A stretch of DNA of 64,000 bases from Candidatus Oxydemutatoraceae bacterium (GTDB lineage Bacteria; Pseudomonadota; Gammaproteobacteria; Poriferisulfidales; Oxydemutatoraceae): the NCBI GenBank assembly GCA_965219575.1, contig OZ244779.1, positions 780,769 to 844,768 on the forward strand, given 5' to 3'. Made by a program: the position numbers and the translations under genes. The notes beneath the pieces are model-generated. The model did not search any database. It was not told the DNA's origin and worked only from the letters and a program-made list of their open reading frames with translations. This document shows positions 1 to 64,000 of the stretch, piece by piece; positions within the stretch are counted from its first letter, which is position 1; every line of letters begins with the position of its first letter.

Positions 1-2
1 CG

Positions 3-1778
3 ATGATTGAATCCGCCACGCCACCTGCCGACATACCGCAAGACTCTCTTGCCGTTAAAATCAAAAACAGTACTGCGATAAAGGCTTTATTGGCTCATAT
101 CTATATAGCGGATAATTCGGAACTTGCAATGCAGCGACGTGATCGGCTTGCCTCCTATGAATCATTGATAACTGCAGAGGGTTTGTGGCTAGGCAGACAT
201 TGGATGCAACTGCACGGAAACTGCGAGCAGAACGGAATGTTGTCTAGACGCCGTGAAATAGAACAACTACAAAGCGAGATAACGGCTGCGGATAAAAAAG
301 TAAGCGATTTACAGACGCAAACATCGTCGTTGCGCGATCGCTTGCGGGCTTGTGAGGAAGCACGCGAGCGGATACGCCTTAAACTTCAAACTTGTATGAA
401 CGATATTTCCGATATTAAATTACAAATACAGCAAACCGAAATCAGGATCAAACAAGAAAACGATTTAATACAGAGTCTGGACAATGAATTGACTCGGCTG
501 GGTGAGCGAGAAATCGATATGCGTAAACAAAGCGAGGTGTTGCAAAAGAATTACGAACGGGCTACGGCTGTGGCATCCGGACACGACACCAGCGGTAGCG
601 CGCTCGAGCAACAGCGCGTAGAAAGCGAAGAAGCGGTTGCAGCAACCAGAAATCGGATCTCCGAACAGCAACGGCAGATGCACGAAATAGACATAGAGCA
701 ACATTCCTTGATTACCGAACTCAAGGGCTTGGACGAAGCGGTGGAGCAAAACCGACAACAACACACCGATTTAATACATCGACGCGAAGCGATGCACGAG
801 GCTACACAAAACTCGCGTGAACCTATTGCCCGAAAGCAAGCGGAAATTCAAGGACTGATCGATAAAAGAGAGGAACTCGGAGCGACGATTTCGGAGTGTA
901 ATAAGACACTAAAAGATGTTCAATCACAAATACACGAATTGGAAGCGCAACATAAATCGTTGCACGAAACTAGAGAAAATATGCAAGCACAACACGAGCA
1001 ACTGCACGGTTCACACCAAACAGCAGTGATGCGTTGCAACGATTTAAGAAAAAAACTATCGAATGTCGACTCGGCACCGGAACAACTCGTCGATACCGAG
1101 GCAGCCGAGGATATAACACAGGTTCGAGCCGAGCTCGAAAAAGTGGAACAGAAAATCAGCCGTATGGGTTCGATCAATCTAATTGCGATAGAGGAATTCG
1201 AGGAATTGAGCGCACGCAAATCGTATTTAGACGATCAAAATCAAGACTTGGTTTCGGCACTCGAGTCCATACAGCAAGCGATCGGTAGGATCGATCGTGA
1301 GAGCAAAGAGAAATTCAAAAACACCTTCGAGCAGATCAACGATAAGCTCGGTGCCCTATTCAAGCGTCTATTCAACGGTGGCTACGCACGCTTAGAACTG
1401 GTCGAGCAAAACTGGCTGGAAAGTGGTGTATCGATCATGGTATACCCGCCGGGTAAAAAATTATCCTCGATACGCTTGTTATCGGGAGGAGAGAAAGCAT
1501 TGTCGGCACTTGCGGTGGTATTCGCTATTTTTGAGTTAAGGCCTGCACCTTTTTGTATATTGGACGAAGTAGATGCGCCGTTGGACGAAAATAATATATT
1601 AAATTTTTGCAAGCTGATAGACGACATGAGTGAGAAAGTACAGTTTATGGTTATCACCCATAGTCGCTTGACTATGGAGAGTGTCAATGCCTTGATCGGT
1701 GTTACGATGGCGGAACCGGGTGTCTCTAGGCTGGTTTCGGTTAATGTCGAAGAGGCGGTGCAAATGACAAGCGGATAA
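3..1778 (+). CDS. smc: Chromosome segregation protein SMC, C-terminal part (5' end outside window)
   Basis: Long coiled coil, then LSGGEK signature and Walker B ILDEVDAPLD; smc-zipA-ligA order. Confidence 0.96.
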   Translation: MIESATPPADIPQDSLAVKIKNSTAIKALLAHIYIADNSELAMQRRDRLASYESLITAEGLWLGRHWMQLHGNCEQNGMLSRRREIEQLQSEITAADKKVSDLQTQTSSLRDRLRACEEARERIRLKLQTCMNDISDIKLQIQQTEIRIKQENDLIQSLDNELTRLGEREIDMRKQSEVLQKNYERATAVASGHDTSGSALEQQRVESEEAVAATRNRISEQQRQMHEIDIEQHSLITELKGLDEAVEQNRQQHTDLIHRREAMHEATQNSREPIARKQAEIQGLIDKREELGATISECNKTLKDVQSQIHELEAQHKSLHETRENMQAQHEQLHGSHQTAVMRCNDLRKKLSNVDSAPEQLVDTEAAEDITQVRAELEKVEQKISRMGSINLIAIEEFEELSARKSYLDDQNQDLVSALESIQQAIGRIDRESKEKFKNTFEQINDKLGALFKRLFNGGYARLELVEQNWLESGVSIMVYPPGKKLSSIRLLSGGEKALSALAVVFAIFELRPAPFCILDEVDAPLDENNILNFCKLIDDMSEKVQFMVITHSRLTMESVNALIGVTMAEPGVSRLVSVNVEEAVQMTSG

Positions 1779-1780
1779 CG

Positions 1781-4494
<2,714 letters not shown>

Positions 4495-4497
4495 ACC

Positions 4498-4881
4498 GCC
4501 GATTGAGCCGGTAGGTCAATCGGCGTGACATTGTGCGAAACCCCAACACATAGTACAAAATGTAAAGCCTTTCCACAGGGTGGTTGCAATGGGGGGCTGT
4601 TGAAAAAGTGCGGACATCGCTCAAACCCAACCGCTGTGCGCCGTGAATATTTACAAACCGCCGTAGGGGCGGACTAGCATGTCCGCCCTAAAGTACCGTT
4701 CTGCACAGCCGTAATCGCTTGCGCCGGATGGTTTTGGTTTACATAAATTAACTGGTGTACGATTTTATTTGTGCAAACGCAGCGCGTTTCGAGAAGGTAT
4801 GTTATCTCCCTACGGTTCATAAAATACTTTTTCAACAGCCCCGTCGTGTCTGCACAAGCTAATTCCCCTCCGAAGGAGGGG
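4498..4881. repeat. Composite intergenic repeat: hairpin D, module E, TIR-bounded MITE-like unit with GTAG-REP, CCCCTCC hairpin
   Basis: GCCGATTGA..TCAATCGGC 4498-4524; TIRs GGGGCTGTTGAAAAAGT 4593-4609 and inverse 4826-4842; GTAGGGGCGGAC..GTCCGCCC 4663-4688; CCCCTCC..GGAGGGG 4865-4881; modules recur elsewhere in the window. Confidence 0.85.
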
Positions 4882-4922
4882 GCAGCAGTAATAAGCACGT
4901 TGGTGTTTATACAATAATTCAT
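4882..4922 (-). pseudogene. N-terminal stub of a DUF4411/PIN-like gene truncated by a repeat
   Basis: ATGA overlap with the ImmA/IrrE gene; MNYCINTNVLITA resembles PIN-like starts (YxxDTNVxI); sequence becomes repeat after about 14 codons. Confidence 0.55.
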
Positions 4923-6073
4923 AGTAGGGTTTCTAATTCCAACGCATCCGACACTTTCTTGATCCCGACCAATTTACAAAATTTATGCAAACCGATTTCT
5001 TGATTTCGATACATCTGCACAACCGTTTTAGAGTAAATAGTGCCGTACTGCTCCAGAGCCTCTTTTACTATATTTCTTGATATCCTTCCCCCTTGTAGCT
5101 TGTTTTTGTAAGCAAGATAATTTTTTCTCAACTGATTTTCAAGTGCATTGTATTGTGGTTGAGTGATAACATCCAGATGTTTCATTCTCACTAAAAAAGC
5201 ATAAGAACTGACCTGGAATTTTTTTGCCGGTTTTTCGATTTGTCTCATTTGTTTTTCTAATGGTTCCTCGTGAGAGAATGTTTCCACTTCGCGTAAAAAA
5301 TCTTCCTCGGGCATCAAAACCGCCCCGGCAAACATATCGCACCATTTTTCTTCGTCTTCCTGTAATTCTATTTTTTTTTGCTCGTCTAGAGCACTTTGTT
5401 TTTTAAGTAAGTGTCCCAACTCGTGAAACAATGTAAATGATTGTGCTTTATATGTATCGGAGTTATTGATGACGATAATCGGTAAGGTGTCATAATATAC
5501 GGACAGCCCTCGAAATTTATCAGGCTCAACTTTTGACCAGCTCGAGTATTTGCTGGTTGTAAAAATGAAGACATTATTATCTTCAAGCATACGCTTCCAT
5601 TCAATAAGTGGGTACGACATATCCGTACATCCTAACCACTTGCGAGTAATCTCTGCGGTAGCTTTGAAGTCACTTTCCATTATTTGCGGTGGCGAGAAAG
5701 GTTGTACGGGTTCTTCCATGTCGTCTCTGAATTCTAATAACAATTCTCTGAACCGTTCCACGTTTGCTATTACAGACCTTATTTCATAACCACTAATAGG
5801 ACTATTCCGGAATTTTCTATAAGATGCAAAATTTTCAAAACGGTATTTAGCAGGTAGTTCTCTCCTCAAAAAAACCCACGCTGGTACATGGTATCGCTTA
5901 GCGAGCTTTTCAATTTGCTTAATGGTGGGATATTTTTCACCTGCTTCAATGCCGGCAAGTGTACGCAATCCAGCTTTTTTCTCGGCTTGTTCTATACTCA
6001 ATCCGATTTGTTCTCGGCATTGACGCAGAATTTGAGGGTTGATATTTTCTATCTGCCGATTAGCCATTGCCAT
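4919..6073 (-). CDS. XRE-family HTH fused to ImmA/IrrE metallopeptidase
   Basis: N-terminal HTH; FTLFHELGH zinc motif; EEKWCDMFAGAVLMP. Confidence 0.9.
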   Translation of the reverse strand: MAMANRQIENINPQILRQCREQIGLSIEQAEKKAGLRTLAGIEAGEKYPTIKQIEKLAKRYHVPAWVFLRRELPAKYRFENFASYRKFRNSPISGYEIRSVIANVERFRELLLEFRDDMEEPVQPFSPPQIMESDFKATAEITRKWLGCTDMSYPLIEWKRMLEDNNVFIFTTSKYSSWSKVEPDKFRGLSVYYDTLPIIVINNSDTYKAQSFTLFHELGHLLKKQSALDEQKKIELQEDEEKWCDMFAGAVLMPEEDFLREVETFSHEEPLEKQMRQIEKPAKKFQVSSYAFLVRMKHLDVITQPQYNALENQLRKNYLAYKNKLQGGRISRNIVKEALEQYGTIYSKTVVQMYRNQEIGLHKFCKLVGIKKVSDALELETLL

Positions 6074-6094
6074 ATTTAAGGTTAGTACACCTAA

Positions 6095-6982
6095 TTAAGG
6101 TTCGTTTACTCGGTTTAGCGAGTCTCCCTCTATCACGCCCTGCATTCGTGCCGCTTTGATCGTATTTTCAATGAGGCTGGCAACCGTCATCGGGCCGGTG
6201 CCACCCGGCATCGGTGTAATCGCTCCGGCAACCTCTTTGACTTCGTCAAAAATGACATCGCCTATGATTTTTCCGTCTACCGAAGTGATACCTACATCAA
6301 AAACGGCAGCCCCCGGTTTGACGGCGGATTTGCCGATCAGTCCGTTGATGCCGGCGGCAGCGACGATAATGTCGGCATTACGGCAAATATCTTCTATAGC
6401 TTCGGTTTTAGAATGGCACAGCGTTACGCTCGCATCGATACCGTGCTTGCATAATAGTAGCATTTGCGGTATGCCGACCAGATACGATCGTCCTATCACA
6501 ACGGCGGTGCGCCCTTCGGTTGTAATGTTGTATTCTTTGATGAATCGCATGACACCCAACGGCGTACAAGGCACCATGCCGACCTCGTCTTTAATCAAGC
6601 GTCCCATGCTTTGTATGGTCAAGCCGTCAACATCCTTTTCCGGTGGAATCATTTCTAACAGACGGTCGGTGTCTAAGTGTTCGGGCAGAGGTAATTGTAG
6701 TAGGATACCGTGTACCTGATCATCGTTGGCAAGATTCAGTAGTGTGTCTTCGACTTGATCGTTGCTTACATCGGCGGATAATTCAACTAAACGAGGTGTC
6801 AACCCCGCTTTTTTAGCGAGCCGCATCTTCAAGTTCACATAAAGGCGACTCGGTGCATAATCACCGATTAGTACGGTAGCTAAAACAATCTCGGGATAGT
6901 TTAATTCGGCTAACTGCTCTGCACAATTTTGAGCGATCTTTTGCGACAGACTTTGTCCATCCATAATAATCGCCTGTTGCAT
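6095..6982 (-). CDS. folD: Bifunctional methylene-THF dehydrogenase / methenyl-THF cyclohydrolase
   Basis: GILLQLPLP, KDVDG, PCTPLG, GRSYLVG, ITPMPGGTGPMT. Confidence 0.96.
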   Translation of the reverse strand: MQQAIIMDGQSLSQKIAQNCAEQLAELNYPEIVLATVLIGDYAPSRLYVNLKMRLAKKAGLTPRLVELSADVSNDQVEDTLLNLANDDQVHGILLQLPLPEHLDTDRLLEMIPPEKDVDGLTIQSMGRLIKDEVGMVPCTPLGVMRFIKEYNITTEGRTAVVIGRSYLVGIPQMLLLCKHGIDASVTLCHSKTEAIEDICRNADIIVAAAGINGLIGKSAVKPGAAVFDVGITSVDGKIIGDVIFDEVKEVAGAITPMPGGTGPMTVASLIENTIKAARMQGVIEGDSLNRVNEP

Positions 6983-7006
6983 GATTGTGATCTCGGTGAA
7001 CTTGCC

Positions 7007-7930
7007 TTAAGTCGGTTGCTTGTCGGGGTGTAGATAGATTAGGCTTTTGCCTAGCTTGCCGCCGTAGTTGCCTGCCGAAATCATGATTAGACCTTCGGTA
7101 TTTTTGGATGCCGATATCGCCGCTTGGGTGGCATCGATGATAGCTTCTATGTTTCGACCGTTCATAATGATTTCCATCACCGAGGCAACTCCTTCGGGCA
7201 ACCCGTATTCTACATCGGGGTTTTGTTGGAGCATCGGACAGAATTTTTCGTAGGTGCTGGCAATCGTAAAATCGTAGCGGCTACCTGCCTTAGAGCCACT
7301 TCCGGCAATACCGCCCGGAAAAGTCGTGACGACCTCGGGCATCGGAGCAATCGCTGCAACACCTTTTTCGGCGGCGTCGAGTGCCGAATCGGTATCTTTG
7401 CCGAAGAACCATAAATTCCCGCCCATCAAACCTTCGCTATAGCCGAGACGGCGATCTAATATAAATTCTCCTCCGAGTATCGGTATCCACCACATCTTCC
7501 GCCCGAAACGTTCTATACGTTTTTGATAACCGTTGCCGAAGTAAGCGACTTTGCGTCCCATCTGATAATAGTCCTCGCTATCCTCCAGCGTATTGAAGCA
7601 AGACGCAGTCGGGCAAGTCAAGACATTTTGGCTGATACGCACCAACGCCGCTCGTTCAAGCCGTGCGACACGATCCTTCCAGAAGCGCGGCACATGTAGT
7701 TGGATAATTGCGCCCGGACGTCCGTCAGGGGTTTGCGCACGCTCGTCGCCGCCCGGGCCTACATAACGATCCATGCCGGCTTCGCAATCGCAGAGTATAG
7801 AACTAGACGCATTACCGGTGCAGGCGTTAATCGCATGGTCTAACCATTTACGATCTCTGGCAGTGATTAAAAACTCTACATAGAGACTCTTAAAGGCTTC
7901 TGCATAAGTATCGTCTATTTTGGCGGTCAT
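7007..7930 (-). CDS. fhcD: Formylmethanofuran:tetrahydromethanopterin formyltransferase family (Ftr/FhcD-like)
   Basis: IDDTYAEAF, CDCEAG, TPDGRPG, QNVLTCPT, GGNL, FPGGIAGSGSK, ISAGNYGGKLG. Confidence 0.9.
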   Translation of the reverse strand: MTAKIDDTYAEAFKSLYVEFLITARDRKWLDHAINACTGNASSSILCDCEAGMDRYVGPGGDERAQTPDGRPGAIIQLHVPRFWKDRVARLERAALVRISQNVLTCPTASCFNTLEDSEDYYQMGRKVAYFGNGYQKRIERFGRKMWWIPILGGEFILDRRLGYSEGLMGGNLWFFGKDTDSALDAAEKGVAAIAPMPEVVTTFPGGIAGSGSKAGSRYDFTIASTYEKFCPMLQQNPDVEYGLPEGVASVMEIIMNGRNIEAIIDATQAAISASKNTEGLIMISAGNYGGKLGKSLIYLHPDKQPT

Positions 7931-8562
7931 TAGTCCCTTCCTCGGCCCTCGTAGATGTCTTTTTCGGTAATGACTTTATCCATGAATATATCGTGCGGTC
8001 CTACCAGTATTTCTTCGAATAACTGTGATTCGTAACAGATAGCTATCAGCGGACAATCTTTGCGTGCCCTTTCCAACAGGCGGTCATAGTATCCTTGACC
8101 GTTGCCCATGCGCCCGCCGTTGCGGTCAAAACCGACACCGGGCACCATAACGATATCAAGTTCTTCGGGTTCTACCTCTTTGTCGGGGTTACCCCATAAT
8201 TCGCGTGGTGGTTCCAAGATGTTCCATTTACCGACGATCAACTCGTCGAAATTGCTCAAATGCCAAAGTCCCAACTTATTGTCGCCTTTCTCGTCCACCG
8301 TGCAGTAGGGGACGATAATTTTCTTGTCTTGTTTATCGATTTCTAGTTGCAGATGTTTTTTAGTGCGCGTCTCGGAACGGCAATCTATATACCACATTAC
8401 GGTTTTCGCATTTTGGTATTCCGGCAAAGCAATGAATTTTTCGCAGATGCTTTCGCTAATTTCATCTTTGTTTTCTTGCGCTGCTCTTGCGTCGTATGCT
8501 TTGCGCCGCATGATGTTTTTTTGTTCCATCAGAGCCTTTAGCTCTTCTTGTGTTAATGGCAT
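7930..8562 (-). CDS. 5-formyltetrahydrofolate cyclo-ligase
   Basis: ILEP, DIVMVPGVGFDRNGGRMGNGQGYYDRLL, HDIFMDKVITE; TAATG overlap with the ftr gene. Confidence 0.93.
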   Translation of the reverse strand: MPLTQEELKALMEQKNIMRRKAYDARAAQENKDEISESICEKFIALPEYQNAKTVMWYIDCRSETRTKKHLQLEIDKQDKKIIVPYCTVDEKGDNKLGLWHLSNFDELIVGKWNILEPPRELWGNPDKEVEPEELDIVMVPGVGFDRNGGRMGNGQGYYDRLLERARKDCPLIAICYESQLFEEILVGPHDIFMDKVITEKDIYEGRGRD

Positions 8563-8653
8563 ATTAAACTCCTTAAAATTGAAGTGGGATTAATCATTTT
8601 CGTTAGTTCACGAATATCGGGTTTTGTTTAAGTAGGCTATTATAAACGATTAG

Positions 8654-9085
8654 TCAATGACAACTAAGCCCTAATTTTTTCAACCGCCAATAGTTATACG
8701 GCCATGGTGTGACAAAGCCTGCCACCAATATAGGCAATATTGCCGCAAGCGTCAGCCTTGCCTCTCCGGTGATAATAAAATCGGTGGTATTCATCGCTAT
8801 CTCCATTGCCAACATGGCAATAAAACTCATCCCCAGTGCCGTCCGCAATGCGGTTACAAACGGGAAGTTTTGTCGTTTAATCAAAATAAAAGTCTCTAAT
8901 AAAATGCTACTAATCAAACCATTGACCATTGCGAGCAACATAATAAACAGTGTAGGCCACCGAATACCGGCAATCTGGAAATATGCAATCGTGCCTAAAT
9001 CACCGGTTGCGCAGCCGATCAAACACCACCAAGTGTTATATGCGCTCTTTTTCCAAATAGGACCGGATGTCCAAAACTCAAGCAT
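8654..9085 (-). CDS. DUF4396-like membrane protein
   Basis: NTWWCLIGCxxGD, GMSFIAMLAME, PYNYWRLKK; several hydrophobic helices. Confidence 0.75.
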   Translation of the reverse strand: MLEFWTSGPIWKKSAYNTWWCLIGCATGDLGTIAYFQIAGIRWPTLFIMLLAMVNGLISSILLETFILIKRQNFPFVTALRTALGMSFIAMLAMEIAMNTTDFIITGEARLTLAAILPILVAGFVTPWPYNYWRLKKLGLSCH

Positions 9086-9229
9086 CGTATCTATCTAATT
9101 ATTAATATGTTTAACCATCAATTTTTGCGAGCCACTTGTAGGAGTGAACCTACACAATCACTGCATTATGTAAAGTATCAAATTGACACACCTGCACTGT
9201 TTCGCACTTATAAGGATAAACCTTAGTTT

Positions 9230-9403
9230 ATCCGACCTGCATATCTACGCAGAGTTTCTGCACAACGTGATACCACTTGCCCAACCGGAGCAAGTGGTGG
9301 TTTTATAGTCTATCCGACCTACATACCCATGCGTAGGGGCGGACTAACATGTCCGCCTTCGCACAATGTCACGCCACTTGCCCCACTAGGGCAAGTGGCG
9401 GTT
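9230..9403. repeat. Two-unit tandem hairpin repeat with a GTAG-REP in the second unit
   Basis: TATCCGACCT..CCACTTGC..GCAAGTGG occurs twice; GTAGGGGCGGACTAACATGTCCGCC near 9333. Confidence 0.75.
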
Positions 9404-11080
9404 CTATTCGGTCACCGCACCTTCGGAAGCGGAAGCTACGAGCCGTGCATATTTAGCCAGTGTGCCTCGTCGTTGCTCGGTTTTGGGGGCTTTCCATTGC
9501 TTTAGTCGCTGTTTGATCCGTGTTTCGGACAAGTTGAGATTTATAGTCTTTGCTACTGCGTCGATGGTAATAGAATCGCCGTTTTTGACGATAGCCAAGG
9601 GACCGCCGGTTGCCGCTTCGGGAGTGATATGTCCGACGACAAAGCCGTGACTGCCTCCGGAAAATCGCCCGTCGGTAATCAACGCAACATGGGACCCTAA
9701 TCCTTGCCCCATAATTGCGGAAGTCGGCGATAGCATTTCTCGCATGCCGGGGCCTCCACGCGGGCCTTCGTAGCGAATTACGATAACATTTCCTTTGTTA
9801 ATTTTTCCCGACAAAATATCTTGCAATGCCTCCTCTTCGGAATTGAATACCCGAGCAGTCCCGGTGAATTGCGTGCCTTCTTTGCCGGTGATTTTGGCGA
9901 CCGCACCCCGAGGTGCTAGGTTGCCTCGCAGAATCACGAGGTGGCTGTCGGCTTTTATCGGATTGTCCCAATCGCGGATAATTTGTTGCTTTTTAGGATA
10001 GTCGGAAGTATCTTCTAGGTCTTGTTCCAAGGTTTTACCGGTAACGCTTAGACAGTCGCCGTGCAGCAATCCTTTTTCGAGCAACCGTTTCATCAACGGG
10101 CGTATGCCACCGATGCGAATCAACTCGGACATGCGGTAGCGACCGCTGGGTCTAAGATCGGCAAGCACCGGCACCTTGCATCCTATTCTCGAAAAATCGT
10201 CGAGTTTTAGTTTTACACCGGCACTATGCGCCATCGCAATCAGATGTAATACTGCATTAGTCGAACCACCCAACGCAGTGACGACTGTGATTGCGTTTTC
10301 AAATGCCTTTTTGGTCATAATATCGCGTGGCAGTATTTGCTTTTTGATTAAATTGATTAACAACTTTCCGGCACCGGTACAATCTTCGGACTTGGCGCGC
10401 GATACCGCATTTTGTGCCGAGCTTCCGGGTCTGCTCATGCCGAGAGCCTCTATCGCCGAAGCCATCGTATTGGCGGTGTACATGCCACCGCAAGAACCCG
10501 GACCGGGAATCGCGCAAGATTCAATCTGCTTGAATTGTTTGGCACTCATTTTGCCTTTTGCTTTACTTCCCACGCTTTCAAATACACTGATGATATCTAG
10601 TTTTTGTTTACCTAAAATGCCCGGTAAAATGGTGCCGCCGTATATGAATATCGCCGGACGATTTAGACGGGCGATTGCCATCATGCAACCCGGCATATTT
10701 TTGTCGCAACCGCCGATAGCGATGAGACCGTCAAAACCCTCGCATCCTACAACCGTCTCTATCGAGTCGGCAATCACTTCACGCGACACCAGAGAATATT
10801 TCATACCCTCGGTGCCCATAGAAATGCCGTCGGAAACGGTAATCGTATTGAATATCAGAGCTTTGCCGCCGGCATCGTCAACCGCGCTCGCCGCCCGTCT
10901 AGCCAGACGATCAATGTGCATATTGCAGGGTGTGACCTCGGCCCATGTCGAAGCAACCCCGACTTGTGGTTTGTTAAAATCTTTGTCTTTGAAACCTACG
11001 GCGCGCAGCATCGAGCGACTGGGGGCACGCGCGTCGCCGTCGACGATTATCGAAGAGTGCGGTCTAATGTTTTTAGCCAT
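9404..11080 (-). CDS. ilvD: Dihydroxy-acid dehydratase
   Basis: [40 protein letters not shown]; ATG at 11080 preferred to the upstream TTG. Confidence 0.97.
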
Positions 11081-11228
11081 TGCGCTATTGTACAACAATA
11101 CCTCAGGTAGGCGAATGTTATTGAATCTCCGTGTAAGCGCAAAGTAGTAATGTCACCTTTCGCCAAAGTAGAAATGTCACCTTTAGGGGACAATAAAGCA
11201 TTTTTAACCCAGCTTAGGAGAAGATGCA

Positions 11229-12538
11229 ATGAACGAAGGAACTTACTCTATGTCAGACAAAGAAATAGAACGCCACCATGTCCTCAAGCGATGCTTGGAG
11301 GAAAAATTACCGAGAGCCAAGGCCGCACAGATGCTCAACATCAGCGTCCGCCATGTGAAGCGATTATTAAGTGCCTATCGCAAGCAAGATATCAAGGCAC
11401 TGATATCTAAACGACGCGGTAAGCCTTCAAACAATAAAATACCGGAGACAATCAAACAACTAGCCGTTAAGCTCATTCGTGAGAACTATCACGATTTCGG
11501 ACCGACTTTTGCACATGAGCAGTTGTTTGAATGTCATGGGCATTTATTTGACCGCTCATTCAGCGTTGAAACCTTGCGCAAGTGGATGATTGCAGAGGGG
11601 CTACACCAGGGTAAGCGACGCAATGCAATCAAAACGCATCAAAGCCGTCCCAGACAAACTGGCTTCGGCAAACTCATACAGATTGACGGTTCGACCCACG
11701 ATTGGTTTGAAGGGCGAGGCGACCCCTGCACGCTCATTATATTTATTGACGATGCCACCTCACAGATTACCGCATTGCATTTCTGTGCTGCCGAGACCAC
11801 CTTTGATTATATGCGAACACTCAAACAGCATATCCAACGCCATGGCTGCCCGTTGTGCCTGTATTCCGACCGCCATAGCATCTTTAGCAACAATGCCAAA
11901 GAGCAACACATCTTTCAACAACCGACCCAGTTCCAAAGTGCTTTGCAACAAATGGAAATTGAACTATGCCTGGCACGCACACCGCAAGCTAAAGGACGCG
12001 TTGAACGCGCATTCAAAACCCTGCAAGACCGATGGGTCAAACTCATGAGGCTTCACAACATCTGCTCTATTGAGGAAGCTAACCAGTTTGCTCAATGGTA
12101 TCTCCCAAAACACAATCAGCAGTTCGCCACGAAGCCTCTAGACAGCCACGACTATCATCGCAAAATGCCTCTCACCCAGCGAGAATTAGCACTGGCTTTG
12201 TCTAAACAGAGTACTAGAAAGTTATCGAAAAACCTCATCTGTCAGCATCATAATATACAGTATCTTATCAAAACCAAGAAACCCGGTTATGCGATGCGTG
12301 GCGCATCGGTCACCGTGTGCGAGCTACTCAATGGCGAGATTGTCATACTCTACAAAGGGCGGGAGTTGGCGCATGATATCTACTGCGAACACCCCCACTG
12401 TCTCAACCGTACAACGACAAAACAATCAATCTAGCGGTAGATGAGATTGTGGCAAAACACCGTCGCGGTCATAAGCCGAAGCCGACCCACCCGTGGAGAC
12501 GCTACAATAAGGATTATCTCAGTGCCAAGCAGAAGTAA
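11229..12538 (+). pseudogene. IS1202-family DDE transposase, frameshifted near its 3' end
   Basis: DFGPTFA, IQIDGS, IDDATS, YSDRHSIF, PQAKGRVER. ORF stops at 12434; adding one C to the C-run near 12392 restores the KPKPTHPWRR tail with stop at 12538. Confidence 0.8.
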
Positions 12539-12634
12539 TCAGAACCGGTGTTTTCCCAGACTTACGCACAGGCTGTCTAACATGCCTGTGCCACTGCAAA
12601 CGCATCATTCGTCAAACCACGAGATAGCAACCGA

Positions 12635-12901
12635 GCACCACACACGCTCTAAAATGCTTGGGAATTGGAAGGTAGTAGAGTTCATCTCAACTAGAGATCG
12701 TCTCTTAACGGCACGCTATAGAGCTTGTTTTTTAGTCGGCAAGCCTGATTTAGGCAAAAACAAGCACTGGCACCGCATACGCTCTAAAATGCTTGGAAAT
12801 TGGAAGGTAGTAGAGTTCATCTCAACTAGAGATCGTCTCTTAACGGCACGCTATGGGGCTTGTTTTTTAGTCGGCAAGCCTGATTTAGGCAAAAACAAGC
12901 A
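12635..12901 (+). repeat. Tandem duplication (135-bp period) inside the IS non-coding end
   Basis: ACGCTCTAAAATGCTTGG...CAAAAACAAGCA starts at 12644 and 12779; few mismatches; each copy has a GCTTGTTTTT..AAAAACAAGC stem. Confidence 0.92.
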
Positions 12902-13077
12902 GTATTAGCCAATTTATCACCTAGTCGAATAATCAACTAACGGACATAAAGTAATCTTAGATATCTAGTTTCCTGAAGGTTTTATCGGCATCAAGGGTGA
13001 CATTTCTACTTTGGTCAAGGGGGTGACATTTCTACTTTGGGTTGACATGTTATTGAATCTCCGATTGAGCCGGTAGG

Positions 13078-13258
13078 GAGACTGTTAACTACTTTAAGAC
13101 TTTAATCTAAATTGTGTAAGTTTGAATTAAGATAAACTAGGTGGCAACACTGAACTAATAAAAGAGAACTTATGAAAGATATAAAAAGTACAGGGAAAGA
13201 ATTATGCCGTAAAGACCCAACAGGAGATGAGTGATGTGCTTGGTTGATTGGTTAAGTC
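13078..13258 (+). mobile_element. Degraded IS256-family left end and transposase N-terminus
   Basis: GAGACTGTTAACTA is near-inverse of 15336-15349; broken frame resembling an IS256 N-terminus (..GKEL / AVKTQQEMSDVLG*LVKS). Confidence 0.5.
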
Positions 13259-13315
13259 GATATCGGAAATCTCATCTTTGTCATGGCTCAGTTTTTAGAG
13301 ACAAACCAGCCGGAA

Positions 13316-14320
13316 TTATTTCTTTTTACGAGAAAGGCTATCGTATAAATCTTTTTTAGGAATAGGCATGTAATTATTCCCCGACCTTTTCCTTCCGTCT
13401 AGTGATACGATTTTAGTTTTAGGGTTAAAGAATCTTACTATATCTACAAAACCGGAACCTGTTGTATATATCAACTTGGCTCTTGCCAAAACTAATAAAT
13501 CCATAAAGGCATCTCTCTTCTGCTGAAGATTACTCTCACCTAAATGCAGAGTTTCGTAATTAATTGATCGCTGAATACCTCTTGCGAACACTCTGCCCGG
13601 AAATGCAACATTCATCTCATCAATAAATTGTGCTTGATCGGAACACGCAAATATACGGCAGTGATTATCTAATACCTCTTTTAAGTAAACAATATAAGAT
13701 TCAAGAGTTATCACATATCTAAACCGAAGGTGTTTCTCTGTTATTACATCAGTACCACGAAAGTGAACTGCCACCCAATCCTCGTTAGTATTAAGATTAA
13801 TATACTCATCTGCATATTTCTCAAGGTTAGGTTTGATTGATAGTTTTAGTAATGTTCTATGACCGGATTTAGGAGGAACTAGATATTGTCCGATAAGTGC
13901 ACTAGAAATTTCTCCAAAGACTCCCTTGAGATTCTGTCTTGTCTTTATATGAGCTGAGGGGTGTTTTTTTCGGTACTGTTTTACATCAATATAATTTTCA
14001 AAAAAAGTTTCTACTCCCTTAGCATCACTATCAGAAGTAAATTCCAAATTTACTTTGAATTTTTCACAAAACCATGCACCACTGAAAACAAAATAAAGTA
14101 AAACTGGAAAACTAGGCCAATCATCTGAAAATTGTACAACTAGATATTTTCTATAAATAAAAATATCCTCTAATTCATAAAATTTGATAATTTTATAATG
14201 CTCTAAAATTGGCTTAAAGGATAAAAACTCGTTAAGAAATCTCTGATTACAAATACTAGCAGTACAAAGTACGTAAAAGGTAAATATTCTGAATTTCAAC
14301 TTTCTCCAAAGATATATCAT
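13316..14320 (-). CDS. Putative fucosyltransferase-like glycosyltransferase (NodZ/GT23-like)
   Basis: WVAVHFRGTD, IFACSDQ, AFMDLLVLARA..SGF match the three fucosyltransferase motifs; GGAGG precedes ATG 14320; visibly AT-rich. Confidence 0.7.
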   Translation of the reverse strand: MIYLWRKLKFRIFTFYVLCTASICNQRFLNEFLSFKPILEHYKIIKFYELEDIFIYRKYLVVQFSDDWPSFPVLLYFVFSGAWFCEKFKVNLEFTSDSDAKGVETFFENYIDVKQYRKKHPSAHIKTRQNLKGVFGEISSALIGQYLVPPKSGHRTLLKLSIKPNLEKYADEYINLNTNEDWVAVHFRGTDVITEKHLRFRYVITLESYIVYLKEVLDNHCRIFACSDQAQFIDEMNVAFPGRVFARGIQRSINYETLHLGESNLQQKRDAFMDLLVLARAKLIYTTGSGFVDIVRFFNPKTKIVSLDGRKRSGNNYMPIPKKDLYDSLSRKKK

Positions 14321-14377
14321 TTTCCTCCCCAATATCATGCCGTATTTACAGATCAAGTTGAAGTAGTTTTTTCATAT

Positions 14378-14432
14378 GGTGTTTGACTAGTTTAGGAGGC
14401 ACGATTTGATAAAATAGCTAACAATGATAACA
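14378..14432 (+). mobile_element. Degenerate left end of the IS1016-like element
   Basis: GGTGTTTGACTAGTTTAGGAGGCACGATTTGATAAAATAG aligns with the reverse complement of about 26660-26712. Confidence 0.75.
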
Positions 14433-14445
14433 TATAGGAGATATT

Positions 14446-15246
14446 TTAGAGAGGCACTTTACGATGCCATGACATATCGGACAAATGAGGGCAAAAGGAA
14501 GCAAGCTGTTGTGCCGGTGTTTTATAGGCTAAACTTTGGTGCGGTCTCCTGAAGTTATACCGTCCGAGATATGCAAATAATACGTCGTTAAATCGTGCTA
14601 AATCGGTCACTAAAATATCCTCATGATGTGCTACAAACTCCTCTTGAATGGTACGGTTAAATCTCTCGTCTATGGCATTCATTTTAGGGCAGCGAGGATA
14701 AGTATAACAGTGTTTAATGTTGTGTTGTTGTAGATAAGCATCGAACTCGCCGGCAAACTCGCTACCGTTGTCGGTCAATACTTGAGAGAGGTCGCCGGGA
14801 AATACCGTTTGCACTAATCTGGCCAATGTTGCAGCATTTTTACCGGTTGCGCGTCGGCAGGCGACGGCAACGGCAAAACGGCTGTAGTGGTCAATTGCGG
14901 TGAACAGATAATAGCGTGTCCGATTAACGAAAAGATGGATGGTATCTATAGCCACGCAGCATCCGGGAAATTGCGCTTTGGCATCTTTGCCGATACGATT
15001 GCGTGGTTGAGAAGCCTTGCGTTTGCGTGTTTTTTTAGAGAGTTTAGAGGGCGCACAGCGCATGTTGTCCGAGGCATCGGCAATCAACCGTGCAATGGTG
15101 CGAGGCTTCGGACACTGCAGTTCGCGTGCATCACACCACGGCTTTAAGAAGTAATAAATCTTCGGCGCACCCCTATTCGGATAGCTGTGTCGCAGTCGCC
15201 TAATCTCATCGCTGATGCGAGTAGACCAATTACGGCGACGACGCTT
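14446..15246 (-). pseudogene. 5'-truncated IS481-like DDE transposase
   Basis: VAIDT, FTAIDHYSR, VLTDNGSEF, PKMNAIDERFNRTIQEEF; frame stays open upstream of 15087 to about 15246 with no real start. Confidence 0.78.
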
Positions 15247-15349
15247 CCGATACGGAATTGGATACCGGCAATGAACCGATTAGCCATTGAATACGAAGGT
15301 AGATTTGATATCAAAGAGAACGAATTTACACAAAATAGTTAACAGTCCC
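15247..15349 (+). mobile_element. IS256-family transposase C-terminus and right end
   Basis: PIRNWIPAMNRLAIEYEGRF is a typical IS256 tail; followed by TTTACACAAAATAGTTAACAGTCCC. Confidence 0.75.
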
Positions 15350-15447
15350 GAGACTTACACAATCTTATACTATGAGTTTCTTGTTTTTCTCTAAATAACC
15401 ATATTTTAAGAAGAAAAATAAGGCAACGGCTAAAAGTTTGGTGTGTC

Positions 15448-16617
15448 TCAGATAATATCGTAAGCGAGCCTAATCCCCGAGAAAATATGCCGTTTATGTT
15501 TTTCGTAGAAGTTTCTAAAGCTCGCCCGCAAATGAAAATTGACTTCGTTGAAGCGGCAGCCGCCGCGTAGCACATGATGGTGTTTGTCGAACCAAGGTGT
15601 AGAGTATTCGCGATACGGAAAAGATTTAAACCCCGAGTACGGGTGAAAATTATTCAGGCACCATTCCCAAGTATCGGTATTCTTTTCTAGTTGTGGGTGT
15701 GAGACTTCCCGCTCGTATTCGTGCGGAAGCCTTGTGTTTGCATAGTTCGCAAAAGCCTGTGCTTCGTAGTAACAAATACCACAGACTGCAGCATCGGCAT
15801 CGAGACTTCGATAACCCTCGGGGTCTGCTTGAAACCACCCGTTTTGATAGCACCAACCGTCGGGTGCTTTTACTTTTGATTTTTGTAGCCACGAAAAGCC
15901 TTCCGTACTCCAGTGCCGCTTGTCTTGATAGCCGCCGGCTTCGATAAACCCTAAATATTCGGCGTTGCTAACCGGAGAGCGATTGATTGCGAAAGTATCC
16001 AAATTTACCGAGTGATGAGGTAATTCGTTATCAAAAGACCAGTTGTCTTTGCCTCCGATTCGGTATCGCTTGCGCTCAAATAACAAAGGTTCTTTATTAA
16101 CTTGCGTGGCGTGTTTGAGACTACCGCCGTTGAGAGTGCAACCGTTGTTGCTCGGTGTCGTCTCTTGAATATGCTTTTGGGTGATAATCATTTTCATCGT
16201 CTCTAGGTGTAGCGTATGGTGTTGCAGAATAAACTTTAGCAAGTATGCATCTTTCATCAAGCGATGTTTGCCGACCCGGGTCGGCAAATTTTCGAGCAAC
16301 ACGATATTATTGTTGAATTGTCGTTGCCCTTGTTCTAAAAGCGTATTGTTATGCGTCAGGGCTTTGCCTCGCAAATGTTTGGGGGTATTCCGTGGGTTGT
16401 AGAGTTGGTGGTCGCTTTCTTTCAGCATGCCCTCGTTTAGTACGGTATCGCGCAACCATAAGTTCTCTATATAGATTATATGTCCGTAGTGCCAGCCTAG
16501 CGGGCTCAAGTCGGGATGATATTGTTGACGATACGCATTGTCATCCATAGATGCGGTTAGGTATTGCACCTTATCGTGTAGTTGCGAAAGTTTTGCTACG
16601 AGTTCTTCGTATCTCAT
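15448..16617 (-). CDS. egtB: EgtB-like sulfoxide synthase (DinB plus FGE-sulfatase domains)
   Basis: SPLGWHYGH, HHTLHLE iron motif, FDNELP, TWEWC, FRNFY..FSGIRLA; coupled to egtC. Confidence 0.75.
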   Translation of the reverse strand: MRYEELVAKLSQLHDKVQYLTASMDDNAYRQQYHPDLSPLGWHYGHIIYIENLWLRDTVLNEGMLKESDHQLYNPRNTPKHLRGKALTHNNTLLEQGQRQFNNNIVLLENLPTRVGKHRLMKDAYLLKFILQHHTLHLETMKMIITQKHIQETTPSNNGCTLNGGSLKHATQVNKEPLLFERKRYRIGGKDNWSFDNELPHHSVNLDTFAINRSPVSNAEYLGFIEAGGYQDKRHWSTEGFSWLQKSKVKAPDGWCYQNGWFQADPEGYRSLDADAAVCGICYYEAQAFANYANTRLPHEYEREVSHPQLEKNTDTWEWCLNNFHPYSGFKSFPYREYSTPWFDKHHHVLRGGCRFNEVNFHLRASFRNFYEKHKRHIFSGIRLAYDII

Positions 16618-17381
16618 AACTCAGCCCATCTAATCGCGTACTCGGGGTCTACCACCATCAATTTCTTTTCGGGAAATGTTTCCCATGCCGACCTGTTATC
16701 CAGTTTTTCGGAAGCAATCCAAAGTGCGTCGATCTCACTTAGAAAATACAAAGAGGGTGCTTGGTGATTAATAGCATAGCGTAGCGCATACAGAGATTGA
16801 CTATCGCTGATAACCATGTTGAGCAAAGCTTCGTTGCCTGCTATATGTGTCGTCAACCATTGAATTAAGTTTTTGATAATCCGAATGAGCTTTTCCTGTG
16901 GGTGGTCGGCAATGAATTGACGCAACAATGCAAATAGATATTCCGAGTCGTTCAATCCGCGTAGCGTAGCGATGATTTCATCGGATAATTCGTTGCTGAT
17001 CTTTCGGCGCATGGTCTGATTGAAATTTTTTATATAACCGTTGTGTAGATAAAGATAGCGGCCGTGTCTGAAGGGCTGTGTATTATCAACGCCGGTAGCA
17101 AAACCTGCGGTCGCACTACGCACCATCGCCAACCATCGTTCGCTGTATAGGCTGTCGGCTAAGTCGTTCAAATTGACATCCGACCATATAGGTAGCGCAT
17201 TTCTATAGACGGCTGCACGGCCGTCGGGATAATGCCAGCCGAAACCGAAGCCGTCGGCGTTAAGCTTGGCATATTGCAATTCCTCGGGTTGCCAAGACTG
17301 CACATAAAGGCCATGTTCGGGATCTAATAGGAGTTTGCGCAAAGGAATGGCTTTGCCTAAATATGCGGCAAGTCGGCACAT
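16614..17381 (-). CDS. egtC: Ergothioneine biosynthesis amidohydrolase EgtC (Ntn hydrolase)
   Basis: MCRLAAYLG, NADGFGFGW, VRSAT, QPF..HNG, DSE. Confidence 0.88.
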   Translation of the reverse strand: MCRLAAYLGKAIPLRKLLLDPEHGLYVQSWQPEELQYAKLNADGFGFGWHYPDGRAAVYRNALPIWSDVNLNDLADSLYSERWLAMVRSATAGFATGVDNTQPFRHGRYLYLHNGYIKNFNQTMRRKISNELSDEIIATLRGLNDSEYLFALLRQFIADHPQEKLIRIIKNLIQWLTTHIAGNEALLNMVISDSQSLYALRYAINHQAPSLYFLSEIDALWIASEKLDNRSAWETFPEKKLMVVDPEYAIRWAEL

Positions 17382-17489
17382 CAGTCGTAATAATAGAGGG
17401 TTTCGGTGTGACGCATCGTCCGTCGGTGGTGCTATAGAGTAGTGATTATCATGCTCAATTAAAACCCCGAATAGAGCAAGTGTGTTGTT

Positions 17490-20258
17490 TTACGATGCAG
17501 GTGATGACTCTATTTTTTCCAGATTCAATGCGCAGAACTTGAACTCGGGTATTTTCCCGTAGGGATCCAAGGCTGCGTTGGTTAACAAATTGGCGGCAGC
17601 TTCTCTATAGCAAAACGGCATAAAGACTTGTCCGCGTATCAAGCCTCTGTCGCTGCGTGCCAAACATTCTACGGTGCCGCGTTTGGAAGTCAGCCTAATG
17701 GTGTCGCCGGCTTGCGCGTCGATGGCAGCCAAATCGTCGGGGTGTACCGATGCAACCGGGTGGGGTTCTATCGCCGCTAATACCGACGCCCGCCGCGTCA
17801 TCGCTCCGGTGTGCCAATGCTCTAATTGACGCCCGGTGATGAATATAAAAGGATATTGCTGATCGGGCATTTCGTCCGCTTGGGTGAACTCCGCCGGCAC
17901 GAAGCGACCGAGTCCGTTTGCGGTGGGAAAGTTCTCCTTAAATAGAATGGGTTGTCCGGGGTCTTCGGCATCGCTACACGGATAGGTAACCGAACCCGTC
18001 TGCTCCAATCGTTCCCAACTAATGCCTTTGATGCTATCCATACATTCGCGCATCTCGTCAAACACATCGGAGACTTTTTCGTAGTGCCAATCCAAACCTA
18101 TGCGTTGTGCGATGTCTTGTATAATCCATAAATCCAAACGCGCATCGCCGGGCGGGTCTAAGGCTTGCCGGCCGAGCTGCACGCGACGATCGGTGTTGGT
18201 CACGGTACCGGTTTTTTCGGGGAAAGCCGACGCCGGCAAAATAACATCGGCAAACAGTGCGGTCTCGGTCATAAAAATATCCTGGACGATTAAATGGTCG
18301 AGTGTTGCGAGTGCCTTGCGAGCATGGTTGAGGTTCGGGTCGGACATCGCCGGATTTTCGCCCATGATATACATGCCGCGGATTTTTTTTCGTTCGGCTT
18401 CGTGCATGATTTCGACCACGGTCAAGCCGGGTTTCTTGTCCAGTTCGCAACCCCATAATTTTTCAAAGCGATCCGCTGCAGCATCGTTGTCTACGCGCTG
18501 ATAATCCGGAAATACCATCGGTATCAAACCTGCGTCCGAAGCACCCTGCACATTATTTTGTCCGCGCAACGGGTGTAATCCGGTACCCGGTCTACCGATT
18601 TGCCCGGTCATCAGCGATAGCGCAATTAAGCACCGCGCGTTGTCGGTTCCGTGTATATGCTGTGAGATGCCCATGCCCCAGAAGATGATGGAGGCTTTGG
18701 ATCCCGCATACAAAGCTGCGACTTCGTCTATGGTTTTTGCATCTATACCGCAAATAGGCGCCATCGCCTCGGGAGAATAATCTTTTAGATGTGCTTCCAG
18801 CTCGCTATAACCTTCGGTTCGTTCGGCGATGAATTTTTCGTCGACCAAGCCTTGTTTGATAATGGAGTGCATCATTGCGTTTAGCAATGCGACATCGGTG
18901 TCGGGTTTGAACTGCAAATAATAATCGGCATGCTTGGAAAGCTCCACTGCACGTGGATCCATAACGATTAGAGACTTACCGGAACGCGCCGCGTTTTTAA
19001 TAAAGGTCGCAGCGACCGGATGATTTTCGGTCGGATTTGCGCCGATAACGACGATGACCTCGGATTCTTTAACATCGCACACTTGGTTGGAGACTGCGCC
19101 GGAACCTATGCCCTCCAGAAGTGCGGCAACCGAAGAGGCGTGGCATAGGCGCGTGCAATGGTCTACGTTATTGGTTGCAAAGCCGGTACGTATCAATTTC
19201 TGAAATAAGTACGCTTCTTCGTTCGTGCCTTTAGCCGACCCGAAACCCGCAACCGACGAGCGGCCACCCTCGGCGTATATTTTTTTCAAGCCTTCGGCAG
19301 CATAATCCAAAGCCTCGTCCCAACTCGCCTCGCGAAACATTTGTGAGATATCATCGTCGCTCAGTGATTCTATCTCGGCGATTTTAGGGGTGCCCGAAAC
19401 TCGGATCAATGGTTTTGTGAGTCGATCCGTATTGTGTATATAATCGAAGCCGTAGCGCCCCTTGACGCATAAGCGGCTGTGATTGGAAGGTCCGTCTCGC
19501 CCGTCGACATAAATAATCTTGTCGTCTTTAATGTTAAAACTCAACAAGCATCCGACACCGCAATAAGGGCAAACCGAATCAACTTTACGATCGAGTTCTT
19601 GCATCCCGACTTCGTGCGACGGCATGAGCGCACCGGTGGGACAAGCCTGTACACATTCCCCGCAACCCACGCAGCTACTTATCCCCATCGGGTCGTCCAA
19701 ATCGAAGACAATCTCCGAACTCGCACCGCGCTGGGCATAGCCGATCACATCGTTATTTTGCTCTTCGCGGCATGCGCGCAAGCAGCGGGTGCATTGTATG
19801 CAGGCATCGAGATTGACGGCGATCGCCGGATGAGAATTATCGGCAGGCGGATTAACTCGGCTTTCAAAACGTGGCAAGCCGAGGTCTAAATGACGGCTCC
19901 ACCGGTCTAATTCGTTATTTAATGTATAGCTTTGCTGCACCATGTCGGATTGCAGAAGCTCCAGCACCATACGTTGTGCGTGTAGGGAGCGAGGATTATC
20001 GGTAGTGACTTTCATATCGTCAGTCGGTTGTCTCACGCATGCGGGTTGCAACACCCGCTCGCCTTCTATTTCGACCATACACGCACGGCAGTTACCGTCG
20101 GCACGCATGCCTTCCTTAAAACACAGATGTGGAATGTCTATTCCGTATCGTTTCGCCGCTTGTAAAATCGTCTCGCCTTCAAAAGCACTTATGGTTTGTC
20201 CGTTTAATACGAACTCGACCGTTTGTGTGTTTGCAAAATATTCTGGATTCGCCGCCAT
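17490..20258 (-). CDS. fdhF: Formate dehydrogenase alpha subunit (Mo/W-bisPGD, Cys ligand)
   Basis: 2Fe-2S and 4Fe-4S motifs, CPYCGVGC, NNVDHCTRLCHASS, LRGQNNVQG, IPEFKFCA. Confidence 0.93.
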   Translation of the reverse strand: MAANPEYFANTQTVEFVLNGQTISAFEGETILQAAKRYGIDIPHLCFKEGMRADGNCRACMVEIEGERVLQPACVRQPTDDMKVTTDNPRSLHAQRMVLELLQSDMVQQSYTLNNELDRWSRHLDLGLPRFESRVNPPADNSHPAIAVNLDACIQCTRCLRACREEQNNDVIGYAQRGASSEIVFDLDDPMGISSCVGCGECVQACPTGALMPSHEVGMQELDRKVDSVCPYCGVGCLLSFNIKDDKIIYVDGRDGPSNHSRLCVKGRYGFDYIHNTDRLTKPLIRVSGTPKIAEIESLSDDDISQMFREASWDEALDYAAEGLKKIYAEGGRSSVAGFGSAKGTNEEAYLFQKLIRTGFATNNVDHCTRLCHASSVAALLEGIGSGAVSNQVCDVKESEVIVVIGANPTENHPVAATFIKNAARSGKSLIVMDPRAVELSKHADYYLQFKPDTDVALLNAMMHSIIKQGLVDEKFIAERTEGYSELEAHLKDYSPEAMAPICGIDAKTIDEVAALYAGSKASIIFWGMGISQHIHGTDNARCLIALSLMTGQIGRPGTGLHPLRGQNNVQGASDAGLIPMVFPDYQRVDNDAAADRFEKLWGCELDKKPGLTVVEIMHEAERKKIRGMYIMGENPAMSDPNLNHARKALATLDHLIVQDIFMTETALFADVILPASAFPEKTGTVTNTDRRVQLGRQALDPPGDARLDLWIIQDIAQRIGLDWHYEKVSDVFDEMRECMDSIKGISWERLEQTGSVTYPCSDAEDPGQPILFKENFPTANGLGRFVPAEFTQADEMPDQQYPFIFITGRQLEHWHTGAMTRRASVLAAIEPHPVASVHPDDLAAIDAQAGDTIRLTSKRGTVECLARSDRGLIRGQVFMPFCYREAAANLLTNAALDPYGKIPEFKFCALNLEKIESSPAS

Positions 20259-20272
20259 AATCTTCTCCGTTG

Positions 20273-21970
20273 TTACTCTATTTCCGATGGGAAGTATTTA
20301 ATGATACATTGTAAAGGATTGGGTGCAGCTTGACCCAATCCGCAGATAGATGCATCCGCCATCACCTTACTCAGTTCGTTCATCAAAGGCACATCCCATT
20401 TTTCTTTCTCCATCAGCATCACCGCTTTAGAGGTTCCGACCCGACACGGTGTGCATTTACCGCACGATTCGTGCGAGAAAAAGCGCATCGCATTGAGTGC
20501 GCTCGTACGCGCCCCATCCCGATCCGAAAGCACGACAATCGCTGCCGATCCGATAAAACAACCGTATTCGTTCAAGGTGTCAAAATCCAACGGGATATCT
20601 CCGAGCGACGCCGGCAAAATACCGCCCGAAGCACCGCCCGGAAAATAACCGTAGAATGTATGTCCCGCTTGCATGCCGCCGCAGAATTCGTCGATCAACT
20701 CTTTTACGGTGATGCCGGCCGGTGCGAGATGTACGCCCGGTTTGTTGATGCGTCCGCTCACCGAGAACGAGCGTAAACCTTTGCGTCCGTTGCGTCCTTT
20801 TGAAGCAAACCACTCGCCGCCTTTTTCTACGATTTCTCGCACCCAATACAAGGTTTCCATATTATGTTCCAAGGTCGGTCTACCGAACAAACCGACTTCG
20901 GCGATAAACGGAGGGCGCAAACGAGGCATCCCGCGCTTGCCCTCTATGGACTCTATCATTGCCGACTCCTCACCGCAGATATAAGCCCCTGCGGCGCGTC
21001 GAAGTTCTATATACGGCAACGGCAATTCGGATTCTTTTTGCAATAATTCCAGTTCTTCGGCCAACATTTCGCGCACCCCGGCGTACTCGTCTCGCAAATA
21101 AATATAAATCGCTTCAAGTCCTACGACGAATGCTGCAATCAACATCCCTTCGAAAAAACGGTGGGGGTCTGTTTCCAGGTAGTATCGGTCCTTGAATGTG
21201 CCGGGTTCGCCTTCGTCTATATTGATCGCCAGATAACGCGGTGCCGGTTGTTCTTTGACGATACGCCATTTGCGCCCACTCGGGAAGCCGGCACCGCCTA
21301 AGCCGCGTAATCCCGAATCGTCTAGGGCTTGTATCACCGACTCGGTGTCGCGGGTGCCGTCGTGCAGAGCCTCGAGTAGTTGATAACCGCCTTTTTTCTT
21401 ATATGCCGCATAACTTATATGCGTTGTGATTGTGGGTGCCTTGGTTGATTTTTGTTGTATCGCCGCCGATATAGTTTTGGGTGTTGCCGTTGCAATAGGG
21501 TTCGTACCGACTACCGCAACCGGTGCTTCCCCGCAACGACCGACGCAAGGCACGCGTTGTATTCTGACTTCGTCGGCATTTAGGTTTTTTTCTAATGCTT
21601 CTATCAATGCCTCGCAACCGTCCATTTCACAGCTAATAGAGTCGCATACTCTAACGGTTAATGGCGGTGGCGGTGTTTGCTCGTCGCTCACCACATCAAA
21701 ATGATGATAAAAGGTCGCAACTTCGTAGACTTCCGATGTAGATATTTTCATTTCGTGTGCGAGGGCGACGCAATGGTCGGAGGCGATATAGCCGTAACGA
21801 TCCTGTATTAAATGTAAGTGTTCGAGCAGAAGATCGCGACGCCTAGGATGATCTCCCAACAAATCTCTGATTTCCGCCAAGGCGGTATCCGAGACCTGTC
21901 TGCCTTTGGGTTGACCGCGCTTGCGTTTGTGTCGCTTGCTTTGTTTTAGTTTGATTATCGTTTCAGTCAT
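20273..21970 (-). CDS. NAD-linked FDH beta/diaphorase subunit (NuoE-NuoF fusion)
   Basis: ATFYHHF, CDSISC, GLRGLGGAGFP, DEGEPGTFKDR, YICGEE, HESCGKCTPCRVG. Confidence 0.9.
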   Translation of the reverse strand: MTETIIKLKQSKRHKRKRGQPKGRQVSDTALAEIRDLLGDHPRRRDLLLEHLHLIQDRYGYIASDHCVALAHEMKISTSEVYEVATFYHHFDVVSDEQTPPPPLTVRVCDSISCEMDGCEALIEALEKNLNADEVRIQRVPCVGRCGEAPVAVVGTNPIATATPKTISAAIQQKSTKAPTITTHISYAAYKKKGGYQLLEALHDGTRDTESVIQALDDSGLRGLGGAGFPSGRKWRIVKEQPAPRYLAINIDEGEPGTFKDRYYLETDPHRFFEGMLIAAFVVGLEAIYIYLRDEYAGVREMLAEELELLQKESELPLPYIELRRAAGAYICGEESAMIESIEGKRGMPRLRPPFIAEVGLFGRPTLEHNMETLYWVREIVEKGGEWFASKGRNGRKGLRSFSVSGRINKPGVHLAPAGITVKELIDEFCGGMQAGHTFYGYFPGGASGGILPASLGDIPLDFDTLNEYGCFIGSAAIVVLSDRDGARTSALNAMRFFSHESCGKCTPCRVGTSKAVMLMEKEKWDVPLMNELSKVMADASICGLGQAAPNPLQCIIKYFPSEIE

Positions 21971-22202
21971 TGCACTTTGTAAAGCATATCAAATGTAGTT
22001 TTGCATTGAAAGAGAGTCATTTTCAATCTGTGTTGTCCATTAGGATTTAAGCCATTGTACTACAAACCATAGCCATTATAGGTATAAACTATGTGGCTTT
22101 AGGACGGAATTTTAATACAAAAAATTTATATCGGTGACATCCCCTATAGTTCGGATATTGTATTACAATGATGTATATTTAACCAAATTAACGGAGATTA
22201 TC

Positions 22203-22589
22203 ATGGGTTGGAGACAACACGAAGACGAAGAGGCATATAGCGAGGCGGACATAGAAGCACGCCTCGAAGAGGAACTACCGCACTGGTATTATGAAAACGG
22301 TTGGATTCGCCGTAAATATCGTACCCATAGCTGGAAGAGTACCCTGATGGTAGTCAATACCGTCGGGCACTTATCGGAAGCAGCCTTTCATCATCCCGAC
22401 TTAACCGTTTCTTATGCTTTTGTTATTGTTAAGCTGATGAACCACGCCACCAAAGGTGTGACGAATAAAGACTTTGAGTTGGCTAAGAAGATAGAAGAAG
22501 TTATACAATGGCAGCCCGGCGAAGAGGAGAGTTCCCTAACCGGCACACCGTCGGATGCTCGCTTTGCTTATATCAAATACGATAAATAA
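22203..22589 (+). CDS. Pterin-4-alpha-carbinolamine dehydratase family protein
   Basis: EAAFHHPDL, H..KGVTNKDFELAKKIE; GGAG precedes ATG 22203. Confidence 0.85.
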   Translation: MGWRQHEDEEAYSEADIEARLEEELPHWYYENGWIRRKYRTHSWKSTLMVVNTVGHLSEAAFHHPDLTVSYAFVIVKLMNHATKGVTNKDFELAKKIEEVIQWQPGEEESSLTGTPSDARFAYIKYDK

Positions 22590-22623
22590 AGTGCTTCGGT
22601 CGGGCTCAGTCATCGGAGTGGTC

Positions 22624-23211
22624 ATGAAATATAAGGATTTTTTAGTTTTAGCTACGATTATTATCGGCTTGAGTACACCACCGGCTATTGCGCAGAATGA
22701 AATGCAAGACAGCGGAGGATTTCGTGTGCTTCCAGACGAAGATGGCAGGGTACATAGCTGGCAAGACGGAGATTACATAATCTCCCTATGGGAAGCCGAA
22801 AATTTAGTAATGGAACGCTACGATGCCGGCGAGCAGTCCGGACAGCCGTCGGCGATAAAAGCGGAAGATGTGTTGGCCGATAACGGCGAGTTGAGGGTAA
22901 TCAAAAAGCAGAGTTGGCATCGGATGGGCGACGATGTGTTCCCGGTTTTGGTAACCGAAAACGGTGCGTGGAAAGCACTGCCGGGAGATGTGATCGTCGT
23001 TTTATCACCCGAGATGAAACAAGCCGACATAGATGCTTTCTTTGCCGAGATGAATCTCGATCGAGTATCTAAAATGAATTTTACCGAGAACGCTTATCTC
23101 GTGGAGACCGAGCCGGGTGTGGTCGGTTTAGAGTTATCGAACAAATTAACGGGTATGGAAGCAGTGGAATTGTCCAGCCCGAACTGGTGGAGTCTGGTAG
23201 AACTACGATAA
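22624..23211 (+). CDS. Secreted hypothetical protein
   Basis: Signal peptide MKYKDFLVLATIIIGLSTPPAIA; GGAG RBS; C-terminal domain ending SSPNWW. Confidence 0.6.
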   Translation: MKYKDFLVLATIIIGLSTPPAIAQNEMQDSGGFRVLPDEDGRVHSWQDGDYIISLWEAENLVMERYDAGEQSGQPSAIKAEDVLADNGELRVIKKQSWHRMGDDVFPVLVTENGAWKALPGDVIVVLSPEMKQADIDAFFAEMNLDRVSKMNFTENAYLVETEPGVVGLELSNKLTGMEAVELSSPNWWSLVELR

Positions 23212-23332
23212 CCGTCCCTAAAGGTGTTTTAATAATACTTTTTCAATAGCCTCATTTCTTTTCTCGGTAGTTGTATAATAATGCGAGAGTCAATTTGACT
23301 ATGCATTTTTATTTTGAGGAGGAAAACTTATT

Positions 23333-24166
23333 ATGAAAAAGATAACCATTTTATTTTTGATTCTACCGATTTTCGGTTGTGACTCACGCGGTGTAGACCA
23401 CAGTGTTTTGAATAGCACTTTGTGGATGCAATCGTCGGCAGAATTCGTTGCTGCAACCGAGCAGGCATTCAATGCAGCGCGTATGAATTTGGACCGAGCA
23501 CTGCAGGATAAAAATTGGACTGCCGCCTTGGAGCAGCGCAAAGACTATCAAAACTTGCCACCTGCGGTAATTTTTGATGTCGACCAGACGGTATTGGACA
23601 CTAACTCTTATGAGGCCTATGTACTCGTAAGCGGTCAGACATATCATTATGACACTTGGGAAGTTTGGGCAAAGGCGGCGAGAGCACAGCCTATAGAAGG
23701 TGTCAAAGAGCTGATTTCGGAAATCAAATCTAAAGGTGTGGCTGTGTTCTATGTTACGAACAGGGATAAAGCCTTAGAAGAAGCTACCGTCAAGAATATC
23801 AGGATGACGGTGGACCCCGAGGTCAACGAAGATCAGGTACTGTGCATACAAGAGCGGGATGATTGGGTGAGTGATAAAAGTAGCCGTAGAGCGGCGATAG
23901 CGGAGACACATCGGATTATTATGATGTTCGGAGACGATTACAACGACTTCAGATTTTTACCTGATTCCCCGTCTCCGGAAGCACGTAGAGCCGAGGTAGA
24001 ACCTTACAAGGAATATTGGGGTACTAAATGGATATTGCTTAGCAACCCCCGATACGGAAACTGGGAAAGTGCAATTTTGAATTATGCCAAAGACCTAAGC
24101 GACGAAGAAAAGTTACAAGCCAAACTTTCACACCTAAAGCCCGATAGCGGCGCGCCCGACGGATGA
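23333..24166 (+). CDS. Class C acid phosphatase / 5'-nucleotidase lipoprotein (e(P4) family)
   Basis: Lipobox IFGC, FDVDQTVLD, YVTNR, FGDDYNDF, NPRYGNWE. Confidence 0.9.
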   Translation: MKKITILFLILPIFGCDSRGVDHSVLNSTLWMQSSAEFVAATEQAFNAARMNLDRALQDKNWTAALEQRKDYQNLPPAVIFDVDQTVLDTNSYEAYVLVSGQTYHYDTWEVWAKAARAQPIEGVKELISEIKSKGVAVFYVTNRDKALEEATVKNIRMTVDPEVNEDQVLCIQERDDWVSDKSSRRAAIAETHRIIMMFGDDYNDFRFLPDSPSPEARRAEVEPYKEYWGTKWILLSNPRYGNWESAILNYAKDLSDEEKLQAKLSHLKPDSGAPDG

Positions 24167-24177
24167 GAACATAATTT

Positions 24178-24981
24178 TTGAATACCGTTCTATTGTTTGT
24201 TTTGTTTATGGGTACGGCATCGGCTGAAGTTCCGTCGCTTGAATTCCGTGGTCAATTAATACAGGGTGGTGTCGTACGTGCCCGAACAATAGCAGGCTCT
24301 AAAGTTTATTTAGACGGGCGATTATTGCAAGTATCGGAAAACGGTGATTTTATATTCGGCTTGACATCGGATGCTCCCGAGCACGCTCGCCTCGCCGTGC
24401 ATATGCCCGATGGTCGGCGTATAGAAGAGAACCTGAGAATCGCCGGTCGTAGCTACGAGGTTCAACGCATAGACGGTTTAGATCCTAACAAGGTTAGTCC
24501 TCCGCCCGAAGTCTACGAGCGTATTGCTAATGAAGTCGAGATGATTGTTAAAATACGGGATATCAGTTCTCCTAATTTAGATGCCTTCGACGAGTTTATC
24601 TGGCCGGTTGAAGGCATTATTACCGGGGTCTACGGTAGTCGCCGTATATTGAACGGACAACCGCGTAGCCCGCATTACGGAGTGGATATTGCCTGCCCCG
24701 AAGGCACCGATATACAGGCACCGGCAGGCGGTGTTGTGAGAATGATAACAGATATGTATTTTTCCGGAATCACGATGGTTATAGATCACGGCTACGGGCT
24801 ATCCTCAACTTTTTTGCATTTAAGCAAAGTTAGCGTTGCGCTGAACGAACGCGTGGAACAAGGACAAATTATTGCCGAAGTCGGTGCGACCGGACGGGTT
24901 ACAGGACCGCACTTGGATTGGCGTATAAACTGGTTTGAACGCCGACTAGACCCGCAAAGCATCGCACAGCCTGCCGGTTAA
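24178..24981 (+). CDS. M23 family metallopeptidase
   Basis: HYGVDIA, IDHGYG, GATGRVTGPHLDW; start codon uncertain. Confidence 0.9.
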   Translation: MNTVLLFVLFMGTASAEVPSLEFRGQLIQGGVVRARTIAGSKVYLDGRLLQVSENGDFIFGLTSDAPEHARLAVHMPDGRRIEENLRIAGRSYEVQRIDGLDPNKVSPPPEVYERIANEVEMIVKIRDISSPNLDAFDEFIWPVEGIITGVYGSRRILNGQPRSPHYGVDIACPEGTDIQAPAGGVVRMITDMYFSGITMVIDHGYGLSSTFLHLSKVSVALNERVEQGQIIAEVGATGRVTGPHLDWRINWFERRLDPQSIAQPAG

Positions 24982-25959
24982 ACGTTCTGTTATATGAGAG
25001 TCATTTCGGCTGTACTCACCGGTGTACAAAAGGCTACTTTATAGAAGCCGCTTTGAACTTGACTGGACAGAAGTTCAAAAAATAGAGGTAGGCTCGTTGA
25101 TTAAAAAATACGATTTTTTCTCGGGATACGGTGGGGATCTTAAGGGGCATTATTAGGGAAAATCGTTTCGATACAAAGTTATAGACTATTGATACGATCT
25201 GTAATATATAGCATACCGACAGACACAAGATTCACGATGCTCTCACGAAACGAAACAAAATATCTATTTTATAAAAACTGGCCTAAACCCAATGATAAAG
25301 GTTTAGATTATTGGCTTGATGTATTAGAAGATTTTATTTGTATCGCACTCAATGTAAATAGAGTTCCGGTGATTCCGACTTCATCGAGCAACCAGCGTGA
25401 CAAGTTGCAAAATTCTCCGGATTTTCGTTTAGAAGATTACCTGGCTCTGACAAATACAAAAATATACAAAGTTGAAGCAGACGGGATGATTAAACAACAA
25501 ACCGCCTCTTTGAACTGGATTTCCGAAGCCGATGCCGAATTGCAATTATCCGGTCAACCTTCAATACCGCTTATCGATATAGAACAACTTTATAGAAACG
25601 ATAATAGCGAACATAAGGCTTTATCCTTGACTAACAATAAGAAAAGTCACACACACTCTAAACCTCGCTATTATGTAAAGACAATTCCTTCGGAAAAAGT
25701 TAACTGTTTGACGGACAAGGCACTAGAGCATTTCAAGACCAACAGACAAAGTTTATTTGATACTCAGAATTTGCTATACAAAAGTCAAAAAACTCACTAT
25801 TTACATAAAGATTATAATTTGGTTCCCTATGCTTGCTTAAATCTATACGACAAACAGTTTTCTATATATGCCGGCAAACCTAAAAAAATTTTAAGCATAG
25901 TTGAGCATATTTTTCGCCACGCTATAGGACTCAATAAATCGTTCAGGAATATTTATTTA

Positions 25960-26712
25960 GGTACTTGACTAGTTTAGGGACAAAGTCCCACTCAAATATC
26001 CCTTACCATCTTCATTAGCATCTCATACTTTTGGGAGGCTGAAAGGTGTCTGTGATTGAATCGCCACTCGCATTCTTTTAGATGAAGGTGGAAATGTTTT
26101 CTCGACACGCCGCAGAACTTTGTTAATCTCCTTTTGGCCCATTCCCAGAAGTTTTCAATGCCATTGATATGTCTAGTACCACTGCCCAGTGTCTTTGAAT
26201 GATTGATGCGGTAGTGTTTGTATCCATTCAACACCAACCCGTCATAAGCTCTCCATTTATCTGTGTATATAGTACTCCTGTGTCCCACTAAACGCTTGAT
26301 AATAGGTCGTATCTCGCTCTTTGAAGCATTGCGTATCACCTGCGTATAGACCTTCCCATCTCTTTTTAATATGCCGAATACCGGTACTTTGTTCGGTGCA
26401 CCTCTACCTCTTTTGTCTCCCTTTTTGCGACCACCGAAGTAGGACTCATCGAACTCTACCTCGCCAGAGAATAGGCTCGTCTGCTCGCAGTGTTGTGCAA
26501 TTCTTTCTCGGATTATATTGACATATCTATTCGCGGTATTTCTATTGACCCCGGCTGCTTGTGCGATTTGGGTTGCACTCAGATCAAGGGCAAAATACCT
26601 CACAATTTGCCTTATTTTCCTGTTTGAAATATGTGCCCTTCTAAAATGTCTGTTAGGTGTTGTCATTACTAGTTATTTTATCAAATCGTACTCCCTAAAC
26701 TAGTCAAGTACC
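25960..26712 (-). mobile_element. IS1595-family (IS1016-like) insertion sequence, intact
   Basis: Perfect 21-bp IRs GGTACTTGACTAGTTTAGGGA; 8-bp TSD TTTATTTA at 25952-25959 and 26713-26720. Confidence 0.95.
25992..26666 (-). CDS. IS1595-family transposase
   Basis: VEFDESYFGG, IYTDKWRAY, HINGIENFW, LKECEWRFN. Confidence 0.95.
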   Translation of the reverse strand: MTTPNRHFRRAHISNRKIRQIVRYFALDLSATQIAQAAGVNRNTANRYVNIIRERIAQHCEQTSLFSGEVEFDESYFGGRKKGDKRGRGAPNKVPVFGILKRDGKVYTQVIRNASKSEIRPIIKRLVGHRSTIYTDKWRAYDGLVLNGYKHYRINHSKTLGSGTRHINGIENFWEWAKRRLTKFCGVSRKHFHLHLKECEWRFNHRHLSASQKYEMLMKMVRDI

Positions 26713-26951
26713 TTTATTTAATATCAAAGAATAGAGATCTTCGTTTTCCTGGACTTTACCGATGCAAAGGACACCAACTCAAAATCTACACCTATCATGA
26801 TTTTCCTGAACTCAATGCTATTGCCTCGAACAATTACTTACTATATTCCGTAGAAAAAGACCTATTTGACTGCGCCGTGGTAAAAATATATCCCCCCGGT
26901 GCCAACCAACTTTTTTATACGACTGTGTCCGAACCGCCGCGTTATTGGAAT

Positions 26952-28091
26952 TTATACCGGCTTCGCCGCAAACTTATACCATATTTTTTTTATTAGCCTC
27001 TTGTATGGGTTCGAAAGCAACATCATTTTTATCCTCGTATGGTTTGTCATCATAGTGTAGGCTTTCATTGTATCGCCTTCGCTATGTCGTTTTATATACT
27101 CATAAATATCCCGGATAGTTTGAGGAGTACGATATATAAAATCCGATTGGAAATGGTAAAGGCTTCTTCGGTTGGCCACTAACTTCACCAAAGCATGATC
27201 CATGATGTTTTTTTCAACCGCGTATAGCAAATGATTATCTGTGGCACGACTTGCGTTGTCGACTAAGCACTTAAGTTCCGGAAAATCTCGATATGTATAA
27301 ACATCGTATCTATTTCTCAGGAAATCGAAATACCCGGCATCATGTATGTCCGACATAATGTAAAGCTTCGTGCCGTGTGGACATGCCCGGTACACTAGTT
27401 TCTTGATATTGCTAGGTAAGGCCGCGCGAAAAAAACGAGCATCAAAGAAAAGCATATCGTTGGCACGTATATGCAGACACGAATAAAAGAATTTTTCATG
27501 CTTAATTTTCTCGAACAAGTTTACCGTAGAGCAACGATTATAAAGCAATTCTTGAGCATCCCGCATAGTAGATCTGCCGGTGCCGAAACGGGCGAGGACA
27601 CTATCGGTTAAATCGTTCACAGCTTGTGAAGCGATAAATCTTATGTAATAGGGTGGTGTGGGGAATCCTATAGAAGGTGCTACACGCAACACTTTATATT
27701 TTTCGTTATCTCTATCGTAGAGTTTGTCTAAATCAACCGTGTGTATTTGATTTTGTGGATAAGACTCTATATTAAAATCAGACCTTAAAACATAATTTAA
27801 CCGAGACTTTTCCTTTTTTATGGTTCCATCTTTTCTTAACTTATAGGCTTCTGTTTTATCTAGATCTAAATATCTTAACCATGTAAAATTGTCCAGTGAT
27901 TTTCCCAAATTATGTGTCATGGTGTTTGGAGGTTGATTGGGGATGACCGGTATTCTTTTTAATGTCAGTGCTTTGCCCCAGAGAGAACTCACATCCCTGA
28001 TCTTGCCGTCTAATCCTTCTATTTTATCCCTTTCTTTACCCTCTAGATACTTAGGTTGTGTCATCAGATATTTTTTATTCATCATAAGCAA
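26952..28091 (-). CDS. Putative O-fucosyltransferase-like glycosyltransferase
   Basis: YSCLHIRAND, KLYIMSD and LYAVEKNIM resemble GDP-fucose-binding motifs. Confidence 0.55.
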   Translation of the reverse strand: MLMMNKKYLMTQPKYLEGKERDKIEGLDGKIRDVSSLWGKALTLKRIPVIPNQPPNTMTHNLGKSLDNFTWLRYLDLDKTEAYKLRKDGTIKKEKSRLNYVLRSDFNIESYPQNQIHTVDLDKLYDRDNEKYKVLRVAPSIGFPTPPYYIRFIASQAVNDLTDSVLARFGTGRSTMRDAQELLYNRCSTVNLFEKIKHEKFFYSCLHIRANDMLFFDARFFRAALPSNIKKLVYRACPHGTKLYIMSDIHDAGYFDFLRNRYDVYTYRDFPELKCLVDNASRATDNHLLYAVEKNIMDHALVKLVANRRSLYHFQSDFIYRTPQTIRDIYEYIKRHSEGDTMKAYTMMTNHTRIKMMLLSNPYKRLIKKIWYKFAAKPV

Positions 28092-28156
28092 TGACCTATA
28101 TGTTCTAATATCCCGTCTTTATGCAAATTTTGTATTTGCCGATATTGCTTTGATAA

Positions 28157-28495
28157 TCAACCCGGAGGCCAATTAAAGGCTCTGCCCGCCATTAGGTGTA
28201 TGTGTAGATGAAAGACGGTTTGACCGGCACTTTCGCCGTTGTTGACGACAAGCCTGAAATTGTCGGAGACACCTTCGCTCCGAGCTATATCACCGGCTTT
28301 TAGGAGCAGGTGTCCGAGCAGTTTTTGATCCGCTGCCGTCGCTTCGGATATTTTAGGAATTTCCTTTTTGGGAATGATTAGGATATGGGTCGGTGCTTTG
28401 GGATCTATATCTCGGAATGCCAAGCACTGTTCGTCTTCGTAGACGATGTCGGCGGGTATTTCGCGATTAATGATTTTGGTGAATAAAGTTGTCAT
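28157..28495 (-). CDS. hinT: Histidine triad nucleotide-binding protein
   Basis: FRDIDPKAPTHILIIPK, GQTVFHLHIH. Confidence 0.93.
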   Translation of the reverse strand: MTTLFTKIINREIPADIVYEDEQCLAFRDIDPKAPTHILIIPKKEIPKISEATAADQKLLGHLLLKAGDIARSEGVSDNFRLVVNNGESAGQTVFHLHIHLMAGRAFNWPPG

Positions 28496-28512
28496 AGTTA
28501 AACCTCGTATGG

Positions 28513-29616
28513 TTAATTATCGGTTTGTTTTACGGTTTCAATGATAATAGAAGCGATACGCTCTATTGTATCCGAATCTAGACCCGGGTAAATAGGCAGC
28601 GATAAGCATTGTTTGGCTACCGCTTCGGCGTTCGGACAAGGTGTAGTTTTACAACACTCGGCGAGTGCGAGTTGCTCACCGAGTAGATGCGGATAGTAGA
28701 TGTCGGCGACGATGTCGTTATCGAGCAGTGCTTGTTTAATATGATCTCGCTCGGAACTCAAAATCGTGTATTGATGAAACACATGGGTGCCGTGCGGATC
28801 GCGCGCCGGGATTGTAACAAAGTCTTTCAGCAGGGTGTCGTACTGTGCTGCGATAGCCGTTCTTTGGTTATTAAAATCTTCTATGTATTTTAGTTTGACC
28901 CGTAGTGCTGCCGCTTGTATCTCGTCCAAACGGCTGTTATAACCGATTTCGTCGTGTTGATAGCGGGTGTAAGAACCGTGATTGCGCAACGCCCGTAAAT
29001 GTGCCACCAAATCGGTATTATTCGTGCTAATCAATCCGCCGTCTCCGTATGCACTTAGATTTTTAGTCGGATAGAAACTATGGCAGCCGGCCTCGGACAA
29101 TGTGCCGACATAGTCGTCGTCGTATTTTGCGCCGAAGGCTTGCGCACAGTCTTCTATTAAAAGCAGACTGTGCTGTTCGGCAATTTGTATAAGCGACTCT
29201 ATATCGGCGGTTTGACCGTATAAATGCACCGCAACGATTGCCCGAGTTTTCTCGGTAATGTGCGCTTCTATACTCTCCGGGTCTATGTTGAAACTATAAG
29301 GTGAAATATCGACCAGCACCGGAGTCGCACCTAAATAACAAGCCACCTCGGCTACCGATACAAAATTGAATGTAGGTGTGATGACCTCGTCGCCTGCTTT
29401 TATACCGAGTGCTTTCATGCTCAGTAATAAAGCATCGGTACCGGAGGCACAAGATACCGCATGCCGAACATTCAGAAAGTTGGCAACTTCGGATTCGAAC
29501 GCTTCTACTTGCTGCCCTAATATATAGTTCCCGCTTCGCATGACATCGATGACCGCTCGCTCCAATTCGGCTTTGAGGCGCTGGTGTTGGAGGCGTGGCT
29601 TACTGGTGGGTATCAT
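28513..29616 (-). CDS. DegT/DnrJ/EryC1/StrS sugar aminotransferase (GnnB/WbpE-like)
   Basis: SGTDAL, VHLYGQ, IEDCAQA, SFYPTKNL, GYNSRLDE. Confidence 0.92.
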   Translation of the reverse strand: MIPTSKPRLQHQRLKAELERAVIDVMRSGNYILGQQVEAFESEVANFLNVRHAVSCASGTDALLLSMKALGIKAGDEVITPTFNFVSVAEVACYLGATPVLVDISPYSFNIDPESIEAHITEKTRAIVAVHLYGQTADIESLIQIAEQHSLLLIEDCAQAFGAKYDDDYVGTLSEAGCHSFYPTKNLSAYGDGGLISTNNTDLVAHLRALRNHGSYTRYQHDEIGYNSRLDEIQAAALRVKLKYIEDFNNQRTAIAAQYDTLLKDFVTIPARDPHGTHVFHQYTILSSERDHIKQALLDNDIVADIYYPHLLGEQLALAECCKTTPCPNAEAVAKQCLSLPIYPGLDSDTIERIASIIIETVKQTDN

Positions 29617-29670
29617 CTTATCTTCGTCTTTCCGATCTCGGACATACTTTGCACGGTATTCATAAGTTGA

Positions 29671-30621
29671 TTATAAATTGCTTTCCTCGTTACCGAATAA
29701 GGAATCGTGCACTCGTTGTGCCAGCACCAATGCGCTGCGTCCTTCCGAACCTCCGACTCTGGGGGGTGTTTTATTTTTGATGCAATCCACGAAGTGTTTG
29801 ATTTCGTCGAGCAGCGGGTCGGCATCTGCGATGCTCGGATAGCTTTGTCGGCTGAAGTCTCGACGGTTTCGATTTTTAATTCGATAGTGCTCGCTCGTGC
29901 CGTTTTGCAAATCTATGGAATGATAACCGTCATCCCTGCTGAATATCCTGATTTTACGCTCGGACTTCAGGCTGATGCGGCTTTCGGTGATATTGACTAC
30001 ACATCCGTTTGCGAATATCAAACGGGCATTTATGATATCGACTTCCTCGCTCCATACCTGCACGCCCTTGGCATGGATAGTCTCTACCTCCGAACCGACC
30101 AAACTCAATACTATATCGAGGTCGTGTATCATCAAATCAAATACTACGCCTATCTCGGTATTGCGGCTTTGATACCCACTCAACCTCAAAACTTCTATAA
30201 ACTCAGGTTTGTTAATCGTATGTTTGATACGAGTGAGTGCCGGGTTGAAACGTTCTATGTGTCCGATTTGCAATACTGCATCGTTTTGACGGGCGATTTC
30301 AATTAGCCGGTCGGCTTCTTCGAGCGAGGTCGTCATCGGTTTTTCCAGCAACACATGGATACCGTTGTTCAATAGATCATGAGCGATTGCATAATGCGTA
30401 GCCGTCGGAGTGACGATGCTCGCCGCGTCCAGGGTTCCGATCAATGTACGATAATCGGAACAGCTTCGGGTGTTCATTTCTGACGCAATCGTCGCGCCTG
30501 CCGTCGGGTTCGTGTCGGCTACGGCAACGAGTTCGCAATCGTCCAGAGTCGCATATTTTTGCGCGTGAAACTTGCCGAAATAACCTGTTCCTATGACTGC
30601 GCATTTGAGTTTATTCATCAC
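29671..30621 (-). CDS. Gfo/Idh/MocA oxidoreductase (GnnA/WbpB-like)
   Basis: GTGYFG, LLEKP, GHIERFNP, DLMIHDLD. Confidence 0.9.
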   Translation of the reverse strand: MMNKLKCAVIGTGYFGKFHAQKYATLDDCELVAVADTNPTAGATIASEMNTRSCSDYRTLIGTLDAASIVTPTATHYAIAHDLLNNGIHVLLEKPMTTSLEEADRLIEIARQNDAVLQIGHIERFNPALTRIKHTINKPEFIEVLRLSGYQSRNTEIGVVFDLMIHDLDIVLSLVGSEVETIHAKGVQVWSEEVDIINARLIFANGCVVNITESRISLKSERKIRIFSRDDGYHSIDLQNGTSEHYRIKNRNRRDFSRQSYPSIADADPLLDEIKHFVDCIKNKTPPRVGGSEGRSALVLAQRVHDSLFGNEESNL

Positions 30622-30788
30622 GAGAAAGTAGTTTAATGAAGCGGATATTCTAACACTACTAACCGTTTGTCCGATTATCGTGTTCGTTCGTCGGAAAGCC
30701 GAACCGTGTGCCTAAAAATCGGTATGCTATCGGAAACAAGCCACAAAACCGGCTTGATTTACAAAGATAAACACACAGGAGACTTGAT

Positions 30789-32225
30789 ATGAAAAAAATC
30801 GGAAATTTATTACTTTTATTGATTAATATCTGGGTTGCAACCCCAGTCGCAGCCGAGACAAACTTGGTCGGTCAAGGTGCGCACGATCGCAGATTACAAG
30901 TAGATCGCTATATCGGTTATAAAGCCAATGCCGCACCGGAAGAAATCAACCCACTTTTGGTGTTGACACAAATTAATTTTCCGTCCACCGTTAAAACGGT
31001 GCAAGAGGCGATCGATCACGCGCTGCAACGCTCGGGTTATCGTGTGGATTGGCGGCAAAGTGCCGAAGCGTACGACATTTTCTCCGAATTGTACATACCG
31101 GCGGTGCATAGAAAGCTCAACCTAATGACGCTCAAAGACGCAATAGCGACTCTGGCGGGCGAGGCATGGCAACTGTTGGTGGATTCGGTAAATCGTAAGC
31201 TCGTTATCCAGCTACATGCTTATGTGCCTTGGCAAACGGCGGACGGTTCCGACGGCGATGGTACACTTGGATTGCATCCTCAAAAGTCTATATCGCTTGC
31301 ATCGCAAACGGAAACAAACCGCAATCTCAAAGATGATTTTATGCCTACACAAACGAGGCGAGGTCATTTTCAACATGAATACTCCGCCTCGTCCGTAGAA
31401 CAATCGGTTTCGGATACCGATAGAACCGACGGTGATACTCCCGAAAACACGGTCATACAGAATGAAGCGGTTGCCGATTCCGTGTATTTCGAAAAAGCCG
31501 AGATACCCGTGCCGGATAACGCAGACTCATACTATGAGATACCGGATAGACCCGATAATCAATATACTCAAGGAGATATCAAACCTTATCACTCGACAAA
31601 GATGTCTTATCGGAGTGATGCGGACTCGCCCGATAAGATACCGAATATACATCGTGTTCAATACATGCCGGGGCATGACTTATCGCCCTATACGGATTTA
31701 TCGAAGATAGATCGGCAGACACCTATCGAAGAACACAGTTCCGCCCGCGACCTATGGTCGATGCAATCGGTTATCAAAGCGAAGGAAGGTGTGGGTTCGT
31801 TGGATGAAGCCGTTATCGTGCATTATAGTTCGATATCGGTGAAAGAACTGATAGAGATACTGATTCCCGAAGGTTGGGTCGTGCACTACGAGGTATCCGA
31901 GGCCGTATTGAATCAAAAATTGGTTTCCCATGCCGAAAGTAGCAGGCGAAACGCCTTATCGTCTTTGTTCAAGGAGATCAAACTAAAAGCACTGTTTTAT
32001 CCCGGGCAAGCGGTTGTTTTAGTTGCCGAGAAAGAACCTAGATCGTATGACTACCGTCACTCTTCTAAGTTCAAAGCGATAGATAGCCGAAACGATGATG
32101 TTCCCGCAGACTCTTTTTCCGATATCCCCGACGCATCCGAGTCGCAACCGGAAGTAGATACTATTTTACGGAACGCAAAAATGATTAAGAATTTAATGAA
32201 TGAAATGGAACCCGCTTCTAAATAG
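30789..32225 (+). CDS. Secreted protein with an ICE-type PilL-like N-terminal domain, low-complexity linker and second small domain
   Basis: Signal peptide; TVQEAIDHALQRSGY..IPAVHRKL..TLKDAIATLAGEAWQLLVDSVNR resembles PFGI-1 PilL; GGAG RBS. Confidence 0.6.
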   Translation: MKKIGNLLLLLINIWVATPVAAETNLVGQGAHDRRLQVDRYIGYKANAAPEEINPLLVLTQINFPSTVKTVQEAIDHALQRSGYRVDWRQSAEAYDIFSELYIPAVHRKLNLMTLKDAIATLAGEAWQLLVDSVNRKLVIQLHAYVPWQTADGSDGDGTLGLHPQKSISLASQTETNRNLKDDFMPTQTRRGHFQHEYSASSVEQSVSDTDRTDGDTPENTVIQNEAVADSVYFEKAEIPVPDNADSYYEIPDRPDNQYTQGDIKPYHSTKMSYRSDADSPDKIPNIHRVQYMPGHDLSPYTDLSKIDRQTPIEEHSSARDLWSMQSVIKAKEGVGSLDEAVIVHYSSISVKELIEILIPEGWVVHYEVSEAVLNQKLVSHAESSRRNALSSLFKEIKLKALFYPGQAVVLVAEKEPRSYDYRHSSKFKAIDSRNDDVPADSFSDIPDASESQPEVDTILRNAKMIKNLMNEMEPASK

Positions 32226-32227
32226 AA

Positions 32228-32578
32228 CCATCGCTTGTTGCAAAGTATCCGGAGGATGCTACAGATAAACAGCAGCAGTCATTGCTCGGCACCGTGCAGC
32301 AAATAAGAAACGACTCGGCAATGATATTACCCGAAGACATGATGGTTGAACTAGTTGAAGCCGGCCGCGCCGGCAGACTCGAATATGCGTGCGACAAGAT
32401 GAACGATGCAATCTCCAAAGTCGTCGTCGGTCAAACGATGACTATCGACCACGGTTCAAGCCATAGCCAAGCAGAAGTTCATCTCACCGTGCGCGATGAG
32501 AAAGTTATGGCTGATGCGCATTTATTAGACGATTCATTTATGTGCTCGGTCGTGCGTTGGTTGAGCTTTGTGGGATAA
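32228..32578 (+). pseudogene. Internal fragment of a Mu-like portal protein (DUF935/gp29)
   Basis: VAKYP..SAMILPEDM..DAISKVVVGQTMT..GSSHSQAEVH..VR..AD; both ends missing. Confidence 0.75.
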
Positions 32579-33110
32579 GTTCGGCGCATCGCCCGATCAA
32601 GTCGGCAGTCGTGGCAAAAGTGTCGCCAAAACAAAGCCCGGTCAACCAAACTATCAAGACTACGGATTGCCCGGCGTAAAAGATTATTCTCCTGATTTAT
32701 TAGAGCAAACACCTGAGGTTTTAGCTGGCGAAAAATCTTTAGAAAGTGCGCTAGAAAAAGTTAATGAATTTCTTCTGAGAGGACAAGAATGGAGACGGGT
32801 TAATACACCGCTTGAACCGGTTATTATTCACCGGCGACATATTGATCATATACTGATAAAACGAGATCAGCAGAGAGAGAAGTTTATTAACTGGATAATA
32901 CCGACATTAACAGAACCTAATGAAATTTGGCTAACCGCATATGAGGATGGTTTTCGCAGGCGTTTCATTAAAGTATTCAAAGAGGGAAAGAATATGTTAA
33001 TTGTTGCGCGAGAGAACTTAGATGGTAGCTTATTTTGGAACGCGATACCGGCAAAATCAAAATATATTGATGGGCAGCGCATAGGTACTTTGCTTTATGA
33101 AAAAAGATAA
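32568..33110 (+). CDS. PBECR2-type nuclease domain, probably the C-terminus of a MuF head protein
   Basis: GQPNYQDYG, HILIKR..REKF..PTLTEPNEIW..RRRFIKVF..YIDGQRIGTLLY; lies between portal and gpG remnants; start uncertain. Confidence 0.7.
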   Translation: MWDKFGASPDQVGSRGKSVAKTKPGQPNYQDYGLPGVKDYSPDLLEQTPEVLAGEKSLESALEKVNEFLLRGQEWRRVNTPLEPVIIHRRHIDHILIKRDQQREKFINWIIPTLTEPNEIWLTAYEDGFRRRFIKVFKEGKNMLIVARENLDGSLFWNAIPAKSKYIDGQRIGTLLYEKR

Positions 33111-33114
33111 TAGG

Positions 33115-33212
33115 GGGTGAGCTTGAGTCTCATAAGGCTGTTAGGCACCAAGTAGTGGATTGATAATCGTTAATTAGCCTAACCTAGCCGATGTATCAAC
33201 CCCCGCTCACCC
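33115..33212 (+). ncRNA. Candidate structured RNA with a predicted pseudoknot
   Basis: GGGTGAGC/GCTCACCC closing stem; GGCTGTTAGGC/GCCTAAC-CT-AGCC inner stem; loop TTGATA complementary to downstream TATCAA. Confidence 0.4.
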
Positions 33213-33230
33213 AATAGAAAGTATATCACA

Positions 33231-33437
33231 ATGAAAATAGATATTAAAATTGAAGATAAAATAGCATTGCGGACATTAAATATTTTGGCGCGTCGCAGCG
33301 ATGACCTATCGCCTGCAATGCAAGCGATTGCCGGTGTATTGGCAGATGTATCGAGGAAGCCTTTCAATCCGAACAAGCACCGGAAGGCGAGGTATGGATG
33401 CCGTTGTCGGATACTTTCCCTGTCACCGCACACTGAC
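33231..33437 (+). pseudogene. Mu-like virion morphogenesis protein G, frameshifted and truncated
   Basis: DLSPAMQAIAGVLAD continues in another frame as EEAFQSEQAPEGEVWMPLS; ends at repeat remnant CTGACGGGGTGGT 33433-33445. Confidence 0.72.
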
Positions 33438-33491
33438 GGGGTGGTTTGCGTAAACGCATTAGTTCTGCGAGGACGGCACTTTCGGATGGTT

Positions 33492-36400
33492 TTACTTATC
33501 CTTGCGTGAAAATATCTTATTGAGGATACCTTTAATACGTCTGCCCGGGGCTTTGAGCGTATTCGTGGGATCTAATTTTCTCGCAACCGGGGCACTGGTA
33601 AATTGAACCTCGGGCTTGTCCCAAGTTCCTTTTAGTGTGTATTCCAAAGTGATGACTCTGTCGACCCAATTATCCAATTCGGTGACTCTACCGAGCAGAA
33701 ACACGGTGGCAGCCGTCAGTGGCCCGCCTAGAAAAGCGGTTGCCAATGCCACATTGGTACCTACATGCGGTGTCACCAAAATTTTTTGATCGTAATCGCG
33801 TTGCGTGATGCCGGTGCGTCCGGTAATTTTCATGTCCAAGGCAGGGCCGTTGATATCGAGGTTTTGAGTCATTAGATTGGCTTTATTAAATTCCAGCTCA
33901 CCTTGCATACTATCGAATTCGAAGCCTTTATCAAAGACATCTTTGAAATCGAGCGACAGGCGTCGTGCGAGTACATCGACATTCAACAAGCCGAATAATC
34001 TGCCTACTCCAGGTTCTATATTTTCTATAGAGCCGTTTTTTATTTGTAATTTAACCGGCCCCTGAAGTTGGTCTAGTTCAAATCCCATCGGGCTGTGGTC
34101 CCAATTCAGATTCACATTGATTTGTCCTTGTCCTCCTCGTAGTCCTCTAAAAAAATTCCAGTCGCGCAATAACTGTCCGTAGTCGTCGCTGTTTAATTGG
34201 AAACTGAAGCTACTATAGTCTTGCCCGTCTATTTTTTTCCAATCGCCCTGCAGTTGTATCTGGATTAAAATTTTATCGCCGTCCTTTTTGTTGAAGTTCA
34301 TTTTGCTTATTTGAACCCCGTCGGTGTCGGGGGAGAGTGCCATTCTGACATCTTCGATATCGAAACGTCCCGATTTGAATCGATCTATCTTGACCGATAT
34401 CGGGGGAAACGTGGCAGGATCCAGTTCGTCCGTCTCGGATGACAGGGCACTGCCCTCTAGTATTAGATGTTCCAAATCTAGATAAACGCGTTGGCTTCGA
34501 TCTGCGGGAATCGATGCATTGCCTTTGATTGTTTCGGAGTCTATCGTTAGCAGAGTTTTGTCTCGCTGCTGTTCGATTGTCAAATGTGCTTGATTGGCGG
34601 TGGAGTTATTCCAAACCAGCTGGTCTATCAGCACATCTATGTCTTGTGCATAAAGTTCGGAGCCGCCATCGCCACCCTGATAGCTCCCCGTCCAATCGAG
34701 CCATTCGTCGATAGGGAGATGCGGGATTACGCCGCGTACCGTGAAGCGCGCATCGTCGCTCGCTTCAAACGGATAAGCAATTTTCGGTGAAAATTGCAAC
34801 AAACCGGTCGGTGTTTGGTCTGCGGTTTCGGTATTCGGAGTCTGCAAAACCAAACGCACGCGGTCGCCGTAGTCGAATTGATAATTTTTACCGGTATCGG
34901 TGATTTCGGCAAGGAATGTCGAGTCGGCAACCTCGCCGGCGCGTTTATACAGCGGGTCGGGCATATTGACCGCTAAGGCTTTCAAGTCGGAGTTCAATTT
35001 CAATCGCAACGCACCTTTAGAGTCGGCACGCAACGGCGGGATTAGTAATTCCGCATCCCAAGTATCGGCGGCGGTATTGAAAGTAGTCTCGGGCAATGCG
35101 CGTATTGGCAAATAATCGGTAGGGAAAGGGATGCGGGTTTCCATTTTGAGCAAGGTTGAACCTGCGTCGGCTTCGGCGGTTGCGGTCAACGGATAAGTAT
35201 CGTTCAAAAGAGCCTTAATATTGTCCGAGCGTCCACCGAATTTATCAAAATGCAATCGTCCTTCCAGTTGGTTGAAATCTAAACCCAAGGTGTTCAGTTT
35301 CATATTTGCGCCGTCCAAGTCGATATAACCTCCTACGTAGGTTTCTCGTTCTAAGGTTGGAACCATTTTCGTATTCACCTTTAAGCTCATATTCACATCG
35401 CCGTCGGTTTCTATGTTCGAGATGAGGATACTTTCGGGGTCTACCAATCCGGTGTTTCTTGCATAGCTCAAAACATCGGCAAGCGGCCCGCGTCCTCGAG
35501 TATCGATTTTGATATAGGGCACGGCAATATCTTCCAGCAAAACGGTAGTGTCTTTGGCGTGAAAGTTCATTGTCCGTAAATTATCGCTTTGAACCTTTAG
35601 TACTTTATTTTCCAGTGACAAATCCAGATTGAGTTCCGTAATTTCGGGGTCTTGTTTGCGATAGAATAAAGTGACATCATCGGCTTGGGCTTGTAGCCGC
35701 CAAAGACCGGCATCCTTACCGAAAGGGGTATCCGGGTTTCCGTCTACGGAGAGTTCGGCGTATCGGACGGTGCCACCGCGTATCGCATTGCGTAGCCAGT
35801 TTTCGAGTCTGGGTTTGAGCGTTTGAGGTGGTATCCACTGCGGGATTTCGGTTGCCTTGAGATTGTGTAAATGCATCGACGACCGCAGGTTTTTATCTTT
35901 GCCACCGGTTATCCTGTAAAAAAGGTTTCCATCGATGCGGGTATCGGCGGAACCTTTGATAGAGAGGTCGTTCAGATTCCATTCTGTGTATTCGTCGTTT
36001 CGCTTATAATTTCCTTTTAATTCTATCCGTTCTAAATTTTGCGGCGAAACCCATTGATCGCGATGCAAACGGACATCGTCCAACACCCATTCGATTTGTC
36101 CGCTCAACGGCTGTGGCAGGTTGGTCGATGTTAGCGGTTCCGATAATCGTATCGGTGGCCAAACACGCGGCGATGTAAACCAACGGTCGGAGTGCGCGGT
36201 ATGTAATATCAAATCAACGGCTCGTTCGTCATCGGGAGTTTGGGTGGGATTTTGTTCCATACTAAGATCGGTTTGCGTATAAGAGAGCAACCGATTGTAT
36301 ATCGAAGGGGCAATGTGATTCGTTTGAAATCTTAAATTGCTGAAGTAACCGGCTTCATTTCGGTTTTGAACGATTGCCAAATCGACATTTTCTAAAACCG

Positions 36401-37415
36401 CATCGTCGCTTTGTAAGGACAAACCGGCAAAACCGAGTTCTCTGCCATTCTCGTCTGCTTGCCAGTTTAATTCGGTTTGTAGATGCGATATCGCATAGGC
36501 ACGATTTAATTCGGGGTTTAGATAGTCTTTCAGAGACAATGTGCCGGTTAAATTTTCCAAACCTTGCCGGTACGATGCCTGTCCCCATAACTCGGTTTGC
36601 AGCAGCCCTCGGTGCTTGGGAGGCACATCGATCAGTTGATAGAATGCGGCTAAATTCAGATCTTCGGCATCGATATAAAAATCACCTTTCGGATCGAATA
36701 TATCGTGTTCGAGCTCGGCTATCAAGGTCAGCTTTGAACCCAATACTTCGGGTAATTCGGTGACCAAAGCCAACTGCGTTGTATCGTATCGGGGGTTGAG
36801 TATGAAGTGTTCGACATTAAAGCTCCGAGTGTCTTCGCTATCGTTATGATCCCAATGTATCAGCACATCGTGAAAGCCTATATCAACATAGTCGATCGCT
36901 ACGGCTTTGCTCAGCAACTCACCGAGGTTGAATTGTTGCGTTCGCTCGGGTATAAGGAATTCTCGGTTAATCTGCGGCAGGCGTAACAAGTTATTTTCCG
37001 GATCGGTAGCTATTGCAAGTTCTATCCCCGACATTCGTAGCGAATCAAAGCGTAGTTTGCCATCGAGTAGCGAGCCCAATAAATCTATCACGACTTCCAT
37101 TTGTTCGACGATCAGTGGCGGCGTGGCAGCCTCGGGGTTCGAGAGTTCCACTTGTCGTGCGTAAATAATCGGGTTGATGAAATCCACTCGTCCGTTGATC
37201 TCGGTTATGGATGCGTCCAATCCGAATGTATCGGAAATCTGCGAGACAATCACTCCACGGTATTGTTCTATATCGTATACAAACCATCGCGCCGCAACAC
37301 TGAGTACGGCGGCAATGCCGAGCAACATCACAGAAGCGGATAAAATCCAACCGAGGATGGGATATTCGGGCTTAGATTTTTTCGGCTTCGCTTTTGATTT
37401 CGTAGAGTTTGGCAT
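33492..37415 (-). CDS. yhdP: YhdP / AsmA-like lipid transport protein
   Basis: About 1300 aa, N-terminal [33 protein letters not shown]. Confidence 0.85.
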
Positions 37416-39936
37416 GTGCTTCACGCGGGCTGAGCGCATCGAGGTCTAAAGCGGAAATTAGGTTTGCGAGTTTTTTCTCGGACTCAACTACCTGCGTTGT
37501 TGGTTGCGAGAATTCCAATGCGATTTGTGGATCGCTATTGTTGTGTTTTTGTTGTGCTTCCAGCATTTGTAGCTTTTGTTTCGCAACCCCGATGACATCT
37601 TCGGGCACGCCGGCTAGCCGAGCCACTTGCAGTCCGTAGCTCTTATCGGTATGACCGGTCTTAACTTTATATAAAAAGATTATTTTCTCCTTATGTTCAA
37701 TCGCATCTATATGTACATTGTGCACCGTTTCGTAGTGTCGGTCTAGCGATGTCAATTCAAAATAATGGCTTGCGAATAAGGTGAGTGCGCGATTGTGTTC
37801 GGCAAGATACGCCACACACGCCCAAGCCAAACTCATGCCGTCAAAGGTGCTGGTGCCGCGCCCTATCTCATCCATTAAGATCAGGCTATGCGGTGTTGCA
37901 TTATTTAATATGTTTGCGGTTTCGGTCATCTCTACCATAAAAGTAGACCGCCCCGACGAAATGTCGTCCGAAGCACCGATGCGCGTAAAAATTCGATCTA
38001 TAGGTCCGATGACGGCTTTGTCGGCGGGGATATAAGCACCGATATGGGCGAGCAACACGATCAATGCGGTTTGCCGCATGTAGGTTGATTTGCCACCCAT
38101 ATTGGGACCGGTAATAATCAATATGCGCCGTTGTTCATTCATGTATAAATCATTGGAAATGAATTCATTCTCCATTGTACGCTCGGCAACGGGGTGTCTA
38201 CCGGCGATGATCTTGATTCCGATCTGCTGCGAGAACTCGGGTCGACAATATCGGTACTGTTGTGCGCAACGGGCGAGGCTATTGAGTACATCGAGCGTTG
38301 CAAGACCTTGCGCACATTCTTTCAATGAAACCAGATCCGGCACAAAGCTTCGCAATAATTCCAAATAAAGTTTTTTTTCGTAAGCCAACGCCTGTTCCTG
38401 CGCAGCTAGAATACGCCCTTGAAATTGCTGCAGCGCAGGGATGGTGAAGCGGGAGGCATTTTTCAAGGTTTGCACACATTGATAATCGGCAGGGACATGT
38501 TGGCTTTGTGCTTTGGTGACTTCTATATAGTAGCCGTGTATTTTGTTGTAGCCGAGGCGCAGATTGGACAAACCGCTGCGTTGTTGTTCGTCTTTTTCCA
38601 GCTTGAGTAAATAGTCGTCGCCGTGGCTACTCAAGGTGCGTAATTCGTCCAACTTGACATCGAAGCCGGTTTTGATAACGCCGCCGTCTCGTATCGTTGC
38701 AGGCGGTTGATCTTTTATCGCCTTTGCTAAAGTCTCGGTGATGGCTTCCTTGACATCGAGCATCGCATCAATCCTTTGCAACAGTCGCACATCGGTGTTG
38801 TTCAATAGTGCTTTGATATCGGGCAACATTTCCAGTGTTTCGCGCATCCCCAATAAGTCTCTGGGGCGTGCGGTCAATAGAGCGAGTCTGGAAATAATAC
38901 GCTCCAAATCGCTGATTTTTTTGAATTGCCGCACAATCGCCTCGGTATCGCCGTGCTGCATCAGCCATTCAACCGCATCGAGCCGGTTATCAATACGCTT
39001 GTGATCCTTGAGCGGCTGCCCGAACCATCGTCGCAAACAACGGCTCCCCATTGCCGAACCGGTTTTGTCATAGGTCGCAACCAAGCTGTGCCGATCTTGA
39101 CCCGAGAGCGCACTGTCTATCTCTAGGCACGCCCGACTTTCGGCATCTATTGCGATGTAATCTTGCAGATGCTCTACGGTTAGTTTGGATAAATGGGGGA
39201 GTATGCTTTTTTGGGTCTCCTTTAAGTAATGAAGCAATGCGCCCGATGCACAAATCGCACTGTGCAGTTGCTCACAGCCGAAACCGCTTAAATCCCGAGT
39301 GTTCATCTGCTCGCAAAGGATGCGGTGACAATAATCGTGGGCGTAATGCCAGAGCGGACGTATCGTTCGTTGCGCCGGCACGGAAAGTTCTAATCCTTGA
39401 TGCTCCGCCAACAAGATTTCCGAAGGCTGCATCCGCTTGAGTTCGGCGTTGACACTTGCGATATCCTCACATTCGCAAAGCCTAAAGTTTCCGGTGCTGA
39501 GTTCGACGGTTGCGATGCCGTAGTTCCCTTTGTCTCGGTGTACGGAGACGAGCAGGTTTTCTTTTCTTTCTTGCAACAGGCTCTCTTCGGTCAAAGTGCC
39601 GGGAGTGATAATGCGTACCACCTGCCGTTCGACTAAACCTTTGCTCGCCTTAGGGTCGCCTATCTGATTGCATAGCACTACCGATTCGCCGCGTTGCACC
39701 AGCTTGGCAATATACGACTCAACCGAATGTACCGGCACACCGGCCATCGGAATAGGTTCTTTATCGGAACGGTTGCGCGAGGTTAGGGTGATGTCGAGCA
39801 AGCGCGCCGCCTTTTCGGCATCGTCGTAAAACAACTCGTAAAAGTCGCCCATTTGATAGAGCAACAATAGCTTAGGATACTGAGCCTTAATATCCAGATA
39901 CTGTTGCATGCTCTGTGTATGTTTAGTCTTTGACAT
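37372..39936 (-). CDS. mutS: DNA mismatch repair protein MutS
   Basis: [34 protein letters not shown]. Confidence 0.98.
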
Positions 39937-40010
39937 ATAATGTTCGTTTTATGTTAATGAATGATGTCAGTCTATAGATTTGTCTATAAAAGAGATATAA
40001 CCAAAGCCCG

Positions 40011-40529
40011 ATGACCGCCATGACCGATATTTTAAGCGATAAATCAATCTATACAATGTGCGAAAAGCTCGCATCCGCATCGTGCAAGCATAATATCAGG
40101 CTGGCAACGGCAGAATCATGCACCGGTGGGTGGATTGCCAAAGCCTGTACCGACCTGCCCGGCAGCTCTGCATGGTTCAGTGCCGCCTTAGTGACCTATA
40201 GTCTCGAGGCGAAAGCAACCACGCTCGGCATCGATCAGTCGCTACTCCGAGAGTACGGTGCGGTGAGCCGTGAAGTCGTATCACAGATGCTCGGAAAAAC
40301 GCTGTTGAAAGTAGCCGATGCGGATATCGCAGTTGCGGTGAGCGGTATCGCCGGACCCGACGGTGGCACTCGCAATAAACCCGTCGGTACGGTATGGATC
40401 GGCTGGCAACTGCGCGACCGCACACCGCACATTCGGCTTTGTAACTTCGCCGGCACGCGCGACCACATTCGGCGTGCAACCGTAGCCGAAGCCGTTCAAG
40501 GTATCTTGCGATTACTGGAAGGACATTGA
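40011..40529 (+). CDS. pncC: NMN amidohydrolase, CinA C-terminal family
   Basis: ATAESCTGG, PGSSAWF, GAVS, SGIAGPDGG..KPVGTV; divergent from mutS, upstream of recA. Confidence 0.9.
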   Translation: MTAMTDILSDKSIYTMCEKLASASCKHNIRLATAESCTGGWIAKACTDLPGSSAWFSAALVTYSLEAKATTLGIDQSLLREYGAVSREVVSQMLGKTLLKVADADIAVAVSGIAGPDGGTRNKPVGTVWIGWQLRDRTPHIRLCNFAGTRDHIRRATVAEAVQGILRLLEGH

Positions 40530-40561
40530 TTCAATGCGCTGCCCGACAGGTTGGTCGCAGC

Positions 40562-40695
40562 GGATCTGCACAAGTATAGTGTCGGTATATTCCCCTCCTT
40601 TGGAGGAGTGGCAGGCGTAACGTTGTGTAGAACCTTGATACATAGTACAAAATGTAAAGCCTTTCCATGGGTTGGTTGTGGAGGATCTGCACAAA
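40562..40695. repeat. Composite repeat (CCCCTCC hairpin module plus module E)
   Basis: TTCCCCTCCTTTGGAGGAGTGGCAGGCG at 40590; ACATAGTACAAAATGTAAAGCCTTTCCA also present at 4548. Confidence 0.8.
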
Positions 40696-40733
40696 CCTAA
40701 CCGCCATGCGCCAAGAATATCTGCCAACCACCG

Positions 40734-41921
40734 CTACGATTCTTGCCGAAGTGCTCTATATCTTTCTAGGGTCTTCCCGAAAGGTTCAATCCAAAGGTTA
40801 TCGTCCAGCTTTCTTGTTCTTTCTTCTTGGAGCGAACAGATAATCAGAGGCACATTGGGGAAGTTCTCTCTGAAGGCTTTGATTGAGTTTTTATTTTTTA
40901 TTTGCAAAGATGTTTTACACTCAATCGCCATGACGGGTTTGCCCTCTAACTCAATAAGAAAATCAATTTTCCATTTCCCCGAACGCCATAGCGAAATTTG
41001 ATGGTCGCTTCTCGTATAGTCCTTGATTCTTACAAGTTCGTTAGCAAGATTTGTTTCAAAAAGTGTTCCGAGTTCTGCGGGTGAGGGGCTGCCGCTTAAC
41101 CTTCTCTGCAAAGCCCGCACGACACCGCAATCAAAAAAATAAAACTTGGGTCGTGCCTTTTTGCGCTCGCTACGGGCGAAAGGCCAAAGGAAGTATCCTA
41201 TTAAGGTATCTTCTAAAACAGAATAATATTCCTTAACGGTACTTGCCGGCACCGAACACTCACGCGAGATATTGCTGAATTGAATCATCTGCGCATTGCA
41301 TTGACCTGCCACCTCTAAAAACCTTTGGAAAGAGCCTAATTGTCTTACCAAGGCTTCGGCTTTCACTTCCTCTTTGAGATAAGTCGTGACATAACTCTTC
41401 AAATGATCTATAGCAAGGTTTTCTTGTTTCTTAGCGATGAGTGTTGAAACAAAAGGTAGAGAACCATAACTTAAAACCTGAGCCATATCAAAATGCGCAC
41501 CTAATTCTTTCTTTGTGAGTGGGTGGAGCTTAAAGTCGACGGCTCTACCGCCCAAGAGATTGGCTTTACCTTTCTTAAGTTTTCTGGCACTAGACCCCGA
41601 CAGAAAAAATTGCAACTGCTTTTTCTCGATACCCATTTGAACATAGTCTAGGAGAGAGGGAACTTTCTGTATTTCATCTACTACAACTCGGCTTCCCGGT
41701 TTTAAGGAAAAGATTTCTTCCCAGAACAACCGAGGGCGAAGTCGAAAGTCCATTTCTAACTGTGCGTCCAGCAAGTCGTAATAAGCGGCAACATCTAATT
41801 GGCTCATCAGATGAGTTTTTCCGACTTGCCGAGGCCCTAAAAGGAACAAAGAGGAAGGATGGGAACCGATATCAACCTCTCTTTTATAGTACATCATGTT
41901 ATTTATACTCATAAATAACAT
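40734..41921 (-). CDS. AAA+ ATPase with DUF4143 domain (COG1373)
   Basis: GPRQVGKT, VVDEIQK, SGSSA, LGGRA, KFYFFDCG, C-terminal IDF..AIECK. Confidence 0.9.
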   Translation of the reverse strand: MLFMSINNMMYYKREVDIGSHPSSLFLLGPRQVGKTHLMSQLDVAAYYDLLDAQLEMDFRLRPRLFWEEIFSLKPGSRVVVDEIQKVPSLLDYVQMGIEKKQLQFFLSGSSARKLKKGKANLLGGRAVDFKLHPLTKKELGAHFDMAQVLSYGSLPFVSTLIAKKQENLAIDHLKSYVTTYLKEEVKAEALVRQLGSFQRFLEVAGQCNAQMIQFSNISRECSVPASTVKEYYSVLEDTLIGYFLWPFARSERKKARPKFYFFDCGVVRALQRRLSGSPSPAELGTLFETNLANELVRIKDYTRSDHQISLWRSGKWKIDFLIELEGKPVMAIECKTSLQIKNKNSIKAFRENFPNVPLIICSLQEERTRKLDDNLWIEPFGKTLERYRALRQES

Positions 41922-41998
41922 TATAATATAAATTTATGAAAAACTAGGCTTTATGCTTCCCTCGCTAATTTATGTTAACTATTATTGGGAGTAGATCA

Positions 41999-42256
41999 TT
42001 CCCCTCCTTCGGAGGGGTGGCAGGCGCAGCCCGACGGGGTGGTTGCAGTATCGGGCTGTTGAAAAAGTACCGTTCTGCACGAACCCAACCGCTATGCGTC
42101 GTATGGTTTTGGTTTCCATAAATCGGGTGAATGAATGTATAAATCGTGCAGATGTAACGCGTTACGGGCAGAATAGAGCCGCCGATTGAGCCGGTAGGTC
42201 AATCGGCAATTTTGATGTCCGCCCCTACATTATATGTAATATTTTTTTAACAATTC
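41999..42256. repeat. Composite nested repeat
   Basis: CCCCTCC module 41999-42043; TIR 42053-42069; REP palindrome 42166-42228 with hairpin D (42181-42207) in its loop. Confidence 0.85.
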
Positions 42257-42504
42257 TATTTGAGTAGCGCGATCGTCATGGTGGCGTATACACCTACGAG
42301 CGTCCCCATGATGACTACTGTACCTATAAACAAACTAATAACCCAGGTACGCATCTTTGACATGTCGGCCTTGAACTCGTTGCGGAGTTCGTTCATGTCG
42401 GCCTTGAATTCATTACGGAGTTCGTCCAAGCCAATCTGGGTGCCTTGAATGTCGTCTTTAAGTTCTCTATAAACTTCGTCTATTGTCATTTTCTTGTTTT
42501 TCAT
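42256..42504 (-). CDS. Small coiled-coil protein with C-terminal TM helix (DUF1640/Bdr-like)
   Basis: ELRNEFKADM duplicated on a 33-bp period; hydrophobic C-terminus. Confidence 0.65.
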   Translation of the reverse strand: MKNKKMTIDEVYRELKDDIQGTQIGLDELRNEFKADMNELRNEFKADMSKMRTWVISLFIGTVVIMGTLVGVYATMTIALLK

Positions 42505-42736
42505 AACCTATTTCCTTCATCAACATTTTTAGAATGTTCACACTATAGCATAAACGATATTAAGGTCTAATATTATGAAGTTTGTGGAGCGGAGGGTCTA
42601 CCTCTACAGATGCAGTTCATACCCAAATTTTGGTTGCTTCGTCGGTTTTATTTTTAAGGTGCCTGTTTATGGTATAGAATAGCTTGAAAATTGGTTTTTA
42701 CTTAGCCAAGTCCATTAAATCAGAGGAGAAATAACA

Positions 42737-43822
42737 ATGGAAGAAGGTCGTAGAAAAGCGTTGGAAACTGCGCTAGCGCAAATTGATAAGCAGTTCGGCA
42801 AGGGTTCTATTATGCGTCTTGGTGACACGAAGGCGACTTACGATATAGAGGTGATACCGTCGGGGTCTATCGCCTTGGATTTGGCATTGGGTATAGGCGG
42901 TTTTCCCAGAGGACGGATTATAGAGATTTTCGGCACCGAATCTTCGGGTAAAACGACGCTTGCATTACACGCGGTTGCGCAATGTCAAGCTGCCGGAGGC
43001 ACGGCAGCTTTTGTCGATGCCGAGCATGCCCTGGACTCCGTCTACGCCGGCAAGTTGGGTGTCGATATCGACGATTTCCTGATATCGCAACCGGATACCG
43101 GCGAGCAGGGCTTGGAGATCACCGACATGTTGGTACGCTCGGGTTCGGTTGATTTGGTGGTTGTCGATTCGGTCGCTGCATTAACACCGCGCTCCGAGAT
43201 AGAAGGTGACATGGGGGACACCCATGTCGGTTTGCAGGCGCGTTTGATGTCGCAGGCACTGCGCAAGCTGACCGCTAATATCCAACGCTCAAAAGCAATC
43301 GTTATTTTCATCAATCAGATACGGATGAAAATCGGGGTGATGTTCGGAAACCCTGAGACGACGACCGGCGGCAACGCATTAAAGTTTTATGCCTCGATGC
43401 GCTTGGATATACGGCGCGCCGGGCAGATCAAAAAAGGCGACGAGGTCGTAGGCAACGAGACTCGTGTGAAAGTCGTAAAGAACAAATTGGCACCGCCGTT
43501 CAGAGTTGCTAATTTTGAGATCAGATACGGAGAAGGTATCTCGCACGATGCCGAGTTAATCGATTTGGGTGTGAAACATAATTTGGTGGAGAAATTGGGT
43601 TCTTGGTATAGTTATAAGAATGAGAAAATAGGGCAAGGCAAGGATAATGTGCGTCTGTACTTAAAAGAGAACCCTAAAGTGGCGGAAGAGCTTGAAAAAA
43701 ATCTGCGTATGCTACTGTTGAGCGATACACCGGCGAGCAAAGCCGAAAGCGAAGCGGATGAAAAGGCGAAAAAAACCAACGGCGAATCCCCTAAGAAAAC
43801 CACCGCCGGTTCTACAGCTTGA
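42737..43822 (+). CDS. recA: Recombinase A
   Basis: [43 protein letters not shown]. Confidence 0.99.
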
Positions 43823-44277
43823 TGGCGGACGGCAACATTGCCTTAGTCACGAAAGCACTATCTTATTTAAGCCGGCGAGAGCACCATAGAGCAGAATTAA
43901 AATCCAAGCTGTCTAGAAGCAAAGCATACAATGAGGCTAGCGTAGAAGCGGTATTGGATCGTCTGGAAGCCGAAGGTTTATTATCGGATATGCGTTATAT
44001 AGAATCCTTTATCACCTCTCGTATCAACAGGCTCTACGGTCCGATGCGTATCAAAATGGAACTGCTACAGAAAAAACTCGATCCCGATCGCGTCGAGCAA
44101 ATGCTTGCAGAGTCGGACACCGATTGGCAACACAACGCGCGAATTTGTCTGCAGAAGAAATTTCCTCAAAAACCCGGCGATGCGCAAGAACTCGCCAAAC
44201 AACGGCGATTTCTTTGGCAACGCGGTTATTCCGAAGAGATGATTCGTTCCGCACTTAACACAAGCGACGATGAATAA
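43819..44277 (+). CDS. recX: Regulatory protein RecX
   Basis: [24 protein letters not shown]; overlaps the recA stop. Confidence 0.9.
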
Positions 44278-44282
44278 ACACG

Positions 44283-46046
44283 ATGAAGGATGTTGATGTA
44301 GATAGAGCCGTTTTTTATCGCTTGCTGAGTTATAGCTGGCAACGTTCGCGCTATTTTGTGATTGCGATTTCGGGGATGTTGATTTATGCGGCGAGCGACA
44401 CCGGTTTTGCTATGTTGATGAAACCTTTGATAGACGAGGGTTTTTATAGCAAAGACCAATATGTCTTTCTGGAATGGTTGCCCCTACTCATCGTATTGGT
44501 ATTGCTTGCCCGAGGTGTCGGCAGTTTCATGGGCTCGTACTATATGGATTATGTCGGCAACTATGTAGTCAAGCAGCTACGCTCCGAGACATTCGCCCAT
44601 ATATTGCGGTTGCCGACATCTTATTACGATCAGAATCCCGAAGGTGAACTGACCTCAAGAATAATCTACAACATCAACATCACCGCGAGTGCATCGTCCA
44701 GAGCGTTGACGATTTTGGTTAGAGATACTTTGACGGTGTTGGGTCTTTTGGCGTGGCTGTTTTATATCAGCTGGCAACTGACTTTGCTGATGTTGGTGCT
44801 GGTGCCGGTCATCCTGTTCATATTGAGTTATATCAATAGACGTTTTCGTTCGTTGCATCATCGTCATCAGGAGTTAATGGCTAATTTAACCGGCAATGTG
44901 CAGCAGGCGGTTAGAAGCAACAGCACGATTAAAATCTTTGACGGCTACGATTACGAAACCGCACATTTTGAAACCAACAACGAGAATGTGCGCCGCTACT
45001 TAATGCGCACATCGGCGGTCAAGTCTATAGGCACGCCGGTTATGATGTTGATTTTAGGGTTGAGTTTGGCGGCGATCGTCTATTTGATGAATGCCGAACA
45101 GCTACTTCCCAAAGTGTCGCCGGGGACTTTCGTTTCTTTCATTGTTGCGATGATATTGTTGTTTAGACCGGTGCGTAGTCTAGTCCAAATCAATGTGATT
45201 TTGCAACAAGGCATCGTTGCCGCACAGAGCGTATTTGATTTTTTGGATATAAAACCGGAATCGGATAATGACGAGTATGTGGCGCATCGTTGGCAGGGAC
45301 ACATTCGCTATAACGATGTGTCGTTTTCGTATACACAGCCGCATGCCGAAAACCTCCAACCGGCATTGTCGCATATCAATTTAGAGATTACTCCTTTAGA
45401 GACACTGGCACTGGTCGGTGTTTCGGGTTCGGGTAAATCCACTCTGGTTAGCTTGCTTCCTCGGCTTTACGAATGTAGCGCAGGGCATATTGAACTCGAT
45501 GGTCACGACATAAAAAACCTGCCGTTGTCTCAGTTGCGTGCGCAGATTGCTTATGCCGGGCAAGATATCGTGCTGTTCAACGATAGCGTCGCCAACAACA
45601 TTGCGTACGGCACACGAGCCTCGCCGTCGCAAATAGAAGACGCTGCGCAGAAGTCACACGCGATAGATTTCATAAAAAAGTTACCACAAGGATTTGACAC
45701 CGTAATCGGTGATGCCGGCGGTCGCTTATCGGGGGGCGAACGGCAGCGTATTGCGATCGCTCGTGCCTTGTTGAAGCGCGCACCGATTATTATTTTTGAC
45801 GAGGCAACCTCGGCACTAGATTCAGAGTCGGAGAGCATGATTCAACTGGCACTGGAGGAGATCTCCGATCAATGCACGATGATTCTAATTGCCCATCGTT
45901 TCTCTACGATTAGGTTGGCAAATCGCATCGTGGTTTTGGCAAACGGGCGTATCGTAGAGCAAGGTAGCCATGACGAGTTAATCGCCGCACAAAAGACTTA
46001 TCATAATCTTTATATGTCCGGACACGGTCGGAGAATAGCGGCTTGA
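44283..46046 (+). CDS. msbA: Lipid A flippase MsbA
   Basis: TM domain plus GVSGSGKST, LSGGERQR, FDEATSALD; directly upstream of lpxK. Confidence 0.9.
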   Translation: MKDVDVDRAVFYRLLSYSWQRSRYFVIAISGMLIYAASDTGFAMLMKPLIDEGFYSKDQYVFLEWLPLLIVLVLLARGVGSFMGSYYMDYVGNYVVKQLRSETFAHILRLPTSYYDQNPEGELTSRIIYNINITASASSRALTILVRDTLTVLGLLAWLFYISWQLTLLMLVLVPVILFILSYINRRFRSLHHRHQELMANLTGNVQQAVRSNSTIKIFDGYDYETAHFETNNENVRRYLMRTSAVKSIGTPVMMLILGLSLAAIVYLMNAEQLLPKVSPGTFVSFIVAMILLFRPVRSLVQINVILQQGIVAAQSVFDFLDIKPESDNDEYVAHRWQGHIRYNDVSFSYTQPHAENLQPALSHINLEITPLETLALVGVSGSGKSTLVSLLPRLYECSAGHIELDGHDIKNLPLSQLRAQIAYAGQDIVLFNDSVANNIAYGTRASPSQIEDAAQKSHAIDFIKKLPQGFDTVIGDAGGRLSGGERQRIAIARALLKRAPIIIFDEATSALDSESESMIQLALEEISDQCTMILIAHRFSTIRLANRIVVLANGRIVEQGSHDELIAAQKTYHNLYMSGHGRRIAA

Positions 46047-47074
46047 GATGGTACGACCGCCTTTGGTATCGTGCACCGCGTTATTGGGCGTGGCCGTTGT
46101 TGCCGTTATCGTTGCTTTATCGCATCGCATTATTCCTCAGGGTGTATTATTATAGATTCAAAACACCGCAACAACGGTCGGTGCCGGTCATCGTAGTGGG
46201 TAATTTAAGCGTCGGCGGCACCGGCAAGACCCCACTGGTAATCCACTTGGCAGAACGCTTTCAAGCGCACGGTGTCAAGGTCGGTGTGGTGAGCCGTGGC
46301 TACGGCGGTTCGGGGAGTACGGGTGCCCCTATAGAAGTTAACGACGATACCTCGTTTCGAGTGGTGGGTGACGAACCGAAGCTCATTTATCGAAAGACCG
46401 GATGCCCGCTTGCGATCGGCAAAAAACTTGCTCAAGCGGCACAGCTTTTAATAGATCGGCATTGCGTTGAATTGATTGTATCGGACGACGGATTGCAACA
46501 CCGCAATTTGGCAAGAACGGTAGAGGTTGCCGTCGTAGACGGTAGCAGAGGTTTCGGCAACCGCTATGTGTTGCCTGCCGGACCTTTGCGCGAACCGGTA
46601 TCCAGAATCGAGGATGTTTCGTTTGTGGTCGTCAACGGAGATGTGAAGTCGGAGCGAAACGACGAATTGTCATCGCATCGACATCGTTATCGTATGCAGT
46701 TGAGGGCGACGAGCTTATATACACCGGTCTACGATAAGCATTACCCGACCGATCATTTCAACGGGCAGCGCGTACACGCATGTGCAGCACTGGCAAATCC
46801 CGAACGTTTTTTTGAAACCCTGGAGTCGCTCGGCATGTTGCCGATCAAACACGCTTTTAGAGATCATCATGCTTATCGCGTGGTGGACTTCAAGTTTGAG
46901 GACAACTTGCCGGTGGTAATGACCGCCAAGGACGGTGTGAAATGGCTGGAACTTGCCGAGCAAGGTCATAAAATAGCAGCCGATGTTTGGATACTTGAAA
47001 CACAGTTACAAATAGACGAGACATTTGAACGAGCGTTGTTTGCCGAACTCGGAATATCGCAAAAACACCCATAG
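46043..47074 (+). CDS. lpxK: Tetraacyldisaccharide 4'-kinase
   Basis: VGNLSVGGTGKTP, SRGYG, GDEP, DDGLQH, LPAGPLRE. Confidence 0.96.
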   Translation: MRWYDRLWYRAPRYWAWPLLPLSLLYRIALFLRVYYYRFKTPQQRSVPVIVVGNLSVGGTGKTPLVIHLAERFQAHGVKVGVVSRGYGGSGSTGAPIEVNDDTSFRVVGDEPKLIYRKTGCPLAIGKKLAQAAQLLIDRHCVELIVSDDGLQHRNLARTVEVAVVDGSRGFGNRYVLPAGPLREPVSRIEDVSFVVVNGDVKSERNDELSSHRHRYRMQLRATSLYTPVYDKHYPTDHFNGQRVHACAALANPERFFETLESLGMLPIKHAFRDHHAYRVVDFKFEDNLPVVMTAKDGVKWLELAEQGHKIAADVWILETQLQIDETFERALFAELGISQKHP

Positions 47075-47084
47075 GAGTTAATCA

Positions 47085-47790
47085 TTCCATTCCTGTGGAA
47101 GGGTGGCAGGTTGAGCCTGACAGGGTGGTCGCTAAGGGGGGCTGTTGAAAAAGTACTGGCATCGCAAAAATCTAACCGCTTGCGCTGTGAATATTTGCAA
47201 ACCACCCGTAGGGGCGGACTAACATGTCCGCCCGTAACGCGTTGTGCCTACACGATTTATACATTCATCCATCCAATTTATGGAAACCAAAACCAAATGG
47301 CGCAAATGATTACGGTTGTTCTGGACGGTACTTAAGGGCAGACATCAAAATTGCCGATTGACCTACTGGCTCAATCGGCGGCTCTGTTCTGCCCGAAACG
47401 TATCATGTTTGCACGATTAACGCATTCACCCATTAATATTATGGAAACCATTATTTGTTAGCGCAAGCGGTTGGTGTCGTGCAGAACGTTACTTAAGGGC
47501 AGACACACAGGTCTGCCCCTACGACTTTGTGGTTATCATAATTATGTGGCGCAAAGCGGTTTAATTCGTGTAAAACGGTACTTTTTCAGCAGCCCCACCA
47601 CACAACCACCCCGTCAGGGTTCGCCTGCCACCCCTCCACAGGAGGGGAATGTACAGATACTGCGCTCATGCAGACATGCTACCACTACCCCATGAAAAGG
47701 TTTTACATTTTGTATTATGTTGGGGTTCTGCACAATGTTACGTCGATTGACCTACATTGGTTTAATCGGTGGCTTTATCCTGCCCTTACA
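47085..47790. repeat. Largest nested composite repeat
   Basis: C(+) 47085-47129; TIR 47138-47154; REPs 47208-47233, 47336-47394 (hairpin D inside) and 47497-47522; inverse TIR 47580-47596; C(-) 47605-47649; inverted E+D 47688-47785. Confidence 0.9.
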
Positions 47791-47840
47791 AAAAGGGAAA
47801 TACCCTTTAGAGCGGATTTGGGTATATAATTCTCATCGTT

Positions 47841-48050
47841 ATGGATAAACAGTTGCTTGATATTCTGGTTTGCCCGCTTACCAAAGGTGCGTTGATTTAC
47901 GATAAGGAAAAGCAGGAACTGATTTCGTTGTCGGCGAAGCTCGCTTATGAAATACGCGACGGTTTGCCGGTGATGCTATCGGACGAGGCGCGACAGTTGT
48001 CCGACGAGGAATATGAGCACTATAAAAAGAAACGAACTCCCGCTACCTGA
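47841..48050 (+). CDS. Trm112 family protein (YcaR)
   Basis: [31 protein letters not shown]; between lpxK and kdsB. Confidence 0.92.
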
Positions 48051-48765
48051 TTTCAAGGTTGTCATCCCGGCGCGCTATGCGTCGCAACGTTTTCCCGGTA
48101 AGCCGCTACACGAAATTTTTTCTAAGCCGTTAATACAATATACCTACGAAAATGCAATACGAAGCGGTGCCGACGAAGTGATCGTTGCAAGCGACGACCG
48201 AAGGATCATTGATTGTGTTCATGATTTCGGCGGTGTTGCGTGCCTGAGTTCGCCGGCACATAAAACCGGTAGCGACCGATGTGCCGAGATAGCCGAGACC
48301 GGAAACTGGAACGACGAGCAAATCGTCGTCAACTTGCAAGGCGACGAACCTTTACTCGGTCCGCAAGACATACGTACTGCGGTTCAATGCTTATGCGCCC
48401 ATCCCGGCACCGATGTTGCAACCCTTGCCGCACAGGTGTCGGCGAAAGACCTATCATCCGATAGCGTGGTGAGCGTGGTTTGCGATAGCGAGTGGTTTGC
48501 TTTATACTTTAGCCGTGCAGGGTTACCTGCGGGGGGCGAAACGGGTTTGCACCACATAGGAATTTATGTATATTATTGTAACTTCCTCAAGCATTTTGCC
48601 TCGCTTGCGCAGCCGGAAATAGAGCTGAGCGAAAGTCTCGAGCAGTTGCGGGTGTTATGGTACGGTGGCACGATTTATGTGGGAATCGTCTCGGCATCGT
48701 CGCATGTTTCGGTGGACACCGAGGCGGATGTGCCCAAACTGGAAAAAATGTTGCAGAGGTCTTGA
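48013..48765 (+). CDS. kdsB: 3-deoxy-manno-octulosonate cytidylyltransferase
   Basis: [41 protein letters not shown]. Confidence 0.95.
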
Positions 48766-48828
48766 AAATATATAGATGCGACCCTAGATAAGGTTGTTCA
48801 AATACGCTTAGATTGATAAGCAAAAACA

Positions 48829-49758
48829 ATGTTAAGAGTAAAAGATTTACATAAACGATTCGATAGTTTTGTTGCGGTAGACCGCATTAGTTTTGATGTC
48901 GCTGCCGGCGATATTTTAGGCTTTCTCGGCCCGAACGGTGCCGGTAAATCGACGACGATGAAGATGATTTGCGGCTATCTCAAACCGACTTCGGGCAGTG
49001 TCGGCATATACGATCACGATATAGATACCGATCCCATAGAAGCGAAGAGGCTGATAGGCTATTTGCCCGAGGGTGCGCCGACCTACGGCGATATGGTCGT
49101 TAAAGATTTTCTCGGCTTCGTTGCCGAAGTCCGTCAACTGGATAAAGAGCAGACCCGTAACGGCTTGGACTATGTGATAGAAGAACTTGCCCTTCAAGAC
49201 GTATTGATGCAACCCATAGACACCTTATCCAAAGGTTTTAAGCGCCGTGTCGGTTTGGCGCAAGCACTGATACACGACCCTAAAGTTTTGATTATGGACG
49301 AACCCACCGACGGTTTAGACCCGAATCAGAAACACCATGTAAGGACTTTGATCAATTCCTTAAGCACGAGCAAAATAGTCGTTATTTCCACCCATATACT
49401 GGAGGAGGTTACCGCCGTTTGTAACCGAACCTTGATTATTGCCAACGGCAAACTGTTGATCAACACCACACCCGATAAATTATTAACCCAATCTCGTTAT
49501 CAGAACACGCTCAGTTTATATGCTAAAGACGAGGCACTCTTGGCGGATCTAAAAACCATGTCCGGTGTAAAATCGTTGGAATACGACACACTCAGTAAAC
49601 GTTGGCTGGTGTTCGTAAAGAATCGAGAAAAAATGAATGTCTATAATCAAATTCAAAGCTGGATGTCGGGCAGAACCCCCGAGGTTGACGACTTGAGGTT
49701 TGAACACGGCCGCTTGGACGATGTGTTCAGAAAAATAACCGAGGGCAGTTTGGCATGA
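48829..49758 (+). CDS. ABC transporter ATP-binding protein (GldA-like)
   Basis: GPNGAGKST, LSKGFKRRVG, MDEPTDGLDP. Confidence 0.93.
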   Translation: MLRVKDLHKRFDSFVAVDRISFDVAAGDILGFLGPNGAGKSTTMKMICGYLKPTSGSVGIYDHDIDTDPIEAKRLIGYLPEGAPTYGDMVVKDFLGFVAEVRQLDKEQTRNGLDYVIEELALQDVLMQPIDTLSKGFKRRVGLAQALIHDPKVLIMDEPTDGLDPNQKHHVRTLINSLSTSKIVVISTHILEEVTAVCNRTLIIANGKLLINTTPDKLLTQSRYQNTLSLYAKDEALLADLKTMSGVKSLEYDTLSKRWLVFVKNREKMNVYNQIQSWMSGRTPEVDDLRFEHGRLDDVFRKITEGSLA

Positions 49759-50489
49759 AGACGATTTATGCGATTATGAAAAGGGAATTGTCGCACTATT
49801 TCACGACCCCGCTCGCTTATGTATTCATTATCATATTTTTGATGCTCGCTGCGACCTTTACTTTTTATTTGGGCAACCTATACGAGCGTCGGCAAGCCGA
49901 TTTAGTGCCTTTTTTTCAGTATCACCCGTGGCTTTACCTGTTTTTAATCCCTGCTATATCGATGCGCTTGTGGGCGGAAGAGAAAAAGAACGGTAGCATA
50001 GAGTTGCTGATGACTTTGCCGATCAGCATCACGCAGGCGGTGCTGGGCAAGTATCTCGCGGCGTGGTTATTCGCCGGGTTGGCGTTGGTGCTAACATTTC
50101 CGGTTTGGTTAACGGTCAATTACTTGGGCGACCCGGACAACGGCGTTATATTCTCGTCTTATCTGGGCAGCTTTTTAATGGCAGGTGCGTTTTTGGCGAT
50201 CGGTTCTTGTATTTCCGCAACCACCAGCAATCAAGTGATTGCGTTTATCATCAGCATCGTTATTTGTTTTTTATTTATTACTACGAATTTTCCCTTCGTG
50301 ATCGATTTCTTTAAGCTGTGGTTACCGCAAGTCTTACTGGACACTATTACTTCGTTGAGCTTTTTATCTCATTTTAGCTCCATCAACAAAGGCGTGATAG
50401 ATCTTAGAGACCTGATTTATTTTATGTTGATGATAGGTTTTTGGCTCGCCGCCAATGTCGTTATTTTGGAAAACAGAAAGCAAGAGTGA
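49755..50489 (+). CDS. ABC transporter permease (GldF-like)
   Basis: RELSHYF.TPLAY, PAISMRLWAEE..GSIELL. Confidence 0.9.
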   Translation: MKTIYAIMKRELSHYFTTPLAYVFIIIFLMLAATFTFYLGNLYERRQADLVPFFQYHPWLYLFLIPAISMRLWAEEKKNGSIELLMTLPISITQAVLGKYLAAWLFAGLALVLTFPVWLTVNYLGDPDNGVIFSSYLGSFLMAGAFLAIGSCISATTSNQVIAFIISIVICFLFITTNFPFVIDFFKLWLPQVLLDTITSLSFLSHFSSINKGVIDLRDLIYFMLMIGFWLAANVVILENRKQE

Positions 50490-50495
50490 CAAGCG

Positions 50496-52451
50496 ATGCA
50501 ATTTTTATCTTCTTCTAAAAGCATTTGCATATTGTTGGCAGTATTGTTTTTGGTGCTGATCACTTTATCCAATATGCTGTTCAAGCACACGCGTCTGGAT
50601 CTCACCGAAAATAAAATATATACCCTGTCCGAGAGTACCCGCAACATCGTATCGGCGGTAGATCAACCGCTGAACCTGTACTTGTTTTTCACTCAGGAAT
50701 CGAGTAGCAACAACCCGTTTTATCGTAAATACTATCAACGCGTGCGCGAGATTTTGGAAGAATACACACTTTACTCCGACGATAAGTTGCGGCTCAATTT
50801 CATAGACCCGGAGCCTTTTTCGGAGGATGAGGATCGCGCTGCCGGTTTCGGCATACAACGAATCCCTCTGGAAGATAGCGGCGATGTATTGTACTTCGGT
50901 CTAGCCGGCAGTAATGCAGTCGGAGATGTAGAGACAATTCCTTTCTTGGACCCGCGCCGCGAAGTCTTTCTGGAATACGATATAGACAAACTGCTTTACA
51001 CGCTGATGAATCCGGAAAAACCGGTGATAGGCTTGATGTCTACGCTACCTATGTATCCGGTAGAAGGTTTGGGTGCCGGGAGTCAACAGAATCCGTGGGT
51101 GGTTATAGAACAAATAGAACAACTCTTCGAGGTTGAATTGGTCTTTACCGACACCGAGCGTATAGACGAAGATATCGATGTGCTGATGGTAGTGCACCCC
51201 AAAAACTTGGGAGATAAAACGCTCTACGCAATAGATCAATATGTGATGCGCGGCGGCAACGCAATCTTTTTTGTAGACCCCTTCGCCGAAGTAGACGAAA
51301 TCCCGTTACCCGACGGTATACCGATGCAGGATTTAACGGTCAAGAGTTCGACATTGAACCCTTTATTTAAGAAGTGGGGCTTCGAAGTAGCCGAGCGTAC
51401 CGTGGTGACCGACTTCAATCATGGTTTGCAGATAAGCGTCTCGGGACAGCGACCCCAACGGAACATTCTTTATTTGGGTTTGAACAAAGATAGCATAGAC
51501 CGAGACGATGTGGTTACTTCGGCACTGGAGCAGGTCAATTTTGCGATAGCTTCGCATGTGCAGGTGTTGGATGAGGAAAAGATAGAAATGACACCACTGA
51601 TTTATACCAGCAAGGAGTCTTCGCTGGTGCCGTTGAACATATTGCGTTTTATGAGCGATCCGTCGGAACTGGAAAAAGGATTTAGTGCCTCCGAAAAAGA
51701 ATATCCGATTGCCGCCCGTATCAAAGGCGAAGTCGACAGTGCTTTTGACGGTCCGCCTAAAGAGGAGGAAGAGGAAGAGGGCGAAGCGGGTGCAAGCGTA
51801 GAGGATGATGCAAGTGCCGAGGAAGATAAAGCCGAAGAAGAGAAAATAGCCGAGAGCGAATCCGATTTGCCACCGCATATAGCGAAATCGGACGGTCCGG
51901 TAAATCTACTCGTCGTTGCCGATGTCGATATTCTGAGCGACCGTCTGTGGGTTGTCGTGCAGAACTTCTTCGGGCAGCGTCTGTATCAGCCGATAGCAAA
52001 CAACCGAGACTTCATAATCAACGCCATAGACAATATGACCGGGGGTAAGGATTTAATAGGAATACGTAGTCGCGCAAGTTTCAACCGCCCCTTCACCAAG
52101 GTATCGGAAATAGAGCGAGGGGCTGTGGTCAAATACAGAGAAGCAGAGCAGGAATTGGAAAGCAAGCTCAGAGAAACCGAAGCCAAACTGCAAGAGTTGC
52201 AGGAGCAACGCACCGACCGCAAGAAAGGTGCCAACCTATTGAGTGCCGAACAGATGCAAGAGTACCAAAAGTTCCAAAACCAGAGACTGCAAACCCGCAA
52301 ACAGCTTCGTGACGTTCAATATAATCTGGCTAAAGATATAGACCAGCTGGGACGCGACCTTAAAATCATCAATATCGCCGCAGTGCCGGCGGTAATCACC
52401 GCTCTGGCACTGATTTTTGCATTCGTTAAACGACGTCGGCAAAGACGATGA
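50496..52451 (+). CDS. GldG-like ABC transporter auxiliary component
   Basis: RLDLTENKIYTLS, IDPEPFSE, AIDQYVMRGG..FVDP; TM at both ends. Confidence 0.85.
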   Translation: MQFLSSSKSICILLAVLFLVLITLSNMLFKHTRLDLTENKIYTLSESTRNIVSAVDQPLNLYLFFTQESSSNNPFYRKYYQRVREILEEYTLYSDDKLRLNFIDPEPFSEDEDRAAGFGIQRIPLEDSGDVLYFGLAGSNAVGDVETIPFLDPRREVFLEYDIDKLLYTLMNPEKPVIGLMSTLPMYPVEGLGAGSQQNPWVVIEQIEQLFEVELVFTDTERIDEDIDVLMVVHPKNLGDKTLYAIDQYVMRGGNAIFFVDPFAEVDEIPLPDGIPMQDLTVKSSTLNPLFKKWGFEVAERTVVTDFNHGLQISVSGQRPQRNILYLGLNKDSIDRDDVVTSALEQVNFAIASHVQVLDEEKIEMTPLIYTSKESSLVPLNILRFMSDPSELEKGFSASEKEYPIAARIKGEVDSAFDGPPKEEEEEEGEAGASVEDDASAEEDKAEEEKIAESESDLPPHIAKSDGPVNLLVVADVDILSDRLWVVVQNFFGQRLYQPIANNRDFIINAIDNMTGGKDLIGIRSRASFNRPFTKVSEIERGAVVKYREAEQELESKLRETEAKLQELQEQRTDRKKGANLLSAEQMQEYQKFQNQRLQTRKQLRDVQYNLAKDIDQLGRDLKIINIAAVPAVITALALIFAFVKRRRQRR

Positions 52452-53506
52452 AATCCAAGCCACTGGTTTTTATCGTGCTTACGATTGTGGTTTGTGCCGC
52501 TGCCGTTGTTATGCTGGTTCGTGAACAAGACAAAACGCAAGAGCCGCAAAAACTTTTTCCCGATATCGCGACCGATACGGTCAATGTAATCGGCAGACTG
52601 AACGAATTGCACTTTGAGCAAGGCGGGCAAACCCTGAGTATACAAAAAAGTGACGAGGATATTTGGCAGGTTGTCGAAAAAGACTATTTTCCCGCCGATG
52701 TGACGATGATACGCAGTCTGCTACGCGCTTTGTCCGAAGCGGAAAAAATAGAGGAGATGAGTTCGCGCCCGGAAGATTTCCCTAAGCTCGGCGTTGCCGA
52801 CCCCGATGCGGAAGAAGGGGCGGGTGTTTTAGTGGAGATTAGCGATGCGGATCGTAGCTGGCAGCTTATCGCAGGCAACATCGCCCCGCACTTGGATCAA
52901 GGACAATATATACGGCTTCCCGATGAAAATCGTAATTGGATGATCAACCGCCGTATGGAATTGGACATGGAGATCGATAACTGGTTGGATAAATATATCG
53001 TTCATATTCCACCCGAGGACCTGCATCGTATTGTCATAGTGCGGCACGACGACGAGACCGTAAGCACTATGACTTTGGTGAGACCGCTAAAAGGAGGCGA
53101 CTTCAAGCTGGAGAATTTATCCGAAAATCGTAAGATGAAAAGCGACTACCTGATACAGCAAATCGCCGCTGCGGTCGATTATCTGCAATTCAAAGAAGTA
53201 TTTCCGAAGGACGATAGCTTTTTGTTACCCGATAGGCACATAAACGCAACATTCACCACTTTTGACGGCTTGGAATTCGGCATACAGAGTTACCAATTAG
53301 ACGAGGAATCTTATGCGACCGTGTCGGTTGCTTTCAACGACGATATTGCATCGCAATACGACACCCTCGCAGAAACAAGAGCAGCGATACAAAGCGACAA
53401 CGAATACCTATCGCAACTCTATGCAAATTGGTACTACAAGCTACTGAGCCCCACATACGACTCGTTGGATATGGAGCTTGACGACCTGACTACCGAAGAA
53501 GAATAA
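52448..53506 (+). CDS. DUF4340-like protein
   Basis: N-terminal anchor; position after a GldAFG-like operon. Confidence 0.7.
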   Translation: MKSKPLVFIVLTIVVCAAAVVMLVREQDKTQEPQKLFPDIATDTVNVIGRLNELHFEQGGQTLSIQKSDEDIWQVVEKDYFPADVTMIRSLLRALSEAEKIEEMSSRPEDFPKLGVADPDAEEGAGVLVEISDADRSWQLIAGNIAPHLDQGQYIRLPDENRNWMINRRMELDMEIDNWLDKYIVHIPPEDLHRIVIVRHDDETVSTMTLVRPLKGGDFKLENLSENRKMKSDYLIQQIAAAVDYLQFKEVFPKDDSFLLPDRHINATFTTFDGLEFGIQSYQLDEESYATVSVAFNDDIASQYDTLAETRAAIQSDNEYLSQLYANWYYKLLSPTYDSLDMELDDLTTEEE

Positions 53507-53522
53507 TCACCCGTAGAGAACT

Positions 53523-53690
53523 ATTTTCCTCCTGTGAAAGGGTGGCAGGCGCAGTGTATCTGCACAAGGTGCAGTGTCGGTACATTCCCCTCCTGTGGAG
53601 GGGTGGCAGGCGCAGTGTATCTGCACAAGGTGCAGTGTCGGTACATTCCCCTCCTGTGGAGGGGTGGCAGGCGCAGCCTGACGGGGTGGT
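53523..53690. repeat. 61-bp tandem repeat (about 2.5 copies) built on the CCCCTCC hairpin module
   Basis: Unit ATTCCCCTCCTGTGGAGGGGTGGCAGGCGCAGTGTATCTGCACAAGGTGCAGTGTCGGTAC. Confidence 0.92.
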
Positions 53691-53713
53691 CCAATCGCAA
53701 ACCACCCGTACGC

Positions 53714-55078
53714 TTACACATCTCTGGCTAAACGCTCGGCAATACCCGTATAATTTTTCGGTTCGATAGAAAGCAATAATTTTTTCTCGCTATCCGGCAA
53801 ATCGCTATTTTCTATAAATTGTCTGAGCGTCTGCAACGACACAGCTTGTCCGCGTTGCAGCTGCTTAAGTTGTTCGTAGGCATTTTGCATACCGTACTTT
53901 CTTAACATTGTCTGTATCGCTTCTCCCAGTACTTCGGGGTGTGCCGATAATTCTTCCGCAATCCGTTTGCGATTTACTTTGAGCCTATTCAATCCCGTGG
54001 TTATGGAATCGAGTGCTATCGACATATAAGCAAAGACCGTACCCGACGACCGCAACACCGTTGAATCCGATAAATCCCGCTGCCAACGAGACACCGGTAA
54101 CTTATCCGACAAGTGTCTTGCCAATGCAACTGCAAGGCCTAGATTGCCTTCGGCATTCTCAAAATGTATGGGATTGACCTTGTGGGGCATCGTCGAAGAG
54201 CCTACTTCTTGGTCTATAGTTTTCTGCCCGAATATTCCGAATGAGATATAAAGCCAGATATCTCTGCATAAGTCCAACAAGACATGTGCGATACGCGCAG
54301 TCGCATCCATCAATTCGGCAAGTTGATCGTGCGGTTCTATTTGTGTGCTGTAGGGGTGGCGAACCAATCCCAACGATGCCAGATACTCTTCGCTCAGGCG
54401 ATGCCAATCAACTTTGGGATAGGCAACATGGTGCGCGTTGTAATTGCCGCTTGCACCGCTGGTTTTAGCATTTATTTTAATCGCAGCGAATTTTTCGGTT
54501 TGCTCGTGCAAGCGGTAGCAAAAGTTTGCCATTTCTTTGCCTAGCGTGGTCGGCGATGCCGGTTGTCCGTGGGTTTTGGCTAACAGTGCGACATCGGCAT
54601 AACGCGTTGCCATATTTTTCAAACTGTCCCTGACGCGATGCATATAAGGTAGCAAGCACTGCCCGCGAGCATCTATGAACATCATGCCGTAGGCGGTGCT
54701 ATTAATATCTTCGGATGTGCATGCAAAATGAAAAAAGTTGGATAGTCTGGAGAGCTCGGGCATCGCCTGCACTTGGCTAACGATATAGTATTCCAATGCC
54801 TTGACATCGTGCTGAGTGGTTTTTTCTATGGTTTTGATTTGAATCGCTTGTTGTTCTCCGAAGTCGTCTACCAGTTTGGTTAAAAATGTTTTCGCTTGTT
54901 CGGAGAGTTCGGGGATTTCGTTTATTTCTTTATGCGCAGCTAGAAACTTAAACCACTCTATTTCTGCGGTTAAACGGTAACGCATCAGCGCATACTCGCT
55001 GAAAAAATCGGCAAGTTCTTCGTTCTTATCTCGATAGCGTCCGTCTATGGGACTGATTGCGGTAATTTTAGATAACAT
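53714..55078 (-). CDS. purB: Adenylosuccinate lyase
   Basis: ISPIDGRY, HFACTSEDIN, THGQPASPTT, GSSTMPHKVNP. Confidence 0.97.
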   Translation of the reverse strand: MLSKITAISPIDGRYRDKNEELADFFSEYALMRYRLTAEIEWFKFLAAHKEINEIPELSEQAKTFLTKLVDDFGEQQAIQIKTIEKTTQHDVKALEYYIVSQVQAMPELSRLSNFFHFACTSEDINSTAYGMMFIDARGQCLLPYMHRVRDSLKNMATRYADVALLAKTHGQPASPTTLGKEMANFCYRLHEQTEKFAAIKINAKTSGASGNYNAHHVAYPKVDWHRLSEEYLASLGLVRHPYSTQIEPHDQLAELMDATARIAHVLLDLCRDIWLYISFGIFGQKTIDQEVGSSTMPHKVNPIHFENAEGNLGLAVALARHLSDKLPVSRWQRDLSDSTVLRSSGTVFAYMSIALDSITTGLNRLKVNRKRIAEELSAHPEVLGEAIQTMLRKYGMQNAYEQLKQLQRGQAVSLQTLRQFIENSDLPDSEKKLLLSIEPKNYTGIAERLARDV

Positions 55079-55225
55079 CGTCGGTTGTGGTATTGTAAAA
55101 ATTTAATCTATAGTAGCACAGAATACCGCTTATTCCCCTCCTTGTAGCTGCGGCGGTTCTATGTAATATAATAAACGGCAACGACAATTAAAAAATGATT
55201 GAACCAACCCTTTTTTCATAAAGCA

Positions 55226-56590
55226 ATGAGTAAATACAGAATAGAAAAAGATAGCTTGGGCGAAGTTAAAGTATCCGAGGACAAGTTATACGGAGCTCAA
55301 ACACAACGGGCGGTAGATAATTTCCCGATCAGCGGTTTGACCATGCCGTCCGCCTTTATACGCGCGATGGGATTGATTAAATATAGCTGTGCCGAAAGCA
55401 ATGCGCGCTTGGGGTTATTGGATAGCAACATTGCAGAGGCGATTGCACAAGCTGCCGGCGAGGTTGCAGCGAATAAGCACGATGCACATTTTCCCATAGA
55501 TGTATTTCAGACCGGCTCCGGTACCAGTTCGAACATGAACGCCAACGAGGTGATTGCCAAGCTCGCTTCGGAGATCGCCGCTTCGGCCGTACACCCTAAC
55601 GACCATGTCAATATGAGTCAAAGTTCCAACGATGTGATACCGACGGCGATACACTTGAGTGCCTGTCTGTCGATCGAGGAAGAATTGAAGCCGGCACTGA
55701 AACATCTGGCGGATTGTATCGCCACCAAAGCCGATGAAGTCTCGGATAAATTGACGACCGGACGCACCCATTTGATGGACGCGATGCCGATCGGCTTAAA
55801 GCAAGAATTGAGCGGCTGGGAAGCGCAAGTGCGTTATGCGATCGAACGCGTCGATTCTGCGATGCAGCGGCTTCGTGAGTTGGCTCAAGGTGGTACTGCG
55901 GTCGGTACCGGTGTAAATTGCCCCGACGGTTTTGCCGATTTATTTTGCGGTATTTTATCCGAGCAAGCCCGAATAACTTTTGTTTCCAAGCCGAATAAAT
56001 TTGAAGCACTTGCGACCCAAGATGCGGCGGTGGAATGTAGCGGACAACTAAAGACCGTCGCCGTCGGTCTTACGAAGGTTGCCAATGATCTGCGGTGGAT
56101 GAATTCCGGTCCTCTGGCAGGTTTGGGTGAGATTACTCTGCCCGTATTGCAACCCGGCAGCAGCATTATGCCGGGCAAGGTGAATCCGGTTATTCCCGAA
56201 GCGGTTGCGATGGTTTGCGCCCAGGTCATAGGCAACGATGCGACGATTACGATTGCCGGACAAGCGGGCAATTTTCAACTCAATGTGATGTTGCCGGTTA
56301 TTGCGTATAACTTGTTGCAAAGTATCGGTATGTTGAGCAATGCGGCGCGCGTATTGGCCGACAAGGCGATTGCCGATTTTTTAGTCAACGAAGACACTTT
56401 GAAGTCCGCCTTAGAAAGAAATCCGATATTGGTGACCGCGCTCAATAGAGTAATAGGCTACGAGAAAGGTGCTGCGATTGCCAAGCAGGCGTATCGGGAG
56501 CGTCGTCCGATCCTCGATGTTGTTTTAGAGCAAACCGAGCTGAGTAGAGAAGAAGCGCAAGCGTTGTTGGACCCTGCCAAACTCATCTAA
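55226..56590 (+). CDS. fumC: Class II fumarate hydratase
   Basis: RIEKDSLG, QTGSGTSSNMN, GRTHLMDA, GSSIMPGKVNP. Confidence 0.93.
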   Translation: MSKYRIEKDSLGEVKVSEDKLYGAQTQRAVDNFPISGLTMPSAFIRAMGLIKYSCAESNARLGLLDSNIAEAIAQAAGEVAANKHDAHFPIDVFQTGSGTSSNMNANEVIAKLASEIAASAVHPNDHVNMSQSSNDVIPTAIHLSACLSIEEELKPALKHLADCIATKADEVSDKLTTGRTHLMDAMPIGLKQELSGWEAQVRYAIERVDSAMQRLRELAQGGTAVGTGVNCPDGFADLFCGILSEQARITFVSKPNKFEALATQDAAVECSGQLKTVAVGLTKVANDLRWMNSGPLAGLGEITLPVLQPGSSIMPGKVNPVIPEAVAMVCAQVIGNDATITIAGQAGNFQLNVMLPVIAYNLLQSIGMLSNAARVLADKAIADFLVNEDTLKSALERNPILVTALNRVIGYEKGAAIAKQAYRERRPILDVVLEQTELSREEAQALLDPAKLI

Positions 56591-57021
56591 AAAGCCTTTC
56601 CATTGGGTGGTTGTAGCGTGGGACTGTTGAAAAAGTATTTCATAGAGTGGTAGGGGCGGACTTATATGTCCGCCCGAACACGTGTCGTGTCAGCATAAAT
56701 AAAATCGTACGCCATCCGATTTATGGAAACCAAAACTAAATGGCGCAAGCGGTTGGTGTCGTGCAGAACGGTACTTAAGGGCAGACATCAAAATTGCCGA
56801 TTGACCTACTGGCTCAATCGGCGGCTTTATCCTGCCCCTACGGCTTGGTGGTTATTATAAATTCACGGCGCAATCGGTTACGGTTGCACGCTGACGGTAC
56901 TTTTTCAACAGCCCCAGCGGGTCTGCACAAGTTAATTCCCTTCCTTCGGAGAGGCGGACATGTTAGTCCGCCCCTACGGTTCGTGGATACTTTTTCGACA
57001 ATCCTGTGCCGATTGACCTAC
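56591..57021. repeat. Composite nested repeat
   Basis: TIR 56620-56636 and inverse 56899-56915; REP 56650-56675; REP with hairpin D 56779-56841; inverted REP 56953-56977. Confidence 0.88.
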
Positions 57022-57054
57022 GAGTGGTTATCGTAATTCGCTGTGCGGACGATG

Positions 57055-59676
57055 TTAGGCGGCGAGCCGGCGTAGCACATAGTGCAGAATCCCACCGTTG
57101 TCGTAATAATCCTGCTCTTGCGGTGTATCTATGCGGATGCGTACCTTAAAGGTTTTGCTTCGCCGGTTTCCGTCCTCCACACCGACATCTGCGGTGCCGT
57201 CTTTATCGGTGCGAATCGTATAAACTTCATTTCCCTCAAGCCCCAAAGATTGAGCACTGTCGCCCTCTAAAAATTGTAGAGGCAATATGCCCATCCCGAT
57301 CAAGTTGGTTCTGTGTATGCGTTCGAAACTTTCGGCGATGACCGCCCGAACACCCTGTAGTCTAGGCCCCTTTGCCGCCCAGTCGCGCGATGAACCGCTG
57401 CCGTATTCTTTGCCGGCGACGACGATAGTCGGCACCGACTCCTGCAAATAGCGCATCGCCGCATCGTAAATAGTCATTTGTTCCTTGGACGGGAAATGAA
57501 GCGTATAACCTCCCTCTACATTCAGTACTAATCGGTTGCGCAGGCGGATATTGGCAAATGTGCCTCTGACCATCACTTCGTGGTTGCCTCGCCGTGAACC
57601 ATAGGAATTAAAGTCCTGCACCTGCACGCCCTGCGATTTCAGGTATACTCCCGCCGGGCTATCGGGTGCAATCGCACCGGCCGGCGAGATATGGTCGGTG
57701 GTCACCGAGTCGCCCAAGATAGCAAGCACTCTTGCATTCTCGATCGGTGCCGGTTGTTGCACCTCTAAAGAGAGGTTTTCAAAATACGGTGGATGCGCAA
57801 CATAAGTAGAATCTGCCCAATCGTAAAGCGTATCGGCGGGGCTTTCCAAGTTGCGCCAATCTTCGGTGCCGTCGAATATCTCGGAATAAATAGCCCTGAA
57901 CTGATCCGCCGACAATGCCTGTTTAAGCAGTGCATCGAGTTCCGTGCGGCTCGGCCAAATATCTTTTAGAAAGACCTGCCGTCCTTGTTCGTTGGTCGCA
58001 AGAGGTTCTTTATATAAATCTATATCCATCGTGCCGGCGAGTGCATAGGCAATTACCAGTGGTGGAGAAGCGAGGTAGTTCAGTTGCACTTGCGCGTGTA
58101 TCCGCCCCTCGAAGTTCCTATTTCCGGACAACACCGCACTTGCCGCGAGCTTGTGTTCTTTGACGGCATCGGCAATCACCTCGGGCAAGGGACCCGAGTT
58201 TCCTATGCATGTGGTGCAACCATAGCCTACATTATAAAAACCGAGTGCTTGCAACGCATCGCTTAGTTTTGCGCTTTGCAGATAATCGGTGACGACACGC
58301 GAGCCGGGGGCAAGCGATGTCTTAACCCACGGCTTGGCCTTGAGTCCGAGTGCGGCAGCTTTTTTTGCCAGCAGTCCCGCCGACAGCATCACCGAGGGGT
58401 TTGAAGTATTGGTGCAAGAGGTAATCGCAGCGATGGCAACGAAACCGTCGCGCAAAGTTACTCGCTCGCCGGCTATCTCGATGTCGGCATGCTTCGGTAT
58501 CGGGTTGATTTTTTCAAAGGCTTCGCGACATTTTTCCCGTGCAAGGTTCAACGGGATGCGATCTTGAGGACGCTTCGGCCCGGCAAGGCTCGGCACGACT
58601 TCGCTCAGGTTAAGGCCGATCGTCTCATCGTATTGCAACTTATTTTTATCGTTGCGCCATAAACCGCACTGCTTGGCATAGGCTTCTATCAAAGCGATCT
58701 CGTCGTCGCTGCGACCGCTCAAAGATAGGTAGTCTAAGGTCTCTCGGTCTATAGGAAAGATGCCGCAGGTCGCACCGTATTCGGGTGCCATGTTGGCGAT
58801 GGTTGCACGGTCTCCCAGCGACAATTCATTCAAGCCGTCGCCGTAGAACTCTACGAACTTGCCGACTACGCCCAGTTTGCGCAACATTTCTACGACCGTC
58901 AACACCAGATCGGTTGCGGTTGAACCTTCGGGCAATTTTCCGCATAGCTCAAAACCTACGACCTCGGGAATCAGCATGGAGATAGGCTGTCCCAACATAG
59001 AGGCTTCGGCTTCTATGCCGCCGACACCCCATCCCAACACGCCGATGCCGTTGATCATCGTGGTATGCGAATCGGTGCCTACCAATGTATCGGGGTACGC
59101 TAATTTTTCGCCTTGATCTTCGTTCACGAATATAACCCGTGCCAGATATTCCAGATTGACCTGATGCACGATGCCCGAACCGGGCGGCACGACTTTGAAG
59201 TTGGAGAATGCCTTTTGTCCCCACTTCAGAAAATTATAGCGTTCGCGGTTGCGCTGAAATTCTATTTTTGTATTGAGGTCTAGTGCCCTGTCGTTGCCGA
59301 ATTTGTCTACCTGAACCGAGTGGTCTATGACGAGTTCGGTAGGTTGCAAAGGGTTGATTTTATCGGGGTCTAGTCCCAAACGATGCATTGCAGCCCGCAT
59401 CGCTGCAAGGTCTACCACCGCCGGCACACCGGTAAAATCTTGCATTAATACCCGTGCCGGGCGATAGGCGATCTCTTTGTTCTCGCCTTTTCTATCGAGC
59501 AAAGCCTGTATATCCGCTTTATTCACGGTGTTTCCGTCTTCGTAGCGCAACAAATTTTCCAATAAAATCTTCAAGCAAAACGGCAAACTGCGCGCCTGCT
59601 CGAGTCGCGATATATCAAAGATAGTATAAGAGTCGCTGCCCACTTTAAGAGTCGTTTTAGTATCAAAGCTGTTCAT
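57055..59676 (-). CDS. acnA: Aconitate hydratase A
   Basis: MQDFTGVPA, VGTDSHTTM, AITSCTNTSNP, GYGCTTCIGNSG, YGSGSSRDWAAKG. Confidence 0.97.
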   Translation of the reverse strand: MNSFDTKTTLKVGSDSYTIFDISRLEQARSLPFCLKILLENLLRYEDGNTVNKADIQALLDRKGENKEIAYRPARVLMQDFTGVPAVVDLAAMRAAMHRLGLDPDKINPLQPTELVIDHSVQVDKFGNDRALDLNTKIEFQRNRERYNFLKWGQKAFSNFKVVPPGSGIVHQVNLEYLARVIFVNEDQGEKLAYPDTLVGTDSHTTMINGIGVLGWGVGGIEAEASMLGQPISMLIPEVVGFELCGKLPEGSTATDLVLTVVEMLRKLGVVGKFVEFYGDGLNELSLGDRATIANMAPEYGATCGIFPIDRETLDYLSLSGRSDDEIALIEAYAKQCGLWRNDKNKLQYDETIGLNLSEVVPSLAGPKRPQDRIPLNLAREKCREAFEKINPIPKHADIEIAGERVTLRDGFVAIAAITSCTNTSNPSVMLSAGLLAKKAAALGLKAKPWVKTSLAPGSRVVTDYLQSAKLSDALQALGFYNVGYGCTTCIGNSGPLPEVIADAVKEHKLAASAVLSGNRNFEGRIHAQVQLNYLASPPLVIAYALAGTMDIDLYKEPLATNEQGRQVFLKDIWPSRTELDALLKQALSADQFRAIYSEIFDGTEDWRNLESPADTLYDWADSTYVAHPPYFENLSLEVQQPAPIENARVLAILGDSVTTDHISPAGAIAPDSPAGVYLKSQGVQVQDFNSYGSRRGNHEVMVRGTFANIRLRNRLVLNVEGGYTLHFPSKEQMTIYDAAMRYLQESVPTIVVAGKEYGSGSSRDWAAKGPRLQGVRAVIAESFERIHRTNLIGMGILPLQFLEGDSAQSLGLEGNEVYTIRTDKDGTADVGVEDGNRRSKTFKVRIRIDTPQEQDYYDNGGILHYVLRRLAA

Positions 59677-59744
59677 AGTCCGATTGATTGTTGTAATGTA
59701 TGGATTTTTAATATTCCTGTATGATTGTGTTTACAAACAACGGG

Positions 59745-59786
59745 AATAATGACGATTATTATGCCCTATTTGCCGAGTTGTGACAA
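59745..59786 (-). promoter_or_regulatory. Predicted sigma70 promoter of acnA overlapped by a Fur-box-like site
   Basis: Minus strand TTGTCA-N17-CATAAT (59786-59758); AATAATGACGATTATTATG at 59745-59763 matches GATAATGATAATCATTATC at 14/19. Confidence 0.4.
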
Positions 59787-59891
59787 TGCCGTCCGGCATT
59801 CCCTTGCCGACGGGGAGGCTGCTAAAATCGTTTAGCCGTCAATTTTGTAGGCATCCGAACTAATCGAAATATAAGAAGTTAGGGTTAACGG

Positions 59892-62800
59892 TTATTGCAT
59901 CAGACCTTCTAAGAATACTCTGATGTTTAGTGATCCGGTCGTAGATTCACGGCCGGATTCAGGGCTGGATTCAGGGCTGGATTCAGGGCTGGATTCACTT
60001 AATACAATGGTGTATTCGCGTGTTCCGCGCAGGATGTAACGAGCGTGTGAACTTACTTTTATCACGATCGTCACATCATGTTCGTCACTCATTAGTGTAT
60101 GGACAAAAGAGGCATTATTAGGCAATTCTTGGAAGTTTTGGGTGCCTATTTTGTAGCTGATAGTATTGCTACTGTTATTTGCGATAGGGGTTAATCTAAT
60201 TCGGATAGTTGCTACATCAAATTCCGCTTCGTATTCTAAAATTTCAGGATCAAAATCCGTGTCTAATTCTCTCTCTTTATACATTATGAAATCGCCGCTG
60301 CTGTTACTTTCCTCGAGCCGCAATGCCACCAGAGTAGGTTGCTGTCCACCCAATATCGACCCACAATCGGGTAATTCGGTATTAGGATCCGTATCGCATT
60401 GAGGGTCACCTATGGGTGCGATGCCTTTTCCGTATCCGAGTATAGGATATTCATTGCTCGTGCCGAAGTCCCAGTCTTCGATAGACCACTCACTATAAAT
60501 ACCGGTATTCGTTGTGGGTGTTTTAAGGTCTGTCGCCGATTGTTTTGGTTCGTATCCAAAACTTATATTTCCTCGTCCTACATCGAGAAGTCCGCCGCCG
60601 TCGTTTTGCCGATAACTTGCATTTATAGTAGCTGAACCGCCATTGTAGTTGCCGATTAGACCCCCTACGACGGAGGTTGTAGAAGTTCCTATAACCGGAC
60701 TCGTTGTATAACTGTTTCGCAGTATGACATTTTCCATAGTTCCGATTAAACCACCCAAGTTTGTATGTCCCGATACGGAGCCGCTGGAATAAGTGTTTGC
60801 GATAGCACTTCTTAGTCCTGTATGACGACCTATCAACCCGCCTAGGTTTTGACTATTGTCCCCGCCACCTTGAACATTGCCGGTTGCGAAACTGTTGGAA
60901 ATTCTAGGAGTCGGAGCCCCGGAATCAGGGTTGTCATTTGATCCGACCAGTCCCCCTACATTGAGGATACCGGAGACATTGCCGGTTGCGAAACTATTGG
61001 CAATATAGTTTCTGTTACCGCCGACCAATCCGCCTACATCGGTGATATTTTCTCCTACAATGTCGCCGCTTGCATAACCACCGTTAATTGTTCCTTGGTT
61101 GACACCGACCAGCCCGCCTAATCCACCTAAATAAGGTTCGACCGTTAACCTTAACCTTCTTTCTAAATCTCCGCTACCGACTATCGCAACATTTGCATGG
61201 CTATCGATAATACGCCCGTCGCTAAGATTAATACCGACGAGGCCGCCTATCCGACTATCTTCCGAAATCCGATCCGGTATGCGGAACCCGATTATTGAAC
61301 CGCTCGCATGACTATTAAGAATCAAACCGGCGTTGCTTGCCACCAATCCACCTATCGCAGCAAGTCCTTGTATATTTGCATCCAATAGACCCAAGTTCCG
61401 AATTTTGCCGTCCTTCGTCAGATGATTAAATAGAGCCACGAATAATGAAGTGGGGGAATTTATAAACAGATTGGATATCGTCAGGTCGTTTCCTTCAAAG
61501 GTCGTGCTAAAACCACCGTCCAGCCCGCCGATTGGTTGCCAACCTGGATTAGTACGCCATGTATTCATGTTCGTGCTATCGTTATAATGTTCGGGTTCGC
61601 CGAAGTTTAAATCTCTGCTTAATTCGTAGCCTCGGCAACGATTTTCCATACAACCGAAGGTGACTTTGCCGGCCGAATTGTTGCCGGTGTTATAAGCACT
61701 GCCGTCTAATTGATAGCGAATCGCGTCTAAATCCTCCAAATAGTAAATCTCTATCAGATTGTCGCCGTCGTCGTCGGCTTTTATCCTAAACGGACCTATT
61801 CGTGTTGTTACCGTATGGTTTTGGGCATCGGTGTGTGTTATCAACACGCGATAGCGAGTACTACCGGGAGTATTCTGCGGTATGGCGAAGGTGTTGGTGC
61901 TAACATCACTAATGTCTGTCCAGTCAATGCCCAATTTTCTTTCTTGCCATTGATATGTGAAATCTCGGTCGCCGTCACCGTCCGCATCGGTTTTTACTCG
62001 GACGGTGATGGTGGTGGTACTTATTTCTGTTTCTACATCGGGAGGCCCGTTATCTATGCGATTGATTCTCAATACCGTACTACGGCTGGTTGAGGAACCG
62101 TCACCGTCGTCGACTCTCAGCGTAAATGTGACATCACGATTATCATCGGTTCCCACGAAATCTTCGGGTATCTTAAAACTTAAGGTAGGGGCGGTTAGTT
62201 CCGATACGCTTATCGGTTCATCCGGAGAGCGTGTCCACGCATAGCTATAGGGTTCGGTGCCGCCGGTGACTACGGGTGTCAGAGTAATCGTGCTTCCCTC
62301 ATCGACCGTGCCATCTTCGTTCGCAGGCTCAATGCCGAATGTTTCGGATATTGAAAGGTTGGGACCGGGCACTATGAGTGTATAAAGTGTACTAATATCT
62401 GCATCTATAACTTCAATGGTTAAAATTCTTACTGTATTTTTTAATGCAATTTCTTCGCTTGCGTCCCCGCTACTTCTATTGCCGAAATAATTGATATCTT
62501 CTCCTTGTTCGGTAATGGTAATCGTTGCGTTGTCACCGTTGACTGCGAACGGCAGGATTTGAAATTTATCCGAGTCTAGGTTGGGGATAATATAATCGTA
62601 GATCAAAGACGAGAAAGACCGGTCGCGAAATCTCAAATCCTTATTGCTTATCTCGCCGTTTTCTAGTAAAAATAAAGCACTCAGCCCGCTGTCACGTTGA
62701 TTGGCTAACAAGGTGCCGCATTGCGGCAGCGAGGTTCGAGGGTCGGTATCGCATGTGTCTGCCGTATTGATAGGATCTGCGTGGCGGAGGGCAGGATAGA

Positions 62801-63998
62801 TTGTACTGTTTCCGAAATCCCAATCGGTAGTACTCCATTGCCCGTATATACCGCTTGCATCGGTCGGTGATTTAAGGCTTTCGGCAGTTAGTCCCGCCGT
62901 ATAAAAGACATATCTAGAGAGTCCTATATCATTGAACAAGGAGTCCGGTTTTCTTGCCCAATAGCTTCGGTTTAGGCCGGTAACTATTCTGTCATCACCG
63001 GGTATATTCCTGCCTACTAATCCGCCTACAAAGTAGTTGAGTCTGCTTTCGGAGCCTATCACACAGCCTGTTGTATAGCTATTGGTAATTGAACCACCCG
63101 CGCTCGTTGTGCCGGCTATGCCACCGATGAAATTATCACCCATGACACAACCGCTCGCATAACTGTTGCTAATTCCGAATGAGCTACCTCTTCTGCCGAC
63201 GAATGTCCCTACTAATCCGCCTACGCGCGTTGCTCCACGAACATTACCGCTCGCATAGCTATTGGCGATGTTGATAAAATCACCACGGCCGATTAAACCG
63301 CCTATTCTTTCTTCTTTTCCGATGACATCGACTATTGCGTGGCTGTTGGCAATAGTCGTTAGTTCGGCATCACCGACTAACCCGCCTAAGTTTGCATCTC
63401 CGACAATAGTGCCGGTGGCATAGCTGTTAGCGATCAAACCTGCATAACTACCGGCAGCTAATCCGCCCACATTTAACTTTCCTCTGATGTTGATATCGGG
63501 CAAGCCGAGATTGACTATCCTGGCGTGTCGGGAAGTGCCGTCTCTAGTTTGTTGTCCTGCCCGACCGAATAGCCCCACATTATCCGAAGTGTCGGGGTTA
63601 GTTCTGTTAATTTGCAGATTGGAAATCGTATAGCCGTTGCCTTCGAAGGTAGCGTGAAAAGCCCGATTTACGACCCCGATCGGCAACCAGCCTTCATCGC
63701 CGCTATCCTCGTAATCGTCAACCGTCCATCGTTTTTTATTGGATATTGAGAAATAGCTTGCGTTGCTATCAAAATCCAAATCTCTAGCCAACTCGTACCC
63801 GACACAGCCGGTGTTCGGGCAGCCGTCGGTGATTGTTTTAGCAATTGCGTTTGCTCTATAGCCTTTTCCGTCCGGTCGATAACGGATTGCGTCTAAATCT
63901 TCCAAGTAGTAAATCTCGATGAGTCCGTCGTTGTCTGCGTCTATATCTACTCGGAGCGGCCCTATAGTTTCGTTGGGTACATTCCTAACGATTAAGGT
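59892..63998 (-). CDS. Giant GLUG-repeat / cadherin-like surface protein (5' end outside window)
   Basis: Two modules starting D..D.LIEIYYLEDLDAIRY..GC..C.GYEL, many GGLVG repeats, WDFG..YP; frame open to the window edge. Confidence 0.85.
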   Translation of the reverse strand, partial: TLIVRNVPNETIGPLRVDIDADNDGLIEIYYLEDLDAIRYRPDGKGYRANAIAKTITDGCPNTGCVGYELARDLDFDSNASYFSISNKKRWTVDDYEDSGDEGWLPIGVVNRAFHATFEGNGYTISNLQINRTNPDTSDNVGLFGRAGQQTRDGTSRHARIVNLGLPDINIRGKLNVGGLAAGSYAGLIANSYATGTIVGDANLGGLVGDAELTTIANSHAIVDVIGKEERIGGLIGRGDFINIANSYASGNVRGATRVGGLVGTFVGRRGSSFGISNSYASGCVMGDNFIGGIAGTTSAGGSITNSYTTGCVIGSESRLNYFVGGLVGRNIPGDDRIVTGLNRSYWARKPDSLFNDIGLSRYVFYTAGLTAESLKSPTDASGIYGQWSTTDWDFGNSTIYPALRHADPINTADTCDTDPRTSLPQCGTLLANQRDSGLSALFLLENGEISNKDLRFRDRSFSSLIYDYIIPNLDSDKFQILPFAVNGDNATITITEQGEDINYFGNRSSGDASEEIALKNTVRILTIEVIDADISTLYTLIVPGPNLSISETFGIEPANEDGTVDEGSTITLTPVVTGGTEPYSYAWTRSPDEPISVSELTAPTLSFKIPEDFVGTDDNRDVTFTLRVDDGDGSSTSRSTVLRINRIDNGPPDVETEISTTTITVRVKTDADGDGDRDFTYQWQERKLGIDWTDISDVSTNTFAIPQNTPGSTRYRVLITHTDAQNHTVTTRIGPFRIKADDDGDNLIEIYYLEDLDAIRYQLDGSAYNTGNNSAGKVTFGCMENRCRGYELSRDLNFGEPEHYNDSTNMNTWRTNPGWQPIGGLDGGFSTTFEGNDLTISNLFINSPTSLFVALFNHLTKDGKIRNLGLLDANIQGLAAIGGLVASNAGLILNSHASGSIIGFRIPDRISEDSRIGGLVGINLSDGRIIDSHANVAIVGSGDLERRLRLTVEPYLGGLGGLVGVNQGTINGGYASGDIVGENITDVGGLVGGNRNYIANSFATGNVSGILNVGGLVGSNDNPDSGAPTPRISNSFATGNVQGGGDNSQNLGGLIGRHTGLRSAIANTYSSGSVSGHTNLGGLIGTMENVILRNSYTTSPVIGTSTTSVVGGLIGNYNGGSATINASYRQNDGGGLLDVGRGNISFGYEPKQSATDLKTPTTNTGIYSEWSIEDWDFGTSNEYPILGYGKGIAPIGDPQCDTDPNTELPDCGSILGGQQPTLVALRLEESNSSGDFIMYKERELDTDFDPEILEYEAEFDVATIRIRLTPIANNSSNTISYKIGTQNFQELPNNASFVHTLMSDEHDVTIVIKVSSHARYILRGTREYTIVLSESSPESSPESSPESGRESTTGSLNIRVFLEGLMQ
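59955..59996. repeat. 12-bp coding tandem repeat (3.5 copies; SSPE linker)
   Basis: GGATTCAGGGCT repeated. Confidence 0.9.
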
Positions 63999-64000
63999 TT

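What the first reader, a model, noticed from the sequence alone, without database searches (positions are those of the whole stretch)
6095..8562. Cyclo-ligase / Ftr / FolD operon: possible methanofuran-to-folate formyl bridge
Seen: 5-formyl-THF cyclo-ligase overlaps an Ftr/FhcD-family gene (TAATG at 7930), folD follows 24 bp later, and no fhcA/B/C is in the window. Known: Ftr moves formyl between methanofuran and N5 of H4MPT, and bacterial FhcD usually acts in the FhcABCD complex; the cyclo-ligase converts N5-formyl-THF to methenyl-THF, a FolD substrate. Inference: if this Ftr accepts tetrahydrofolate, the three enzymes would form a route formyl-methanofuran to 5-formyl-THF to methenyl-THF to methylene- or 10-formyl-THF, linking the two C1 carriers without free formate or formate-THF ligase. 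The shared N5 chemistry would explain the linkage.
Basis: partly seen in the sequence, partly recalled or inferred. Interest (0 to 1): 0.75.

Follow-up and report, generated by a model that had tools for sequence, protein, structure and literature searches.

The report
Formyltransferase–cycloligase bridge into folate
A diverged copy of the methanogen-type formyltransferase is always paired with the ATP-driven 5-formyl-folate cyclo-ligase, here followed by FolD, and probably feeds one-carbon units from the methanopterin/methanofuran pathway into folate in bacteria that mostly lack the usual formate-to-folate enzyme.

Summary
On the minus strand lie a 5-formyl-THF cyclo-ligase (MTHFS, 8562..7930), an Ftr/FhcD-family gene ("Ftr2", 7930..7007, TAATG overlap) and FolD (6982..6095, 24-nt gap).

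The genome has a separate fhcB-A-D-C cluster, plus Mch, Fae, two Mtd-like genes, a XoxF/MxaF-type dehydrogenase and a serine-cycle cluster. It has no formate-THF ligase, RuBisCO or hexulose-phosphate synthase. This MTHFS and FolD are its only copies.

Ftr2 belongs to a tight clade on a long stem (SH-aLRT 100). The catalytic Glu is kept, a near-universal Arg is reversed to Glu, and an HVPRF insertion is fixed.

MTHFS lies directly upstream of Ftr2 in 77 of 77 gammaproteobacterial loci and 49 of 62 metagenome loci. FolD follows in 62 of 77 gammaproteobacterial loci and 0 of 61 metagenome loci. Serine-cycle genes follow in 63 of 80 gammaproteobacterial loci.

FtfL is present in 3 of 10 Ftr2 genomes against 36 of 44 FhcD-only genomes.

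Best reading (about 0.5): Ftr2 makes 5-formyl-THF, MTHFS converts it to methenyl-THF, and FolD passes it on. No activity has been tested, and the formyl donor is open. I found no paper on this. The scan noted the same pair twice before on other DNA.

The parts
7930..8562 (-). 5-formyltetrahydrofolate cyclo-ligase (MTHFS, 210 aa). It is the only copy in the genome and the first gene of the module.
   Evidence: PF01812 133.5 bits over the full profile, TIGR02727 134.3 bits against a cut-off of 84.9. Single copy in the genome. Best solved relatives are bacterial and human MTHFS: 1ydm, 1sou, 2jcb, 3hxt.
7007..7930 (-). Ftr2, a diverged paralogue of formylmethanofuran:H4MPT formyltransferase (307 aa).
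   Evidence: PF01913 and PF02741; TIGR03119 295.2 bits against a cut-off of 292.6. 39% identical to the genome's own FhcD. Foldseek TM-score 0.83 to 1ftr. Separate clade with SH-aLRT 100. Clade-specific R19E and HVPRF insertion, with E253 kept.
6095..6982 (-). FolD, the bifunctional methylene-THF dehydrogenase / methenyl-THF cyclohydrolase (295 aa). It is the only copy in the genome.
   Evidence: PF00763 and PF02882. Single copy over the Pfam cut-off. Follows Ftr2 in 62 of 77 related gammaproteobacterial loci.
7928..7932 (-). TAATG junction, where the MTHFS stop codon and the Ftr2 start codon share one base.
   Evidence: Read directly from the sequence. In relatives the gap between the two genes ranges from -4 to +6 nt in many loci.
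6983..7006 (-). 24-nt spacer between Ftr2 and folD.
   Evidence: The scan predicts no terminator in this spacer.

Best explanation
The three genes form an entry route for one-carbon units into the folate pool that needs no free formate and no formate-THF ligase. Ftr2 keeps the Ftr fold and the catalytic glutamate but has changed substrate. It takes the formyl group made by the H4MPT/methanofuran oxidation pathway and puts it on N5 of tetrahydrofolate. The most economical donor is formyl-methanofuran/methylofuran; formyl-H4MPT is the alternative. MTHFS then spends one ATP to close 5-formyl-THF to 5,10-methenyl-THF, an irreversible step that fixes the direction. FolD reduces methenyl-THF to methylene-THF for serine hydroxymethyltransferase and the serine cycle, or opens it to 10-formyl-THF for purine synthesis and initiator-tRNA formylation. 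What is shown: gene identities, gene order, conservation of the pair, clade structure, genome content. What is inferred: the acceptor, the donor, the direction, and the link to the serine cycle in vivo.
For: (1) The pairing is conserved. MTHFS lies directly upstream on the same strand in 77 of 77 genome loci and 49 of 62 metagenome loci that have enough flank. Clustering of all neighbouring ORFs in the 80 metagenome loci found MTHFS as the only conserved neighbour. The groupings in the MTHFS tree mirror those in the Ftr2 tree.
(2) Ftr2 shows a functional shift. The clade of 71 rows has SH-aLRT 100 and a stem of 1.33 changes per column, with short branches inside. Canonical Arg19 (96% conserved) is Glu in 99% of Ftr2. 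An H79-V-P81-R82-F83 insertion plus K85 and R87 is fixed. Catalytic E253 aligns with Glu245 of M. kandleri Ftr and is kept.
(3) Ftr2 is not the Fhc subunit. The genome's own fhcB-A-D-C sits 1.03 Mb away, and its FhcD scores 416.7 bits on TIGR03119. Ftr2 co-occurs with a canonical FhcD in 10 of 10 Ftr2 genomes of the class sample.
(4) There is a pathway gap. The genome has no FTHFS over the cut-off, and only 3 of 53 genomes in the order have one. In the class sample FtfL is found in 3 of 10 Ftr2 genomes against 36 of 44 FhcD-only genomes. Leaving out the four unpublished genomes gives 2 of 9 against 33 of 41.
(5) The context fits. In 63 of 80 gammaproteobacterial loci, serine-cycle genes (Sga-, Mcl- and MtkAB-like) follow on the same strand; 39 loci read FolD-Sga-Mcl-MtkA-MtkB. 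The window's genome has sga-mcl-mtkA-mtkB-hpr elsewhere. It also has a XoxF/MxaF-type dehydrogenase at 777.6 bits, Fae, Mch and two Mtd-like genes, but no RuBisCO and no HPS over the cut-off.
(6) The MTHFS is an ordinary folate enzyme by sequence and is the sole copy in 50 of 50 order genomes that have one. In all 49 genomes where both genes were found they are adjacent by coordinates. This favours THF as the carrier.
(7) The module is kept in streamlined genomes of 0.9-1.2 Mb.
(8) Chemistry, from recalled established knowledge: 5-formyl-THF, unlike 5-formyl-H4MPT, needs ATP to cyclise. This explains why an ATP-dependent cyclo-ligase, and not Mch, is the partner.
Against: No enzyme activity, expression or flux data exist; no RNA run holds the stretch. 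Three of 10 Ftr2 genomes also have FtfL, so the two are not exclusive, and related genomes are not independent samples. FolD linkage is lineage-specific (0 of 61 loci outside the gammaproteobacteria). In 13 of 62 metagenome loci MTHFS is not adjacent, including a marine planctomycete subclade. The same MTHFS subfamily (47-57% identity) occurs next to ilvD without Ftr2 in other gammaproteobacteria, so the cyclo-ligase is not dedicated to Ftr2. In M. extorquens methylofuran is a tightly bound prosthetic group of FhcABCD with almost no free pool (PMC6926001, passages read), so a free-standing Ftr2 may not reach formyl-methylofuran unless it docks on Fhc. The R19E reversal could mean that the methanofuran site, not the pterin site, was rebuilt. 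I could not map the changed residues onto the ligand-bound structure, because no coordinates were available here and the supplement of PMC6926001 was not viewable.
Confidence: 0.5

Rival explanations
1. Both enzymes act on H4MPT. Ftr2 is an ordinary formyl-methanofuran:H4MPT formyltransferase, and the MTHFS-like enzyme is an ATP-driven 5-formyl-H4MPT cyclo-ligase, an irreversible bypass of Mch.
For: Kaster et al. 2011 (PMC3087415, passage read) note that methanogens without folate still encode a putative MTHFS and suggest a 5-formyl-H4MPT enzyme. Ftr2 still passes the FhcD equivalog cut-off. Ftr2 always co-occurs with the H4MPT pathway.
Against: The genome already has Mch, which needs no ATP. 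The MTHFS is the only copy in the genome and in every order genome that has one, and it looks like bacterial folate MTHFS. FolD and serine-cycle genes, which use folate, are the operon partners. The long stem and the fixed substitutions in Ftr2 are unexplained if the substrates are unchanged.
Confidence: 0.12
2. The direction is reversed, as a salvage route. Ftr2 removes the formyl group from 5-formyl-THF (the inhibitory by-product of serine hydroxymethyltransferase) onto methanofuran or H4MPT for oxidation. It would then be a second, ATP-free way to clear the same metabolite that MTHFS clears, so the two genes are co-regulated.
For: Formyl transfer by Ftr is reversible (established knowledge). 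Both enzymes would share the substrate 5-formyl-THF. MTHFS alone sits next to ilvD in relatives without Ftr2.
Against: A minor salvage function fits poorly with several results: retention in 0.9-1.2 Mb genomes, the position at the head of serine-cycle operons, the scarcity of FtfL, and the slower evolution of Ftr2-linked MTHFS (end branches with a median of 0.16 against 0.74-1.01 for the four Ftr2-less relatives).
Confidence: 0.08
3. Ftr2 transfers formyl to or from some other amine or pterin that is neither THF nor H4MPT, or it uses a donor outside the methanofuran pathway. MTHFS linkage then reflects a shared but still unknown intermediate.
For: The R19E change and the basic HVPRF-x-K-D-R insertion show that a binding site was rebuilt. 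Nothing here identifies the ligand. A planctomycete subclade pairs Ftr2 with an unknown 207-aa protein instead of MTHFS.
Against: MTHFS has only one known reaction type, the cyclisation of an N5-formyl pterin. The folate and serine-cycle context is consistent across 63 of 80 gammaproteobacterial loci.
Confidence: 0.15
4. Ftr2 is a redundant second FhcD isozyme, and its position beside housekeeping folate genes has no functional meaning.
For: It belongs to the Ftr/FhcD family by every sequence and fold test. FolD and MTHFS are the housekeeping copies.
Against: The adjacency is kept across phyla while all other neighbours change. Ftr2 forms a distinct clade with fixed differences. A redundant copy would not be expected to persist in 41 of 41 near-complete genomes of the order, including very small ones.
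Confidence: 0.05

Closest known systems
Archaeal Ftr (formylmethanofuran:H4MPT N-formyltransferase, EC 2.3.1.101; PDB 1FTR/2FHJ, 1M5H, 1M5S)
   Same: Same two-lobe fold (TM-score 0.82-0.83) and both Pfam domains. About 40% identity, and Ftr2 scores higher against these than against M. extorquens FhcD (229-212 against 158 bits). The catalytic Glu is kept. Like Ftr2, it is a free-standing gene outside an fhc cluster.
   Different: Ftr2 has the R19E reversal, the HVPRF insertion and other fixed changes. It sits on a long stem. It is coupled to an ATP-dependent folate cyclo-ligase, not to Mch. The proposed acceptor is THF, which is untested.
FhcD of the bacterial formyltransferase/hydrolase complex FhcABCD (PDB 6S6Y; Hemmann et al. 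2019, PMC6926001, passages read)
   Same: Same family. Ftr2 is found in the same genomes as the H4MPT oxidation pathway.
   Different: The genome has its own FhcD inside fhcB-A-D-C, only 39% identical to Ftr2. Ftr2 is never next to fhcA/B/C in the loci examined. Whether it docks on FhcC is unknown.
FtfL-Fch-MtdA route of serine-cycle methylotrophs (formate to 10-formyl-THF to methenyl-THF to methylene-THF; M. extorquens, recalled; flux paper PMC539335 seen only in a search listing)
   Same: Same start (C1 oxidised through H4MPT), same end (methylene-THF for the serine cycle) and the same cost of one ATP. Its genes occupy the same place beside sga/mtk/mcl genes.
   Different: The proposed route needs no free formate and no FtfL (absent). 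It enters at N5, not N10, of THF. It uses MTHFS and FolD instead of Fch and MtdA.
Housekeeping MTHFS (5-formyl-THF cyclo-ligase, EC 6.3.3.2; B. subtilis YqgN 1YDM, human 3HXT)
   Same: Same family and motifs, and the only copy in the genome.
   Different: The known role is salvage of a side product. Here it would carry the main assimilatory flux. Ftr2-linked copies are unusually conserved: mean column identity is 66% across phyla, with short branches.
Putative MTHFS of folate-free methanogens (Kaster et al. 2011, PMC3087415, passage read)
   Same: An MTHFS homologue in an organism that has Ftr and H4MPT.
   Different: There it is proposed to act on 5-formyl-H4MPT. No gene linkage to Ftr is reported in the passage read. 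It is the precedent for the main rival reading.
Glutamate formimidoyl/formyl-transferase as a source or sink of 5-formyl-THF
   Same: Another transferase that handles N5-formyl-THF and is functionally tied to MTHFS.
   Different: It has an unrelated fold, and its donor is N-formyl- or formimino-glutamate, not a methanofuran or H4MPT carrier.

Membership tests
Ftr/FhcD formyltransferase family (EC 2.3.1.101) | Both lobes present (Pfam FTR and FTR_C) at full length | tested here: met
   PF01913 141.6 bits over residues 3-151 and PF02741 158.4 bits over residues 154-301.
Ftr/FhcD formyltransferase family (EC 2.3.1.101) | Score above the curated equivalog cut-off (TIGR03119) | tested here: met
   295.2 bits against a cut-off of 292.6, so only just. 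The genome's own FhcD scores 416.7.
Ftr/FhcD formyltransferase family (EC 2.3.1.101) | Ftr three-dimensional fold | tested here: met
   AF2 model with pLDDT 86. Foldseek TM-score 0.83 to 1ftr and 0.81 to 6s6y_D.
Ftr/FhcD formyltransferase family (EC 2.3.1.101) | Catalytic protonated Glu (Glu245 in M. kandleri, Glu252 in M. extorquens) | tested here: met
   E253 aligns with Glu245 of 1ftr. It is invariant in 34 of 34 Ftr2 sequences and conserved in the canonical set. The role of this residue is taken from PMC6926001 (passage read).
Ftr/FhcD formyltransferase family (EC 2.3.1.101) | H4MPT as acceptor and formyl-methanofuran as donor | not testable with these tools
   This needs an enzyme assay. 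The fixed R19E change and HVPRF insertion argue that at least one site was altered.
FhcABCD complex subunit D | Encoded within or beside fhcA/B/C | tested here: not met
   fhcB-A-D-C lies at C1:1814201-1818801 and Ftr2 at C1:787778-788698. No Fhc genes were seen among the conserved neighbours.
5-formyl-THF cyclo-ligase (MTHFS, EC 6.3.3.2) | Full-length match above the curated equivalog cut-off | tested here: met
   TIGR02727 134.3 bits against 84.9; PF01812 positions 2-186 of 186.
5-formyl-THF cyclo-ligase (MTHFS, EC 6.3.3.2) | Conserved C-terminal G-x-G-Y-Y-D motif and N-terminal basic residues (the roles of these motifs are recalled, not tested) | tested here: met
   K15, R19, G155, G157, Y158, Y159 and D160 are invariant in 34 of 34 sequences.
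5-formyl-THF cyclo-ligase (MTHFS, EC 6.3.3.2) | 5-formyl-THF (and not 5-formyl-H4MPT) as substrate | not testable with these tools
   Indirect evidence only: it is the sole copy in the genome, and its nearest solved relatives are folate enzymes.
FolD (bifunctional methylene-THF dehydrogenase/cyclohydrolase) | Both catalytic and NAD(P)-binding domains | tested here: met
   PF00763 100 bits and PF02882 188.3 bits. The best NCBIfam FolD models score 285-208 bits, below their lineage-specific cut-offs. It is the sole copy in the genome.
Canonical serine-cycle folate entry (FtfL-Fch-MtdA) | Formate-THF ligase present | tested here: not met
   The best FTHFS hit scores 19.5 bits against a cut-off of 27, in a genome that is 98.9% complete. 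Only 3 of 53 genomes in the order have one.
Serine cycle | sga, mcl, mtkAB and hpr present | tested here: met
   Cluster at C1:~340.8-346.1 kb. The malate-CoA ligase beta subunit scores 616.1 on NF010647 against a cut-off of 604. A BhcA/Sga-like aminotransferase, an HpcH-type lyase and a glyoxylate/hydroxypyruvate reductase-like gene are also there. glyA, ppc and gck were not searched.

The most novel reading that the evidence does not exclude
A formate-independent, ATP-driven bridge between the two C1 carrier systems. A neofunctionalised Ftr formylates N5 of tetrahydrofolate directly from formyl-methanofuran (or formyl-H4MPT), and MTHFS, known until now only as a salvage enzyme, carries the main assimilatory flux to methenyl-THF. 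This two-gene module has largely replaced formate-THF ligase in a whole order of abundant marine and sponge-associated Gammaproteobacteria, including 1-Mb planktonic genomes. It has also spread as a pair to Planctomycetota and to unidentified soil and lake bacteria.
Probability: 0.5. Interest if true: 0.85.

Novelty: new variant of a known kind. Interest (0 to 1): 0.75.

Why it matters
In the textbook scheme for serine-cycle methylotrophs, C1 units pass from the H4MPT/methanofuran pathway to folate only by way of free formate and formate-THF ligase. If Ftr2 formylates THF, three things follow. There would be a second, direct link between the two carrier systems. There would be a new substrate specificity in a family thought to be restricted to H4MPT. 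And MTHFS would have its first on-pathway role, instead of a repair role. It would also change how C1 assimilation is inferred from genomes. A large group of marine gammaproteobacteria, including streamlined planktonic lineages and sponge symbionts, would currently be scored as lacking the folate entry step. The module is only two or three genes, so it could serve synthetic methylotrophy. The question can be tested directly by complementing an ftfL mutant and by a coupled spectrophotometric assay.

Tried and rejected
(1) Complex prediction with two copies of Ftr2 plus MTHFS, each given as a 34-row alignment, returned no answer (score 0.00 against a mark of 0.32). It counts neither for nor against binding.

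(2) The look-up of sequencing runs listed no RNA holder for the stretch. Read laying was therefore not used, and expression remains unknown.

(3) The promoter/terminator scan of 4800-9500 gave counts close to those of shuffled sequence (12 against 9.0 promoter-like, 8 against 5.0 terminator-like). Nothing informative lay between the three genes.

(4) I could not map the clade-specific residues onto the ligand-bound Ftr structure. The tools give no coordinates, Acharya et al. 2006 is not held, and the supplement of PMC6926001 (Fig. S8, the active-site alignment) could not be viewed. The open papers read gave no residue lists.

(5) Kalyuzhnaya et al. 2005 on H4MPT gene islands could not be read. 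It may mention MTHFS-like genes in those islands.

(6) The unknown 207-aa ORF upstream of Ftr2 in the planctomycete subclade is not a diverged MTHFS. It has no Pfam hit, and BLASTP against the window's MTHFS gives E = 2.4.

(7) I considered that the MTHFS subfamily might be exclusive to Ftr2. This is rejected: copies 47-57% identical occur without Ftr2 in four sampled gammaproteobacteria.

(8) Literature searches found no paper describing an Ftr-MTHFS link or a formyl-methanofuran:THF transferase. Only open-access papers and bioRxiv preprints were searched.
Full report
**Observation.**
- MTHFS-like gene: 8562..7930.
- Ftr-like gene ("Ftr2"): 7930..7007.
- FolD: 6982..6095.

The MTHFS stop codon and the Ftr2 start codon share one base (TAATG on the coding strand, 7932-7928). 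Twenty-four nucleotides separate Ftr2 from folD. Pfam and NCBIfam confirm all three families. Ftr2 passes the FhcD equivalog model only marginally, at 295.2 bits against a cut-off of 292.6.

**The rest of the genome.** The window is C1:780769-844768 of a single 2.37-Mb contig that is 98.9% complete.
- A second, canonical Ftr-family gene lies 1.03 Mb away inside an fhcB-A-D-C cluster. It scores 416.7 bits on TIGR03119. So Ftr2 is not the Fhc subunit. The two proteins are 39% identical.
- The genome has one Mch, one Fae and two Mtd-like (Mpt_N) genes. It also has H4MPT biosynthesis genes and a PQQ methanol/ethanol-dehydrogenase family gene at 777.6 bits.
- A serine-cycle cluster (sga-, mcl-, mtkA-, mtkB- and hpr-like) lies at about 341-346 kb.
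- There is no formate-THF ligase (best hit 19.5 bits), no RuBisCO large subunit and no hexulose-phosphate synthase over its cut-off.
- The MTHFS and the FolD of the operon are the only copies in the genome.

On paper this is a methylotroph-like organism. Its only recognisable assimilation route needs methylene-THF, yet the usual enzyme linking formate to folate is missing.

**Ftr2 is a separate, slowly evolving clade.**
- Against one representative per 50%-identity cluster of about 15 billion proteins, there is one full-length relative at 64% identity. The next full-length relatives fall to about 42%. The 64% cluster carries Planctomycetota names.
- A tree of 102 rows was built from the window, its own FhcD, 70 non-redundant Ftr2 loci (155 usable sequences thinned at 88% identity) and 30 full-length representatives. 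It puts all 71 Ftr2 rows on one side of a branch with SH-aLRT 100 and length 1.33. Branches inside the clade are short (quick IQ-TREE search, no bootstrap). The gammaproteobacterial sequences are nested within the wider clade.
- Compared with 24 canonical sequences, Ftr2 keeps 53 shared conserved positions. These include E253, which aligns with the catalytic Glu245 of M. kandleri Ftr.
- A 96%-conserved Arg is replaced by Glu at position 19.
- Ftr2 carries a fixed insertion H79-V-P81-R82-F83, followed by K85-D86-R87.
- It also has N102 for Cys, D159 for Glu and T268 for Met.
- The AF2 model (pLDDT 86) has the Ftr fold, with TM-score 0.83 to 1ftr.
- By sequence Ftr2 is nearer to archaeal Ftr (212-229 bits) than to M. 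extorquens FhcD (158 bits).

**Linkage.**

Genome set:
I could examine the best 80 loci (77-98% identity). All are marine Gammaproteobacteria-type MAGs and single-cell genomes by their record titles. The nearest are labelled Candidatus Porisulfidus and Candidatus Oxydemutatoraceae.
- MTHFS is directly upstream on the same strand in 77 of 77 loci with at least 700 bp of flank. Two of the three shorter loci show a partial copy.
- FolD follows within 1.2 kb in 62 of 77 loci.
- In 63 of 80 loci, serine-cycle genes follow on the same strand. Thirty-nine loci read FolD-Sga-Mcl-MtkA-MtkB, and 12 read Sga-Mcl-MtkA-MtkB without FolD. The window's own genus belongs to the 15 loci with FolD only.

Metagenome set:
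- A metagenome scan with the planctomycete-type sequence gave 293 relatives. I took the best 80 loci, which are 57-74% identical to the window's Ftr2.
- MTHFS is directly upstream in 49 of 62 loci with enough flank, and 10 of the 18 shorter loci show a partial copy.
- FolD follows in 0 of 61 loci, and no serine-cycle gene was seen.
- The 13 misses include a marine subclade of eight loci that carries an unrelated 207-aa ORF instead.
- Clustering every ORF of at least 100 aa in these 80 loci found MTHFS as the only conserved neighbour.

The conserved unit is therefore MTHFS plus Ftr2. FolD and the serine-cycle genes were added in the gammaproteobacterial lineage.

**Distribution within the order and class.**
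- In the window's GTDB order (53 species genomes), 50 have an Ftr2-type match of at least 70% identity; one of these is partial. The three without are 73-79% complete. Nearly all also have a canonical FhcD at 37-44% identity. Carriers include genomes of 0.9-1.2 Mb.
- MTHFS is present once in 50 of 53 genomes. In all 49 genomes where both genes were found, their coordinates are adjacent.
- FTHFS is over its cut-off in 3 of 53 genomes.
- In an even sample of 401 genomes of the class, 54 have an Ftr-family gene. Ten of these have Ftr2 (at least 73% identity), in at least five families outside the window's own. All ten also have a canonical copy.
- FtfL is present in 3 of the 10 Ftr2 genomes and in 36 of the 44 FhcD-only genomes.
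- Four of these genomes are unpublished (G346, G358, G192, G091). Without them the counts are 2 of 9 and 33 of 41.
- Related genomes are not independent, so this is a tendency and not a statistical test.

**The cyclo-ligase.**
- Ftr2-linked MTHFS sequences are unusually alike, with a mean column identity of 66% over 34 sequences from both sets.
- In the class sample, MTHFS is 66-100% identical to the window's in Ftr2 genomes. It is 39-57% identical in seven genomes without Ftr2, and at most 34% in the other matches listed (209 weaker matches were not listed).
- I examined four of those seven. Three have MTHFS directly after ilvD, as in the window. The fourth has it beside an nspC-like decarboxylase and a divergent Mpt_N gene.
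- In a 38-row tree the four Ftr2-less copies have end branches of 0.74-1.01, against a median of 0.16. The groupings of the Ftr2-linked copies match those of the Ftr2 tree.
- The pair is therefore inherited together. MTHFS also seems more constrained when paired, as expected if it carries a main flux. But the subfamily is not exclusive to Ftr2.

**Mechanism.** MTHFS catalyses one known reaction type: the ATP-dependent, irreversible closure of an N5-formyl pterin to the methenyl form.
- For H4MPT this step is done without ATP by Mch, which the genome has.
- For THF it needs ATP (established knowledge, recalled).
- A formyltransferase of the N5-formylating Ftr type, fixed next to MTHFS across phyla, is explained most simply if its product is 5-formyl-THF.
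- In the gammaproteobacteria it is followed by FolD and the serine cycle, in genomes that mostly lack FtfL. This fits the same explanation.
- The route costs one ATP, the same as FtfL.

The donor is not settled. Formyl-methanofuran is the conservative choice. However, methylofuran is a tightly bound prosthetic group of Fhc in M. extorquens (PMC6926001, passages read). The reversed Arg19 could also lie in the methanofuran cleft. Docking of Ftr2 on Fhc, or direct transfer from 5-formyl-H4MPT, therefore remains possible.

The main rival is that both enzymes act on H4MPT. It has a published precedent as a suggestion for methanogens (PMC3087415, passage read). But it does not explain the folate and serine-cycle context, or why this MTHFS is the genome's only copy.

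**Novelty.** Nine full-text searches found no description of this pairing or of a THF-dependent Ftr. Subscription-only papers were not searched, and two relevant papers could not be read (Acharya 2006; Kalyuzhnaya 2005). This scan noted the same pair twice before on other DNA (e1-1358710 and e1-1521000). My counts were made independently and agree with those notes. The families are known. The proposed specificity and pathway would be new.

**Verdict.** My confidence in the THF-bridge reading is about 0.5, and interest is 0.75.

Noticed in passing
window 4919-6073 (-): An HTH_3 plus Peptidase_M78 (ImmA/IrrE-like, spr1629-type repressor/antitoxin) gene sits directly downstream of folD. tblastn finds it after FolD in only 2 of 80 related loci (L014, L015), so it looks like a recent insertion at the point where most relatives have the serine-cycle genes.
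   Followed up: partly
window 8654-9085 (-): A DUF4396 membrane protein lies between ilvD (9404-11098) and the MTHFS gene. It is present at that place in only 5 of 80 related loci. Elsewhere ilvD is followed directly by MTHFS.
   Followed up: partly
L103:5168-5791 (and L095-L104, L122): In a marine planctomycete-type subclade, Ftr2 lacks the MTHFS neighbour. Instead it is preceded by a conserved 207-aa ORF with no Pfam hit and no similarity to MTHFS (nine loci cluster together).
   Followed up: partly
L175 (G390:C1:2046000-2060000), L176, L177, L178: Gammaproteobacteria without Ftr2 carry an MTHFS 47-57% identical to the window's. In three it lies directly after ilvD. In one it lies beside an nspC-like PLP decarboxylase and, divergently, an Mpt_N (Mtd-like) gene.
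   Followed up: partly
own genome C1:2273727-2274590 (L012:6728-7594): A second Mpt_N-domain protein of 288 aa, 33% identical to the Mtd-like gene in the H4MPT cluster. It may be an MtdA-type methylene-THF/H4MPT dehydrogenase. It is not near any other C1 gene.
   Followed up: no
L003:3611-4285 (own genome, about 3 kb upstream of fhcB): An IS1595-family transposase lies close to the fhcBADC cluster. An N-acetylglutaminylglutamine amidotransferase gene lies about 5 kb downstream.
   Followed up: no
own genome, tblastn: Only one succinyl/malyl-CoA ligase pair was found at E<1e-8, and it is the one in the serine-cycle cluster (MtkA model over its cut-off). A separate SucCD may therefore be missing.
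   Followed up: no
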